From Oculina patagonica (taxonomy: Eukaryota), in the NCBI RefSeq assembly GCF_052425735.1, contig NC_135765.1:31992001-32056000 (forward strand): DNA of 64,000 nt. Direction: 5' to 3'. Made by a program: the position numbers and the translations under genes. The notes under the pieces are model-generated. The model made no database searches. It saw only the letters and a program-made list of their open reading frames with translations, and was not told the origin of the DNA. Within the stretch, counting starts at the first letter, position 1. Every line of letters begins with the position of its first letter. Below are positions 1 through 64,000 of the stretch, piece after piece.

Positions 1-86
1 CGCCTCTTACCACTCAGCTTAGCTTATTATACATTGGGAGGCAGCGTGGTGGGGTGTGGTCCTTTATTTTGTTTTTATCTTTTAAG

Positions 87-2505
87 TTGGCTTCACCACC
101 AAAGATGTAGTCTACAAGTGGATTTCATCGGACAGTACTCAAGCGGTGGAAAAGGATCCAAGTCTCACCACATCAGAGTTTGACATCGGTCCTATAAGAA
201 TATTTGAATCTGCTACAATGTATAAAACGGGTAAGTAAAAACAGCTTATGGCTAATTTTTTTAATATCTTTTATTAGGAAGCCTTCATTCACTATACAGT
301 GGCAGAAGGTCTAACTAAGATAAAAATACTTAATAAGAATATACAATAAAACGAAAAATATCTAAAAATTAAAAACTATTCTACAAAAAAACAAACTATT
401 TCTACAAAAGAAAGAATTAACTAAAAAACCTACTTAGAACGCTACGCTTAAAATTTACAAAATTAAGCTGCGATTTTCACTCCCAAAATGATAAGCAATA
501 AATCGTATACTCATTGCATTATGCTGGTGTGACTGTTTTCGAAGTACTTGTGAATCCTGGCGTTTTGTCTGATTGGATAATAAAACTCAGAAACTCTTCG
601 AGCGCGTTAACGAAGAGGAATTGGCGGCCAGGCATACATCACAGAACCAGAATCAAAAGATTTAGTAAAATGAGGCTGCTCAAATATTTACATTCGCTTT
701 AACATTTGTTTGTTTGTTTAGGGATGTTTTCTGGCTTAAAAATGGAACTGAACTTCAAAAGAAGATCTGTTTATTACTTGATACAGATCTATATTCCAAG
801 TGGCATGATAGTAGTTCTCTCGTGGGTGAGTTTTATCCTTAATATGATCCAATCTCAAATAAATAAAAGCAATCATCACAATAAAATAAAGCATAGACAT
901 TCACATAATTTAGTCGTTAAAGCATTAAAGAGATTTCGCATGTTAAGTTATCATTTGGAATATTCTCTGGCGTTTCTTCGTATGAAAACAGTGTAAGTTA
1001 TATTAAATCTTTGGAGTGTATTATGCCTACAAGTTGATGTGTATACATGTTTGTATCAATAAAAATCTAGCTGTTGCTTAACCTCTCCCAAAGGATTCGC
1101 TCAGCTTCGTGCATTTGAGTAGATCTATAACGATTGTTACTTTTAAAATTTTTTTAATGTCTCCAATTCGATTAGCTTTACAGCTTAACACTCGGACACG
1201 TAATAAAGTTCATACATTCGTGCCAAAAACTGCAAAAATAATCTTTCCTGTACAGACTGTTCCACAAATGCAAAACATATGTCTGCTGATTATCTCTGAA
1301 TAGTGGACTCCTTATTCAAGGAGAATTGCATGTAGTATTCCTGACGATGTTTTTACTTAATTTTCTATTTCGTCACACATTTCCACAGATATCTTTCTGG
1401 ATCGATAATCAGTCGATTCCCGCCCGAACAGCGCTTGGTATTACCACAGTGCTCGCCATGACAACGCTGTTATTTGGTGTCCAGTCCTCTCTCCCTAGTG
1501 TGCCGTATATCAAGGCCGTGGATTTATTCATGATTGTATCGTTTGCTAACGTCTTCGCTGCACTGGTGGAGTTTGCGGTTGTGAACTATACAAGCATGCG
1601 CGAAAAGGAGAGGAAGCAAGTGAAAGACTCAAAACCATCCAAAAAGAAATACACTGTAGTAAGTAAATCTCATATTCACAGACACTAAATTCATGAAGAA
1701 TTGATGGCTTTGAAAATTTTATACGGGTATTGTTAAAACGCTTACTGACACAAGTCTTCGTTTTGCAGCTTCGAGTTTGATGTTTCCCCCTGTTTGTTAC
1801 AACTTGCATGTTTTGTCACGTTTAGCACTGGTTGCATGTTTTCCCGCGTTTATCGCAGGTTGCATGCTTCTCGCGTTTATCGCCTTTTGTTTCCCGCGCT
1901 TGTCACTGGTTGAGTGTGTTGCCGCGTTTGCCATCCATTGCAGGTTTTGCCGCGTTTACCACTTGTTACATTTTTTGCTTTTAATTTGATTGGCTATTTC
2001 ACTCACTTTGCTGCCGTTATGATTGTGCCAGTTATGTTCTAGTTTTAGTTTTATGAAAGGAAATGGCAAAAACCTTAACTAATATCCTCTTTTGCTAATA
2101 TGCCTTTTCCGTCAACAGAACCCTGACATTGTTATGCTAAGCTTCCGCAATTTGTCTTACGAAAATGAAGGCGGAAACGAACATCATTTACAAAATGGCG
2201 TTACCCACAATGGAGTCATCAATAACATTGACAATAATAACTCTCATCACAAGCCGGACGCACCAGTCAGCAATGGCACTATTGGTGAACATGATTCATG
2301 TGACGAAACGTATTTGTCACGTGATTACCCACATGTCCAAGAACCTTCGTCCAATCGTTCAAAAAAGTGCCGCTGGCGATGTAAAATCACAGCCAATGCT
2401 ATCGATGCTTGGTCACGCATTCTCTTTCCGTTAGCGTATGGACTTTTTATCGTGGCTTACTGGATTATTTATTCATCAGCAACACGGACGATGGAGGGAA
2501 ATTAA
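87..2505 (+). CDS. Cys-loop ligand-gated chloride channel subunit (GABA-A/glycine receptor-like), 3' part; 5' exons lie outside the window
   Basis: Exons 87-230, 722-825, 1389-1658 and 2119-2505 have AG/GT boundaries and join in frame. Translation: [11 protein letters not shown]...YKTGMFSGL, M1 [23 protein letters not shown]2 [17 protein letters not shown]3 [29 protein letters not shown]4 [21 protein letters not shown]. Confidence 0.93.
1790..1975. repeat. Degenerate ~28-bp tandem repeat (ttttcccgcgcttgtcactggttgcatg-like), intronic
   Basis: About six imperfect copies of cgcgttt/cgcgctt...ggttgcatg. This explains the low-complexity ORF 1777..1989. Confidence 0.6.
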
Positions 2506-4435
2506 TGACAGGCGTGGGACTGATGTATGATGTGTAAATTACCTTAGTATCGCAAGTATTTACGCTGGGACGAACGAATAATGGCCTAGGGAGTTTGTGG
2601 GTACTACAAAAATTTACATCAATGAAATTACATGTAAATAAACAAAATGACATATTTTAAAAAGGCTAGCCACATCACTTGTACCTAGTTTTCAATTCGT
2701 TTCTCTAAATTCATAAGAGAAATTAAGGACAGGAACGTTCCAGGCTTGTCAATTGAAGAAAGGTAAGATACCAATGCTACATTTATTTACAGTTGGAATT
2801 CTACGGAAACTTGTTGATACACTTTGACTACCAAGATGTAATCTAATCAGGAGGTCACCTTATGGACTAATGCTGTTTTCATGGGAAGCCTTATTTCGAA
2901 ATTACTCCTAAAATTAAAAACCTGACCGTGACAAAATAAAAATGAATAAGAAATCTTCATAGAATAACGATTTTAGTTTCGCTTTCTAAGAAAAATAATA
3001 ACCAGAAAATTCCATAACTAAAATATTTGTATTTACCATTCTCCAAACAAGCAAAAATCAAATTAAATACATTCTCGATGCTCATTTTATCCAATATTTT
3101 CTTAAGAAAAAACTATAATTCGCATGTTCGTAAGTTTTTGAGAGTCTACAGCAAAGTTGAAATTTGTAAAGGTATACAAGAGTTTTATAGGAAAGTATTA
3201 GTGAGTACGCCCTCATTAGCAAGTTTTCGAATATGAAGACCTGGTCAGATGAATCATGATGGAGCATGTCTAGTAATTATTTAGCAACCTTTTCACCCCC
3301 CCCCCCCCGTTAATTAGGAATGTTGCCTCGTGATGTGATCGTTTGGCCACGTCGTTGTAATATATTTACACCAAATCACAGATTCGACATGTTAGTTGCA
3401 TTCATTTGCGCTAATTGCCCAGCCCTTGTGCAACACACTTTACAACATGTCAATGTTGGATCTGGTAATAGTCTTCGCGCGTTTCCCAAAGTATAAGTTT
3501 ATAGAGTTTAAATATAAAAATTCAGTGACTTTGCATTTGCTACTTTAACGAGACATTAAACAATAATGCTGATAGCTGTCTTGTGACGAGAAAAAGTGAA
3601 AACCTACAAGGCCACCCCGGGGTTACTTTTACCTCCGTTTCAAGATGAGGCTGGGTGGAAAACCTTTCAAATGGAATGATAGTTTGGTTTGCGTGTTCAT
3701 TCAAATGGAAATCAAATTCATTCTCAAACAAAAGGTTTTGCACAAGGCCTCAGGTTGAAGCCGAGGCAACAAAAAATGGCCGATTCTTTAGTAATGCAAC
3801 CCTGAAACGTAGCTTGCTGTAAATAATAGGCATCTATTGCACTAATGAATAAAACTAGTAAACAAAGTTTTGATATAAATAAAATATGAATTACGATCAG
3901 CTGTTTTTTGTGTGTGGATATTCTTTCAGTTCAGCAAAGGCTACAAACTCTATTAAATCTCTATCTTTATTTCCTCTACTTTTGGCATAAGATCTTAGAT
4001 ATAAATTAAACAGTCTTTATTTTATCTTTGTTAAATTCTTTAAATTTTACATATTACTTTTTCTATCTTCATGGTATTGCATACCAATATATATTATTAC
4101 TTGCATTTTTAAAATGGAATTTGTAAAACATACCTAAGAAAATGTTTCTCACAATAGACTAATATAACACAAACTAATATTTATGGTGTTTTCGTTCACG
4201 TGAAGCGTTCTAAGTCATTTTTCTTATTACTTTACAAATTGAAGAAAAACCTTAAAAGAATAGTTTTCTAACATAGAAAAACAACAAAGGAGTAATAAAA
4301 ACGCAAAAAGTAATCAGGGATTGTTTCGACTGACGAAGATTTCGACGGATTTATATGAATAACAAACTTGTGACTTGCGCGATGCAGTCGTTGTGTCACC
4401 CACAAATGACCACTGCTCACCATTAGAGTTCTCAG

Positions 4436-4521
4436 TAGCTCAGTGGTCAGAGCGTCCGACTAGTGTACGGAAGGTCGTGGCTTCGAGTCCCATCTGTGAA
4501 CTCAGAATTTTTTTCTGAGTT
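4436..4521 (+). repeat. tRNA-derived (SINE-like) sequence followed by a small hairpin
   Basis: A-box-like TAGCTCAGTGG, D-arm-like tagctcagtggtcagagc and B-box-like gcttcgagtcc, then the inverted repeat aactcagaa-ttttt-ttctgagtt. No canonical acceptor or anticodon stem. Confidence 0.6.
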
Positions 4522-5263
4522 CTTTCTCTCCACACATCAATCCATTATTATTTATTTGTAAAAACTTGCCAATTTTTTCAAGATTCGTTGTCCATGACGT
4601 AGCTCGTTTAAACCTCAGAAGGAATAAAAGGCACACTGCGGTGACAAACATGACAAAACAGCGCATGTCGTAAAACCTTTGCGTTGTTTTGTCATTTTTG
4701 CCATCGCAGTCAAGTGCGCCTTCTATTCCTACTGAAGTACTTTTGGTTTTTCGGTCAGAAAATCCGTCTCCGAGCATTGCGTAAGCCCGCGGCTTTTCCC
4801 GGAAAGGACGTTGCTAAGTAACATGACGTATCCATGGCGACTAACTTGAAGCGAAAAATGAGCAGAGTGTTGGAGCGACTTCTGCTTGTGTCTCAGTTAA
4901 GAACCGATTTGTTTTTCAGGTATTTATGCGAAGATTTGCCACGAACAGAATTTTTCCTCGGCTGCAATGCATGATAAAATCCGTAAGCGTTATATACTTA
5001 AAGCTTTGCAAGTATATTTACATATTTTTTAAGAAGCTTTAAAAATAACTTAAAAGGAAATGTGAACAACAATTATCGATAAAAGCGAAATTTACGAAAT
5101 ACACTATACTTTAGCTCCTGACCTAATTTTCGTGCACTTTCTTATAGTTCCTATAGTTCGAACTTTGATAGGAATCAAAATTCTTTGCCTTTGAATTTAG
5201 TAAGCTCATCTAAATGAACTCGCTGAAAGAAAAAAAAATGCATTTTACTACTAAGTAAAAGTT

Positions 5264-8200
5264 CTATTTTATACTTTTTTTGTTTAATCGTTGTAAACCC
5301 TCCCTGGCGCCAGTGTGCATATAATCTTTCTTCAGCACTTCATGATAATAATGTCTGGCTTCTTTGAGTGAACCTTTGAGCTCCAGAATCCTGCCAAGGA
5401 CGTACTCGGCATCCTTGCTGTAAACATCATGAGCCAGGATATAACGAACCTCAGATTCAGCGGAATCAAGTTCTCCCTGGAAGGAAAGAAAAATGGTTTA
5501 TTAACAGCGCGGTTATAAGCTCTATGAGCTTCTTGTTTAGACGGATGCATGCGAAGCTACTGTATATGACACAACAACAACAACAACAACATTTTCATCA
5601 ACAACAACGACAACGACCAAGTTAGGCAACACAATTAACCAGAAAATATAAGAAGGTGTATTCAGTGTCAATGTCTCAAGTTCGTTTCAATTTAAATTTT
5701 AATGTTAACAATATTTATGATGACGATTTTAATGGTAATAAATGACGCTAACAACATAACAAATTGAAGAACAAATGACATTTTTTCAGAACCTTTAGAA
5801 GGTGAATTTGAACAAGTAGAAGGCGGCCGTCCAGATCCGAAGGTTTTAAGGCAACTCCTTTTCGTAAATACTCTTCTCCCTGAAAATTAAATCATCAAAA
5901 ATACCCATCAAAGATTTTCACCCTCGAATATATTAGCATCAATTCAAGATAGCACAAAGTTATGGGCGCTTTCCATTCGACCAAAAATTTGTTTGGTTTG
6001 GAATTGTGGATGGTTTTTTTTGTTTGGAGAAATTTTTTTTTGTGAAGCAAGGAAACTATATGAAAGGTTATGTTAGGAACATGCTCAGTCCGGGCCATAA
6101 CCAGAACTGGATATGTGGTGACGTCATCAGAAAAGGCAATATGGCCGCCAAAGCTAGGCACCGTCACAGTGTGTAAATGAAGAAGTGTTTACCTTCTTTA
6201 TTCCCCTTTCGCTTCCACTTTTCACTTTTTTCTGCAAAACCGGCATCACAAGCATCTTACCAAGTGTGAGGAAAGGAATTGGATCCGATGGTGTCAACTT
6301 TGTTGTTTTAATGTATCTCTCCTCTGCTTTCTGTGGTCAAGAAAAAAAAAATGAAATGTTTCCCATTCAAGTAATCAGAGATTTGGTGGGTATATGGCCC
6401 CGGTGGGAGGGAGGAGTTCGGCAAGTAAAAAGACAAAATCAGTTAGCTCTAGTCATTGTTAGTAACAACCAGCCGTCCCTCCCTGGTAAGAGCGCGGTAA
6501 GCGTGGAGTTATGGGCCTTCTAACTCTTAACCGACGGAATGGAGGCGCTAGGGATGAGGAAGTCCAGAGAACTTGTGTAGAATTTTTTTTCAAACCATCA
6601 ATAAGGTAGAAAGCTCTAGCAAAATGCACACAAAAGGATCAGGTCATTTATTGATTGGTTTGGTCGCCTTGGTGGCACAACTTTTTTCCCGGTATAAGCT
6701 TGGTCGTGTTGATAGCTTCTCACAATAAAAGCACTGTTATCCCACAATTTATGCACCTTTGACAAAAAAAAAACGCAAGACGCCTATACCTGATTATAAT
6801 ATTATTTATACTTCACCTTTTGTTTCCCAAGCTTTTCCAACACCACGCCATGAAAGTAATTGAGTTGTGGATTGTTAGGTCTGAGAGACAGTGCCTTCTG
6901 GTATTGAACATCCGCTTCACTGAATCTTCCCGTCACACGTAACAAATGTGCAAGGTTTATGTTGCCGTCAGCACTGTTAGGTTTGATTGACAGGGCTTTT
7001 AAGTAGCATTTCTCAGCCTCCTGCGCTCTCTCTGTGAAAAAGAATGTACAGGTAAACGTGGTCTGCACGTGGACTAAAGTGCCCGCAGCATTATTCGGAC
7101 AGCGTGCCATAACAACTTGCCAGTACCCACACAGCGGTGTTCACAGCGGACAAACGTGGCGCGCGTGCGCTGTTCCCACAAAACTGCTGCTTATAAACGT
7201 CTGAAAAGTTAAGCTTTGTACGCCGCTTATGCATAAGAAATTTGATAATTGCCATTGACATAGTTTCCCGGCTCGTATTTTTGTTTCCCATGTAATGCTA
7301 TTTTTGTAACGTTTTACTACAAAAGTCTTGCACCTTTTTGCGCATTCTCGTCCCCAGAGGCCGCGATCCTTCTGGTCAGCTGACCAGAAGGATCGCAGCC
7401 TCTGGAGACGAGAATGCTTTTTGCGTCAAATTCAAAGAAAAAATCGATGCGGCGAAAACCCGGAAGTGACGTTGGATTATTGCGTTTGACCGAGCACCCA
7501 TCCACACTCGTGGATGGAGAGGGAGAGACTAGAGTTCAACGACTCAACAAAAATACCGTTTTCCCACAGTACTAAAAAATGTTCGCACATTTTTTTACAT
7601 TACGAAGTAACTACTGGAAGGTTTAACGATCCTTCTACGAAGATGTTTGACCAAACTAACATGGGACCTCTTCTCGGACTGTTATTCTTTTAAGGGCTTC
7701 AGTAGCTTTAAACTTTCCTACCTGTGTTAAGCAGCACTAGACCCAGGTTCTCCCAAGCTGCGACGTAATGTGGCCTCAGGCGCAAGGCCTCACGGTAATG
7801 ACCTTCACAAGACAACAGGCCCTGAGGAGAAAATAACAGATTAAGTTTCCAGTTTTACTGGGGTTTATTCTGTGCTTATTTCCCATGCAGGTCAATTTTT
7901 TATAGAACTAAAACACTCCTTTAGATCATAACAAATTCATTAAAGACCCGTTCACACAGGCGATTTTTGTCGCGCAACTCAAAGGCAATTTCTGTCGCGC
8001 CGAAGTTGCATGAAGTCTGCTGCGATATCGCGGCGATAAAAATGTGATAAGTCGCCATGAAGTCGCACCGAGTTTTCACGCGTGTAAACTAGGGAGGATA
8101 AAATCGCTGCGATATCGCAGGAGTTTCAAACCTGTTCGAAACTTGATGCAACTTCGGCGCGACAAAATCGCCTGTGTAAACGGGGCTTTAAGTTTGGGTG

Positions 8201-11200
8201 CGTCAAATTGTCAAAGGAAGTGCGACGAAGTGGCAAGGTAACAGACTGACACACATTATACGTCTGCAATGTGTGCAGAGAGATGTATTATCTTACATAA
8301 TAGCTCTAAAATGCCTGCAGTCAGGTAAATGATATTAGGCTCACCTTCTTTGCTATAACATTTCCTAACATAACATGGATCTTGGCGTTCGTAGGGTTAA
8401 CTTTGAGTCCTGATCTGGCCAGGGTCTCCTTGTTTTGCCATTCTGCATTACGGTGTACTGTTTTGAAAGCAAACACTAACAGAAGACTGTAAACAATTAC
8501 TATGCCGGCGGCGTTGAGACCAAACGACCAGCTTATTGATGACGTTTCTTTCTTGACTTTTTCTTCAGAGTCCTGAATCGCGAAGGAAAAAAAGTGACGA
8601 AGGTATCATTCTGTTTTACAAATAACTCCAGATATAACAGTCCAGAGAAACCGGTTATTATAAATAAATAGCTATGCCCCAAGGATAGTTGGTCGACAAA
8701 GGGAAGTTTTTATATGGCGGAAACACAACTAGACAAATAAACAGCAGTGCTACATTTGGCATAAAGACTTTCTGTTGATTTCTTAGGTTAACAACGTGTA
8801 GAATCTTACCGTTGGCTCATTTTGTTTCAAAGAGTCTTAAGTTCAACCATGCAAGAACAATGACATACGCATTTTGTTCTAGAAATTCTCTTTAGCTTAC
8901 GACAAACGCCATTTTGTTGTTTCAAAAAGGCCCCCAACGATCTTAGGCAGAAAGTCATTATTTTTACTCAGTAGAAAAATAATTAGACACCTGATGAAAA
9001 CTTCTTTCACGTACATCCCTATGCTCTAAGCTGGTGCACATTCTCCCCGCTGCCGGTTCAAGAGTGAGAAAATGGAACCATAGCTCACCTCCTTTGTTAG
9101 GGATTCTCCTTTCGTTGAATCTTGAAATAAGATCGAAATTCCAAAAGGAACAAGAAGGCAAAGACCCATACTTGGAATGTAAAGAATTCTCTCAGCGACA
9201 ACAAATCCAACGGGGAGAAAGAGATTGGAAGCCGGTAGAAAAGGTATGATCAACATAGCTAATGAAAGCAACACCACTCGTCTTCTGTGTAGAGAATCGC
9301 ATTCGTTCTGTAAAAAACAGAAGAAACAAATGTTAATAACTTAATGCTATAAAGAGGTCTTAACCGATTAGTTTGAAAAGTAATGACGCGTTTATTTAGG
9401 TTTTACTTTTTATTGCTTCAAGACACCCGTGCATTACTGTACATCACGCACTGGCCAATCAGGAAGACGACACTTGTTCACACAGCCAATAAGGTGACAC
9501 CAGAGGTTTGAACATTTCCCGCGCTTTTCATCTACTACCAACACTGCCTGATTTTGATTGGTTGGTGAAGTAAGTTACTAGCTTTGTGATTGGATGTCAT
9601 TTTAGGACAGTCACTGGTTAAATGCTTTAATAACAGAATATACTGTTGTGGTGTTAGCTTTACTTGTGACAATGAAATCTTACTGGTTTTTTTTTTCACA
9701 TTGAAATCCAAGATAGCCATTGAATTTAAACAACAGAGAAGACCTTTATAAAACTATGCACAGTTCCTACACCAAACCTCTTAATTGAATGACGATCACT
9801 TACCGTTAACGTTTTTTCTCCAGAATTCTGTGGTTCTTTAATCTTCATTTCCTTTCGCGCGTGTATGTTATTATCATTAGCATCTAACGTTAAAGAATTT
9901 GGTGAACACAGCTTGGGCTTTTCAGTCTTTTCAGGTGATGAGAAGGACGTGTTAGAAGATTTCACACCTGCAAAATTACATATAATAAGGCTAATGTCAT
10001 CACATGTGGGCTTTACATGAGTATGACCTGCACTCGAAAATAACCTTAAGCTAACTTAGAAACTGTTTTATTACTGATGGACATTACAGCTCCTCAGAGA
10101 GCACGGGAATTACTCATACATAAGGGCACTTATTTTTGATCTGTGACGCGCATGTTCAACTTCACAGAAATGATTTTTGAACGAATAAATATGTGGGTTG
10201 GGCTTGGGGGACTCTTTGCAATTTCGGACGATGTGTGCCGCTGTGCCTACAAAACTTTCTGTTCCCACCTAAATGCAAAGATATTGATACCCTTTTTTAA
10301 GCTCCTTCTAAACTAAAACTGGAAATTTCTAACCCATGGTTCCAGTGTAAACCGATTGAAGTCCTGTTGTTTAAGATGCATGCACGATTTTTACGGAACT
10401 CTTACCATAACAGAACAACCAAGCCACGGCCACACTAAACGCAAGAGTTTCCGCATTGCGCATGTCCCACCAGGTTTCAATCCGGGATATGCTATCCATT
10501 GACCAATCATAACACAGGATGTTTGGACATAGAAGAAGGCGCGCGTTCAATGCACACAAGTAAGAATACGTTCTAAAGCGCGTCCATACGTCAGGGTGAA
10601 ATAACGTTGGATTGTCAGACTCGGTAAAAGAAAGAACAAATCCTCCAGAAATTATCACAATTCGTAAGTAGAGAAGAATTACAGCCACAAAGGCCAAGAT
10701 GGAAATTCTTTCGACCAAGCGCACAGTCCACTTTGGCCACTGCCTGAAACTGAAAACGAGAAAGAAAATAAAAATTTTCAAGAATATATCATTGAATTCG
10801 ATTAACAAGGGAACAAGGACCCTTTTATGTCAGAATTCCCGTTGTAGCCCGCGATTCATTAGTCCGCAGGGTCGTTTCCAAGCAACATGTCATGCAACGG
10901 GTGGATGACCAACGTCGTTCCCAGGGTCTCCTCTTCCTTCTTCGAAGGAGAAAGACAAGACCGGCCCTGGGAAAGAGGTTGGCCAACGGTACTTCTCGTA
11001 CTACTTCCGACTGGTCAACAAGAAAAAATCCTCGGCTACTTTTACAAGAGTTTTATAATACAAACAGCGTGCACTTATCACCCTTCGCTCCCCCCCCCCC
11101 CCCCAACAAAAAAGAAATCATTTACGATTCTTACCTAAATAACACCGTAGGCGAAAACGAGGCTTTTAACAAATACCCTGCGTTGAACTTGCAGACGAAT

Positions 11201-14200
11201 ACAAAGTCATACACAACACAAACTCCAAGAACTGTGATGCCGTTTTCTTTGCTGAATAGAGATAACACGCACCAGAAAATGCAGGAAGCAAGCCAGAGTC
11301 TTGAATACTTTGTTGGTCTTTTGCTGCTGTCGTTTGTAGTTCCCTCAGAGAAACAGTTAAAGTACGACAGCAACGCCAGAAGATAGAAAAATCCACAAAG
11401 AATATCCGCGCGACCAACAACGTTTGCGATAGCCTCAGTGTGGATTGGATGAAGCGCGAAAAATAATCCACACAGTAGAGACAATGAATTCGTTTTTGAA
11501 CAAGCGCAGCCGTTAAAAATTCTTGTACATACATGAAGAAATAACATAGACACTACACTGTGTAAAAGAACATTAACTAGATGATAACCTATTGGATTAA
11601 GGCCTCCCAGAAGAAAGTTCCATCGAAATGTAAGAACAGTTATAGGACGGTAGGATTTGTGTGAGTCATTTCGTTTCATCGGAAGGCCCCAAAAGTCGTT
11701 TGCAAACAAGTTAGAAATTGGAGATGAAGTTCTGCAAAGGAAGAGATATATTTAAAGTTAATTAACTTTGCGGTGCAACAACTAAAAGAATTTATTGATT
11801 TATCATTAGCGTAACATGTTTAACGGCCTATTAACTGGCAAAACAGCACCTCTACTTGGAGTCTGGTCGTAAAAGTCGATCGACACGAACGGTTCCTCTC
11901 GTAGACATTCGAGCGCGCACCCTTCACCGCACCCCCCTCCCCCCAGCCTCTAGCTCGCAATGGCTTACCTCGATATTAAATTGACTGGGCTCAGAGAAGG
12001 AGATTTGTACCTAAGAAGCGACACTTTATAATCTTTTAGTGTATCGGTAAATTGTAAACGACAACCGTTTGTCGTTTGTGCCTCATTTGAATTCAAGTGC
12101 GGGAAACTCGAGGTCTTTTCGTCAACCACAAAAACGTCATCCTTTGTTTTTATAAATTTATCTATGCTAAACTACACTGCAGTTTCAGTTTGTGGTTAAA
12201 ATAGGGAGCAAGAACATGTACTGAAATATAACCGCAAAAACCGACATTTGTATTTTTTGACAATGCACCTGTCAAAGTGGTTAGTTGCAGATTTTTAAAA
12301 TAATATATCTATGTACGTCTATTCTTGACCATGGGTTGATTTAAATATATTTCTTTTTAGCTTTTTTTCGGTTCTGTAGCATGAGGCGTCTAGTGGTGTG
12401 CTAGTCGCTAGCATTTCTGTCAGTTTAGAGAGAGGCCCTGCTCACTGGAGTGCACTGAATTGACTTTATCGTGAATTTACAACTCGATACAACTGGGTTC
12501 CTTTCGAAAGCGCAAACCACTTACAGAAAAACTGAAAGACTTAGGATAAAGCTCGCGTTTGGAGAGATCCGAGGATCTTTAGAATTCTAGTCCCGCGAAA
12601 ACGCGCCGAATTGAAGAAAACGCTTGGAGATGTCACATTTAACACTCGGCCTGGAAGTCTCTTTGGAAAACCAACACAAATGTCCTATACTCACAAAACA
12701 CTTCAGTAACAAAATTCGGCTGTTCTATAAAAACTACTTTGATAATTGAAACTTCACCACAGCTCTAAGCTTTTCACGGCCAATTTGGGCATTACCTTTT
12801 ATCAAAAAATTTTGTCGCGGTTTTATCCAAAGCATGTGTCTCCTTCGATAATTCTAAGTGGCATGTTTTTCTTCATATCATTTCGGTCTCAAATCCTGAG
12901 TTATTAATTTCTAATATCTCCTTACAAAAACAATTCAAGCAGGAAGGAAACAATCAAGAAACGTTTCGCACAAGGCCAAGGAACTGAAAGGGGTTTTAGA
13001 AATTCGCAGGTCGGGTGAAGTTTGTGTCAGAAAGTTTGTGATCATTATTCCAGATTAACTTCAGAATTTTTTCCTTTAAAAATTTCTGTGGGGCTGGTTT
13101 CGTGACTTCTACATCGACAAATGAGAATTTGACACTTTTCATAGGTCAATCTCGTACAAACCCCTACATCTTGACAGACAATTAGCGCCCTTGTTCCTGG
13201 CTTATTAACATGTACATAAACCAAGCTTACGTGTTACAATATCTTTCCATCTCATGCACTATTAAAGAATGTGTGATCGGCACTCTTAGACCTCTTACAT
13301 TCAATAACTACGAACGTTTCTTTAATTACCCTTTTCGGCTTACAAAAATTTGCATTTTGTTTGGTTATTAATTTTGCATGGGGTCTTGTTCAAAACACAA
13401 TTGAGCCGAATTTTTTTCTATTTTCTTAAGCTAAAAACAAACAATCTCCACAGTCGAAGTTAACAAAGTTGATATTTCTTGTTAAAATCGTACATTTGGT
13501 CAAATATAAAGGTAACATGTTCGATTACCGGGCTGATATCTTCATAGTTTTGTTTAAAACAATTAAGAAACCGCAGATTAATGGTGTCAGAAAACAATTA
13601 TGTTACGAAACTGACGTTTCATAAATTACCCTCTTGCAAATTCGGGAACAGAGCTCACAAGCGGAAAAACATAAATTTAAACTCAGATCTTACTTTAAGA
13701 CAAGAAAATGTCATGTAATAATACTCGCTAAGGTTATCGTTCAAGGATTGCCTTACACAATTTCAAAACCTTGCAATGTTAAATTGAACTAGACGGCATT
13801 GTATTAGTGTCATCGCTGAAATTAATACGAGCCACAAGCCAATTTTAAAGTTTCGCATTCGGCTCGTTTACCATTATTTTTTTCCGCAAAGGAAATCCCT
13901 CACTCATCTAAGACTTTTTCGCTTTTAAAACCCATTTTAGTAGTTAGGCACGTATGCGTAACTCATCGCTAAGGTTATCGCATCGTGGTAAACAATGGGC
14001 TTAAAATTACAGACGGAAAATACATTCGCTCACCTGATGTCCGAGTTCGTCTCAATGACTTCATAGTCGTCATAAACAAACTCCCCAAACAGGGAGTTTA
14101 AATAACACACAATCGCAGTGATCCCTACAAGAAGGTAGGGTTTAAAATTGCGCGTTTGATTCGGTGATTTTTCCGTTTCTTTCGAATGTTTTCTGTTTAA

Positions 14201-14218
14201 ATTTTGTAAGCGCGCCAT
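5264..14218 (-). CDS. TMTC: TMTC-family protein O-mannosyltransferase (TM + DUF1736 + TPR), ~827 aa, 11 exons
   Basis: Exons 14218-14034, 11731-11135, 10743-10406, 9967-9804, 9307-9089, 8572-8345, 7821-7722, 7031-6817, 6330-6193, 5879-5793 and 5476-5264. All phases are consistent (2484 nt). Motifs: [40 protein letters not shown]...[33 protein letters not shown], then TPR repeats. Paralogue number not assigned. Confidence 0.93.
7940..8191. mobile_element. MITE in TMTC intron
   Basis: TIRs ttaaagacccgttcacacaggcgatttt / aaaatcgcctgtgtaaacggggctttaa, with a largely palindromic interior. Confidence 0.8.
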
Positions 14219-15466
14219 TCTAGTGTCTTTTCACCTGGTTACACACAAACAATGCACAAACTCTGCCTGGGAGGGGAGGTACGGTTGTTAATTATACGCA
14301 ATGAGAGTAAGCAAATTTATGCCAGTTTTTTTTCTCCTTTTCACCGTCCCCCCCCCCCCCCCCAAAAAAAAAAAAATCCCGATAAAATGTAGCTGAATGT
14401 TAAAAAAGGAAATATCTCATTCTAGATCATCAAAAACACTATTCATGAACAGATTCATAAATCTGCAAAATAAACTGATATTTCCTACAAAAATAACAAA
14501 CAATTTGTTATCTAAAGACAACTCTGATATAATATGCACATAACTCAAACTTTTTTGAGAGATTAATCTACTAACATTATTTTTGTTGCTCTGTTATTTG
14601 TCTTCCTATCTTTTTTCCAAGTAAACAGATGTTAACAAAATATTAAGTAGTTCCCAAGTCAGTGATGAATTTTAATTTTCTCCTTACAAATCAACACAAT
14701 GTCAAGCAGATAGGTGATGAGAATAGAGAAAATCATCAACAAGAGAACATTGTCTTGATGTAACACAAAATTCTCATAACTCACATTTAAAGCAATATAT
14801 GGAAGACAGTAAGGAGAATTGATTTTTTTATTGGGACTTGCAGCTGTACAACAAGTCATGCAAATACTCTCTCCTCTGCAGAGGCCTCTTATTTTTTCGT
14901 ACAGGCCGGGAAATGGAAAGAGGTGAAAAGTAAGCGCACCGAGCCTGGGGAGAATTAAAACGAAAGCGTGCGGGGGACACTCGGAAGGGAAAAAGCAAGG
15001 CTAGAGGCATCTACTGCTTCGCTTTTCCCATCGTGCCCCACGCTCCCCTATTTTTAATTTTTCATGTTTTTCGCCTTCCCCCACTGAAAGAGCCTCTGTA
15101 GTCTGGAGGAAAGATATGCAAATAAATAATAATTTTTTTTTTTTTAAAAAAGGAAATGCTGAAATTATTTACATTACATTTTGGTTCAAAATTGTTTGAA
15201 CCAGTGTGTTTTTCATAAAGCAGTAATTTACTGCTTTACAAAATGTCAAACAAATGCCTTGTTTTGAAGGTTCCATGAAAAATCCTGAAATTCTCACAGC
15301 AAATCAAAAATAAAATTTTGAGTCCGAAATGGAACATTTTCATGTATAGTAAATCTTCAGGGTTGCTGGAAATTTATTGCTTTCTGCATTAATTTCTCAA
15401 AATGTCTGGATTTTCAGTTCCTACTGGAGGTCCTACTAGCTGCAACTGATTGGAAAATGACATACC

Positions 15467-15642
15467 CAGGGTGTTCATTAGGCATCGGAGATCGGAGAAT
15501 TCTCCTTCTACTACGTAGAATTCTCCGGCTAAATTTCAAAGGCCTCTACCTATTTTCTAATTAAGATGCGGAACCTTTAAATATCATTCTCCGGTTACTT
15601 AACACTATTCTCCAACTATTGCAATTCTAAATGAAAACCCTG
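15467..15642. mobile_element. Short MITE just downstream of the TEN1 stop codon
   Basis: Ends cagggtgttcatt / aatgaaaaccctg, flanked by the direct repeat catacc. Confidence 0.65.
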
Positions 15643-15666
15643 CATACCGCTGCAATAAAGTTATTC

Positions 15667-18600
15667 TCAAGAAACTGCTGGTACATCTTCCTTTAGGAAC
15701 TTTCTTCTGATATCCAAAGCCTGGTTAAAGAGTTCCATATCCATCCCGTCAATGCAAGAAGCAATTCTTGCTCGTAAGGTCATCTTTTCATTGATGTCAA
15801 TTTCTCCTATAAATTGATACAGCGAACCTCTGTTGAATGCCATTGGTTCCACAAGGGAAGTGTCAATAACCAGTTCACAGCCCTCCTCACAAACCTTCAG
15901 TTCACTTCTTGTAATATCATGAACCATTGCCCTGTAAATAGATACAGTGTTAGTTATGCGTCTCTGCCACTTAAGATCATTGAAAAAAATCCCTTACATC
16001 ACGACACAATTTTGAAGCTCTCTAGGGGTATCTCATTTTTCAGACTTGGAAGTGGGGAGGGCGGGGTGGTGGTATTCTGCAATAGAAAACCAGAGGCAGT
16101 GAAATGTTTTGGAACGTGGGGAGAGCTCTGGGCGGGGGGGGGGGGGGGGGGGGAGGTTCCAAGACTGTCCCAAAATTTCTCGGCAGGTTTTCCTTTTCAG
16201 GTTTTCGCCAAAAATGATCCTGTCGAAACGATCATGAGACAGAATATCTTAACAAATCAATTTTACACTGTGGTCGCAACATTTTTGGCACCAAAATGTG
16301 GCGGGCTTGGGCCCCCAAAATTTTTGTTTGGGGGGGGGGGGGAGGGCTCTAGCCCCCCTGCACCCCCTGCTCTGCCGCCTATGAAAACTTGGCAGGTTTG
16401 CATTTGAGCCCTAGAGACTGTCACCCCTAGCCTGTGTATTAATATTGCATGGTTTATAGCTGCCTTCTTGGATTCCGATATGCAGCTAAAAACACTAGCC
16501 TACGTTGCAGACGAACAAAACCCCGGTTTTTGAGTTATTTTTTCAAAAATAGCTCTTTAGTCGTCGTGTCCTTGTAATCAGTGGGTCAGTGAAGTATGTG
16601 TGTTTGTCACACCAATCAGATTTCAGGTACTATCAGAACCAATAAAATTGCAGTTTATAAAGGGGAAGCAATCTGACGTAGTCAGCAATTTCGTTCAAAG
16701 TTTTTAGATTAGAAGGAGGCGGAATCGGTGAGTTGTGATTTAACCCTGGATTAAAAACGTTTTTCGTAACGCCCGCCTGCTTACAACGCACACGCCGTGA
16801 GCAAAAGGCCCAACACTAACTGGTTATTCGTCTTATTCGAGCGTACGTTTGGAGAGGCTAGCTTTCCATTTGCACAAAGCAGATTTGAAGAATAATGTGG
16901 TCATTACTTTTGCCGTCCGCTTTGTGAAGTTCGTTGAGAAATTGGAAAGTTTGTTATGAAGTTGCCAAATAGGTTGCGAGTTTTTGAATCAAATTGTGAG
17001 CTTCGATACAAAGTTCCTAACTTCGGCCCGAAATTAATAAAACCTTCTATAATTATGTTATCAAAAAGGGCTTTCTACGCTAAACTGTTGGAAACAAATG
17101 TCATAAAAATAAAAAACTTTTATGTTCAGCGAGCCGTAAACACGTTGTCTCGAACAAATTAGTCTGTTGCGTCGCGTCGGCTTCGATTAAAATCAATAAA
17201 CCATCCAGTTTCATCCGGTTTACAAACGCAGAAGACTTGAAATTGAAGACAGTGAAGATTATGCCTCACAGAAATCGTTAAATATGTGTTTTCATACAAA
17301 AAAGTTAAAATTTGACCAAATTTCTACCTGCATAAGATTTATTTATCGCCAAATCACTTGCGTGATCGCTGTTGCGAAACGTTGTCTTGCACTTCAAGCT
17401 ACTTCAACTTTCCTTGACAAGCTCTAAAATCTTCGAGTTCAGAAATCGCCATGACTTTCGAGCAACATGTCTTGTTTCTCCTCAACAACCAAAACTTAGA
17501 AAGTTCAGTCGGGCCGAAGTTGGGAACTTATCGAAGTTCGCAATTTGATTCGCAAACTCGCAACGTAATTGGCAACTTCATAACAAAGTTTCCAATTTCC
17601 CAACAAACTTCGCAAAGCAGGCGGCCAAAGTAAACTGAAATCAACTGTAAAACATCTCGTTCAAACATTTAATGAACCGGTACAAGTATTAACTTTGCTG
17701 ATAAAAGCAACTACGATCGAGAGCAAAAACAGAATACGAGCGTGCCATTCCGTGACAATTCGATAACTCAATTAGTTCTTGTTTGTTGAATAGAATTAAT
17801 GTTGTGAATGAACGAAAATCTTTGTCGAACAGTTCTGACAGAAAACAAATACTCCAGGTGTACTGCGCTTTAAAGAACTTTCCCGAAGAAAGTGGTTTTT
17901 GATTTGATGCGTTTATTACTTCGTTTATTATAGTACTTTTTGTTCAATGTCTATATGGAATCGTGGATTTTTCGAGAAAAACAAGGGTATCGTGTTACGT
18001 TCGTTTTTAAAAAACAGAGGTCTCATGTTAAAAAAGTGAGAAAAACAACAATATCATGTTTCAGTGTTTGGCAAAAAGCCAAAAGTATTCTGTAACAAAC
18101 AAAAGTAACACGTAACGGTTGCAACAAAGCTAGCAACAAAATAGCCGCTTAACCAGAATAAGAACGTGCCATTTTGTGACATTTTGATAATTGAATTAGT
18201 TTTTGTTTTTCAATTAAATGATGAAAATTTACATATTGAATAAAACAGTTCTGATGTATCAAAATGCACGTAAAAGTTATTTTGTTTGCAAGCAAATTTT
18301 GTGCAAAAAGTGACTCCGTGGGCCGCCATACACAAATAGCTCAACCCATGGCATAAACCATCCCAACAGGACAATCACCCAGTTTCTCCCCAAGCCACCC
18401 CATAAATTGAAAAAATAACTCCTGCACGCTTAGCGTGCCTATGTTTTTTGTAACCGGGGTTTTGTTCGTCTGCAACGCAGGCTACTAAAACACTCAATCA
18501 GAATATTCAGCATTTGCTCACTAAAGAAATATGGGATCTAAACTGCAGAATACCCTGCAGATGAGATTCATCTTATTGAACAACAATAGTTCCTATTGTT

Positions 18601-18874
18601 TCCTGCCTCGTTCTTCAAAGAGTTCCGACTCGGTGAATCTCATTTGCGGGATATTCTGCAGTTGCTGACGGATTTTGTCACAAACTTCTCTTCCATCGCG
18701 GGTTTGTGACTGAGGATAGGTCGAAGGTGAAATAAAATACAGAAGTATAATAGAATATTGAGTATTATAAAATTATTACCTTCCCCAGGTTCTGACAGAT
18801 TTACCATCCAACCGTGTTCCCAAGTGAAGCACTTCTTTCAAGCGAAGAATCTGACCACTCGAAATACCCGCCAT
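15667..18874 (-). CDS. TEN1: CST complex subunit TEN1 (telomere capping, OB fold), 119 aa, 2 exons
   Basis: Exon 18874-18780 (MAGISSGQILRLKEVLHLGTRLDGKSVRTWG, missed by the ORF track) joins exon 15931-15667 in phase 2 (360 nt). SVRTWGR...DTSLVEP...GSLYQFIGE...LRARIASCIDGMDMELF.QAL matches the recalled TEN1 pattern. Confidence 0.88.
16496..18484. mobile_element. ~2-kb non-autonomous DNA transposon in the TEN1 intron
   Basis: ~33-bp TIRs tagcctacgttgcagacgaacaaaaccccggtt / aaccggggttttgttcgtctgcaacgcaggcta. Flanks are near-identical (ctaaaaacac / ctaaaacac), a probable TSD. No transposase ORF. Confidence 0.85.
16904..17633. mobile_element. MITE with ~125-bp diverged TIRs nested in the 16496-18484 element
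   Basis: 16904-17030 (ttacttttgccgtccgctttgtgaagtt...cttcggcccga) is an imperfect reverse complement of 17509-17633. Confidence 0.75.
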
Positions 18875-19363
18875 GTTGAATTTATTCAACGACGGGGAGA
18901 CTGGAGACAAAATACTTATTTTCCAGCATTAGGGAGGGTGGGTAGGGATGCCAGAAAATATACTTGTGTAAAAATTTATTTTCAAAGTAAATAAACTAAA
19001 TTTCATGCATTTCGTAAAATATAAGTGAACAAGGGAGAATACCATTATTTTGGTGAAGAACTATTTCAAAATTATGACCGAAATTACAAACTTCTCCTAC
19101 CCCTCCCTAGCTAAAGTAATTTTTGGCGCTTGGGAGGCCTTGCACTTTTGATACTTCTGGTACCCGTAGTACGTTTGACGTTTTACAGAACAAAGTACAG
19201 GGCGTTTGCAGTTGAAAACATCTTTTCCTTTTACATTGTTTTAGTCAGATCAAGAGGTACCTGACGTGAAGTCATCCAGGGAATATTAAGCTTGAGTTTA
19301 TATATTTCATTCTGAGTGAAGCACCGCACATAAAAACGTGCGCTATAGCCTGTTTTGACGAAG
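18875..19363. promoter_or_regulatory. Putative bidirectional promoter between TEN1 and beta-carbonic anhydrase
   Basis: Divergent ATGs at 18874 (-) and 19364 (+) are separated by 489 bp. A CRE/ATF-like tgacgt lies at ~19262. Confidence 0.55.
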
Positions 19364-22300
19364 ATGGAGAAGCTGCTACAAGGAATTGTTAAATTCAGAA
19401 ATCTTGTTCGACCATCCATGCTACCAACACTCCAGAAACTTGCCAACAAAGCTCAGGTAAAATTAAGCTTAAAGATCTTGATTTAAAACTGCCCTACTAA
19501 AATTTGCTCGTTTGCTTCTTGTTTGCTTGCAATCTTACATAATAGTAGACAAAGCTAAAAATCATTTAATGTAACGTGCAAGCTTTATACATAAGCTTGT
19601 CGATTAATAGTTCTGGTTTATGTACCATTCTACAAGTAGGTAGGATAGGAGAGGATAGCCTTTATTTTGCAGGTTTAAAAGGGGAAGTGTATAAAAGAAA
19701 ATTAAGTCAGGCCAGTTTAGATGTTTCTTGACTTTCCGGCATACTTGAGTCAGAGTGTCAAAACATTTATTATTCAACATCCTTTCTCTGTTGATGTATT
19801 CAAAGTGCAATAAAGCAGGAATTACTTGGAACAAAACCAGTTTGTAGTTATAATTTATTCATCTACTTTCTGACTTTCTTCTGTTCAGCCTCGCATGCTG
19901 ATGATCACATGTATGGATAGCCGCCTGTGTCCAACCAACTTTACACAAGCAGATCCTGGAGACATGTTTATAGTTAGGAATCCTGGAAACATCATGCCAC
20001 ACAATCAGCTGTTTGGGGAAAATCATCACAGTGTGCTTTCAGAAAGAGCAGCTTTGGAGCTAGCAATTTCGACTGGAGTTGGACACATTGCAGTGTGTGG
20101 CCATTCAGATTGTAAGGTAAGTATATATTTATTCAGCGCTGCTGTTCCAATGCATTCAGTACTGCTGTAATGCCGTAACCCCTCCTTCTCACTGTTACAG
20201 TAATTTGATGCATCTAGGAGCTCGTAGCCAGGATTGTACATCTTCTGCATCAAGTCTATAAGACAACCTATGCCCAGATCGGTCTGTATTAGAACATATT
20301 TGACAGAATTCTTTAAAACCTACCATAGAGTAGCCAATCAAACCAAAGTCAATAATTTTTTGTATTATTAACACAAATAACAAATTCTTCTCAATCTGGA
20401 TAAATGAAGGCATTAAGGTAAGGTATTATATACTGCTGGCTGTGTAAGCAGCATGGCTGTGCTGTCACTGAAATCATGTTTAAGAAATTGAACTGTGATC
20501 AAATTATCTCATACTACAGGGACAAGAAGTCAAGGAGATTTTTGTTGTATAATCGAGGCCCCATTGGGGTTTTAGGATTATTAGAGGATTTAAGAGAAGG
20601 GATATGGGTTATTTGTATAATTTGCATTTTAAAATGTGGATTATTTTTGGTCATTGTCTTCAGGGATATCTGTTTTTTTACAAAATTGGGATATGGATTA
20701 TATCCAAAATGTGACCCAGAATTATGGATTATTCAGACTCTTTCCTCCCCCCTCCAACAGGGCGTCATAATTAAGGTTACCTTTTGATCACCATGATTTG
20801 ATTTTTGAACATTTTTAGGCAATGACCTGCCTGTACCATTCGCATGACGATAATGCTTCTAAAGATTCTCAAGACTCTTGGGTATCCAGCTGGCTCAAGC
20901 GATATGCACAATCCTCTTTGACAAAGTTTGAGCAGTTTTCACTTCATGGAAAACAGACAAAAATAGATTTCAGCAGCAATGCCAAGGACAAAGACAAGTT
21001 AGAAATGATGTTTGACGAAAAACAGAATCTGTCAGATGTTGATAAGCTTTCCCAGGTAATTGTTCTGTTACTGATAGTTTTAGAATGCATGCATTATATT
21101 ACTTCTTTTTTGATGTCGTAGTTCTTTTTTGTCCTAATTTACTTGCTGAGTTAGTTGTAATAGTCTTTAAATTAACTCAGTAGATGACTTTTTTCTTTAC
21201 GGTTTTATTTTCAATGTTGTTACAAATATCGTGTAATACCTATACTACTATTACATTTTCCATGTTACATCAATACCAGTACTAATACAAATTACAGTCC
21301 TATATATATTACAAGTTTATCATAATTAATAATTTTTACAAGTAAATTACAGATTCTGATTGCAAACAACTAAAGAATTAACAAACAAGAAGCTACTGAG
21401 TAGCTTGAAACCGGGTGGTTAATGATTAACCACTCTTTTGGATAACAAGAAAGCCAAAGGCTTTTAGACGAACCCAGTAGCGTTTATATTTCCTTGTGTT
21501 GCTGTTCAACAAGAAGTGCGTTATGCTAAAGCGTGACATGCGATATACGATACTCGGTTGTCAGCATTAAAGGTCAAAGGCACTTTGATCACTTTTGAAG
21601 ACTTTGAAGGTGGATATATCAGAGTTGTTTTCGTTTTACTTTTAAAACTCATAAAATATAACGTGACTCTTTCATTTATATCTCGTACTGGTCATTTCTA
21701 ACTTAGCAGCAATTCTATTTGCACTGTGGTCTAAGCGATGATTTATTGTTAAGTTAAACACATGGAAAACGCGTATAACGCACGTAATTTTAATCCCTCA
21801 AGTGGCAAGTAATTTTAAACATTTCCTCCGTCCCATTCCCCTTCCCCCATTGAGGCAATTTCAAGTGGGTGATGAAAGATGACCAGTTTTAAGCCAATCA
21901 ACATGCGTGACCTTCAATGCCCTACCGACAAAAAAAAAACGACGACAAAAAAAAAACGCCGCCGGGTAGATTATGAACCGGGGGGCACCAGACTCCACTC
22001 GGTTAAAAAAGAAAACTGTCACACGAAAACACGCACAAACACAAAAGGCACATAGATATATATTTATCTATCTATATAAAGAGAACAAGGCTAAACGATA
22101 CCAATATCTATAAAAGTTTAGCAAGAATTGCTTCCCATCTTTTCCTGAGACTTGCAAATATCCCATTTTTGTTTGCTATATATTTCTCGGTTTCAAACTT
22201 ATTTTTACCTTTTTTAAGAAAAATATTAAAATCAGGATATATGCCAGCTTTTCTACATTCCCAAATACACAGTTTTCCGAGAATTTTAAGATAGTTCATA

Positions 22301-23105
22301 ATATCAGTCCTATTTAGAAGCCCAAGTATAAAGTGTTTTAAAGTCATAGTAATGTTTTCCTTAACAAGTTCAAACCACCAAGAGGAGAATGTTTTTCAAA
22401 AGATTTGCGCATGGGAGCATTTAAAAAATAGGTGATGCAGCTCTTCTTGTGAAGAGTACACTTAACTCATTAGATGACACACCTGGAAACACACACAGAT
22501 TTCCAGTTGTTGTTTACAGTGCTACATGCTGAACCCTTGCAACGTGACAAAGATTTTTTATTAATTTGGAACTTGACAACTCCGCCTTTTTACAGTTCTT
22601 GCACTTAAGTTGGCCAGTTCAAACAAAAGCCATCAGCCAATTAACTGATTTCAACCAGTCACATAATCATTTGTGTTTTCATTAATTTATTTGTTGGTTG
22701 GTTTGTTTGTTCGTTCTTATGCATCAGTGCATATTGTATTGAACTAGTTTCTTTCTATTTTTTCAATTTATTATTGATAATTTATAAATTAATAATTTTG
22801 ACGATGTTAAATTTTAGCCAAAACTCGCTACCGCCCTTCTTGCGCCAAGCACTTCAATTGACTTTTATTCATTACGATTTCTGCTTTTGCCACAATTGCA
22901 GGTACATGTTCTTCAACAAATGCAGAACGTCAAATCATATGGACATGTGAGCAGCAAACTTGATGAAGGTTCACTCCAGCTGCATGGTCTCTGGTTTAAT
23001 ATAGGAAGTGGAGAAATGTTCATGTACTCAAAAACTCACAAGCGATTTGTTGTTATCAACGAAGAAACTCTGAATAGTACTTTTGGCCATTTGATTAATG
23101 CATAA
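19364..23105 (+). CDS. Beta-class carbonic anhydrase, 253 aa, 4 exons
   Basis: Exons 19364-19456, 19889-20116, 20819-21055 and 22902-23105, all phase 0 (762 nt). Zn ligands CMDSR (CxDxR) and GHSDC (HxxC); also PGDMFIVRNPGN, DKLSQVHVLQQMQN and LHGLWFNIGSG. Confidence 0.95.
22108..22455 (-). mobile_element. L1/Tx1-like LINE ORF2 C-terminal fragment in beta-CA intron 3
   Basis: Translates to HLFFKC...WWFEL...ILG...NYL..LGK.CIWECRK...EKYIANKNG...KRW, typical of Tx1/L1 ORF2 ends. Confidence 0.7.
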
Positions 23106-23523
23106 ATTTTAGGACTTAAATACCAGACTTTTGAATAGCCAAAATTTATATTTGTGTTGCAGGAAACCTAAAAATAATATTCCATTTTTATTAAAAATTG
23201 CTATAATATTAGAGCACTGAAACTGTTAACGAACATCTTTAGCTGCGGCTGGCTTGGATGGAAACGGATTGCAACTTGAAAAAGTTAAGCCAATGTTTTC
23301 AAGTTGTTTCTGCACATCGTCAAAAAATCAGTATTTATAACCGTTGCTTGATTTCTATCCGCAAATTATGTAAGGTTATATCTTCCTTTAGATGTTCAAA
23401 GATAATGTTTTAATGGGTTAAAAACTAATTTCAGAATAGTTTAGACCAAAAATCTGCAATATCACTGTGACATAGCTCCTTTGAAAATATGGTCATATTT
23501 GGCCAAGTATTGGTGTGATTGTT

Positions 23524-23800
23524 ATAGAGCGGTTTTCACTTGAGTGTTGAAAGTAAATTGCATTTGCTTTGGTTTTGCATTACTATGCTTAGTGATTGGC
23601 TTAAAAATCTCGCGCCACTTTCTCAGCCAATCAGAACTAAAACCAAAACCAATCGTGACTCGCTCGCGCACGTTTTCCCGCGCTTCGTGCCACCTGCATG
23701 TATTTGCTTCGAGTTTTGATTGGTTCACGTGTCCTTTGTGATTGGCGAGAGTAATTACTTTGGTTTTGGTTTTACGACACTCAATTGAAAACTGCTCTAA
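23524..23800. mobile_element. ~280-bp MITE; inverted second copy at 35188-35474
   Basis: Ends tagagcggttttcacttgagtgt / acactcaattgaaaactgctcta, with internal ccaatca motifs. Confidence 0.8.
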
Positions 23801-24667
23801 CTCAATGAACAGATTGTGTGTGTGTGGGTAAGCTCAATGGCCTTTGGCTAGTAAAATAGGAACTTTTCTAAGTAAATATTTTAGGGCTTTTGATGCCTGG
23901 TGTATAGTTCTGAAACAAAGTAATTATTGTGCAAACAAAGAGTTTATAATAATGTACTGGTATTAGGTAATATTTATTTGGTTAACAAAATTAATATAAG
24001 GCTCGCTTAAACTATATGTAAAGAAATATTTTCATGTTTAAAATGAAAGTATCTTTGACTCAGTCCTAGTCTCCGTTATGAAGATATTCTTATTAATCCC
24101 CCTGGTTCACTCAATAACCTAGAGACTGAAGAACAGCTTATTAGGTTTTTCTTAGGGAGTACTGGCTTCATGCTAACAGAAACTATGAAAGTGCTGATAA
24201 TCTTTCAATTTAATTTCTTGCGTAAAGCCAAACATTTATTTGACCTCACTATATTATCACGGCAAATCCAGTCTGAAAGAACACGCGAGTAGGGAACGCA
24301 GGGCGTGCGCGTAGATCACGCGAAAAATCGCGAGGGAGACTACACGCGGAGAACAACAAGCAAACGCGAGAACCCGCGAGAGATCCTCGCTTGATGCCAG
24401 TCGTGTGCAACCTTCTCTGGTTGGATGACTTTGGCCTTAGCTACACCCACTGCTTCTAATGCGATGCAACATTCTCTTTGTAAATTTTTGGGGGGTGTTG
24501 GGGAAGAGACAGTTTTTCTCAAAGGATAAAGCCTGGGTTTCACTAGCGACGCAAGCACAAGCGCAAGCATAAGCGCAGTCACGCAAAAAGGACAAATTGT
24601 GGTCCTTGTTCTTACGCTTGCCGCAAGCACAAGCGTAAAACTGCAATGCGTTTGTGCTTGTGCTTAA

Positions 24668-27600
24668 GAGACAGATTCTGAATTTTTCGAGATTCGTCCG
24701 ACAGAAAGGGAATTTCAATTTTATTTTTATTTGCCCCAAATAAACCTTTTAGTAAACTATTTTCGAAAATGACATTAAACGGTTCAGTTTCCTTTAACTT
24801 TTTTTAAAATTAAGAAAAGTTAAAAATTCGAAAAGCAAATCCACCGTGGCGACCATTTTGGATGAAATTTAAGGTGTTTTCACGACACTCGTGTATACAT
24901 ACCAAACAACTACTCAGTATACCCTTTACACAGCTGTTTAGGTATCTCTTGAAGTTTATTTTCAGATATATTTTGTTCGAAAATATCACGTTTAAGAAAA
25001 GTTACGATCTTCGACAACCGACCCATTTCTAGAACATAAACGACAGGGCGAATATTAGCTAACTTCAAGATTGTCAAAAGCGGTCTGGTATATTGTTTTG
25101 GAGTTAAAAAACAACACCAAATTGAAGCTAAACCTTTCTTCTCTCTGTCTGAAAAATATTACTGGTGGCCCGTAAAAACTGTTCCGCTGAGAGAATTAAC
25201 CATAAAGGCTGTTTTTCGCTCTGACTCTCTCTATTTATAGTAACTATTTGTGAATTTGTCCCGAAATATAATTCTTCCTAGCGGCTTTTGTACCGTAAAG
25301 ATCCCGATTAATGCCACGAAAGAACTTGAACGTTTAAACAGGTTTTAAAATTCAGTGTGCATCGGTCTTGGTAGTTGCTCTAGCAAGAAAGAACAGCTTT
25401 CGTTGCGGGATTAGTAATTAGGAAGATGTACGTTTCGGTCTCGACATTCTGTCTGGATGTGAACGGCGTGGTATAAATTAAATTAAAGGCAAATCACGCT
25501 TCTCATAGATAGAACAAAATAAAACATAATCCGACCCAATTTACTTAAAACATGTTCATGGTATAAAGTCCTTAATGATGGGAGCGTAAGTATTTCTTTA
25601 TCTTAATTAAATCACAGAAAAACTACCCGGGAATAAATCAAACCGTCGGCGTGTTTACAGAAGGAAAAGAGAAAAGTAAACATTTGCGTCCCTTCAATGA
25701 TAGTTCAGGTTGTCTTATTGTGCAAAACTACGGTTGTGTGATGTTAAAATCACCTTTTATGTGCTTAAATCTATTAATGTTTAACATTATTTTCTTTAAG
25801 GGGGAACGTATTTATTTGAACATTGCTGACCCTACTGGAAGTGACTCAAACGAATTTAAAACTTCCAGTTTCGTGACGGCTAATATTTGCATTTGTCTCG
25901 TCCTGAACCTTTGCTGTTTAAAAATAACTGAATTAACCATCACGATAGTTGCAAAGATAACCTCGGTGTTAACATAAATAGTAACGAAACTGCGGCTTGT
26001 TTGTGATCATAAATTATAAATATTACTTCTTAAATGTACACACAATATACTTACATTCGACATTCTTCGACATTCTGTCTGGATGTGAACGGCGTGGTAT
26101 AAATTAAATTAAAGGCAAATCACGCTTCTCATAGATAGAACAAAATAAAACATAATCCAACCCAATTTACTTAAAACATGTTCATGCTACAAAATAAATT
26201 TATAGAAAAGAGCCACAACTAATCATGAAACAGGAAATATTATCTGTTTGTTTATTTCCGCTTCAAGTCCTTCAATAACTTGAGAATTAGTTAAGGCATT
26301 TGATACTGCGAAGCCGTCCTGCTTTCTTTTCATATCGGTCAAAAGAATGATCATTTATGCTAAAAAAAAGTTGAATCGATCGATTTTATATGAAGAAAAA
26401 GAAAGTGACAAAATCCTTCGATACAACGATTTTCCGTAAACATGTTCATCACGCAAAATTTGTCATTCACAAACATCGTCTTCATTTCCTCGACTTTAAT
26501 TTAAATACTTCATTTTCGGGCAGATGATTATAAAGCTTTAACACGTACCTTAATTCTTCCGCAGTGTATAAAATGAAAAGGACCCGCTTCTCGCCGATTA
26601 TTAATTAGAGAGAAGGGACTTTTACACCTAAAAGTTTTTTGTGTTGCGTGACAAAAACGCCAAAATACATGCATAGTTAATTAGATTCAGGAAAACAGTA
26701 CGCAATGTTTTTACGCTGTGGTCACATTTCGCAGAATTTTTACTCTTTTTTGTGATCTACTTGTGAATGTTTTTTAACAACAATTATTTTTCGATATTAT
26801 TTCTCGCCATTATGGCGTGCTGTAGCTATTCGGAATTGGTGAGTGGGGATTGTGGATCAAGCCTTGATAACCCAACTAACATCAAATGTGTTACTTTACG
26901 CGAGTGCACGAAGGAAGTCTACAGTCACCTAGTTTTTTGCAAAGTTAGCGACGACAGCGAGATTGATACTGAATGGAAGTTATTGCTTGCAAGAGCAGGT
27001 AATGTGCAAAATTCGATGTATAATGAGACTCATTTTTACAATATTTCACACTAACAATAATTCCGCCGGCAACAACAAGGAAATAATACCAAGTTTGTTG
27101 TTGTTTAGGTGTATTTGAAGTTGATGAATCTCACCTAGCAATGAACATATGCCCTCGTCATCGGGACTTGTTTGGTGTGCGCTGGAGGTCTTCTAAGACA
27201 AACTGCACCATACCAGATGAAATAGCTTCCCACAAATCAAAAGCGAAAGGCCTTTGTGGTTTACGGAGAAAGCAGTCACAATTTGTCTACCACAGAACCC
27301 AAAAGCTTATTCCAGTAGGGTCCAGTGAGTACCATGATGTTTTAAAGAAAACCATATATACGTACTAATTCAGTGGTGTTGTTTTAAAGTTAACCATGTA
27401 CACGTGCTAATTCAGTGGTTCAGTTGACCTGTTGACGGTTTAATTAAAATCCGGACAACAGACGATACAGCGCCTGATCATTGTAGTCCAGTCTTAACTC
27501 CTGTCACCCTGGCAATGTTATTATCACACCAATAGGAGAATTTAAATATCCGTTATATATCTAAAATTGTTTTTGTACTTTATTAGAAATTTGCAAGCGA

Positions 27601-30600
27601 TGTAAAGAGCATCTCACAGGAAGTTTGAGCATTGACGCAAGCTTTCAAAGTTTTCACGATCAGCCAGAGCTAGTGACACCAAATGTGATAGAGGAGCCCA
27701 CTCCAAAGTTTTTAACAATTAGGGTAAGAACTTGAACAAACGGAATAATCATGCCTAACAGAATGATAGTTGTTATCTTAAGGCCATTTTCAGTGACACA
27801 TTAATATATCAACCATGATAATAAAAAGAGGAGCTTAACGCGGTTTTCTTTCTTTGCAGGCACGTAAAGAAGTCTCAAGCTCGTCATCTGATGAATTAAC
27901 CGAAGGCATCAGGGGCATTAAAATTACTGACGAGAGCTACTTACTTTCCTCTGATGCTGGAAGCGAGGTGTCATCAACAACCGATGCGAGTGGGGCCTCT
28001 TCTGACGATTGCACTCGCCGTCAGAAATTAAACGTGTTCTTAGAGGAGTGTGGAATCCAACCACTTGGAAGGGCGTGGCTTGCATGGCGTGAAATTAGCG
28101 AGAGAACAAAAGAGAGATATCTGAAGCAAGAAGGCGCGGCACCAATTCCAAGTACGTGTCCTACGTCTACTGAACACCGCGTTGTTTCCTCGTCTATTCT
28201 TTCAGAAGGTTGGGCCCTTAGAGCCCCCAAAAAATCCGACAGATTTAATACAAAACAGAAGGAATATTTGGAGGCCAAGTTCAATGTTGGTCAAGTTACT
28301 GGAAGAAAAGTGAATCCCGATGTTGTCGCTAAAGACATGCGACGCGCAAGAGACGAGGGTGGAGAGAAACTTTTTTCCAGTTCCGAATTCCTAACGGTCC
28401 AACAAGTCACTTCGTTCTTTTCCCGTCTTGCTGCAAAAAGGCGACAGCAATTAGCCACTGAAGAAGACGTATGTGCAGCAACAGAAGAGGAAAACTTTTG
28501 TACGGCAAGAGAATCTGTTCTGTCGTCCTTAGATCTGCAACATCCGATAACATATGACCAATTCAACATTTGTGCATTGGTCCGGGAGAGCAAGCTCAAT
28601 AAGTTAAAAGTTGCTATGCTTCAAGTAATTTGCGAAGCTCTCAATTTGGAAACACCTGTACCAGCCGTCAAGAGAAAAGCTCCTTACACAGCTTTGCTGG
28701 TTGATGCCGTAAGCAAGTGTTCCTGTAGCGACACTGGTTGAGTTGACGTCATCCATGTCATGATTGTTATCATAATAGTCGTCCCTAGAAATTAACTGTT
28801 TTGTTGTGTTATATGACACTGTGTCATCTGACAAGATTTAGTAGAATACGTGTTTGCATATTATGAGGCCCGAAGTATTACTTTTTCAAACCTATTTTAT
28901 ACCCCACCTGTTTCTCCACTGATCTGCCTATTTTTATGCCTTTTTTTTATCGAGAAGGTGGTGGTGAGAGTGGAGGGTGATCGCCTTTTGTATGAATTTT
29001 ACCAACTGGTGCACCCTCTCATTGGGAGATTAAAATGTAATTTAGATTCCAATCGCTTTGCCCCGCCGCACCTCCCCTGAGGGAAGTTTGTAGGGTGATC
29101 ATACGCAAGGGAAATTACCGTGACTGGGGCTGTGTCACGTAATTGCATTCCGTGAGTTTGCGCGCGAACAAACGGTTGGTAACAATATCACACACCAGGT
29201 GCTGTTTATAGAAATGTTATATAGTGCAGAATCGTTTCACTTGTTAAAACGTCGAGTTTGGAGACATTTCTGCCGCCCAGTTGATCATTTCTAGCGGTTG
29301 TTTAGTTTGGTTGGTTAGGAACATTGTAGACATTTATGTAAGTATATTGTGTGTACATTTAAGAAGTAATATTTATAATTTATGATCACAAACAAGCCGC
29401 AGTTTCGTTACTATTTATGTTAACACCGAGGTTATCTTTGCAACTATCGTGATGGTTAATTCAGTTATTTTTAAACAGCAAAGGTTCAGGACGAGACAAA
29501 TGCAAATATTAGCCGTCACGAAACTGGAAGTTTTAAATTCGTTTGAGTCACTTCCAGTAGGGTCAGCAATGTTCAAATAAATACGTTCCCCCTTAAAGAA
29601 AATAATGTTAAACATTAATAGATTTAAGCACATAAAAGGTGATTTTAACATCACACAACCGTAGTTTTGCACAATAAGACAACCTGAACTATCATTGAAG
29701 GGACGCAAATGTTTACTTTTCTCTTTTCCTTCTGTAAACACGCCGACGGTTTGATTTATTCCTGGGTAGTTTTTCTGTGATTTAATTAAGATAAAGAAAT
29801 ACTTACGCTCCCATCATTAAGGACTTTATACCATGAACATGTTTTAAGTAAATTGGGTCGGATTATGTTTTATTTTGTTCTATCTATGAGAAGCGTGATT
29901 TGCCTTTAATTTAATTTATACCACGCCGTTCACATCCAGACAGAATGTCGAGACCGAAACGTACATCTTCCTAATTACTAATCCCGCAACGAAAGCTGTT
30001 CTTTCTTGCTAGAGCAACTACCAAGACCGATGCACACTGAATTTTAAAACCTGTTTAAACGTTCAAGTTCTTTCGTGGCATTTATCGGGATCTTTACGGT
30101 ACAAAAGCCGCTAGGAAGAATTATATTTCGGGACAAATTCACAAATAGTTACTATAAATAGAGAGAGTCAGAGCGAAAAACAGCCTTTATGGTTAATTCT
30201 CTCAGCGGAACAGTTTTTACGGGCCACCAGTAATATTTTTCAGACAGAGAGAAGAAAGGTTTAGCTTCAATTTGGTGTTGTTTTTTAACTCCAAAACAAT
30301 ATACCAGACCGCTTTTGACAATCTTGAAGTTAGCTAATATTCGCCCTGTCGTTTATGTTCTAGAAATGGGTCGGTTGTCGAAGATCGTAACTTTTCTTAA
30401 ACGTGATATTTTCGAACAAAATATATCTGAAAATAAACTTCAAGAGATACCTAAACAGCTGTGTAAAGGGTATACTGAGTAGTTGTTTGGTATGTATACA
30501 CGAGTGTCGTGAAAACACCTTAAATTTCATCCAAAATGGTCGCCACGGTGGATGTGCTTTTCGAATTTTTAACTTTTCTTAATTTTAAAAAAAGTTAAAG

Positions 30601-30724
30601 GAAACTGAACCGTTTAATGTCATTTTCGAAAATAGTTTACTAAAAGGTTTATTTGGGGCAAATAAAAATAAAATTGAAATTCCCTTTCTGTCGGACGATT
30701 CTCGAAAAATTCAGAATCTGTCTC
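24668..30724 (+). mobile_element. Sola3-type DNA transposon, internally deleted, with 1389-bp TIRs
   Basis: TTAA is duplicated at 24664-24667 and 30725-30728, and the termini are GAG...CTC. TIRs 24668-26056 and 29336-30724 are nearly identical (four mismatches noticed). The internal gene has a GWAL motif. These match the described Sola3 hallmarks. Confidence 0.85.
26812..28741 (+). CDS. Truncated Sola3 transposase-derived protein, 473 aa, 4 exons, no recognisable catalytic core
   Basis: Exons 26812-26998, 27109-27324, 27587-27723 and 27860-28741 give 1422 nt without internal stops. A Cys/His-rich N-terminus (ICPRHR...C...H...ICKRC) joins near 28120 to the C-terminal GWALRAPKKSDRFN.KQKEYL..KF..GQ.TGRK..P...FLT.QQV.SFFSRLA region. 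Confidence 0.75.
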
Positions 30725-31441
30725 TTAAGTCGAGGCCGTTTTCACGGTGAAATAAGAGCTGTTATTCTTGCGCTTGTGCTTGCGTTTGTGCTTGCGTCGC
30801 TAGTGAGCACCAGGCTTAAGTAAAATTAAGAGAAATAAGAAAATATAGGAGATTTAATTTGAAGTTAAAAATTGGTTACCAGACAGTCCCCCTGACAACC
30901 TGGAGTGCTCTTGCGTGGGGGTCAACTCTTACTATCTAGTGGTGTTTCAAAAACTTTTTTCTCTCTTTAACCCCTTCTTTAAACTTCCTAAAATTCCATT
31001 CAAATTCGGATATACATAAGGAGGAAAACGATCTTACAACGATAGTTTCGGTTTCGTGAGGAGCGATGAATTTTCAACACACCTTTTCGACATCCCTTGT
31101 CTGCAATCTCCGACTCACTGGTGACAAACATGTCTGTCACTTGTCTCTCTTCTCATATTTCTCAACTCTTTATTTCCCATCACCCCTTGAGTGCGTGTAT
31201 TTTATTTTTTGGCTACAAAGACATCTAACTAGCTAGGGGTCACTTCGGGTGTTTACACAAGAAAAGCTCCCTTTACTGGAAACAATACCTTCAGCTTGCT
31301 CGTGTTTATATAAAAACTTGTCATCGGAAAAGCAAACAAGATTATTCTGTCCATTCTCGAGATAAACGACAGCGCAAGAACAAATGCTCATCGCGTTTTA
31401 AAATTCCAGGCCGACGTCACGCTCAAATTAGCTAAATTAGA

Positions 31442-34400
31442 ATGTCGGACGTCGGTAATATTAAAGAGAAAGACAGAGAGGATGCGAAGGAGAAAGTTCT
31501 TGTCGTTGATTGTGAAATTGAGAGTTGGAAAGACGGCCATTGGGGCTGGGTTGTTTGTCTGTCTGCCGCTCTTGTGCAATTTGTCGTCCTTGGGATACAC
31601 AACAGTTTTGGGATTCTGTACATTGTATTCGTGAGGGAATACGGATGGAGCAAGGCGTTGACTGGTAAGTCAAAAGAATTTCTTTTTAAATCTTGTATTT
31701 GCTTTAGGCAAGGCATAGCTTTTTATTTCATGGGTAAGGTTTAATTTCTCGAGCTTTTGCGCGAACTACGCAAATTTTCTTCTGTGTAATGAACACGCCA
31801 CCTTGGAGGTCTTATTACTTGGGAATTGGGTTTGGAAATTCCCGGGGTCGGTTCCGGAAATGCGCAATCTAAAATGCACAAGTTTCCTGTCTATATTTAT
31901 TATAGTGTTCTAGTCACGATTTACTTTCTTATTAACGGTTCAAATTTCTTCTTAATTAATTTCTTCCGAATTAATTGTGCGTCAGTTAATTGTTATCTTT
32001 GAAGGACGGTTAAATGATCTTAAATTGTGTCTTTTGTTCCGTAGATTAGACAGAGGGCGGGGTACAAAAACATTGTTAGGGATTGTTCTCTTAGCATTGT
32101 ATGCCCCTGATGAAGGTTGGTTTTGTTCAACCGAAATATTGGGCCAAAATAAATTTATAACATCAGTCCCTAGCTGTTTGATAAGCCCTGCATTTAAAGT
32201 TTGATTGTTAGGGATCTCTAACTAAATATGGATACCCTAGCTTGTAGCTGTTCTTTCAATCGCCTTCTTACAATTCATAAACATGGCTCGATTGCAATTT
32301 GTGCATATCAAAAGAGAATCAAGAAAATTAAAGGACATTTTAAACGTTAAGATTCAAGAGCAACCCAAAAGAGTTTTTCTGTATTTTTGACCTAACCTCT
32401 TGCCCTGGTGATTGTAAGTTTATTCGTGATAAGATAAAGAATTGAAGTACAGCGCACCTGGATCAGTACAACTTTAAATGACTGGCATTGTTTCAAAAAT
32501 AGCTTGTTATCTTGTCAAATTCAGCAGCGTTCTTGATCGCTTGCTCATGATCCCGTGAAAAATGATATTGCAACCGTAGCGAAATTTATGACATTGTAAG
32601 AGGTCACTTGAACATGTTGAAGGTCTAAATCGTGGGTGAAGGGATGAAGGAGGAATAAGCTTTGCAAACATATATATTTTTCTTTTATCGCACGTCGAAA
32701 CCACGTTGTCGCCGCGTCAAATAGTTCTAAAAGACGAGGAGAGATTAGAATAGTCTGAATTTCAGACGTCTTCTCTGGTACTCCCGAGAGGACCGAAATA
32801 GGGGCCGAAGCTACCAGAAAAGACGCTGAAATTCAGGCTTCGATTAGACTGAACGATTCTTAAAACTGAGCAGAGCAGGCCAAATTTACTATAGCTGTAA
32901 AGTTTCAGTACACCACGTTCAACGTTAAGAATAGCTTTGAGGATTTTGAAATTGCTAAATTTGAGAGTGTTTATGGCTTCAAAATTTGACCCCTCTCAAT
33001 GGCTCGCGTTTTTCTGCTCAGGAAACGATTATAGATAATCTGGTAAAGCATAAGTTCTCCTGGGCCAGGCCTCACTGAATCGAAAATACATGAAGGAACA
33101 AAATAATGAAAAATGCTTAACGGGGTCCCGGCGAAACCTTCCATAAATTGTCACGGTTCGCGCCGGTAAACTTCTTTCTCTTTCCCACAATCCACCGATC
33201 CCGACCCACAGTTCTATTTCTCGCGTGCGTATGACTGTAACACGAGCTATAGACACACCCCCTGTACCGCCCCCTCTTCTTGTCGTAAACAACAGCTTTG
33301 CACATGCAATGTCATATGTATTTCCTATTGAGGATCAAGTGACTGTTCAAAAGGAAATATATTATATATCGCTCATGTTTTACAGATAAACAAATTATGC
33401 TGAAAAATTGTTTTCAGGGGCTCTTAAATCGCCTGAAACGGCTTCACATTCACTGCCACGCTTCGACCTCGGAACCGATCGATTTACGTACCCTTCTTCC
33501 CCCCAGGGTGTACTTGGGAATTCAAGTGACAGGTATGATTGAATGGGGCAATAATCAAGACCGAGAAACATCCCTAGGGATTCCAACGAAACCCCCAAAG
33601 ATCCCTTGTTCAAAAATAACCCCCCAAAAATCATGATCAACAGCAAAACACGTTTGTTTGTACTTTATTGGCAGAACTACGCAGTCAGGGCACTACCACG
33701 AATCTGTAGATTGTTTTTAGTACCAGCCTAGTGCCCAAAAAATACCTACTTACATAAAAAATACTTGCCAAATTTTTCTACCCCAAAAACTCCCAGAATC
33801 AAAAATTTCAAACCCAAAAAACCCTTGCAACATCCCCGTCATTTGATATCCCGAGTACTCCCCACGCTCCCCTCCCCCCCAAAAAAAATCACTGTCTTTT
33901 CCCCAGGTAAATTTTTGATAGAAAATGATATTTTCGTCAGGCTTGAATTGTTCTTTTGAAACATGTTTCGCACCATAGCTGTGATTTTTCACAAAAATTT
34001 CCGTGAGAAGAATTGAGCAGTTATATCCGAAAGTTGTGATTTTCTTTTAGGACCCCGTATAACGAAGTCCCTGGTATAACGAACGGTATTTTTCAGCCTG
34101 GTCAAAGATGCTCACAGTAATTGGAACAAAACCTCGGTATAATCAAGTATAACGAGTCTTCTTTATAACAGACGATTTTCCCAGTAGGGTCTTGCAGTAT
34201 TTTACAAATTTGTGAGAGATGTTGCCCTGACCGCTTTTCTAGTCCCCAGAGGCTCAATTGTTTTGTTGTTCTGTTTCAGTGTCATGGCGGAATTAAGCAA
34301 GGAAGTTAGTGCACTGTGTTTTTACGGATGTACTCAGCCTAGGTAAAAACTAGTAGTTTCCTTCTTTTAAAACATTTGCTGCTATTTTCTTCGTAGGTTA

Positions 34401-37209
34401 CATAGGGTCTATGGGACTGGGCATGAACTTCTTTTTTGGCCCTTTCACTAGCGCACTTTGTGATCGATTTGGTTGTCGGATCGTCGCCATGTTCGGTGGA
34501 ATCATCTCCGTTACTGCTATGTTTGCAACTTCCTTCGTCAACAGCCTCGTTCCCATTTACTTGACCTATAGCATTTTGTGGGGAATGGGCTCCAGCATGT
34601 GTTACGTCCCGACATTCCTCATGGTCGGCAGATACTTTGAACGTCGGAGATCCTTAGCGAATGGGATCATTACAGCGGGGAGCGCTGTCGGTGCTCTAGT
34701 TATGGGACCTACTATAAACATGCTCTTAGAAAGTGTTGGTTGGCGTAACACAATGAGGTTCCTTGGTGGTGTTTCTTGCGTCATGGTTTTGGCTGCCTTG
34801 ACTTACAGACCTGCGCCTGTGAAGAGAGAAGTAAATTTTGAAAAGAAAAAGAAAAAACTTATTGATATATCCGTGTGGAAAAACAAAGGATTCGTTGTGT
34901 GGGCATTGGCGCTTGGAATATTCAATCTGGGATATTTCGTTCCTTATGTGTACTTGGTAAGGTTTTACTCTTGTTTAATTTGCTTTGCCATTTGCTGCTT
35001 ACTTTAGTCATGAGAATGGAATTATTTTAGTACTTAGCTCAAACTGTTGATTCTCCTTACTAACTGCCACGCATTTCTTAAGTTTTGTTGTTAGTTGTGA
35101 AAATTCGGTTGTATATAAAGACCGTATCCTCTAGTTGATGACTTGCTTTATTTTCATTGCCTGTCTAACGACAATTGATTCCGCTTTTAGAGCAGTTTTT
35201 TATTGAGTGTCGTAAAACCAAAAGCAAAGTAATTACTCTGGCCAATCACTAAAGACATAGACAATCCAGTGAACCAATCAAATTTGAAGCAAATACATGT
35301 CGCAGACCCGAAGCGCGGGAAAACGTGCGCGGGCGAGTCACGATTGTTTTTTGTTTTAGTTTTTAATGGCTAGGAAGTGGCGCAAGATTTTTAATTAAAC
35401 CAATCACTTAGCGTAGTTATGCAAAACCAAAGCAAACACGAATTACTTTCGACACTCAAGTGAAAACCGCTCTAATAGAGTAATAACAGAGGAGGTGCGT
35501 CAGACTTCCCACAGTACATTGCAAAATAACTAAAATTCCTGTTCCGACGGATGTTGTTGCAACTCAATTTTTTTTCCTTTTCTTCTTTCAGTGTGCAGAG
35601 GTCTACTTTCAAAATTATGGGTCCTTGAGTACGGTTGAAGTTTTCTTTCGACCAACTGTAATCGTGTTTTGAAATCGATGTTCTCGAGTTCAATACGTAA
35701 ACTCCCGTTATGTGAAAAGTTTTGTTGCTCGCATTTAAATTGATAAAAATAATGATTAATCTGATGTTATTTTTTCTCAACTTACAGCCGACGCATGCAA
35801 GCTACTTAAACATACCTGAATCACAGGCATCGTTTCTGATCGGCTTCCTGTCGGTTGGTTCGCTATTTGGTCGGCTCTTCTTCGGCCACTTCTCGGATTA
35901 CCGATGGGTCAATCGTCTGTACCTTTACCAAACGGCACTGCTGATTATGGCTGTTACGACCACGTTGTGTCCTCTGGCCACAAGCTATGGCGGGCTCATC
36001 GTCTACACGATCTTATTCGGGATATTTGATGGCGTGTTTGTAGCGTTGATTGCAGTCCTTACTGGAGATATTGTTGGATTCAATAAGCTGCCGTCCGCTC
36101 TTGGCTTTCTCTATTTAGTCTTCTCTGTGCCGATTATGACTGGATCTCTTATTGCAGGTATACATTATCTTTAAGCTTATTTCTTCTTTGAAAACACAAG
36201 ATTGAGGGGGGGGGGGGGAACTTAAAGTAAAAGTTTCATAGAGCGGTTTCCTCTCGTGATCATCAGCGCGGAGTTAAGAGAAGTTTGCTTGGGAGTTGCG
36301 CGATATGGCAATGGTCTTGTTTTGTGTGATACCAAACGAATTCGTCATGAAAACCCTTTTCATCTAATGAAAACGTTCTGTATATCTTATTATAGGAAAT
36401 TAATGCTTCCTAAATTGAAGTCTTTGAAATTAACGCAACTTAAATAAACGCGAATTGGAGGGTAAATTTCTTTCATATGAAGGAAATTAACGCGAGAGAG
36501 GGGGAAATTTCTCAAAACAAAGAAAATTAACGCGAGTTATGACGTATCTAAAGATATTTTGGTTGTAGTTAAAAAACGGATGTGGAGAACCGCTCTTCTG
36601 AAAGCAAGAATGAACTGAAAATATTGCAGATGAACTATCTTTAAGACTTTTACATTGTAAAAGATTAAGAAATAGCGTGCAAAAGAGAGAAGGTTATTGT
36701 TTCCAAGTTCTATGTGTTCGGACAATATCTAGAAGGTATTTGAAAATTAACGCTCCACTTAAATAATGTCGCGGAAATTAACGCTCACGAAACGTAACGT
36801 GACTTAAATTAAGGCGAATTTTGAGAACTTCATGGAGCGTTAATTTCCTATATCAGGGTATATTAAAGTGTGTTGTTGTTTTATTGTGGGCGCCAAGTAA
36901 AGAAAATGGTTGTGTGTTATTTTTGCAGGTTTTCTCAGTGAAATCACCAGCACCTACAACGAGGCATTTTACTTCTCTGGCGCCGCCATTGCAGTGTGCA
37001 CATGCGTGCTGTCACTAGTTCCAGTCTTCGCTCCGATGAGAAGACCCGGTCCCACAGAAATTAAAATGAAATCAGATGAATTTGAGGAAAGGAAACGAAG
37101 ACCTTCGTTCTTCGAGAAATACGTGCAAAGATACTTTAGCGTTTCGAACGAAGATCCTTGTGAAGTTGTGGAATACTTGTTGGTTGTTGACAAAGTAACG
37201 GCGGTCTAG
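31442..37209 (+). CDS. SLC16: Monocarboxylate/aromatic amino acid transporter (SLC16, MCT10-like), 477 aa, 4 exons
   Basis: Exons 31442-31664, 34397-34956, 35788-36157 and 36929-37209 (1434 nt, phases consistent). Motifs DGHWGWVV, LCDRFGCR, YFERRRSLANGI..AGS, GYFVPYVYL and GRLFFG. Confidence 0.93.
32090..32203 (+). repeat. Penelope-like terminal repeat fragment containing a minimal hammerhead ribozyme motif (copy 1)
   Basis: gccc-CTGATGA-a-ggttg-gttttgtt-caacc-GAAA-ta-TT-gggc at 32103-32144. Nearly identical to 60505-60618. Confidence 0.65.
32751..32838. mobile_element. Small palindromic MITE-like element
   Basis: agtctgaatttcagacgtcttctctggta ... taccagaaaagacgctgaaattcaggct. Confidence 0.55.
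35188..35474. mobile_element. MITE, same family as 23524-23800 (opposite orientation)
   Basis: tagagcagttttttattgagtgtcgtaaaacc ... gacactcaagtgaaaaccgctcta. Confidence 0.8.
36381..36861. mobile_element. MITE with repeated aaattaacgc motifs
   Basis: TIRs tatatcttattataggaaattaatgc / gcgttaatttcctatatcagggtata, with several internal aaattaacgc copies. Confidence 0.6.
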
Positions 37210-38611
37210 ACTTCATTGAAATATGACAAAAGAGCTTGAAGATGAAAAAAGTTTTTTTAGCACACTTTCAAGTACCTTTTGTTATCGAATTTTTAGATAA
37301 TATAATAATTCATGTTTCTCCTTAGGTCTCTAATATACATCTTCCAGTTGGAAAATCCAAAAACATCCCAAGTTTCAATTGACAAGAGTTCCGATAAAAT
37401 ACGACAAACCAACCACACAAGATTCTTTCTATGGCGTAAGCGTCCTCCACTAAATCCAAGGACTTTTTTTGAAACTCTCGCTGTCACGGTCCGCACTTGG
37501 TCCGCATGCGAGCAACATAACTTCCGGTGAAGTAATTTTCCGGTTCGCTCTAAACAAAAAAAATACAACACTATAGAAAATGGGGAAAAGAAAATAAATC
37601 CTGGACAATAGACTTACTCCAGACGTTTACGAGAATCGTGCCATGGTCATTACTCTATTGAAGAAAGTTTACACGAATCTTAGTTTATTATTGTAGTGAC
37701 ACCTGACGTTTTTGTAGCTAACTCAGAAACTCCTTACCTTACCCCGTGGTTAGGTTAAAGTTTAGCCCATGTCTCCGTGTTTTCGTCAGATGATTTAAAT
37801 GTCGAATGAAATTCAGCCGCGCCTTAATTCATTGCAAAATTTTGTCTTTAGATTACTGTAAAATGATAAAAAATGATAATAATATATTTTTGTATTCATT
37901 TGATAAAAATGCATATCAAATCTTGCAATTAAAGGAATAATAGAAATAAATAGAAATACAAAGTCCATACTCGATCACAACTATCAGCGTCACGCCAGAG
38001 TTGTGTAACACGACTAAGCATGTCGTGACAAACGACTCTGATTCAAAGAAACTGTCGTATCCATAACGATAACTACTGACATGCAGGAGCTATAATAGGG
38101 TTATGACTGTGAGTTTATGATTTTTTTTTTCGCCGCCCTCCTTCCACAATCCGCAGTCCGTCCGCATCCACACTTTACAGAGTCCCCAGGGAAAGGGAGC
38201 CGTTTTTAGTTCTTTATTTTTATCTTAGAATTTTATTCAGTCATAGCAAAACTGAATCAATAAAGGGTGGTAAAGGGTATTTGCGTGACCCGTGATAGGC
38301 CCTTTTTCTCGGACGTATAGTAAAAACCTCAAACAAGGCTTTGTTTTAGATGGAATTTTTCAAAACTATAACGTTCTGTAACTAATGTTAAAAAAACATT
38401 CTCTTTTTTCCGTGAAGCGTGAATGCCAGTATTGCTGTTTTCGTTAATTGTGTAAAGACCGTTTTATTTTTCTTGAAATATGATCTATACCCCACTTTTC
38501 CTCCCTCAAAGACAAGCTCCTTCGTCTATTGCAAACTGAATGGGGTCTTCCATCACAGGAAGATAACGTGGTGTCCGCCATTTTGTTCTGATGCAACACA
38601 TCCATATTTGG

Positions 38612-40546
38612 AATAGACCATTTGCATTATGACGTAAAAGCGCAAAGACTTCTGGTAATTGTAGTTAAGTTCGCGGGAAATTTTGAATCGTCATCAAGCC
38701 CGCTTGCCCAAGAAAATCGTGATGGAGATAAAGAAAATTACCCTCACCGAAGAAGACGTCCCTGTGGCTTTATTTAAAAGGCAAAAAGCAAGCTCTCAGT
38801 ATAAAACCAAGCCCGTTAAAATGAAAAAAGTTACGCAAGATATCGTTTATTTGCTTGATTGCGTTTTGTAGTGAAGTTTCAACGAGTGTTTCAAATTCCT
38901 CCAGTGGAGTCTCAGTCGCGCGGTTATTTATTTAAGTTCCTAAAACTTTTGCTTGCAAGGTAATATTTATATATTTTTTATTTTCAAATAATTTACGAAG
39001 ACGCAATATGTTACCCTTTCTAAACATGGGGGAGTACATGATGTCTACACTCGCTAAAATCTTTGAGGCTCATCGTTCGAGTCTCACAAGTAATCGCTCA
39101 TCAACAAAATTATGTAAATAAAATTACCGTATTTACTCGAATAAGCGCCGCCCCCGAAAAAGCGCCGCCCTCGAATAAGCGCCGCATTTGGGACCAAGAA
39201 GTTAATAAGCGCCGCAGTCCCGATGAGGCGCTTATTCGAGGAATTCAGTATAACTGAAACTAACACTACAAAGCAACTCTTTAATAGCCTTGGAAATTCC
39301 TTTTCGTCAAAAGCGATGTTTCGCAGTTCAAAGTTATTATATTTTAACGCTCCGCCATACGTAGTTCTCAGTAACGTTGTGAAGGCCGTGAACTTTGTCG
39401 GGACAGCAAGCGCAAACTGAAACTCTCTTCCGTAAGAGACGAAATACTGACAATCAAAAGTCCCTTTTTTAGTTACTGTTGAAGTTTCGTCTATATTAGA
39501 TTGTTTGTGGCGTCCAATTTTTAAATAAGCGCCGCCCTCAAATAAGCGCCGCCCTCGAATAAGCGCCGCACTTGAAGCACAAAAAATTTAATAAGCGCCG
39601 CGGCGCTTATTCGAGTAAATACGGTATATTTGCTCACACGGCCCTCGCTCGTATTGAAACCACGACTCCTAATCGACGAGTTGACATTTCCAGTACAAGA
39701 AACAAGAAAGCTTCTTTGTTAAAGAAAATTGCAATGACAGTTCTAATTTGACGAAAAAAGAAATACAGTTTTAAGATAAATAAACAACTAATCTGTATTC
39801 ACCTGCACAGGGAAGTTTTGATTGATCAGCTTGGAAATCCTTTATCATTGATCCTTCATGATTCATCGACGAAGCTCGATTGAACGAGGAAAATTATTTG
39901 ACTCGGTTCTCTGTCTCACTGTAAAAATAAATTAAACTGACCGTCCCGCCGAGCAATCATGATATATGGTGAATTTTGTAAGCTTTTCAGTCAAGAATTA
40001 ATTCACCTGCGATCGATGGAAGCGATCGTTTGTTAAACGTCTGAAAATAGATGATGAACAAAGTCATTGGCTTGCCTTGCTTTCACTTGATTCCACACAA
40101 ATTTAGTCATATCCTAGACCCGTCCTTTCAAGCAATCTGTTTCCAGTGCGCGATTTTTTGAAGCTGTGGTTTTAGGCTAAAATTATTTTACGAAGAGAAG
40201 TTCTCGGCCGCGATGAATGAAATTCTTCCAAGTCAACTCCGCCACATAAAGTACATATTAAACTTACTTGAACACGAACAACATTTGTCAGTCAATTTTC
40301 ATTTCAAAGCTATCATCCTGTTTTCTATATTTTTGACAGGTAACTGAAATCTGAATGTATAAGCAAATTTCGAAACGACAAGAGCGTAAACTTTAGCAGC
40401 TCAGCTTCAAATAAATGTCTCAGATGCCCACCTTCCCGCTTGGCTGCCCTTAGCCAATCACAAGCTAGAAATGGTGTTTTCCCGCGAACCTAACTACAAC
40501 TACCAGAAGTCTTTGCGCTTTTACGTCATAATGCAAATGGTCTATT
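38612..40546. mobile_element. ~1.9-kb non-autonomous DNA transposon
   Basis: Perfect ~46-bp TIR aatagaccatttgcattatgacgtaaaagcgcaaagacttctggta, extending imperfectly to ~70 bp (gtagtt..gttcgcgggaaa). Confidence 0.85.
39127..39624. mobile_element. Tc1/mariner-pogo-like MITE nested in 38612-40546
   Basis: ta|ccgtatttactcgaataagcgcc ... ggcgcttattcgagtaaatacgg|ta, with TA duplication and many aataagcgccgc subterminal repeats. Confidence 0.85.
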
Positions 40547-41030
40547 AATCACCTCAGGATACCCAAACGTCAGCCAGTCCGCACCAGCGCCCTCTTCCCG
40601 TTCCACTTCAGCAAAAAAGCGCTCATTGACGTACAAAGATGTTTCTAAAGTTCACTTATGCGATATTATCCATAAGAATGTTAAAGACCTAGAATTTTGG
40701 TCCAAATCATTCCTCGTCAGAACTCATCTATCGAAACAGAGAAACACTTTAAGCTACTTTAATTTGAAGTAATTTAATACATTTTCTGTATCAACGCTAA
40801 ATATTGTTTACATTCATGTCGTGAAATACTTTGTCTTTGAAATACTTCCGATACTTTGTCCTTTGTAATTGTAAAATAACCATTTAATTATTATATTTAA
40901 ACAATTAATATTATTATTATTCGGTAGTAGTTTATTATGTTTTTATTGTGAATATTTAGTACGGTTAATTATGCGTAATCTTATTAGTTCTAGTAAGTGT
41001 CTTGTAATTGAAAGGAATTTTATTCTACTA

Positions 41031-41210
41031 CAGTCAACTCTCGCCTTGCGGACACCCCGCTATTGCGGACACTAACTATTACGGACAAAATTCAGATCCC
41101 CGGCGAAAGAGGTTTGACTGGAAATGACTCCCGCTATTACGGCGCGGACTCTCGCTATAACGGACTCTAAACGACGCCCCAAGCATGTCCGCTATAACGA
41201 GAGTTGACTG
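41031..41210. mobile_element. Tc1/mariner-like MITE
   Basis: ta|cagtcaactctcg ... cgagagttgactg|ta, with cggaca repeats. Confidence 0.8.
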
Positions 41211-41296
41211 TAATTGGCGGGGTGGAAAGCTTACATCAGTGATTTTAACGTATATATTACTCTGCACTTAATTGGAGATAATTTATCGTAGAGTCC

Positions 41297-44200
41297 TCAC
41301 GCTGCAGAGGAAAGCAAAGGTTGAACTTGACCTAGCTGAGGGCTGTGTTTATAAGTTTCAGATTTTAAATTTACCCTCCGTGCCGCTCGGATTACAATTA
41401 TTACCAGCCTCACAAGCTGCGAAATTAACGAAAAGGATACAAAAACTGCAAACACGAGAGGAACGGCACAGAGTAAGATAGCTTCTGTCAAAAGAAAGCT
41501 TTGTACATACTGCGCTTGAACACCTCTAGCCTCAGTCCCCTCTGAGTAATAGGATGTGACTCCAACGTTCAGTATTGCTATGACGACCAGGCTTGTCAGG
41601 GAAACGGTTTCAGCGAAGTTGTCGCGGAACTGGACAAATGGCTTCCGGGACACGTGATGCAAAAGGAAAAACAGGCATAGGATTGTCAGGCAGACAGAGC
41701 GCAGAAACGCATGCTTGAGAACCGAGCCAATCACGATCAGTATAAATCGGCGCCCAATAAGAACGCATTCCCAGTGAATCCTTCCAGATAATCGGTTACC
41801 CTCTGGTTTGCAAAATGGAGCGGTTAGGACTTCAAGAACTGGGTGTCCTGTGGTGAACGAAAAATAAGTGTCCTTGCCGTCTTCACGATAAAAAATGCTG
41901 CACGGAGATTTAATTTCTTGACAGTGACGTATTACTTTCACGACATAAGCAATGAGGAGGAGGAGAAGGTATGGAAGCGGAAAAAAGCACACCAGTATGA
42001 AACTCTTTGCTGAAATCTGCCCTCGATACAGCTGAAATGAAGCAAAATATAGCGCGAATATAAACGGGACCAAGTACAGAGCTATTCCCAAAATAGCCGC
42101 CGTATGCCACCACTGATTGCACGTGATTTCGGCGTCGTAATACCAGCGAGACACGTGCTGTATTTCTACACACTTCAGCAGCTTCATTGCTGTTCCAGTT
42201 GCCGCTGAGTATCCTAGCAACAAGATTTCCAGGGTCGCTCCAAGGTAAGGACCACTTGGGGGGAGCACTGGTGTACGCTTGCGTAGTTTGTTCAGACCGC
42301 TGTGCAAGAGGTAAATAGCTGGGATCGACAATAAGATAGCCGTGACAGCTGCAAGTTGGAACAGTGTTTTTGAAAGCGATGTGATTCCTGGAAAGGGGCA
42401 GATCCTCCAATCATTATTGACAGACATCTTAAAGTCAAGAAGGCTTATCACTGGTAATGCAATGTTATCTTTTAACACCCCGCTCACGCCATAGTACGAG
42501 GCGGTCAATACTCCAGCAATTTGATAGAAGTAAAAGAGAATTTTTAAGAATCCAGAACTTGATGAACTGCTGTCTGTTTTGGCTTCACTGTCCAGGCTGT
42601 TGTAATCGTCGTGAGCTTTCCCTCTGAGCCTCGGAAGAAACCATGTAAGATTTGTCATCAATATTTCAACCACTGGCGGCTTTCGAATGAGAAACAGAGC
42701 AAATGATATTATGAAGATGAAAATAATGATCAAATACCACCAATGGGTGCAGTCTTCGACTGGAAGACAGTTCGTTGTAAACAGCGTCTCACTGAAATCC
42801 CGCTTACATCTTCCGCAAAGAATCCCTGTCCGGTTTCCTTGACAACCAGAATGCAGGTAGCTACTGCTGTGGTAAGCGCATGTTTGATTGACAGCCGGAC
42901 AGCAGTAACCTTGGGGACAGAGCTTAAAGTGCACCTTATTGCCAATAGGATATCCCCAAAAGTTGTGCCTTGCTGAAAGAGAAGAGGTGCAGTTCCCATT
43001 CGTCGGGCAAGGCAGGCATTTAGGGTTATCCCTAATAGTGAATCCTTTACTGCTGCCTCTGTTAATACTGTAAGTTCCTATGGGACATGGCTCGGTGATT
43101 AATGAAAACGACGTGATTTGAGTTTTAGAGTTCGGCCTTTCTTCCAAGTGTGAGAAATTATGCAGAAGAAGCTTAGAGCTGACCGGGGATTTGATTTGTA
43201 CCGAATCGTTCATGACTACCTTGTGTACACCTTTAACAAGGATGAGAATCTTACCATCTCTACTAGGTGGATCCAACACAAACGAACTCTCACGGATTGA
43301 CATGTTTCCTGCACTTGCCACTGTTAAGAATCCATTGTATGGTTTCTCATTCGAGGCACGGTAGACTTGGGATTTCTCAAACTGATAGAAGTTGGTTTTG
43401 TAAATTGTCAGTTCGCCGTTTGTCCGCATCTGCACGCGCATGTGCGAGCCATCTATACCACCGAAGTTGTTTGCAAAATTGCTATTTTGAATGTCAACTT
43501 TTTCGACATCAAGTATTGTTAGCGTGCTTTCAGTAACTCCGGAATTCCCGCGAAACTCCGTATTGTTTATTGTGACCCGATGGTTGGAAACCACGATCGG
43601 AGAGCACCGGTCGGACGACAAAACAGAAATCTTCACCACTCCCGATTTGCAAAAATTGTTCAGGAATGTATTTGCTTGGAAAAGCAAGAAATTCTGCCCC
43701 TCATACACGGAAACCCGAAAGATAGAACTTTTTGCTGTGCAGTTGTTGTTCAAAAATGAAACATTCTTGAATTGATACTTCGATCTGTTACCTATTCTGC
43801 CGACAGCGGTTTCCGTGTAAAGATATAACTGAAAGTTAACGTTGTCGCTTATTATGGAATTCTCCACAAGGATGTCTTTGGTTCCAAAGTATATTCCACC
43901 TCCTGAATTATTTTGTATTTTGCAGGAGCTTATTATCAAGACACTTGAAACAAAGGAAATGTCAAGGCGACCGCTCCCTTTGTTTTCAAAGAACGTCGAG
44001 TTTTGCATTATTATCCTCGACTGAAATAAACTACCAGAAACTACAAGTTGAATAGCACTGATCCCTGAATCGCCTGAATTTCGGATGAATTCACAGTTCG
44101 AAACAACAGCGTCCCTATAAAGAGTGGCCATGAAAGCGTGAATTGCTCCAGCAGTGTTCATTCCTTTTGCTTTATTGCCTTTGAAAGTGCTGTTTGTTAA

Positions 44201-46563
44201 TGATAGGCTCTGAGCGTGTAACATGTACAAAGTCAACGCACCACCTCCTCCGGCTTCCTTGGACACTGATTGGAGGATATTACCTCTGAAATGCGAGTTG
44301 CGAATATCTATGGTAGCATTATTTTGCGCCGAACTATAATAAATTCCTACAGTTATAGCACCGCCTGTGACCCAGGCTTCGTTTTGGACAAAATGGCAGC
44401 TGTCGATATCCAATATCAGCAAAAACATATCCTGGAAAGAACACGCACCGCCACTTTCAGCTTTGTTAGATCTAAAGTCTGACCGCAACAGAGAGACGAA
44501 AGCCTTCTGCGCGAATCCGCTGACAGAAACAGCTCCTCCGTTCCCCCTCTGTCCAATTTCGTTCTCAACAAACGTTCCTTTCGCGATTTGCAACTCAAGC
44601 ATATTGTTATTGTGAAGATTGACAGCTCTACCGGCGTTTTTTGTAAAGTGCGTTGATTTGAACTCGACGTATGCGTTTGAAGAATTACGAATGTCGAGAA
44701 TACTTTCTCCAGCTTTGTTATCCTCAAAAGTTACTTGATTCATCTCTAGGATTAATTTTCCTTTTACGCCAGCGACAATTTCAAAACATGCAAGACCAGA
44801 ACAATTATTTTGTGAGACAGTTATGTTTGTAAAATTAACAGTGAATTTAGCGATCTCTTGTACTTGTGAGGTTTGTGCTGACATTGTCAATAAAGTGTCG
44901 CTTTCATTGTAAAGCTTATTTTTAGTAAACGAGGAATTCGAAATGATCAAATTCACTGAATTGCCGGAAATCTTTAGACCACTGGCGCTGTTGTTTTGAA
45001 AGCTGCAGACATCCAGATCAATGTTTCCTGCAGATTTTTGGGAAAAGTTCAGGGAAACCGCGCCATTGGAACCATTTACGAAACTACAGTCGGTCATCTT
45101 CAAAGAACATTCATCAAGATGTAGAGCAGTGTTAACGAATGTAATTCCTCTCAAAGAAACCCCATTAGAAGCATTTACACTGGAGTCACACGAAAATCGA
45201 AAGCTATTGTTCTTGCAAGCAATAAACGCACGAGTGTTATAACTGCGCATGATCACACTAGCCGTCTTGGAACGAGATTGTTCCTTCTCTCCAATGGAGT
45301 TAGACTCGCAAGGATAAGGGTCATGTGACGTGCCTGCTCCGTCAATGTTGATGACGTCACCGTCAAACGCACGCGAGGTAGCTTTGTGGATGGTTTTGCA
45401 CGGGAGAGACGATTGAAGACCGCAGTCAAGGGCTGAGCTTCCATGAAGTCTTGAGACAAACCACTCTTTGGCAGAGACGTTTCCTAGTTTAATTACAAAA
45501 ATAAAAGCAAATAAAACAAAAGTTTCCGATACAGAAACACTTCATTGATTATGTTGATAAACTGTGTAAATTATGGCCGTACAGGATTTGGAAAAGCTAA
45601 CGTTTCGGATGTTAGCCCTTCTTCGGGGCAACAAAATACTGAAAATAAAGTACGGTAAGCTAAGTTAAAAATTGAAGGAAAACAATCGTCTTTGAATCGA
45701 GGGCTCGAGGCAAGCTATTCACATATTTGAGCTTGATCAAAATCACCGCTCAAAGGAAAATGACCCAGTTATCTCTTTCCCCGCTATCTCGAACTATATT
45801 TTGTTTCCCAATTCACTTCCTACGTTCTGATGACTTGCTCGTGACTTTTGGCATCACGCTTACGGTCACGCGTCACGAACTCAGACAAGTCACGCGATAC
45901 TTTGTAAAGCGAAAATCACAGCCACACAAGGCTAAATTTTTTTAGAAGAAGGAAGGTAGAAAGTTTAAATCGATTCCTAACTTATAGTAAAGCCATTTTC
46001 TTTTCTCGTTGGTGGCCTATGTTAAAGATAATTGGGATACATCCCCTCAGTATTAAACACGCAAGAAAACAACAAACTTCCTGCACCGACTTTAGTTCGA
46101 GTTTGTACAAAACCCTTTTGCTCCTCAAGACATTTTAGATAATTAAATTAGCCATTGACGATCTACTTTAAATCAGCACCTCTTGCAACAGAACCCTGTT
46201 CGAAATTCGAAGTGGTGTTCTAACGCATTTACAAATGTTGCCTTCAGGCCGGGCACCGGAACTTGACTAAACGTTTACCCGGAGAGTTTAACGAAAATTG
46301 TCGCTTAAATGCTTTCTTCAAATGTGTATTTTGAAAAAATCTTTGCTAAATACACCATTAAAACAAGAAATATTACTCTTTTAAAAATGTCTTGAATCGT
46401 TCGTTATATTTCCCCGTAGACAAAGCTAAACAATCTATGTACTTTATAATCGATTACAAAGCATCAAATAAAATATTAAGCGGTGTATCAAATGAAGATT
46501 TCACATACCGTAGGAGCAGAATCCACTCAAGAAAAACAGCCAAAGAAAGCATACAAAACCCAT
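41297..46563 (-). CDS. Large orphan membrane protein, 1413 aa: signal peptide, Pmp/pectin-lyase-like beta-helix repeats, Cys-rich domain, multi-pass (7TM-like) C-terminus
   Basis: Signal-peptide exon 46563-46509 (MGFVCFLWLFFLSGFCSY, phase-1 donor gtatgt) splices to a 4187-nt exon 45483-41297 (4242 nt total). This extends ORF 41297..45256 with GNVSAKEWFVS..DCG..PCKTI. FxxN and GGA repeats are followed by PCPIGTYS, CPQGYCC, CQGNRTGILCGRC and about eight hydrophobic helices. Confidence 0.85.
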
Positions 46564-46940
46564 TCTATTGCTATAACCAGACTGGACTACATGTGAATGC
46601 AAGTTTTCGACAAACGCTGCCTTCAAATACGAAAATCTGCAACCTGTTTAACATGATATAGGGCTTGTACGGTCACTTCCGTTCTTCTGGGAAATTCCCG
46701 TTTTGTCACGAGAGAGGGTGGAAACCAACACGCACAGATCACAAGGCATGATGAAATTTTTTGGCGTTTCAACACACTTGTCATTCAAGATCAACGGTCT
46801 GAGGAGTTGTACAAATAATTTTTATTATATACATGCAAACCGTAAATTCACTATCGTTCGGCAAATTTCACTCTTGATAAACTTTATGTTTCCTTGCGAA
46901 TAATCACACAAGGTCTCGCGGTCAACAAGCAATCTTGTAA

Positions 46941-47250
46941 TGCACCTATCAATGGTTTAAATAAAATCGAAAAAAAAAAAAACCTAACAAGAAAATGGAG
47001 AAATAAACTCGTAAAAAAAATATAAAAGCCAGTAGCCTCTAGGGGAATTTGATTTTTTTTGGAATCCAGAGTTGAATTCCCCACCCCTGGGCACCTAGTG
47101 AATGTCAAATTTCACATATCTCCTCTTAAATTTCTAGCCCAGCAGACCATTTTAGATGTCAAAATCCCTACCCTGGGAGAACTTACGATGTCAAATTCCG
47201 GCCCGTGGGTTGCCCGCCCCCCATCCTGGGGCAAACCATTGATAGGTGCA
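46941..47250. mobile_element. MITE
   Basis: TIRs tgcacctatcaatggttt / aaaccattgataggtgca, flanked by taa on both sides. Confidence 0.75.
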
Positions 47251-47792
47251 TAATTCGGTTTCTGTTTTGTATTTTAATTCAAGTTTGTCTTTAAACCACA
47301 AAATATAAATCTTAAATATTAAATAAGGTTTACAATGTAGATATTTACAGTTTTCTGTACAAAAATGTATATACCTTGTAAAACATTTTTATATGAGTCG
47401 CCTTTCATCCTCTTTTCAGAACGTGTCCATTCTTCCCTCGTAATTGATCTGCAAAAAAGGTAAATTCATAATATCTTAATTTTCAGGTTGAAACTTTTTT
47501 GTCACGGTGTCTGGAACTGTCACGTCAGCGTGGACACGCATCCGCCTCCTTGACAGTCACGCAACATTTTAAATAAATGCAGGAGGCTGATAAATGACAC
47601 TGTTATTTATTCTAAGCATCATTTTGAGAAGCAAAAACAACAAACATTCTTATATGTCGGTGAAACCAATAATATCCTGCATGCTGTTGCCTTTCTAGGT
47701 AGTAAACAACGCAAAAATCTTGAATTTTCGATCAGTGACACCCTAAAAATTCTGATCTTTCATTGATGCGCTAAGCCGCTCAGCAAGGATTA

Positions 47793-48336
47793 CAGTCAAC
47801 TCTCTCTTAACGGACACCTCTATAAGACGGACACCTCCAGAAGACGGACACCTGGTGATGGTCCCTGCCGTTTTTCAGTCATTTTACTGTAACAAAACTC
47901 TCTGTAAGACGGACACCTTTCTAAGACGGACAACGGACAATTTGAAACCGCCAACGGACACGTACAAAAAGTTATTTTTTAGTGAAGATATAGCATAGTA
48001 GGTCAGCGCCTGTAGAATACCAAAAACAAAAACAAACGGCGGCTATAACGTATTCCTTAAGTATTTGGCACCAAAGAGGTAGTTTTATACTTACGGCATT
48101 ACCGTTTGTAATGAACAAACAAGTCAAATTTCTGATATTATTTTTGTTCCACTTTATTGGTTTTGCTCAAGTAAGCGACTCAAAACAGACGTGTATTCGT
48201 TTTACATAGCCGTTTAGCTTTATCTTCTCAAAATTTCTGGTGTCACATTACCTCGACTCTCTATAAGCCGGACACCTCTCTAAGACGGACAGTTGGGGCC
48301 GGTCCCGACGGTGTCCGTCTTAAAAAGAGTTGACTG
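47793..48336. mobile_element. Tc1/mariner-like MITE in the divergent intergenic region
   Basis: ta|cagtcaactct ... agagttgactg|ta, with many taagacggacac repeats. Termini are related to 41031-41210. Confidence 0.85.
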
Positions 48337-48515
48337 TAATCGGCTGTGGGTGTCTATTTAACAAAATAGTCCGGAAGAGTCCAAAAGTCCAAGACCGGTG
48401 TCAACAAGTTTCATATTTTGGGTCTCAGTCTTCCACGGTCAACTCGCGAGGTTCCTAAGTCAGCGTCGTCTGAGTGCAAACGACGAAAAAGTTGAAGATC
48501 AAAGATTTGTGCAAA

Positions 48516-51500
48516 ATGTCCACCAACATTGACAGGTCCCTTGGTAGGTATTCTAACACTTTATGAAATGAAGTTTACTTGGGAAATTTAGGTCTTTCTT
48601 CTTGGATTTCGCAGGGGTAATTAGCTGTAGAAGTGTAGCTTGTGCTAGGTACAAAACTTTGTTTTGATTTCGTGTCAACAACAGCTTTGTAAGCTTATAT
48701 GGTTTTCAGTTAATTTTTTTTTAAAAAATATGTAAGCTTAAATGGAATGTTTACGCTTTTCAAATATGTAGGAAAAAGGTTAAAAAGTCTAGTGGAATTT
48801 TCAGAAGGATAACTTGACGAGACGTACATAACTGACAAGGCTTTGTGGACGACATTTATAAGCAATTTCGTACAAGAGTAGTTTTGGATCAACAAACATG
48901 CAACGTTTAATTTTAAAAATGTCTTTATTCTTCGAATATTGTAGGATATTAATTTATGCTGGTATTAATGAAGAGTTGTGGATTCGTTTGGTGAATTGAA
49001 GTTAAATCGTTTAAAAGTGAATGGTATAAATGGTACAATGGTATAATTTATTAATCATGTTTACTTTTTCTCAAATCTTAATAGTACATGTAGTGACAAA
49101 GAGCATTTATTCTAAAAATGCTACTCTCCTCGGTCAACTAAGATTTTGAAAGTGGCAAGCAGTTTGTAAGGGCTAATTTTATATTTTCACTGTATGAATC
49201 CAAATTTTTTACACTATTCTTAGATAAGTTTTATATTTTAAGGTGTCCCCTTTTAGTAGAGGGATCTTCCCTCGGCTATTTTATAACAGATACAGCCTTT
49301 ATTCATTTATTATATCATAAGTTTTCCTTAATAAATTTATAAGGGCTCTCGAAAAATTGGGGGTAAAACTGCAGTGCTTGAATGAGTGAAGCATTCCAAG
49401 GTAAACTAGTTTTGGTTTGAGTTATCGAGAGGTTTGAGATGGTGTGCGACAAGTGAAGATTGCTGACTAGCACCTTTTTTACTATATTTAGTGTTACCGT
49501 TACCATAATTAAGAGCTAACCATAAATAGGCTAACCAGGGCGTTATTCCGGCTAACTGGAGTGCTATTGAGGCTAACTGAAGTGCCAGTCTGCAGTCTGC
49601 ATTTGTCGCACACCAGGTTCGAGAAACACTGGTCCAAGAAATTGGGATTTCACTGTTTTGAGTTTTTCCAATATTAAGTGTTCTTGTATTTTGGTGTATA
49701 GACGACATAATCAAAGATCAAAGAAAGCTTAAAAGGAAGACACAGAAACTCAAGACACAGCAAGCTCAGAAAAAAGGAGCACAACAACGGCAAGGGAAAA
49801 AACAAACTAAAGGAGCCAATCAGAATCAAAAAAGGAGGATAGCTGGGAAACAGGGTGGTCAGTCTGTGCAACAACGACAGGGAACCCAGGGTCGAAAAAA
49901 AGCTGGAAGACAAGGTGGTCAGCAGGCACAACAAAGACAGGGCACCCAGGGTCGTAGAAGAGCACAGGGTACCCAAGGCCAAAGAAAAGCAATAGGCGGA
50001 AAACGGCAAGGACGGATTGGAGGTGGTAATCAGAACTTTAAGAAAAATACAACAGGAAACAAAGGAAGGTTTGGTGGTGCTAAAGTTACTGCAAACAGAC
50101 TTAAAAACAAACAAGGCTCTTTACAAAAGGTTCGTTCTTTTTTATGTTTTGGTTGCTCTGCCTTCTTTTCCCCTGTTTTGATTTCCAGAAAACCTACCTC
50201 TGCTATAGAGGAATTTAGGTTTGAGTCTGGCCAGAACATTGTGTTGTATTGTTACGAAAAACACTCTTCTCTCACAGTGTCTCTCGCCACTCAGGGCTTG
50301 ATTATTCAAAGGCTTGATAAATGCTATTGATCTGATTAATCACTATCCAATGGATAGTGTAGTTTGCTTTGCTAACATTTTGTTCACTGTCCAGATAGCA
50401 ATTTATCCAGTAAATAGCATTATACACCCTTTAAACTCATCTAATGGGTACCTGCAAAATGTTTTGGGCAGCCTTTGACGGACCTGCATCTCTCACGGAG
50501 GAAGTACAAAAGCAATCCGTACGTGTGCAGTGTTAAGATGGCCTTTTTAGCTTCTCCAATTCTAGTAATGAAACATACTTGTAGCCATTGCAAATAGTTG
50601 AAGCTGCTTTTTACGCCAATTTTATTGCTACAAATCTTGTCTTTTGTTATCAACAGAGTAAGCAGATCATTTCCAAAGCTAAGCAGATTCAGCAGAACAA
50701 CAGACCCAAGAACAGACTGAACAGGCAGACACAACAAAGAGATGCCAGGCAAAATATTATCAATATCAGGAGAGGAATGCAGGTAAACTGAAATGTACTA
50801 ACTGTATTATAAATCAAGTATTCACTGTACACTTATATTAGGAACCTAATTAAATTTGTCACTAACTCCAATACTGTTGTTGCTGTTTTTTTCTTGGTAT
50901 CAACTTAGGGTCAGTTAAAGGGAAACAGGCAAAACAAGGCTCAACAAAATTCAAGAAACCTTGGAACACCTAAACTTCAAAGACGAAACAGGTACATAAA
51001 ATGTTTCATTCAAGACACATGTGTATTCACATTTACCTTCATGAGGTCACAAGGATTGTATTGCAGCAGTAGCTATTAACATAAAAGAGAAAAAGTAGCT
51101 GTTTTTGTAAATAGTCTTTTTTGTGCGTGTATGTGTCGAAAAAAAGTTATTAAAAGGAAAAAAATAAAAGAGAAAAAATAAGTGTACTATTGATTTTTGG
51201 TTTATATATCAAAATATCTTTTGTTTTGTTTTTTAGGAGAGGAATTCAATCTCCCCAGCTTACTGTCTCCATTAATAACCCCAGAGTTAGGTCTGTATCA
51301 CAAATTGATTTCATTGTTGTTAAATTTTGCATCTAGGTACCGGGGTAATTAAAAAAATCCAGGATAGTGATTTTTTGGTTTAATATGGTGTTCAAAATGC
51401 TAGTAGGAACTTTGAGAACATATTTTTGATTACCAGTTCTCTAATTTGAAAGCTGAATTAACCAAACTCTCATAACAAATAGAACATTTAAATTTTTCAT

Positions 51501-54500
51501 ACTGGTCCCCAAACATAAGTACACTTTTTGTGTGTGTTTTTTTATAGCAATAGGTGAAGGAGTTTGTATAAAAATCACGGCAATTTCTCTTTAGTGATCA
51601 CTTTCTTACAGTAGCTCTCTTGACCCTATTTCAGAATTATGTATCGAGATTCAGGGTTGTCTAGAGAATTTTAAATGGAAGAAGGGTAGAAAAGGAAAAC
51701 AAAACAAACACATTTTGCACCACCCAGAATGAGTAGATGATGATTTTTTCTGGTTGCCAAGGTTCCTGGAGAACATTGGATGTTATAAGGCAAGACTGTA
51801 AATAAATTTGACTTCAATCTTTAGAATAACAAGAACCCCACAATGGCAACAAGTGACAAATCAGCTGAATAACCAAAACAACAGGAGAAGATGGAGAGGA
51901 AAAGGCAGAGGTAATCCTTCAACCATGGGCCCTACGGAGGACCTGAGGATTTCAGTGCCAAACAATTTACATCGGGTGAGTCATGCAGTACCTTGAATAT
52001 ACATCTTATTAACCAAGTGTAAGGGCCATATTGGAAGAATATTAGCCTAAGATCTTGATAATATGGACCAAGTGTGCAGTAAGGTCTGTACAGAAAAGAC
52101 AGAAGGCCAGTCTTCTGATCTCTCAGAACGGTTTTGAGCAAGCTTGGTTAAATAGAGGATAATCCATGGTTGCGCTGAGATATGAAATTTATCTTCGAGT
52201 GTTCAAATCGATAGCTCACGAGTGAGCGCAGCGAACGAAAGAGCTATGGGATTTGAACACGAGAAGATAAAATAATGCCATATCTCGAATAATGCCAAAC
52301 CTACTAATAACGATGTTTTGACGATTTTCCGAAGATTTCCGAAAATTTTCAAAATGTTGTCCAAAGGTTGTATGAATGATTCCGAACATTTTCCGAAAAT
52401 TTCCGAGATGTTTTCCGAAGATCACCGAAGATTACTGAGGAAGATCCAAAGATGTTTCGACTTAATATCGATTTACTTTGGCTCATTGAGCATTAAAACA
52501 TGGCAACTCTGCGAGCTGATTGGTCAAAAATGATGTAACACATGTGTGGATATCATTTTTATCCACACGTGTGTAGTCGCAAATCCACAAAATCCACACA
52601 ACTCAACTTTATTCTACATGTATTCCAACCATCGAGATCGCTTACGAGTTACGCTTGTTCTCTTTCGTTTAACGATTCGCTGAAAACCAAATATTATCGA
52701 ACAATAAGTAAGCCTGTAAAATCTTACATCGTGTAAACTGAACATTTTTGGAAAAACTTACATTATGTTGGAGATTTCCTGGTAAAGTCCATAACTACAA
52801 AACTTCAAACATGGCGACTGTTTCTCCTCGTGCTCAAAGGGCACAGTCGCTAAGCTTATTGGGTCCACAGGCTACCCAACACGAACGAATCACAATAACA
52901 CAACAAATTGTCAAACTAAGGTTACAACACATGTGTGATACCATTTTTCTCGATTTGCTACCACTCGCTAAACCACTGCAGTTGGTATAGGTAATCACAT
53001 GATTTCGAGTGCAATTTGGAATAAATAAGCACGATTCAATTTTTCAAAGGCTTACAAAATTGCATGAGCCCATAGGGCGAGTGCAATTTGTAGTCTTTGA
53101 AAAATTTACGAGTGCTTATTTATCCCAAATTGCACGAGAAAAATCATGTGATTACTTATTAATAATATTCATGAAAAAATTGCGAGAAAACAAGATGCGC
53201 AAATCTCGTACAAAAACAATTTATTCAAACTCAGCAAATATCATCACGCGTTCATTCAAAACAAGATCAAAGCTCAAACAACGTACAGGTTCCTCAATGT
53301 TTTAAAAGTTTTTTAGTCAAAAAATCTGGCTTAAGAGTTAACGAATTGTCTGAATAAAAGATTCTGGGTTTTACCTCTTCCAAAGATTTCCTTCTGCTTC
53401 TAATACTTGTCGAGCTTTGCTTGGGTGCTTTCCACTCGACGGTCAGCCAAGTGGAGCTGTTTCGCTTTTCATTTCAACACTTCCTTGGATGAAACAATTC
53501 TCTTTCTCGTACAATAGAAAGCCTATAAGTTCTGTTCTGTAAGTACAGTGTCTTTCAAGCGATGTAAGCATAACGTTGAGGCTTTCTGGTCCATAACCTT
53601 CGAAAATGTGTTTGTTGTGTTTGAATTCGGCGTAAATAAATTTGCTCAAGCAAAGCGTGAAGCTTAGTCGGTTTGTAGTTTCGATTACGTCGGCAATTTC
53701 CTTCTTAGGAAACAAGTTATTCCAAAGCGAGAACGAAAAACCAGTGCTTTTCAGTGCTATGGTATTTACAGCTGTCTTCTGGTCCTCTACTGTGCTCAAA
53801 ACGCCAGCCATTTTTTTTACTCACATCTTGAAGCAAATCCAAACTTCGCGCCATTCAAATCGCGTGGAAGCGTTTGATTGGCCCCCTGTGGCTGCCTTTG
53901 TTTATTCATCAATCAGGATGCCGCGTTTTTTTCTTTTTTTTTGCACTGAATTTCGTCATTTCTGCATCAAATTTCTTAAAAACTGCATTTCTCTAAGCCA
54001 ATCAGATTCGAGAAATTTTTTGATGTATATTATTAATATAATACATGTAATAAGAGATTACCACTGATATTATAACAAAATTTCCCTCAGTGCTTTTCCA
54101 GAGGGATTTTTACTTTTTTTACAGAAATCAGTCAGAATTTGTTTTTGAATAGGTACTAGGTACATGTTCATAGCCCGACATTGTAAAAGTCAGTTGTTCA
54201 CAAGAAGAGCGTTTCCATTGAAAACAAACCAGTATGTAATTTTGAGAGTATATTGTATCAACATTGAAAAGGACACCCATGGTGGATCAAGCCTTTAGCA
54301 CTCACTTGGTTTCCAAGGAAACAATCACATTTTTCCAGGATCTAGGCCTGATATCATACATTAATTTTTGCAGGTTAATTATTCATTCAGAACATTAATG
54401 AAAGTAATGCATTGATGTTAGTAAATAAAATTACTAAGACATTATCGTGTTTTATTAATTCTATTACTGGACTGGTTTTTCTTGCAGCCTGCCCCACTCA

Positions 54501-55888
54501 AGCCACTTATGTACAGTAATTATGATCTGCCAGTGAATCCACCTGCGCCTGGAAGGGTATGTACATGCAGTAAAATGGCAAATTCGAAAATGTTCTAATA
54601 AATCGGAACTCAAAACTGCCGAACTTACGCCTTACATGCTTATACACTGTAGTTTGTCCACATGCAGATCCTCCTAAAGTTAGACTTTGGCCTTATAGAC
54701 ATTTTGGACACTCACTTTCACATCCCAGCTAAAAGCCTGACTTCAGCTACAAAGCCTTCTGCACACATTGCTCATCTACAATGCAAGACATTTTGTATTG
54801 CATTGTAAGGAAGCAATGTGTAAGCTTAGTAGTAAAGTAATAGCTATGATGGATATCAGAAACCCATGAGGGTTGAAATGGTAACGCGCGCGCACAGCGC
54901 TTGAATATTCATTTTGCTAAGTACCATATTTGGAAACACGAAGAATTTGTACACGAATGCTTTAAACACGTAATGATACACGCAACAGAATTTTTGGTTT
55001 TGCGGTAAGTTGCTTGAATTTCGACCTAAACACCGTAAATTTCTTACAGAAACTAAAGAAATAGATTAAGTGTATCGAAGCCAAGTCTCCAGGCTACTTC
55101 AAGAAGATGAAACAGGAGAATTAAACCAAATTTAACTTTATTTAACTAAGCTTGTTCAAAAACAAGATTACGCCATCGAGCGTGAGCTAGTGCGCGCTGT
55201 GAATTTAATTCAAATATAGTAATTTTGATTGGTTTAATGTTTCTCGTGATTTTCCAAATATGGTACTTAGTGTAAACGAATGTGCAAACGCTTTGTACAA
55301 TGCGAATCATAGGGAGTAACACGTTTCAACCCTTATGGGTTTCTGTGGATATATAAATTTAGTCACTTACCATAGATAGTATTTCTAGTCTGGACAGTTG
55401 ACTGTTACCCTGGGAGTTCCCCTAAAGCTGATTACATGGGGAGGGTCTGCCTTAAAGGGGTACCTTTTACTGGCTGTAAGTATTTTAAAGAGGTAGGAGG
55501 GGAAACTGTGATTTAGGTATTTAAAAGGGCGTTTCAAATTGATTGATTCATTTAAGTATTTAAGGAGTTATTCAAGTGAAAAATGAGAAAAAAAGACGCA
55601 GTAACCCTTCTGTAGGCATATGAAAGGAGTACCATTTTCTATCAGAGGTATATGAAAGGGTTACTTTTTCTGTCAAAAATGGTATATGAAAGGGTAAGAG
55701 CCTCCATGTATTAAAAATTTTTGAGTAGCCCACTGGGACTGTAACCAAGTACTCTTTGTAATTCATGTGTTATTGTTCTGTGTGTGTGACACCTTGTTTT
55801 TTGTTTCTTTTAGACCTTTACAACTCTCAATGAAAGATTCTCCAGCCTCCCGCAGACAGGACGTGTCAGAACTATTGTTATAGATTAA
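48516..55888 (+). CDS. FYTTD1: UAP56-interacting factor (UIF/FYTTD1)-like mRNA export adaptor, 337 aa, 8 exons
   Basis: Exons 48516-48543, 49702-50129, 50657-50782, 50909-50991, 51237-51290, 51825-51975, 54488-54556 and 55814-55888 (1014 nt). N-terminal UAP56-binding motif IDRSLDDIIK, K/R/Q/G-rich middle and C-terminal TLNERF. Confidence 0.75.
52988..54036 (-). mobile_element. Degenerate Crypton-like (tyrosine recombinase transposon) remnant within an intronic repeat block
   Basis: Minus-strand translation LSKFIYAEF...GYGPESL.VMLTSLERH and, in another frame, KARQVLEAEG..., resembling the N-terminal part of Crypton/DUF3504-type proteins. Frameshifted. Confidence 0.5.
54857..55345. mobile_element. 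MITE with 7-bp TSD and CA...TG ends (P-element-like)
   Basis: tggatat|cagaaacccatgagggttgaaa ... tttcaacccttatgggtttctg|tggatat. Confidence 0.8.
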
Positions 55889-56910
55889 CCTACTTTGTAA
55901 AAAATATTCTTAAATACCGGTAGTTCATTTTTTTAAAATAAAAACTGGTTAATTTAACTGAAAGAATAACATCAATGTACATGTAATAAGTTTTGAAAGA
56001 AGGAGCATTTATATTCAAGGAACTTTGTACATGTAATGCATGGCACTTATAAATCTCGACGAAAAGTTTGTTCGCAGTTTTTTTATCAACCCTATTCTTA
56101 TTAAACCATCCTTACTCCATTTTGTTATATTTCTGCCTCTCCTTTGTGTTTTTATACCTTTGTTAAGTATTATTTTAAGATTTTCTGCAATAATTTTGAT
56201 GGTTACTTCTACATCACCAAAGTGTCTTAATAAATCATAGCACAGCTATCTTTTAATGTGCTTAATTTCCTGTAATCACTTCCAAATCTTGTTCAATTAA
56301 TTTAGAGAGCTCATGATACGAGTACTTGATGAGTATGTGAAATATTTCGAGATCAAAAAGAGAATTAGTTTTTTTCTTTTACTGATAAAACATTGCAATG
56401 TCAATAAATGAACATTAAACATATAAGTGTATAGTTGTGTGTATTTCATTTTCATATTTAATTTTGTATTGGAATTGTTTTTGGCATCAGTCCCTTACTA
56501 CAGTAAACACCCGCGTATAAGAACCTAGTGATTTAAGAACCTACAGGCTGAAATTGGGCATTTTAATACCCAAATATTTAAGAACCTATTTAGGCTGGCA
56601 AAGAACAATAGGTTCTTATACAAAAAAACACTCTTATTTTGTAGCCAAAATACTGGATTTTAATTGATAGAAATTGTGAAATTTCTGAGAAACACCATGA
56701 AAATTATTTGTTTAATTGAAAATCGTTTAAATACAGAGTATAGAATGCTGTATAAAATTATACTGGTGTAGCCTTGGGACTTGACTTGAATCTGTAGAGT
56801 GCCCTGACTTTTGCTCATGTAAAATACACATTACTGCTTGTCTTTTTCATTCCAACTGTAACAGTTTTTTTTTTTTTTTTTTTTTTGCAATAAAAAGCTT
56901 TTTGTAATGT

Positions 56911-58256
56911 AAAGAAGGCTACCTAATCAAACTTCCAAAGAAGGGAGATCTGAAGGAATGTAATATAAGAACTGGAGAGGAATCATGCTGCTATCAACGG
57001 CCGGAAAAGTACTGAATAGGATAATTCTGGAGAGGTTGAAAGTAGAGGTGGACAAACGGTTGAGAGAAGAACAGGCTGGGTTCAGGAAAGATAGGTCATG
57101 CACAGATCAAATTGCTACCCTGAGGATCATCTTGGAACAGTCTTTAGAGTGGAACTCTCCTGTTTATGCGACCTTTGTGGACTATGAGAAGGCATTCGAT
57201 AGCGTTGATAGGGAAGTGTTGTGGAAGCTGCTACGCCACTATGGCATCCCAGAAAAATACATCACTCTTATACAGAAGACCTATGAGAAGTGCACCTGTA
57301 GAGTCATCCACTGTTTGAGATGCTCACTGGAGTGCGCCAGGGTTGCTTGCTGTCGCCCTTCTTGTTCCTGCTTGTCATCGATTGGATAATGCGGAGGACG
57401 ACAGAAAAACATCAGGATGGCACACAGTGGACACTCACGACCCGGTTAGAAGATCTTGACTTCGCCGACGACATTGCCCTTCTTGCACATAACCACAGGA
57501 GCATGCAATCCAAGCTAACAAGACTGGCAAAGATCTCAATGCAGACGGGCCTTAGGATCAGCAAATCCAAGACGAAGGTGATGAGGGTTAACACCAATAA
57601 TGCAGATAGGATAGAACTAGATGAGGATGAAATCGACGAGGTGGAGGACTTTGCGTACCTTGGAAGTAACATCAGCAAGGACGGTGGATCTGATCAGGAC
57701 ATACGAGTGAGGATCGGAAAGGCAAGAACTGCATTCACCATCTTGACACCTGTTTGGAGATCAAAAGTGATTTCCAGAAAGACCAAACTACAGTTATTTA
57801 ATACCAACGTAAAGTCAGTCCTCCTTTACGGCTCTGAAACGTGGAGAGTAACAAAAGCGAACTCCGCCAAACTGCAGACCTTTATCAACAAATTCCTGAG
57901 ATCCATCATGGGCATCCACTGGCCAGAGGTCATAACAAATGAAGAGCTTTGGACAACAACTGAGCAGGAAAGGATCAACATCCAGATAAGAAGGCGAAAG
58001 TGGGGTTGGATTGGGCACACCCTCAGGAAAACAAACTGCAATGTCACCAAACAGGCACTGAGATGGAACCCACAGGGGAAGAGGAGCCGAGGCCGTCCCA
58101 GAAACAGCTGGAGGAGGACGGTAGATGACGAGGCGAGCAAAGCAGGCTACACCTGGAGACAGATTGAAAGACTAGCCCAAAACAGAACACGATGGCGAGC
58201 AGTGGTTTCCGTGGACCTATGCTCCATGGGGAGCGAAAGGGTTTAAAGAAGAAGAA
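56911..58256 (+). mobile_element. 5'-truncated RTE-clade LINE (reverse transcriptase), frameshifted
   Basis: KEGYLIKLPKKGDL, EEQAGFRKDRSCTDQI, FVDYEKAFDSV, GVRQGCLLSP, DFADD, YLGS, WIGHTLR and GRPRNSW, ending in a (GAA)n tail. Short deletion/frameshift at ~57312. Confidence 0.92.
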
Positions 58257-59569
58257 TTGGTGTTAGGGCTTACAATACAAGGAAACAATAAAAGCTAACA
58301 GGAATAAAGAAAAAAAAATAATAAGAAATTATGAAGGTATTTACATGCGTTACAATTTGTTTTACATACAGTGCATACATTTATCATTAAACTTAATTAT
58401 ACAAGGATACAAAGAAAACGTAGAAATAGTAGTATTGAAAAAAAAGATAACGTACTTGTATTTATGAGAAAAAAAAAAACTACAAAAGATTTTCATAACA
58501 GAAAACTTTCGAAGCATAGTTTTTCATCGTGTAAGCATTTACAGAATATAGTGTATTTCGCAATGAGAAGCGTGTAGTTTAAAGAGTACGAGTGCGTCTT
58601 TTTGTCAAGAATTCCATATAAAATCATACTGTTTGATAATGTGATCTTTTCTTTAGTTTTGCTGGACCACCAGTTTTGAAATAAATTCCAAAAAGATAAA
58701 GTTGAAGAGCAATGTAAGAACATGTGATCTAAAGAGTGTCTGTCAGTGAGACATTGAGGGCATAAATCACTATCTGATATTTTGGCTTTAAAAAGGCTAA
58801 CTTTTGTTTGAAGGATATTATGAATAAGCTTATATTGAAACATGGATATCTTTATGTCATTTTTTATCTGGAAGGGTAATTCATAAACTTTGTTTAAGTT
58901 TGCTCGGTTAAAACCGTACCTTAAAATTTTGCTTTCAGCGGTTGGGGGTAAAAATACGTTTTTTAACATAGCGGAGTAGACGTTTTTGGTAGAAATTATG
59001 TTTGTTTTATGATTTCCATTTTCTGCTGTTTCCCGGGGGGTTCTTTTAATTGTTACTTTCCAGTCATTTGGAATGGAATTGATCAATCCAAAATATAAAG
59101 TAAAAGGTGTTTCAAGATGAAATTTTTCGGAGAATTGTTCAAAAGAAAGGAAACTACCATCATTTTGGAGAAGGTCTTTAATACGTAGAATATTTTTTTC
59201 AAACCAATTTTTGTAAAAAGGTGTTTTACCCTCGATTTTTATGTTCCGGTTGTTCCAAATAATTTCGTTGTGTAGAGATGTGTTGTTCTGAAAGGCTTGT
59301 TTTGAGCTCTGCCAATGTTTTAAGACTTCGTGATAGAAGTCTGGGAGGCGGTTAAGTTGCAGCGAGTTGATATCATAATTGCAGTGTGTCAGAAAAGAGA
59401 GGCCTCCATGATATTCTAATGCGCTCTCAGGGATTATCTTCCAGGACGCGTCAGTATTGGTTTGCAAACGCGGTATCCAAGCAACCTTTAAAGCTTTATT
59501 CATGATGTTAAAGTCAGTCATTTTAAGACCGCCGTGTTTTTTTTCACCAATGATAGTTGTGATACCCAA
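58257..59569 (-). mobile_element. 5'-truncated L1/Tx1-like LINE (ORF2 3' region with CCHC knuckle, plus 3' UTR)
   Basis: GGLKMTDF..MNKALK..WI.RL, IWNN.NI, FQYKLIH.IL and CPQC....SLDHMFLHC. The poly(T) at 56864-56886 may be its separated poly(A) tail. Confidence 0.85.
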
Positions 59570-60504
59570 AGAAAATGTTTGTTCTTTCTGTGCTTCATTA
59601 TGACATACTAGTACTACACTAGCTCTCTGAATGGTATCACTATGACAACTCCTACAAATAAGAACCTACTAAGAACCTAATCAGCCTGAGTTCGGTAAAA
59701 CTACCCCAAAATATAAGAACCCATTCAGCCTGAACCCAAAAATTCTAGGTTCTTATACGCGGGTGTTTACTGTAACCCAGTCCCACCAAAAAATATTAGT
59801 TTAAAATAGGTTTTTTCAATCTCGCATCCCGGCACCCTTTTTGGCTGTTTCCCGCCATCCCTCCTTTCTGAGAATCTTCAACCCGATCCCGCCTATTATA
59901 AAACAAGCCCGTTTTCGCTGACGTCTCAATTTATTGAAAAATTTTCCTGATAAAAAGGTAAGCTGATTTCAGACTTTTTTCACCGTGGAAAACATCCTAC
60001 CTAGTGATATGGTAAAAAAGTGGGTCGTACAGCTTGCCCTGTTCACTCGCCACAGTTTAATCACACACCGCGTTGTGACACATGCAAGTCAAACTATTCA
60101 TTTTAGTAAAAATAAGACCTTCGCGGGCACAACGTTCGTCTATCAACAGAGATCAGGTTAACTGAGGTACTTGCCTTTTTTGATCCACCCGCCATCAGTT
60201 TAACATCCCGTGTCCCCCAAGATAGTTTCATCCTGTATCCTGCCCCTATCCCGTATAACGCCTTGATTTTACGCCCTTTCCCGCATCCCGCCAAACCTAT
60301 TTTGGACGACTGATGTCTCAAATAACGGTGACTTCTGTAACTATTAAAGGACCACTCTGACAAACAAGAGCAAATTGCAATTTTTTAAATTTTTTTGTTT
60401 ATTTTCAACCGCTATTTGTTTTGTTTCCTTATTGTCTGCCTATCACGTACCAGTTTTTCATCTTAGTTGTGTTTAAATTTTGTAACCGTTTGTTTCCATG
60501 CTCA

Positions 60505-60618
60505 CTTAGCATTGTATACCCCTGATGAAGGTTGGTTTTGTTCAACCGAAATATTGGGCCAAAATAAATTTATAACATCAGTCCCTAGCTGTTTGATCAG
60601 GCCTGCATTTAAAGTTTG
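60505..60618 (+). repeat. Penelope-like terminal repeat fragment with minimal hammerhead motif (copy 2)
   Basis: ccc-CTGATGA(60522-60528)-a-ggttg...caacc-GAAA-taTT-ggg. Near-identical to 32090-32203. Confidence 0.65.
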
Positions 60619-61177
60619 TTTCAAAAAACACTCATTTACCGATTATTTACAGAGATCATGGACATCATTGTACCTGAGGTCGTGTTATTTGATTATTTGG
60701 GTTTATTTTCCTAATAAAACGTATTTTGTGTTTAATTTTGGGTGAAAATCTAGACAAGGCAAGTGCCTCTTCTTGGCGTTCTTGCCTCTTGCTAGCTACC
60801 TAGTACGGCCGTGATCAGCAGGTTTCAATCAGTTCAGAAAGGAGAGGACGACGGGAATTCCTGGAGGAGTGTTGCGTGACGACACTAAAAACGGCTGCGA
60901 GAGAGACTACCAAATTAATGGCGCCATGGCAAAAAAAAAAAGTTGATAAAAGTTCTTGAAAAGATCGAAGTCTTTCACACTGTATTTTTCCCCGCGAAAA
61001 AGCTTTCTCGGCCAGCCTCAATCCGATACTCTCGACCCAGTCCTTTTCGTGTTCCCTTGGCAACATGGAGGAGTAGGCTGTTCATTTGCTTCTTGTGTAG
61101 TAATTTCACCAGCATAATAACAAGCAATGACAACGTAAAAGTTCCATAAGTGGCTTAACTCCAAGTATTTGTTGAAG

Positions 61178-63827
61178 ATGGCGATGGAAAGGCTAGCAGA
61201 GATTAAAGAGACCCACAATAAAACGATAACAGCGCTGTCATACAACCCGATGAAACATGAGATCTTGGTGGGATTTGAAGGTAAACTAGGAATTTTGTTA
61301 TTTGCTGCAGATGTAAAGGTCTTTTGGTGCCAAATGAGCACTGAATAGTTCTATCCTTTAATCTTTATCCGTGCTGCTATTGTCGTCAAAAAGTTCTCGT
61401 TAAGCTTATGGTTGCATAAACTTGATTGAATCCACTTCGTTTGTTGCATTCCAGTTCACTGCAGTTCATCAGCTGAACTTTGACTTTCCCTGCTGTCTCA
61501 ATTTTGATTGGCTACAAACAGTTATTGCTAGCTTTGCCATTATCTGCATGCACATATGAGTTCAATTCTGTAGACTATTTCATACACAATTATGACATTA
61601 CATCAATTTGATGTGAATTTAGTGTATTTATAAAACTGGCTGCCTCCTGCTGGGACAGTTAAGTTGAGATACCTCAAGAGTCCTCATGGGTCCGATGAGG
61701 AAAAGGAATTAGTAGTACTGCATTAAGTTGCAATAAAATGCTGGAAATTTTGGGCAGAGGAATTAACAATTGAAGAAAAGTGTTTACATGGCCCAACACA
61801 AAGGAAGTTTGGGAAAGAGATGCAGGCAAAGGTTTACAATATTGATGTACTAGTACTTCAGAGTTCTCCCAGTGTTTACATTACACTTTCTAAGGGTCTG
61901 ATTACATGGCGAATTTCAGCCCGGGCTGAAATTTCAACCTGGTTTGCCGGGCTGAGATTTCAGCTCAGCTTCCAAAACAAATCTTCTTGAAAAGACGTTT
62001 GCGATTACATGAAGAAAGTTTCATCCCGGGCCGATTTACAGCCTGGGCTGAGATTTGCAGCCCGGTTTTTGAAACTGGGCTGGAAATCCCAGCCGGGGCA
62101 AACCGGCTGAAAAACCTCATGTAATCGCGTTCAAATTTCAGCTTGGGCTAAAAGTGAGCTTACGGATGCGCAGTGATTATTTTCAACCAAAGAAAATGGC
62201 TGCCCCGATTTGTTTTCAGTTTTAAACGTGTTCAACCCAGACTGAAATTTTCCAGGTAATCACAACAAAATTCCAGCCCAGGCTGAAATTTGCCATGTAA
62301 TCAGGCCCTAAACAAGAAGCAGTCATTTCCAATTTTGTTTAATAAAAGAAAGCCAAAAAAAATGTTGTCTGAACCAATTGTTTATATAGCAACAAACACC
62401 CATGCCAGAAAAGAAACTTCAGTAGTGATAAAATTTATTGTTTATGATCTGTAAGCATGAAATTTTTTTGATATTTTAAATACTAGATGGATTTATCAAA
62501 GTCTGGGATTACTCAACGGGTGAACCAGGAAAAATGCTGCGCTCTGTTAGAGAACATGATGGCTGGGTTACAAGCTTCTTATTCTGGTTAGTAAGGATGC
62601 AAAAAAATAATAATAATAAAACAATTTTAAGGCTTGGTCCTTGACAAAGAAAGCTGATAACTCAAGATTTAAGTGAGATTTCATAGATACACCAAAATTC
62701 CTGTTTTGAGCAATGGCCACTTTTGTTGTTCTTGTGTACTTATAGGCAATAATATTTTTTTTCTTACAGTAGCTCTCTCTACCTAGATGTATAAAAAGAC
62801 CAACAAAATGATCACAATTGCCTTTAAATTTGTCTCAAAACTTGTACTCTCTGGTGTCATGCACTAGATTCCAATTCAAACTCAAGTAATAATATTACTA
62901 ATAGTACATGTATATGAAATGTGACAAGTGTTAAAAGTGTGTTATTGTTTTGCTTTATGTCAACAGGGGTGATGCAAAACTGCTCTTTTCAGCAGCCAAT
63001 GATGGCACTATTATTGCGTGGGGCTCTGGTGGTGCAGTGCATGATAGGATTCCAGTAAGCTATTACAGTACTGTACTGTGCCATACCATTGCCACTAAAT
63101 AAAACCTCTTCATATCAGCTTGGTTGAATGGGCTGGCCTGGTTACCAAGATCTAGCCTCACTCCTGTTTCCATTGTTAAAATTTTGTTTTGTTCATATGA
63201 GAAGGCGGGTCAGCCCGGTTACAGAGATCTCATTTTTATTTACAACTAAGATCTCAGTAACTGGGATAAAATATTTTCCCCATGTGAACACTGTATTCCA
63301 GCCTGAGTAAGCAGGATGAAACTTTCTTTAACAAAATAGCTTTGCTCTCACAATGGGGCAGTCAAAATGACATAATTTTGCCTTGTATTTCCACTTCACA
63401 AGTATTAAGCTTTAGGAATGTTATAAGAGTCAACAAAACTACGATATCGATGATTGTGAATTATACAACTTCATAAATTATTGCACCATTTTGGTTTTGT
63501 TTCTTGGATTTCATTCTGGTCAATCGGGCTGAAATTTCCCATATGAACAGACAACAAAATTTGCCCTGGAAACTGAGCCAGCCCAGTTACTGGGCTCATG
63601 TGAAGAGGCCCTTTGTGCGTGAAACTTGAGTAACTGGATTATTTTCTATCCCAAAATTTGTATTTTGCTCTCTCATCAAGCGAACTTGTGACAACACAAA
63701 GTTACTTTGTTTTCTTAATTGTTCTAGATTGGTTCTCCAGTATATTGTATGGCATGGAATACAAGAAGAAATCAAATAGTAGCTGCCGTGGATTCGACAG
63801 TTCAAGTGTTTAATATGAGGGATCCAG
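61178..63827 (+). CDS. WD40-repeat protein, first 4 exons (continues beyond the window)
   Basis: Exons 61178-61280, 62487-62586, 62967-63054 and 63728-63827 are in frame: MAMERLAEIKETHNKTITALSYNP...GFEDGFIKVWD...EHDGWVTSFLFW...LLFSAANDGTIIAW...VYCMAWN. None appears in the ORF track. Confidence 0.85.
61894..62308. mobile_element. Harbinger-like MITE in WD40 intron 1
   Basis: taa|gggtctgattacatggcgaatttcagcccgggctg ... ccaggctgaaatttgccatgtaatcaggccc|taa, with cagcccgggctg palindromes. Confidence 0.85.
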
Positions 63828-64000
63828 GTAATTTCTTAAGAATATAATGCATTTTGTTAAAATAATAAAATATCCTTTCATAACTGTTTACAATTTTCAC
63901 AACAATGTTATCTTTATATGCTGTGCATGTGGAGTCACACACATTGACTTAATTGTTATGCACACTGTCAGACTGGAGATTGAAAGGGTCATGAGCCCTC

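Follow-up and report, generated by a model that had tools for sequence, protein, structure and literature searches.

An internally deleted copy of a TTAA-flanked DNA transposon in Oculina patagonica, probably formed by faulty gap repair

A DNA transposon flanked by TTAA was found at positions 24668-30724 of a 64,000-nucleotide stretch of the Oculina patagonica genome, which is called the window here. Read from left to right, the termini are ordered TTAA, GAGACAG...CTGTCTC, TTAA. Three paralogous copies of the host repeat are uninterrupted and carry a single TTAA at the insertion point, as empty sites do. The preliminary description of this DNA had pointed to near-identical terminal inverted repeats. 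This was borne out: the inverted arms (24668-26056 and 29336-30724) align over 1393 nt with 4 mismatches and have TTAA on both sides. The features of the element are listed in Table 1.

The gene inside the arms was modelled by reading the exon bounds by hand and translating them. The similarity searches were run exon by exon, and the NCBI record served for scans of the whole protein. Together the four exons (187+216+137+882 nt) encode 473 residues and a stop codon. Every intron begins with GT and ends with AG, in agreement with the canonical splicing and stop-free 473-aa frame described before. The hand-built model and the GenBank protein KAL9965735.1 (473 aa) for this locus do not differ. The RefSeq protein (XP_078380331.1, 488 aa) differs solely in its start, an upstream ATG at 26767. 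Since two annotation pipelines call the gene, some transcript support is possible.

Table 1. Features of the transposon copy and its gene, in window positions.
Feature	Position	Strand	Basis
Left target-site duplication, TTAA	24664..24667	.	TTAA ends and unrelated flanks in all copies examined (n=10)
Canonical left terminal inverted repeat, ~920 nt, terminus GAGACAG	24668..25587	+	97-99% match to left arms of all siblings
Left-arm extension, 469 nt, inverse copy of right subterminal 29336-29804	25588..26056	+	arm comparison; window copy only
Filler, 10 nt, between extension and resumed left-arm sequence	26057..26066	+	
Direct duplicate (127 nt) of 25441-25567; normal left arm resumes	26067..26193	+	98% match
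5' internal region before start codon	26194..26811	+	collinear with full-length copies
Exon 1, 187 nt, ends in phase 1; conserved Cys/His-rich N-terminal module begins	26812..26998	+	
Exon 2, 216 nt; ICPRHR..FG..W motif kept in 1183-aa relative	27109..27324	+	
Exon 3, 137 nt; ICKRC motif; two private non-synonymous changes, S176F and K180R	27587..27723	+	
Fused exon 4, stop included	27860..28741	+	first 269 nt of family exon 4 and last 613 nt of exon 6 (~615 with shared GCA)
Deletion junction, 3-nt GCA microhomology in 9-nt imperfect repeat (tctgaaGCA / tctgctGCA)	28126..28128	+	
GWAL motif, then homeodomain-like three-helix unit with long third helix	28208..28501	+	AlphaFold model, pLDDT >90 here
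SAP-like helix-extended-helix region, C-terminus	28544..28717	+	Ku70 SAP domain 1jjr, Z 6.1, TMt 0.53
3' internal non-coding region	28742..29335	+	collinear with full-length copies
Right arm: subterminal 29336-29804 and canonical right terminal inverted repeat 29805-30724	29336..30724	-	
Right target-site duplication, TTAA	30725..30728	.	TTAA ends across copies and paralogous empty sites

The genome holds 11 copies of the family, about 99% alike, and seven are near full length. Normal copies measure ~8.45 kb and carry a six-exon gene for 1162 aa, which is intact in three of them (C14, C4 and C6a). The possibility that full-length members carry the same short gene, raised in the preliminary description, was therefore rejected. 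Its reading of an in-frame internal deletion in a much longer transposase gene, with a junction near ~28120, proved correct. The full-length copies part from the window at 28126-28128, and ~3.0 kb, from exon 4 to exon 6, is absent. Exactly 689 codons are missing (271-959 of the full-length gene) and both protein ends are kept; the coding sequence is 3489 nt in full-length copies and 1422 nt in the window copy. Because both breakpoints lie at the same codon phase, whole codons were lost and the frame was kept. A cryptic intron was ruled out, as the removed segment is without GT..AG ends. The 81-nt junction sequence is contiguous at only one locus in the 529-Mb assembly.

The deletion removed the RNase H-like D-D-D core and a C2HC finger. 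Still present are the Cys/His module at the N-terminus and, at the C-terminus, the homeodomain-like and SAP-like region. The core and the finger upstream of GWAL, which had been reported as not visible here, are indeed both present in the full-length copies and gone from the window copy. Lacking them, the 473-aa protein is unable to cleave DNA. The exon 5 lost here adopts the fold of an RNase H-like core, and Foldseek matches it to the IstA transposase (E 4e-5), to retroviral integrase cores and to RNase HI. In exon 5, D114 lies on beta1, D197 at the end of beta4 and D238 on the helix that follows beta5; each is invariant or close to it in 30 homologues. In full-length numbering they are D642, D725 and D766, and they occupy the canonical positions of the RNase H-like fold. 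Between D238 and E254, itself nearly invariant, lies a conserved C-K-x-H.

We regard Sola3-type, the label used in the preliminary description, as a candidate name for the family. Sola elements are said to have been described by Bao et al. in 2009 as making 4-bp duplications. The family is like Sola3 in that its transposase is long, with a D-D-D core of RNase H-like fold outside all Pfam models, and in its 4-bp target duplication and terminal inverted repeats. The triad was found on the RNase H-like fold of the full-length siblings, in the region missing from the window copy. The duplication is TTAA in 10 copies. A point of difference is the length of the arms: ~924 nt would be long in whichever superfamily the element is placed. 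Sola3 is a group of the Sola superfamily in the Repbase classification (PMC4455052), and Sola cores lack Pfam similarity (PMC5751038). Kolobok elements have a TTAA-specific 4-bp target duplication and 5'-RR..YY-3' termini (PMC9587614), and the family shares both (here GA..TC). However, the catalytic model matches IstA and retroviral integrases and not hAT- or P-like enzymes, and the only 40 residues between the second and third acidic residues leave no room for an insertion domain. In addition, C-K-x-H comes after and not before the likely third catalytic residue. The stretch of exon 5 from D197 to D238 holds no C/DxxH motif. piggyBac was rejected: Pfam DDE_Tnp_1_7 was found neither on any exon nor on the 1183-aa relative, and the termini are GAG..CTC as against CCC..GGG.

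We also examined what the retained protein resembles. Pfam gave nothing significant on the single exons, the 473-aa NCBI protein or the full-length relatives; its SAP match is weak (E 0.03-0.06, under the curated cut-off). A THAP domain had been suspected from a C..C..CPRH pattern, and Pfam found none on the 473-aa protein. The ESM Atlas matched only unnamed cnidarian and mollusc clusters, and all 1321 homologues are unnamed or 'hypothetical'. The Cys/His pattern of the N-terminus is conserved in a 1183-aa relative, and the GWAL/homeodomain-like region in 2058 relatives. The C-terminal unit has its best structural match in the HD-ZIP homeodomain 9lpe (Z 6.6, rmsd 1.7 over 69 residues); several further homeodomains also match, and all these Z-scores are middling. 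What the deletion spared (Cys/His module, homeodomain-like unit, SAP-like region) is the part of the transposase most likely to bind DNA. The best 150 of the 2058 relatives of the C-terminal domain include no natural short fused protein. Alignments that seemed to cross the junction in relatives P0171, P0187 and P0217 were rejected as candidates; they rested on a weak match of the segment before the junction in the window copy to the zinc-finger segment of the relatives. The 'hypothetical protein' entered by NCBI at this locus should be read as a truncated transposase and not as a host gene.

The window copy carries a second rearrangement, in its left arm. The arms of the sibling copies are only ~924 nt long. 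In the window copy, right-arm diagnostic bases appear in the left arm from arm position ~721 inward, followed by the extension, the filler and the 127-nt duplication, and this chimeric arm is confined to the one copy. A switched template in the arm together with such a filler is what faulty gap repair typically leaves. The two arms differ at 4 of 1393 positions, three of the differences being private (about 0.11% per site), while the internal private divergence of the copy is 0.67%, with 22 private substitutions. It follows from these rates that the arms were homogenised well after the lineage split from its siblings. The element had been called young, and this needs a qualifier: its private divergence falls inside the sibling range of 0.25-0.69%. 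We considered whether the junction, the 1393-nt inverted arms or both arose from mis-assembly of a repeated family. Copies as similar as these 11, and near-identical long inverted repeats, are hard to assemble. Nevertheless, this copy has flanks, a TTAA duplication and private substitutions of its own, the microhomology at the junction is clean, the filler and the 4 arm-to-arm mismatches are not products of collapse, and the contig is chromosome-sized. An artefact is therefore highly improbable.

We consider it likely that the window copy is a non-autonomous internal-deletion copy of a ~8.45-kb TTAA-targeting cut-and-paste transposon, produced by faulty gap repair, with its frame intact most simply by chance. 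The repair would have started at a double-strand gap, such as one left by an attempted excision, with synthesis proceeding inward along a template copy from its two ends. In the left arm, the template would have switched within the inverted repeat, so that 469 nt of right subterminal sequence were copied before synthesis came back via the 10-nt filler. The two new strands would then have annealed at the GCA microhomology, dropping 3.0 kb. The structure, the breakpoints, the uniqueness of the junction, the family census and the domain content are shown directly. We infer this mechanism, a single origin of both rearrangements and the lack of any selected function, the repair scenario being drawn from footprints in the sequence; the two rearrangements may also be separate events. 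The ORF would be little decayed because the rearrangement is recent.

Internal-deletion copies are a normal by-product of cut-and-paste transposition, and most Ds-type derivatives of Ac and similar non-autonomous elements do not retain an open fused frame. The window copy resembles the Ds type in its intact ends and target duplication, in an internal loss with microhomology and filler, and in depending for movement on autonomous siblings, but it keeps an open fused frame that is annotated as a gene. Given that its ends and TTAA duplication are intact, it could in principle be moved in trans by the three full-length copies whose gene is intact. The element itself is ordinary. Its sequence also preserves a clear trace of how, in a coral genome, repair switched templates and joined ends at a microhomology.

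A deletion that took place without transposase, by replication slippage or end joining at the 9-nt repeat, with the left arm altered by an unrelated event, appears unlikely. In its favour, the microhomology at the junction is short, and the insertion in copy C1402 at the same nucleotide hints at a locally fragile site. On the other hand, the repeats are 3 kb apart, which is far for slippage. Two rare rearrangements would also have to coincide in one copy, one of them with an arm-to-arm template switch and filler, and a single aberrant synthesis-dependent repair fits this better.

The preliminary description went further and proposed a repressor like KP, a derivative of the Drosophila P element. 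KP has many copies and a high population frequency, and its repressor activity and its THAP and dimerisation domains were shown experimentally. The classical explanation of KP-type deletions is a gap, left by excision, whose repair was incomplete. The window copy is like KP in that an internal deletion removed the catalytic part and left an open frame with a putative N-terminal DNA-binding region (zinc-dependent in KP). It differs from KP in that its junction is single copy, that Pfam detects no THAP domain and that the C-terminus is also retained. A trans-dominant regulator of this kind would be an expressed 473-aa product that uses its N-terminal Cys/His module and its C-terminal homeodomain-like/SAP-like region to bind the ends or pair with full-length transposase, and so lowers transposition of the family. 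Several observations are in keeping with this: the catalytic middle alone was removed, in frame and with both ends retained; in the models, the C-terminus has a long-helix homeodomain-like fold and a SAP-like motif; the N-terminal pattern is conserved; the upstream region is collinear with that of full-length copies; GenBank and RefSeq both call the gene; and three intact full-length copies exist as possible targets.

The survey of the family argues against such a regulator. The junction is present once in the assembly, whereas KP elements were amplified. Among seven independent coding deletions, only two keep the frame (the window copy and C6c/C3); those of C9 (151 nt), C12 (10 nt), C1402 (13 and 2 nt) and C6b break it. 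Since 2/7 is near the one third expected by chance, in-frame deletions are not over-represented, and the earlier caution that the frame could be chance, at about one time in three, stands. We conclude that the intact frame is probably and most simply a chance outcome. The private changes in the retained codons comprise 4 non-synonymous and 3 synonymous ones, so these codons show no sign of constraint, and one of the changes, Y996D, adjoins the conserved GWAL-RF motif. Furthermore, the coding remnants of older short relatives are decayed where a piece of exon 6 or the C-terminal region is still there, and the short fused architecture does not recur among the best 150 relatives mentioned above. 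The earlier interpretation therefore holds for the in-frame loss of the core with both ends kept, and the KP-like repressor found no positive support. Refutation had been tied to a junction that is both unique to this copy and not transcribed, and the first half, uniqueness, is what the assembly shows.

These results make a KP-like trans-dominant role quite unlikely. If the 473-aa protein is made, interference with full-length transposase is plausible. The more specific proposal, that the protein is a dominant inhibitor of a still-active Sola3-type family (three intact 1162-aa genes), occupying the 924-nt arms or poisoning transposase assemblies, is very doubtful. If true, it would mean that a KP-like regulator arose independently in this superfamily, for which we know of no demonstrated activity or regulation. 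The three intact genes, the nucleotide-resolved derivative with intact ends and the core-less protein provide material for a first excision or interference assay in this poorly studied group.

Two sibling copies deserve separate mention. In C1402, a 333-nt interspersed repeat is inserted at the very nucleotide of the window junction, with an AGCA duplication. Shared ancestry of C1402 and the window copy was rejected, as they have no derived sites in common. C6c/C3, a second deletion derivative, likewise keeps the exons of both protein ends in frame and has transposed.

The window copy is a DNA transposon with TTAA at either end. Its four exons sum to 473 codons, and with GT..AG at every border the spliced model of the preliminary description holds (Table). 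The GenBank annotation contains exactly the same protein (KAL9965735.1, hypothetical protein ACROYT_G029577, Oculina patagonica); whole-protein scans were run on this record, and searches on single exons. RefSeq XP_078380331.1 (488 aa) is the same model with a start 15 codons further upstream; a RefSeq model alone is no demonstration of transcription. We found 11 family copies at about 98-99% identity in the 529-Mb assembly, named here by contig, and the arms within one copy are about 924 nt long and 97.5-98.7% identical. Every full-length copy carries in intron 4 a high-copy repeat of ~255 nt, for which there are 605 candidate loci at 90-94% identity. On contig C6, the NCBI model ACROYT_G023351 (452 aa) fuses EGF-domain exons to transposon exon 4; its transposon part is 97-99% identical to residues 1-92 of window exon 4, and the model is probably a chimera drawn across a transposon copy.

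Coordinates and structure of the window features, family copies and related loci (L numbers, extracted loci)
Feature	Position	Size or structure	Coding sequence
Window copy	24668-30724	deletion of about 3.0 kb	
Flanking TTAA	24664-24667; 30725-30728		
Host palindromic repeat	24527-24663; 30729-30820		
Window exons (+)	26812-26998; 27109-27324; 27587-27723; 27860-28741	GT..AG borders	
Microhomology at the join	28126-28128	3 nt	
Segment before the junction	27995-28128		
Rearranged left arm	25441-26193		
Empty sites	C12:22752758/22752759; C14:24699056/24699057; C5:6797928/6797929		
C14, C4, C6a		near full length, about 8.33-8.49 kb; six exons of 187/216/137/1044/994/911 nt	1162 aa, open frame, every splice site present
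C9		near full length	151-nt deletion
C12		near full length	10-nt deletion
C8	33.46 Mb	about 9.7 kb from arm coordinates; ~1.2 kb extra near 3' end	two 1-nt indels
C1402		near full length	small deletions, inserted 333-nt repeat
C1402 insertion	L028:2861-3201		
C6b		deletion of 625 nt	
C6c	L029:3280-8598 (C6 36.67 Mb)	5319 nt; deletion from intron 2 to intron 5	437-codon frame open
C3	L030:3570-8888 (C3 8.47 Mb)	5319 nt; same deletion, different locus	437-codon frame with premature stop
Intron-4 repeat	L021:7522-7775		
Zinc-finger segment before GWAL	L021:9480-9620		
Older subfamily (L037-L042)	C8 12.56, 24.79, 29.12 Mb; C6 5.82 Mb; C1078; C1672	4.5-5.3 kb	frameshifts and stops
Downstream ORFs	34411-36174 (+); 41297-45256 (-)		

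In full-length copies the sequence is ...gatatctgaaGCAgacatc... within exon 4 and ...cttctctgctGCAagaaggcg... within exon 6, and at the junction of the window copy it is ...gatatctgaaGCAagaaggcg.... This comparison places the join at the microhomology, inside an imperfect 9-nt repeat. The codon phase is the same in both parents (G is the third base, CA the first and second), and exactly codons 271-959 of the 1162-aa gene are lost (1162 - 689 = 473), which bears out the in-frame internal deletion suggested earlier. The possibility that the missing segment is an intron was rejected because it has no GT..AG ends. An 81-nt probe spanning the junction was contiguous only at the window locus of the 529-Mb assembly; a single copy therefore has this breakpoint, with no amplification of the junction. 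In the sibling copy C1402, an interspersed repeat with an A/T-rich tail and an AGCA duplication (at least 263 candidate copies) is inserted exactly where the window deletion starts. These two copies have no derived sites in common, indicating independent events at one spot, and their coincidence at one nucleotide is either accidental (probability roughly 1%) or the mark of a fragile site.

The rearranged left arm was found only in the window copy. It consists of the normal 920-nt repeat, then 469 nt copied in inverse orientation from the right subterminal region, then a 10-nt filler, after which the left-arm sequence resumes 127 nt back, giving a 127-nt direct duplication. Right-arm diagnostic bases are present from position about 721 inward, and the arm is a template-switch product. 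The two 1393-nt arms show 4 differences, 3 of them private mutations (about 0.11% per site), whereas the private divergence of the internal region is 0.67%, a sibling-like value; the arms were thus homogenised well after the lineage split from its siblings. Interrupted synthesis-dependent repair of an excision gap is classically recognised by template switches, filler DNA and joins at microhomology, as described for P, Ac/Ds and further elements. A single interrupted repair of this kind at an excision gap would produce both the arm rearrangement and the internal deletion, and on the sequence this is most likely, as the most economical account of both.

The deletion removed the remainder of exon 4, the whole of exon 5 and the first 98 codons of exon 6. 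The model of exon 5 is a canonical RNase H-like fold (mean pLDDT 73.6) with D114 on beta1, D197 ending beta4 and D238 starting the helix after beta5. Among 30 homologues, D114 and D238 never vary and D197 hardly does, and Foldseek matched IstA transposase (E 4e-5), retroviral integrase cores and RNase HI. The finger FSCPQEGC-x12-H-x5-C, which is C2H2 in relatives, sits just upstream of GWAL within the lost part of exon 6. The core and finger reported as absent from the window copy thus lie inside the deleted segment and are present in the full-length gene. Residues 1-180, a module rich in Cys and His at positions conserved in a 1183-aa relative, are retained, as are a disordered Ser/acid-rich linker, two helices and a C-terminus of roughly 200 residues (model pLDDT >90). 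Structure comparison of the C-terminal model points to two units: one is homeodomain-like, its third helix being long, and matches HD-ZIP 9lpe at Z 6.6 (rmsd 1.7 over 69 residues) as well as several Hox/Exd homeodomains; the other is SAP-like and matches Ku70 1jjr at Z 6.1. Such middling Z-scores are suggestive of the fold and no proof of it. Of 2058 relatives of this C-terminal domain, almost all form the C-terminal end of a longer protein. Although its zinc ligands are missing, the fused protein seems collinear with relatives, as its segment before the junction (DDCTRRQ...ERTKERYLKQ) can be weakly aligned to their zinc-finger segment; the likeness may be accidental or stem from an ancient internal repeat.

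Nothing positive was found for a function of the 473-aa protein. The frame was kept in two of the seven independent coding deletions of the family (window, C6c/C3, C6b, C9, C12 and two in C1402), which is what one in three predicts and fits the earlier caveat of chance. The private substitutions in the retained codons, four non-synonymous (S176F, K180R, A232T, Y996D) and three synonymous, give no sign of constraint at the sequence level, and most of them are probably older than the deletion. No natural short fused form was found among the best 150 of the 2058 C-terminal-domain relatives. Should the protein be produced, it could plausibly interfere with the full-length enzyme, since the predicted DNA-binding ends are retained. 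This potential is common to many truncated transposases and does not count as evidence for the proposed role like that of KP, the repressing Drosophila P-element derivative. The presence of the C6c/C3 deletion at two different loci indicates that this second derivative has transposed; its exons 1, 2 and 6 would splice in frame. In an older subfamily of non-autonomous elements (76-91% identity, similar ~0.9-kb arms), the region around the start codon and a portion of exon 6 survive, but as a decayed coding remnant riddled with frameshifts and stops.

The Sola3 label proposed earlier is compatible with the D-D-D RNase H-like core and the 4-bp target duplication. It is also compatible with the finding that no Pfam family was matched by the transposon proteins, since Sola cores have no similarity to Pfam models according to PMC5751038. 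TTAA and RR..YY termini are a stated hallmark of Kolobok (PMC9587614), and the element has both (GAGACAG...CTGTCTC). Features that speak against Kolobok are a core fold matching integrase/IstA, the 40 residues between the second and third acidic residues and the position of the only CxxH-like motif. piggyBac was excluded by Pfam scans and the termini. At three uninterrupted copies of the host repeat, used as empty sites, left flank, a single TTAA and right flank are contiguous, indicating that TTAA is a true target-site duplication and not host-repeat sequence. The host repeat, with the transposon in its middle, is small, palindromic and MITE-like, and its candidate copies genome-wide number more than 1000. 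Downstream lie two host-like ORFs, one with two hydrophobic exons resembling a membrane transporter and the other a single 1319-aa frame in which units rich in N-x-S/T recur and the C-terminus is a multi-pass membrane region.
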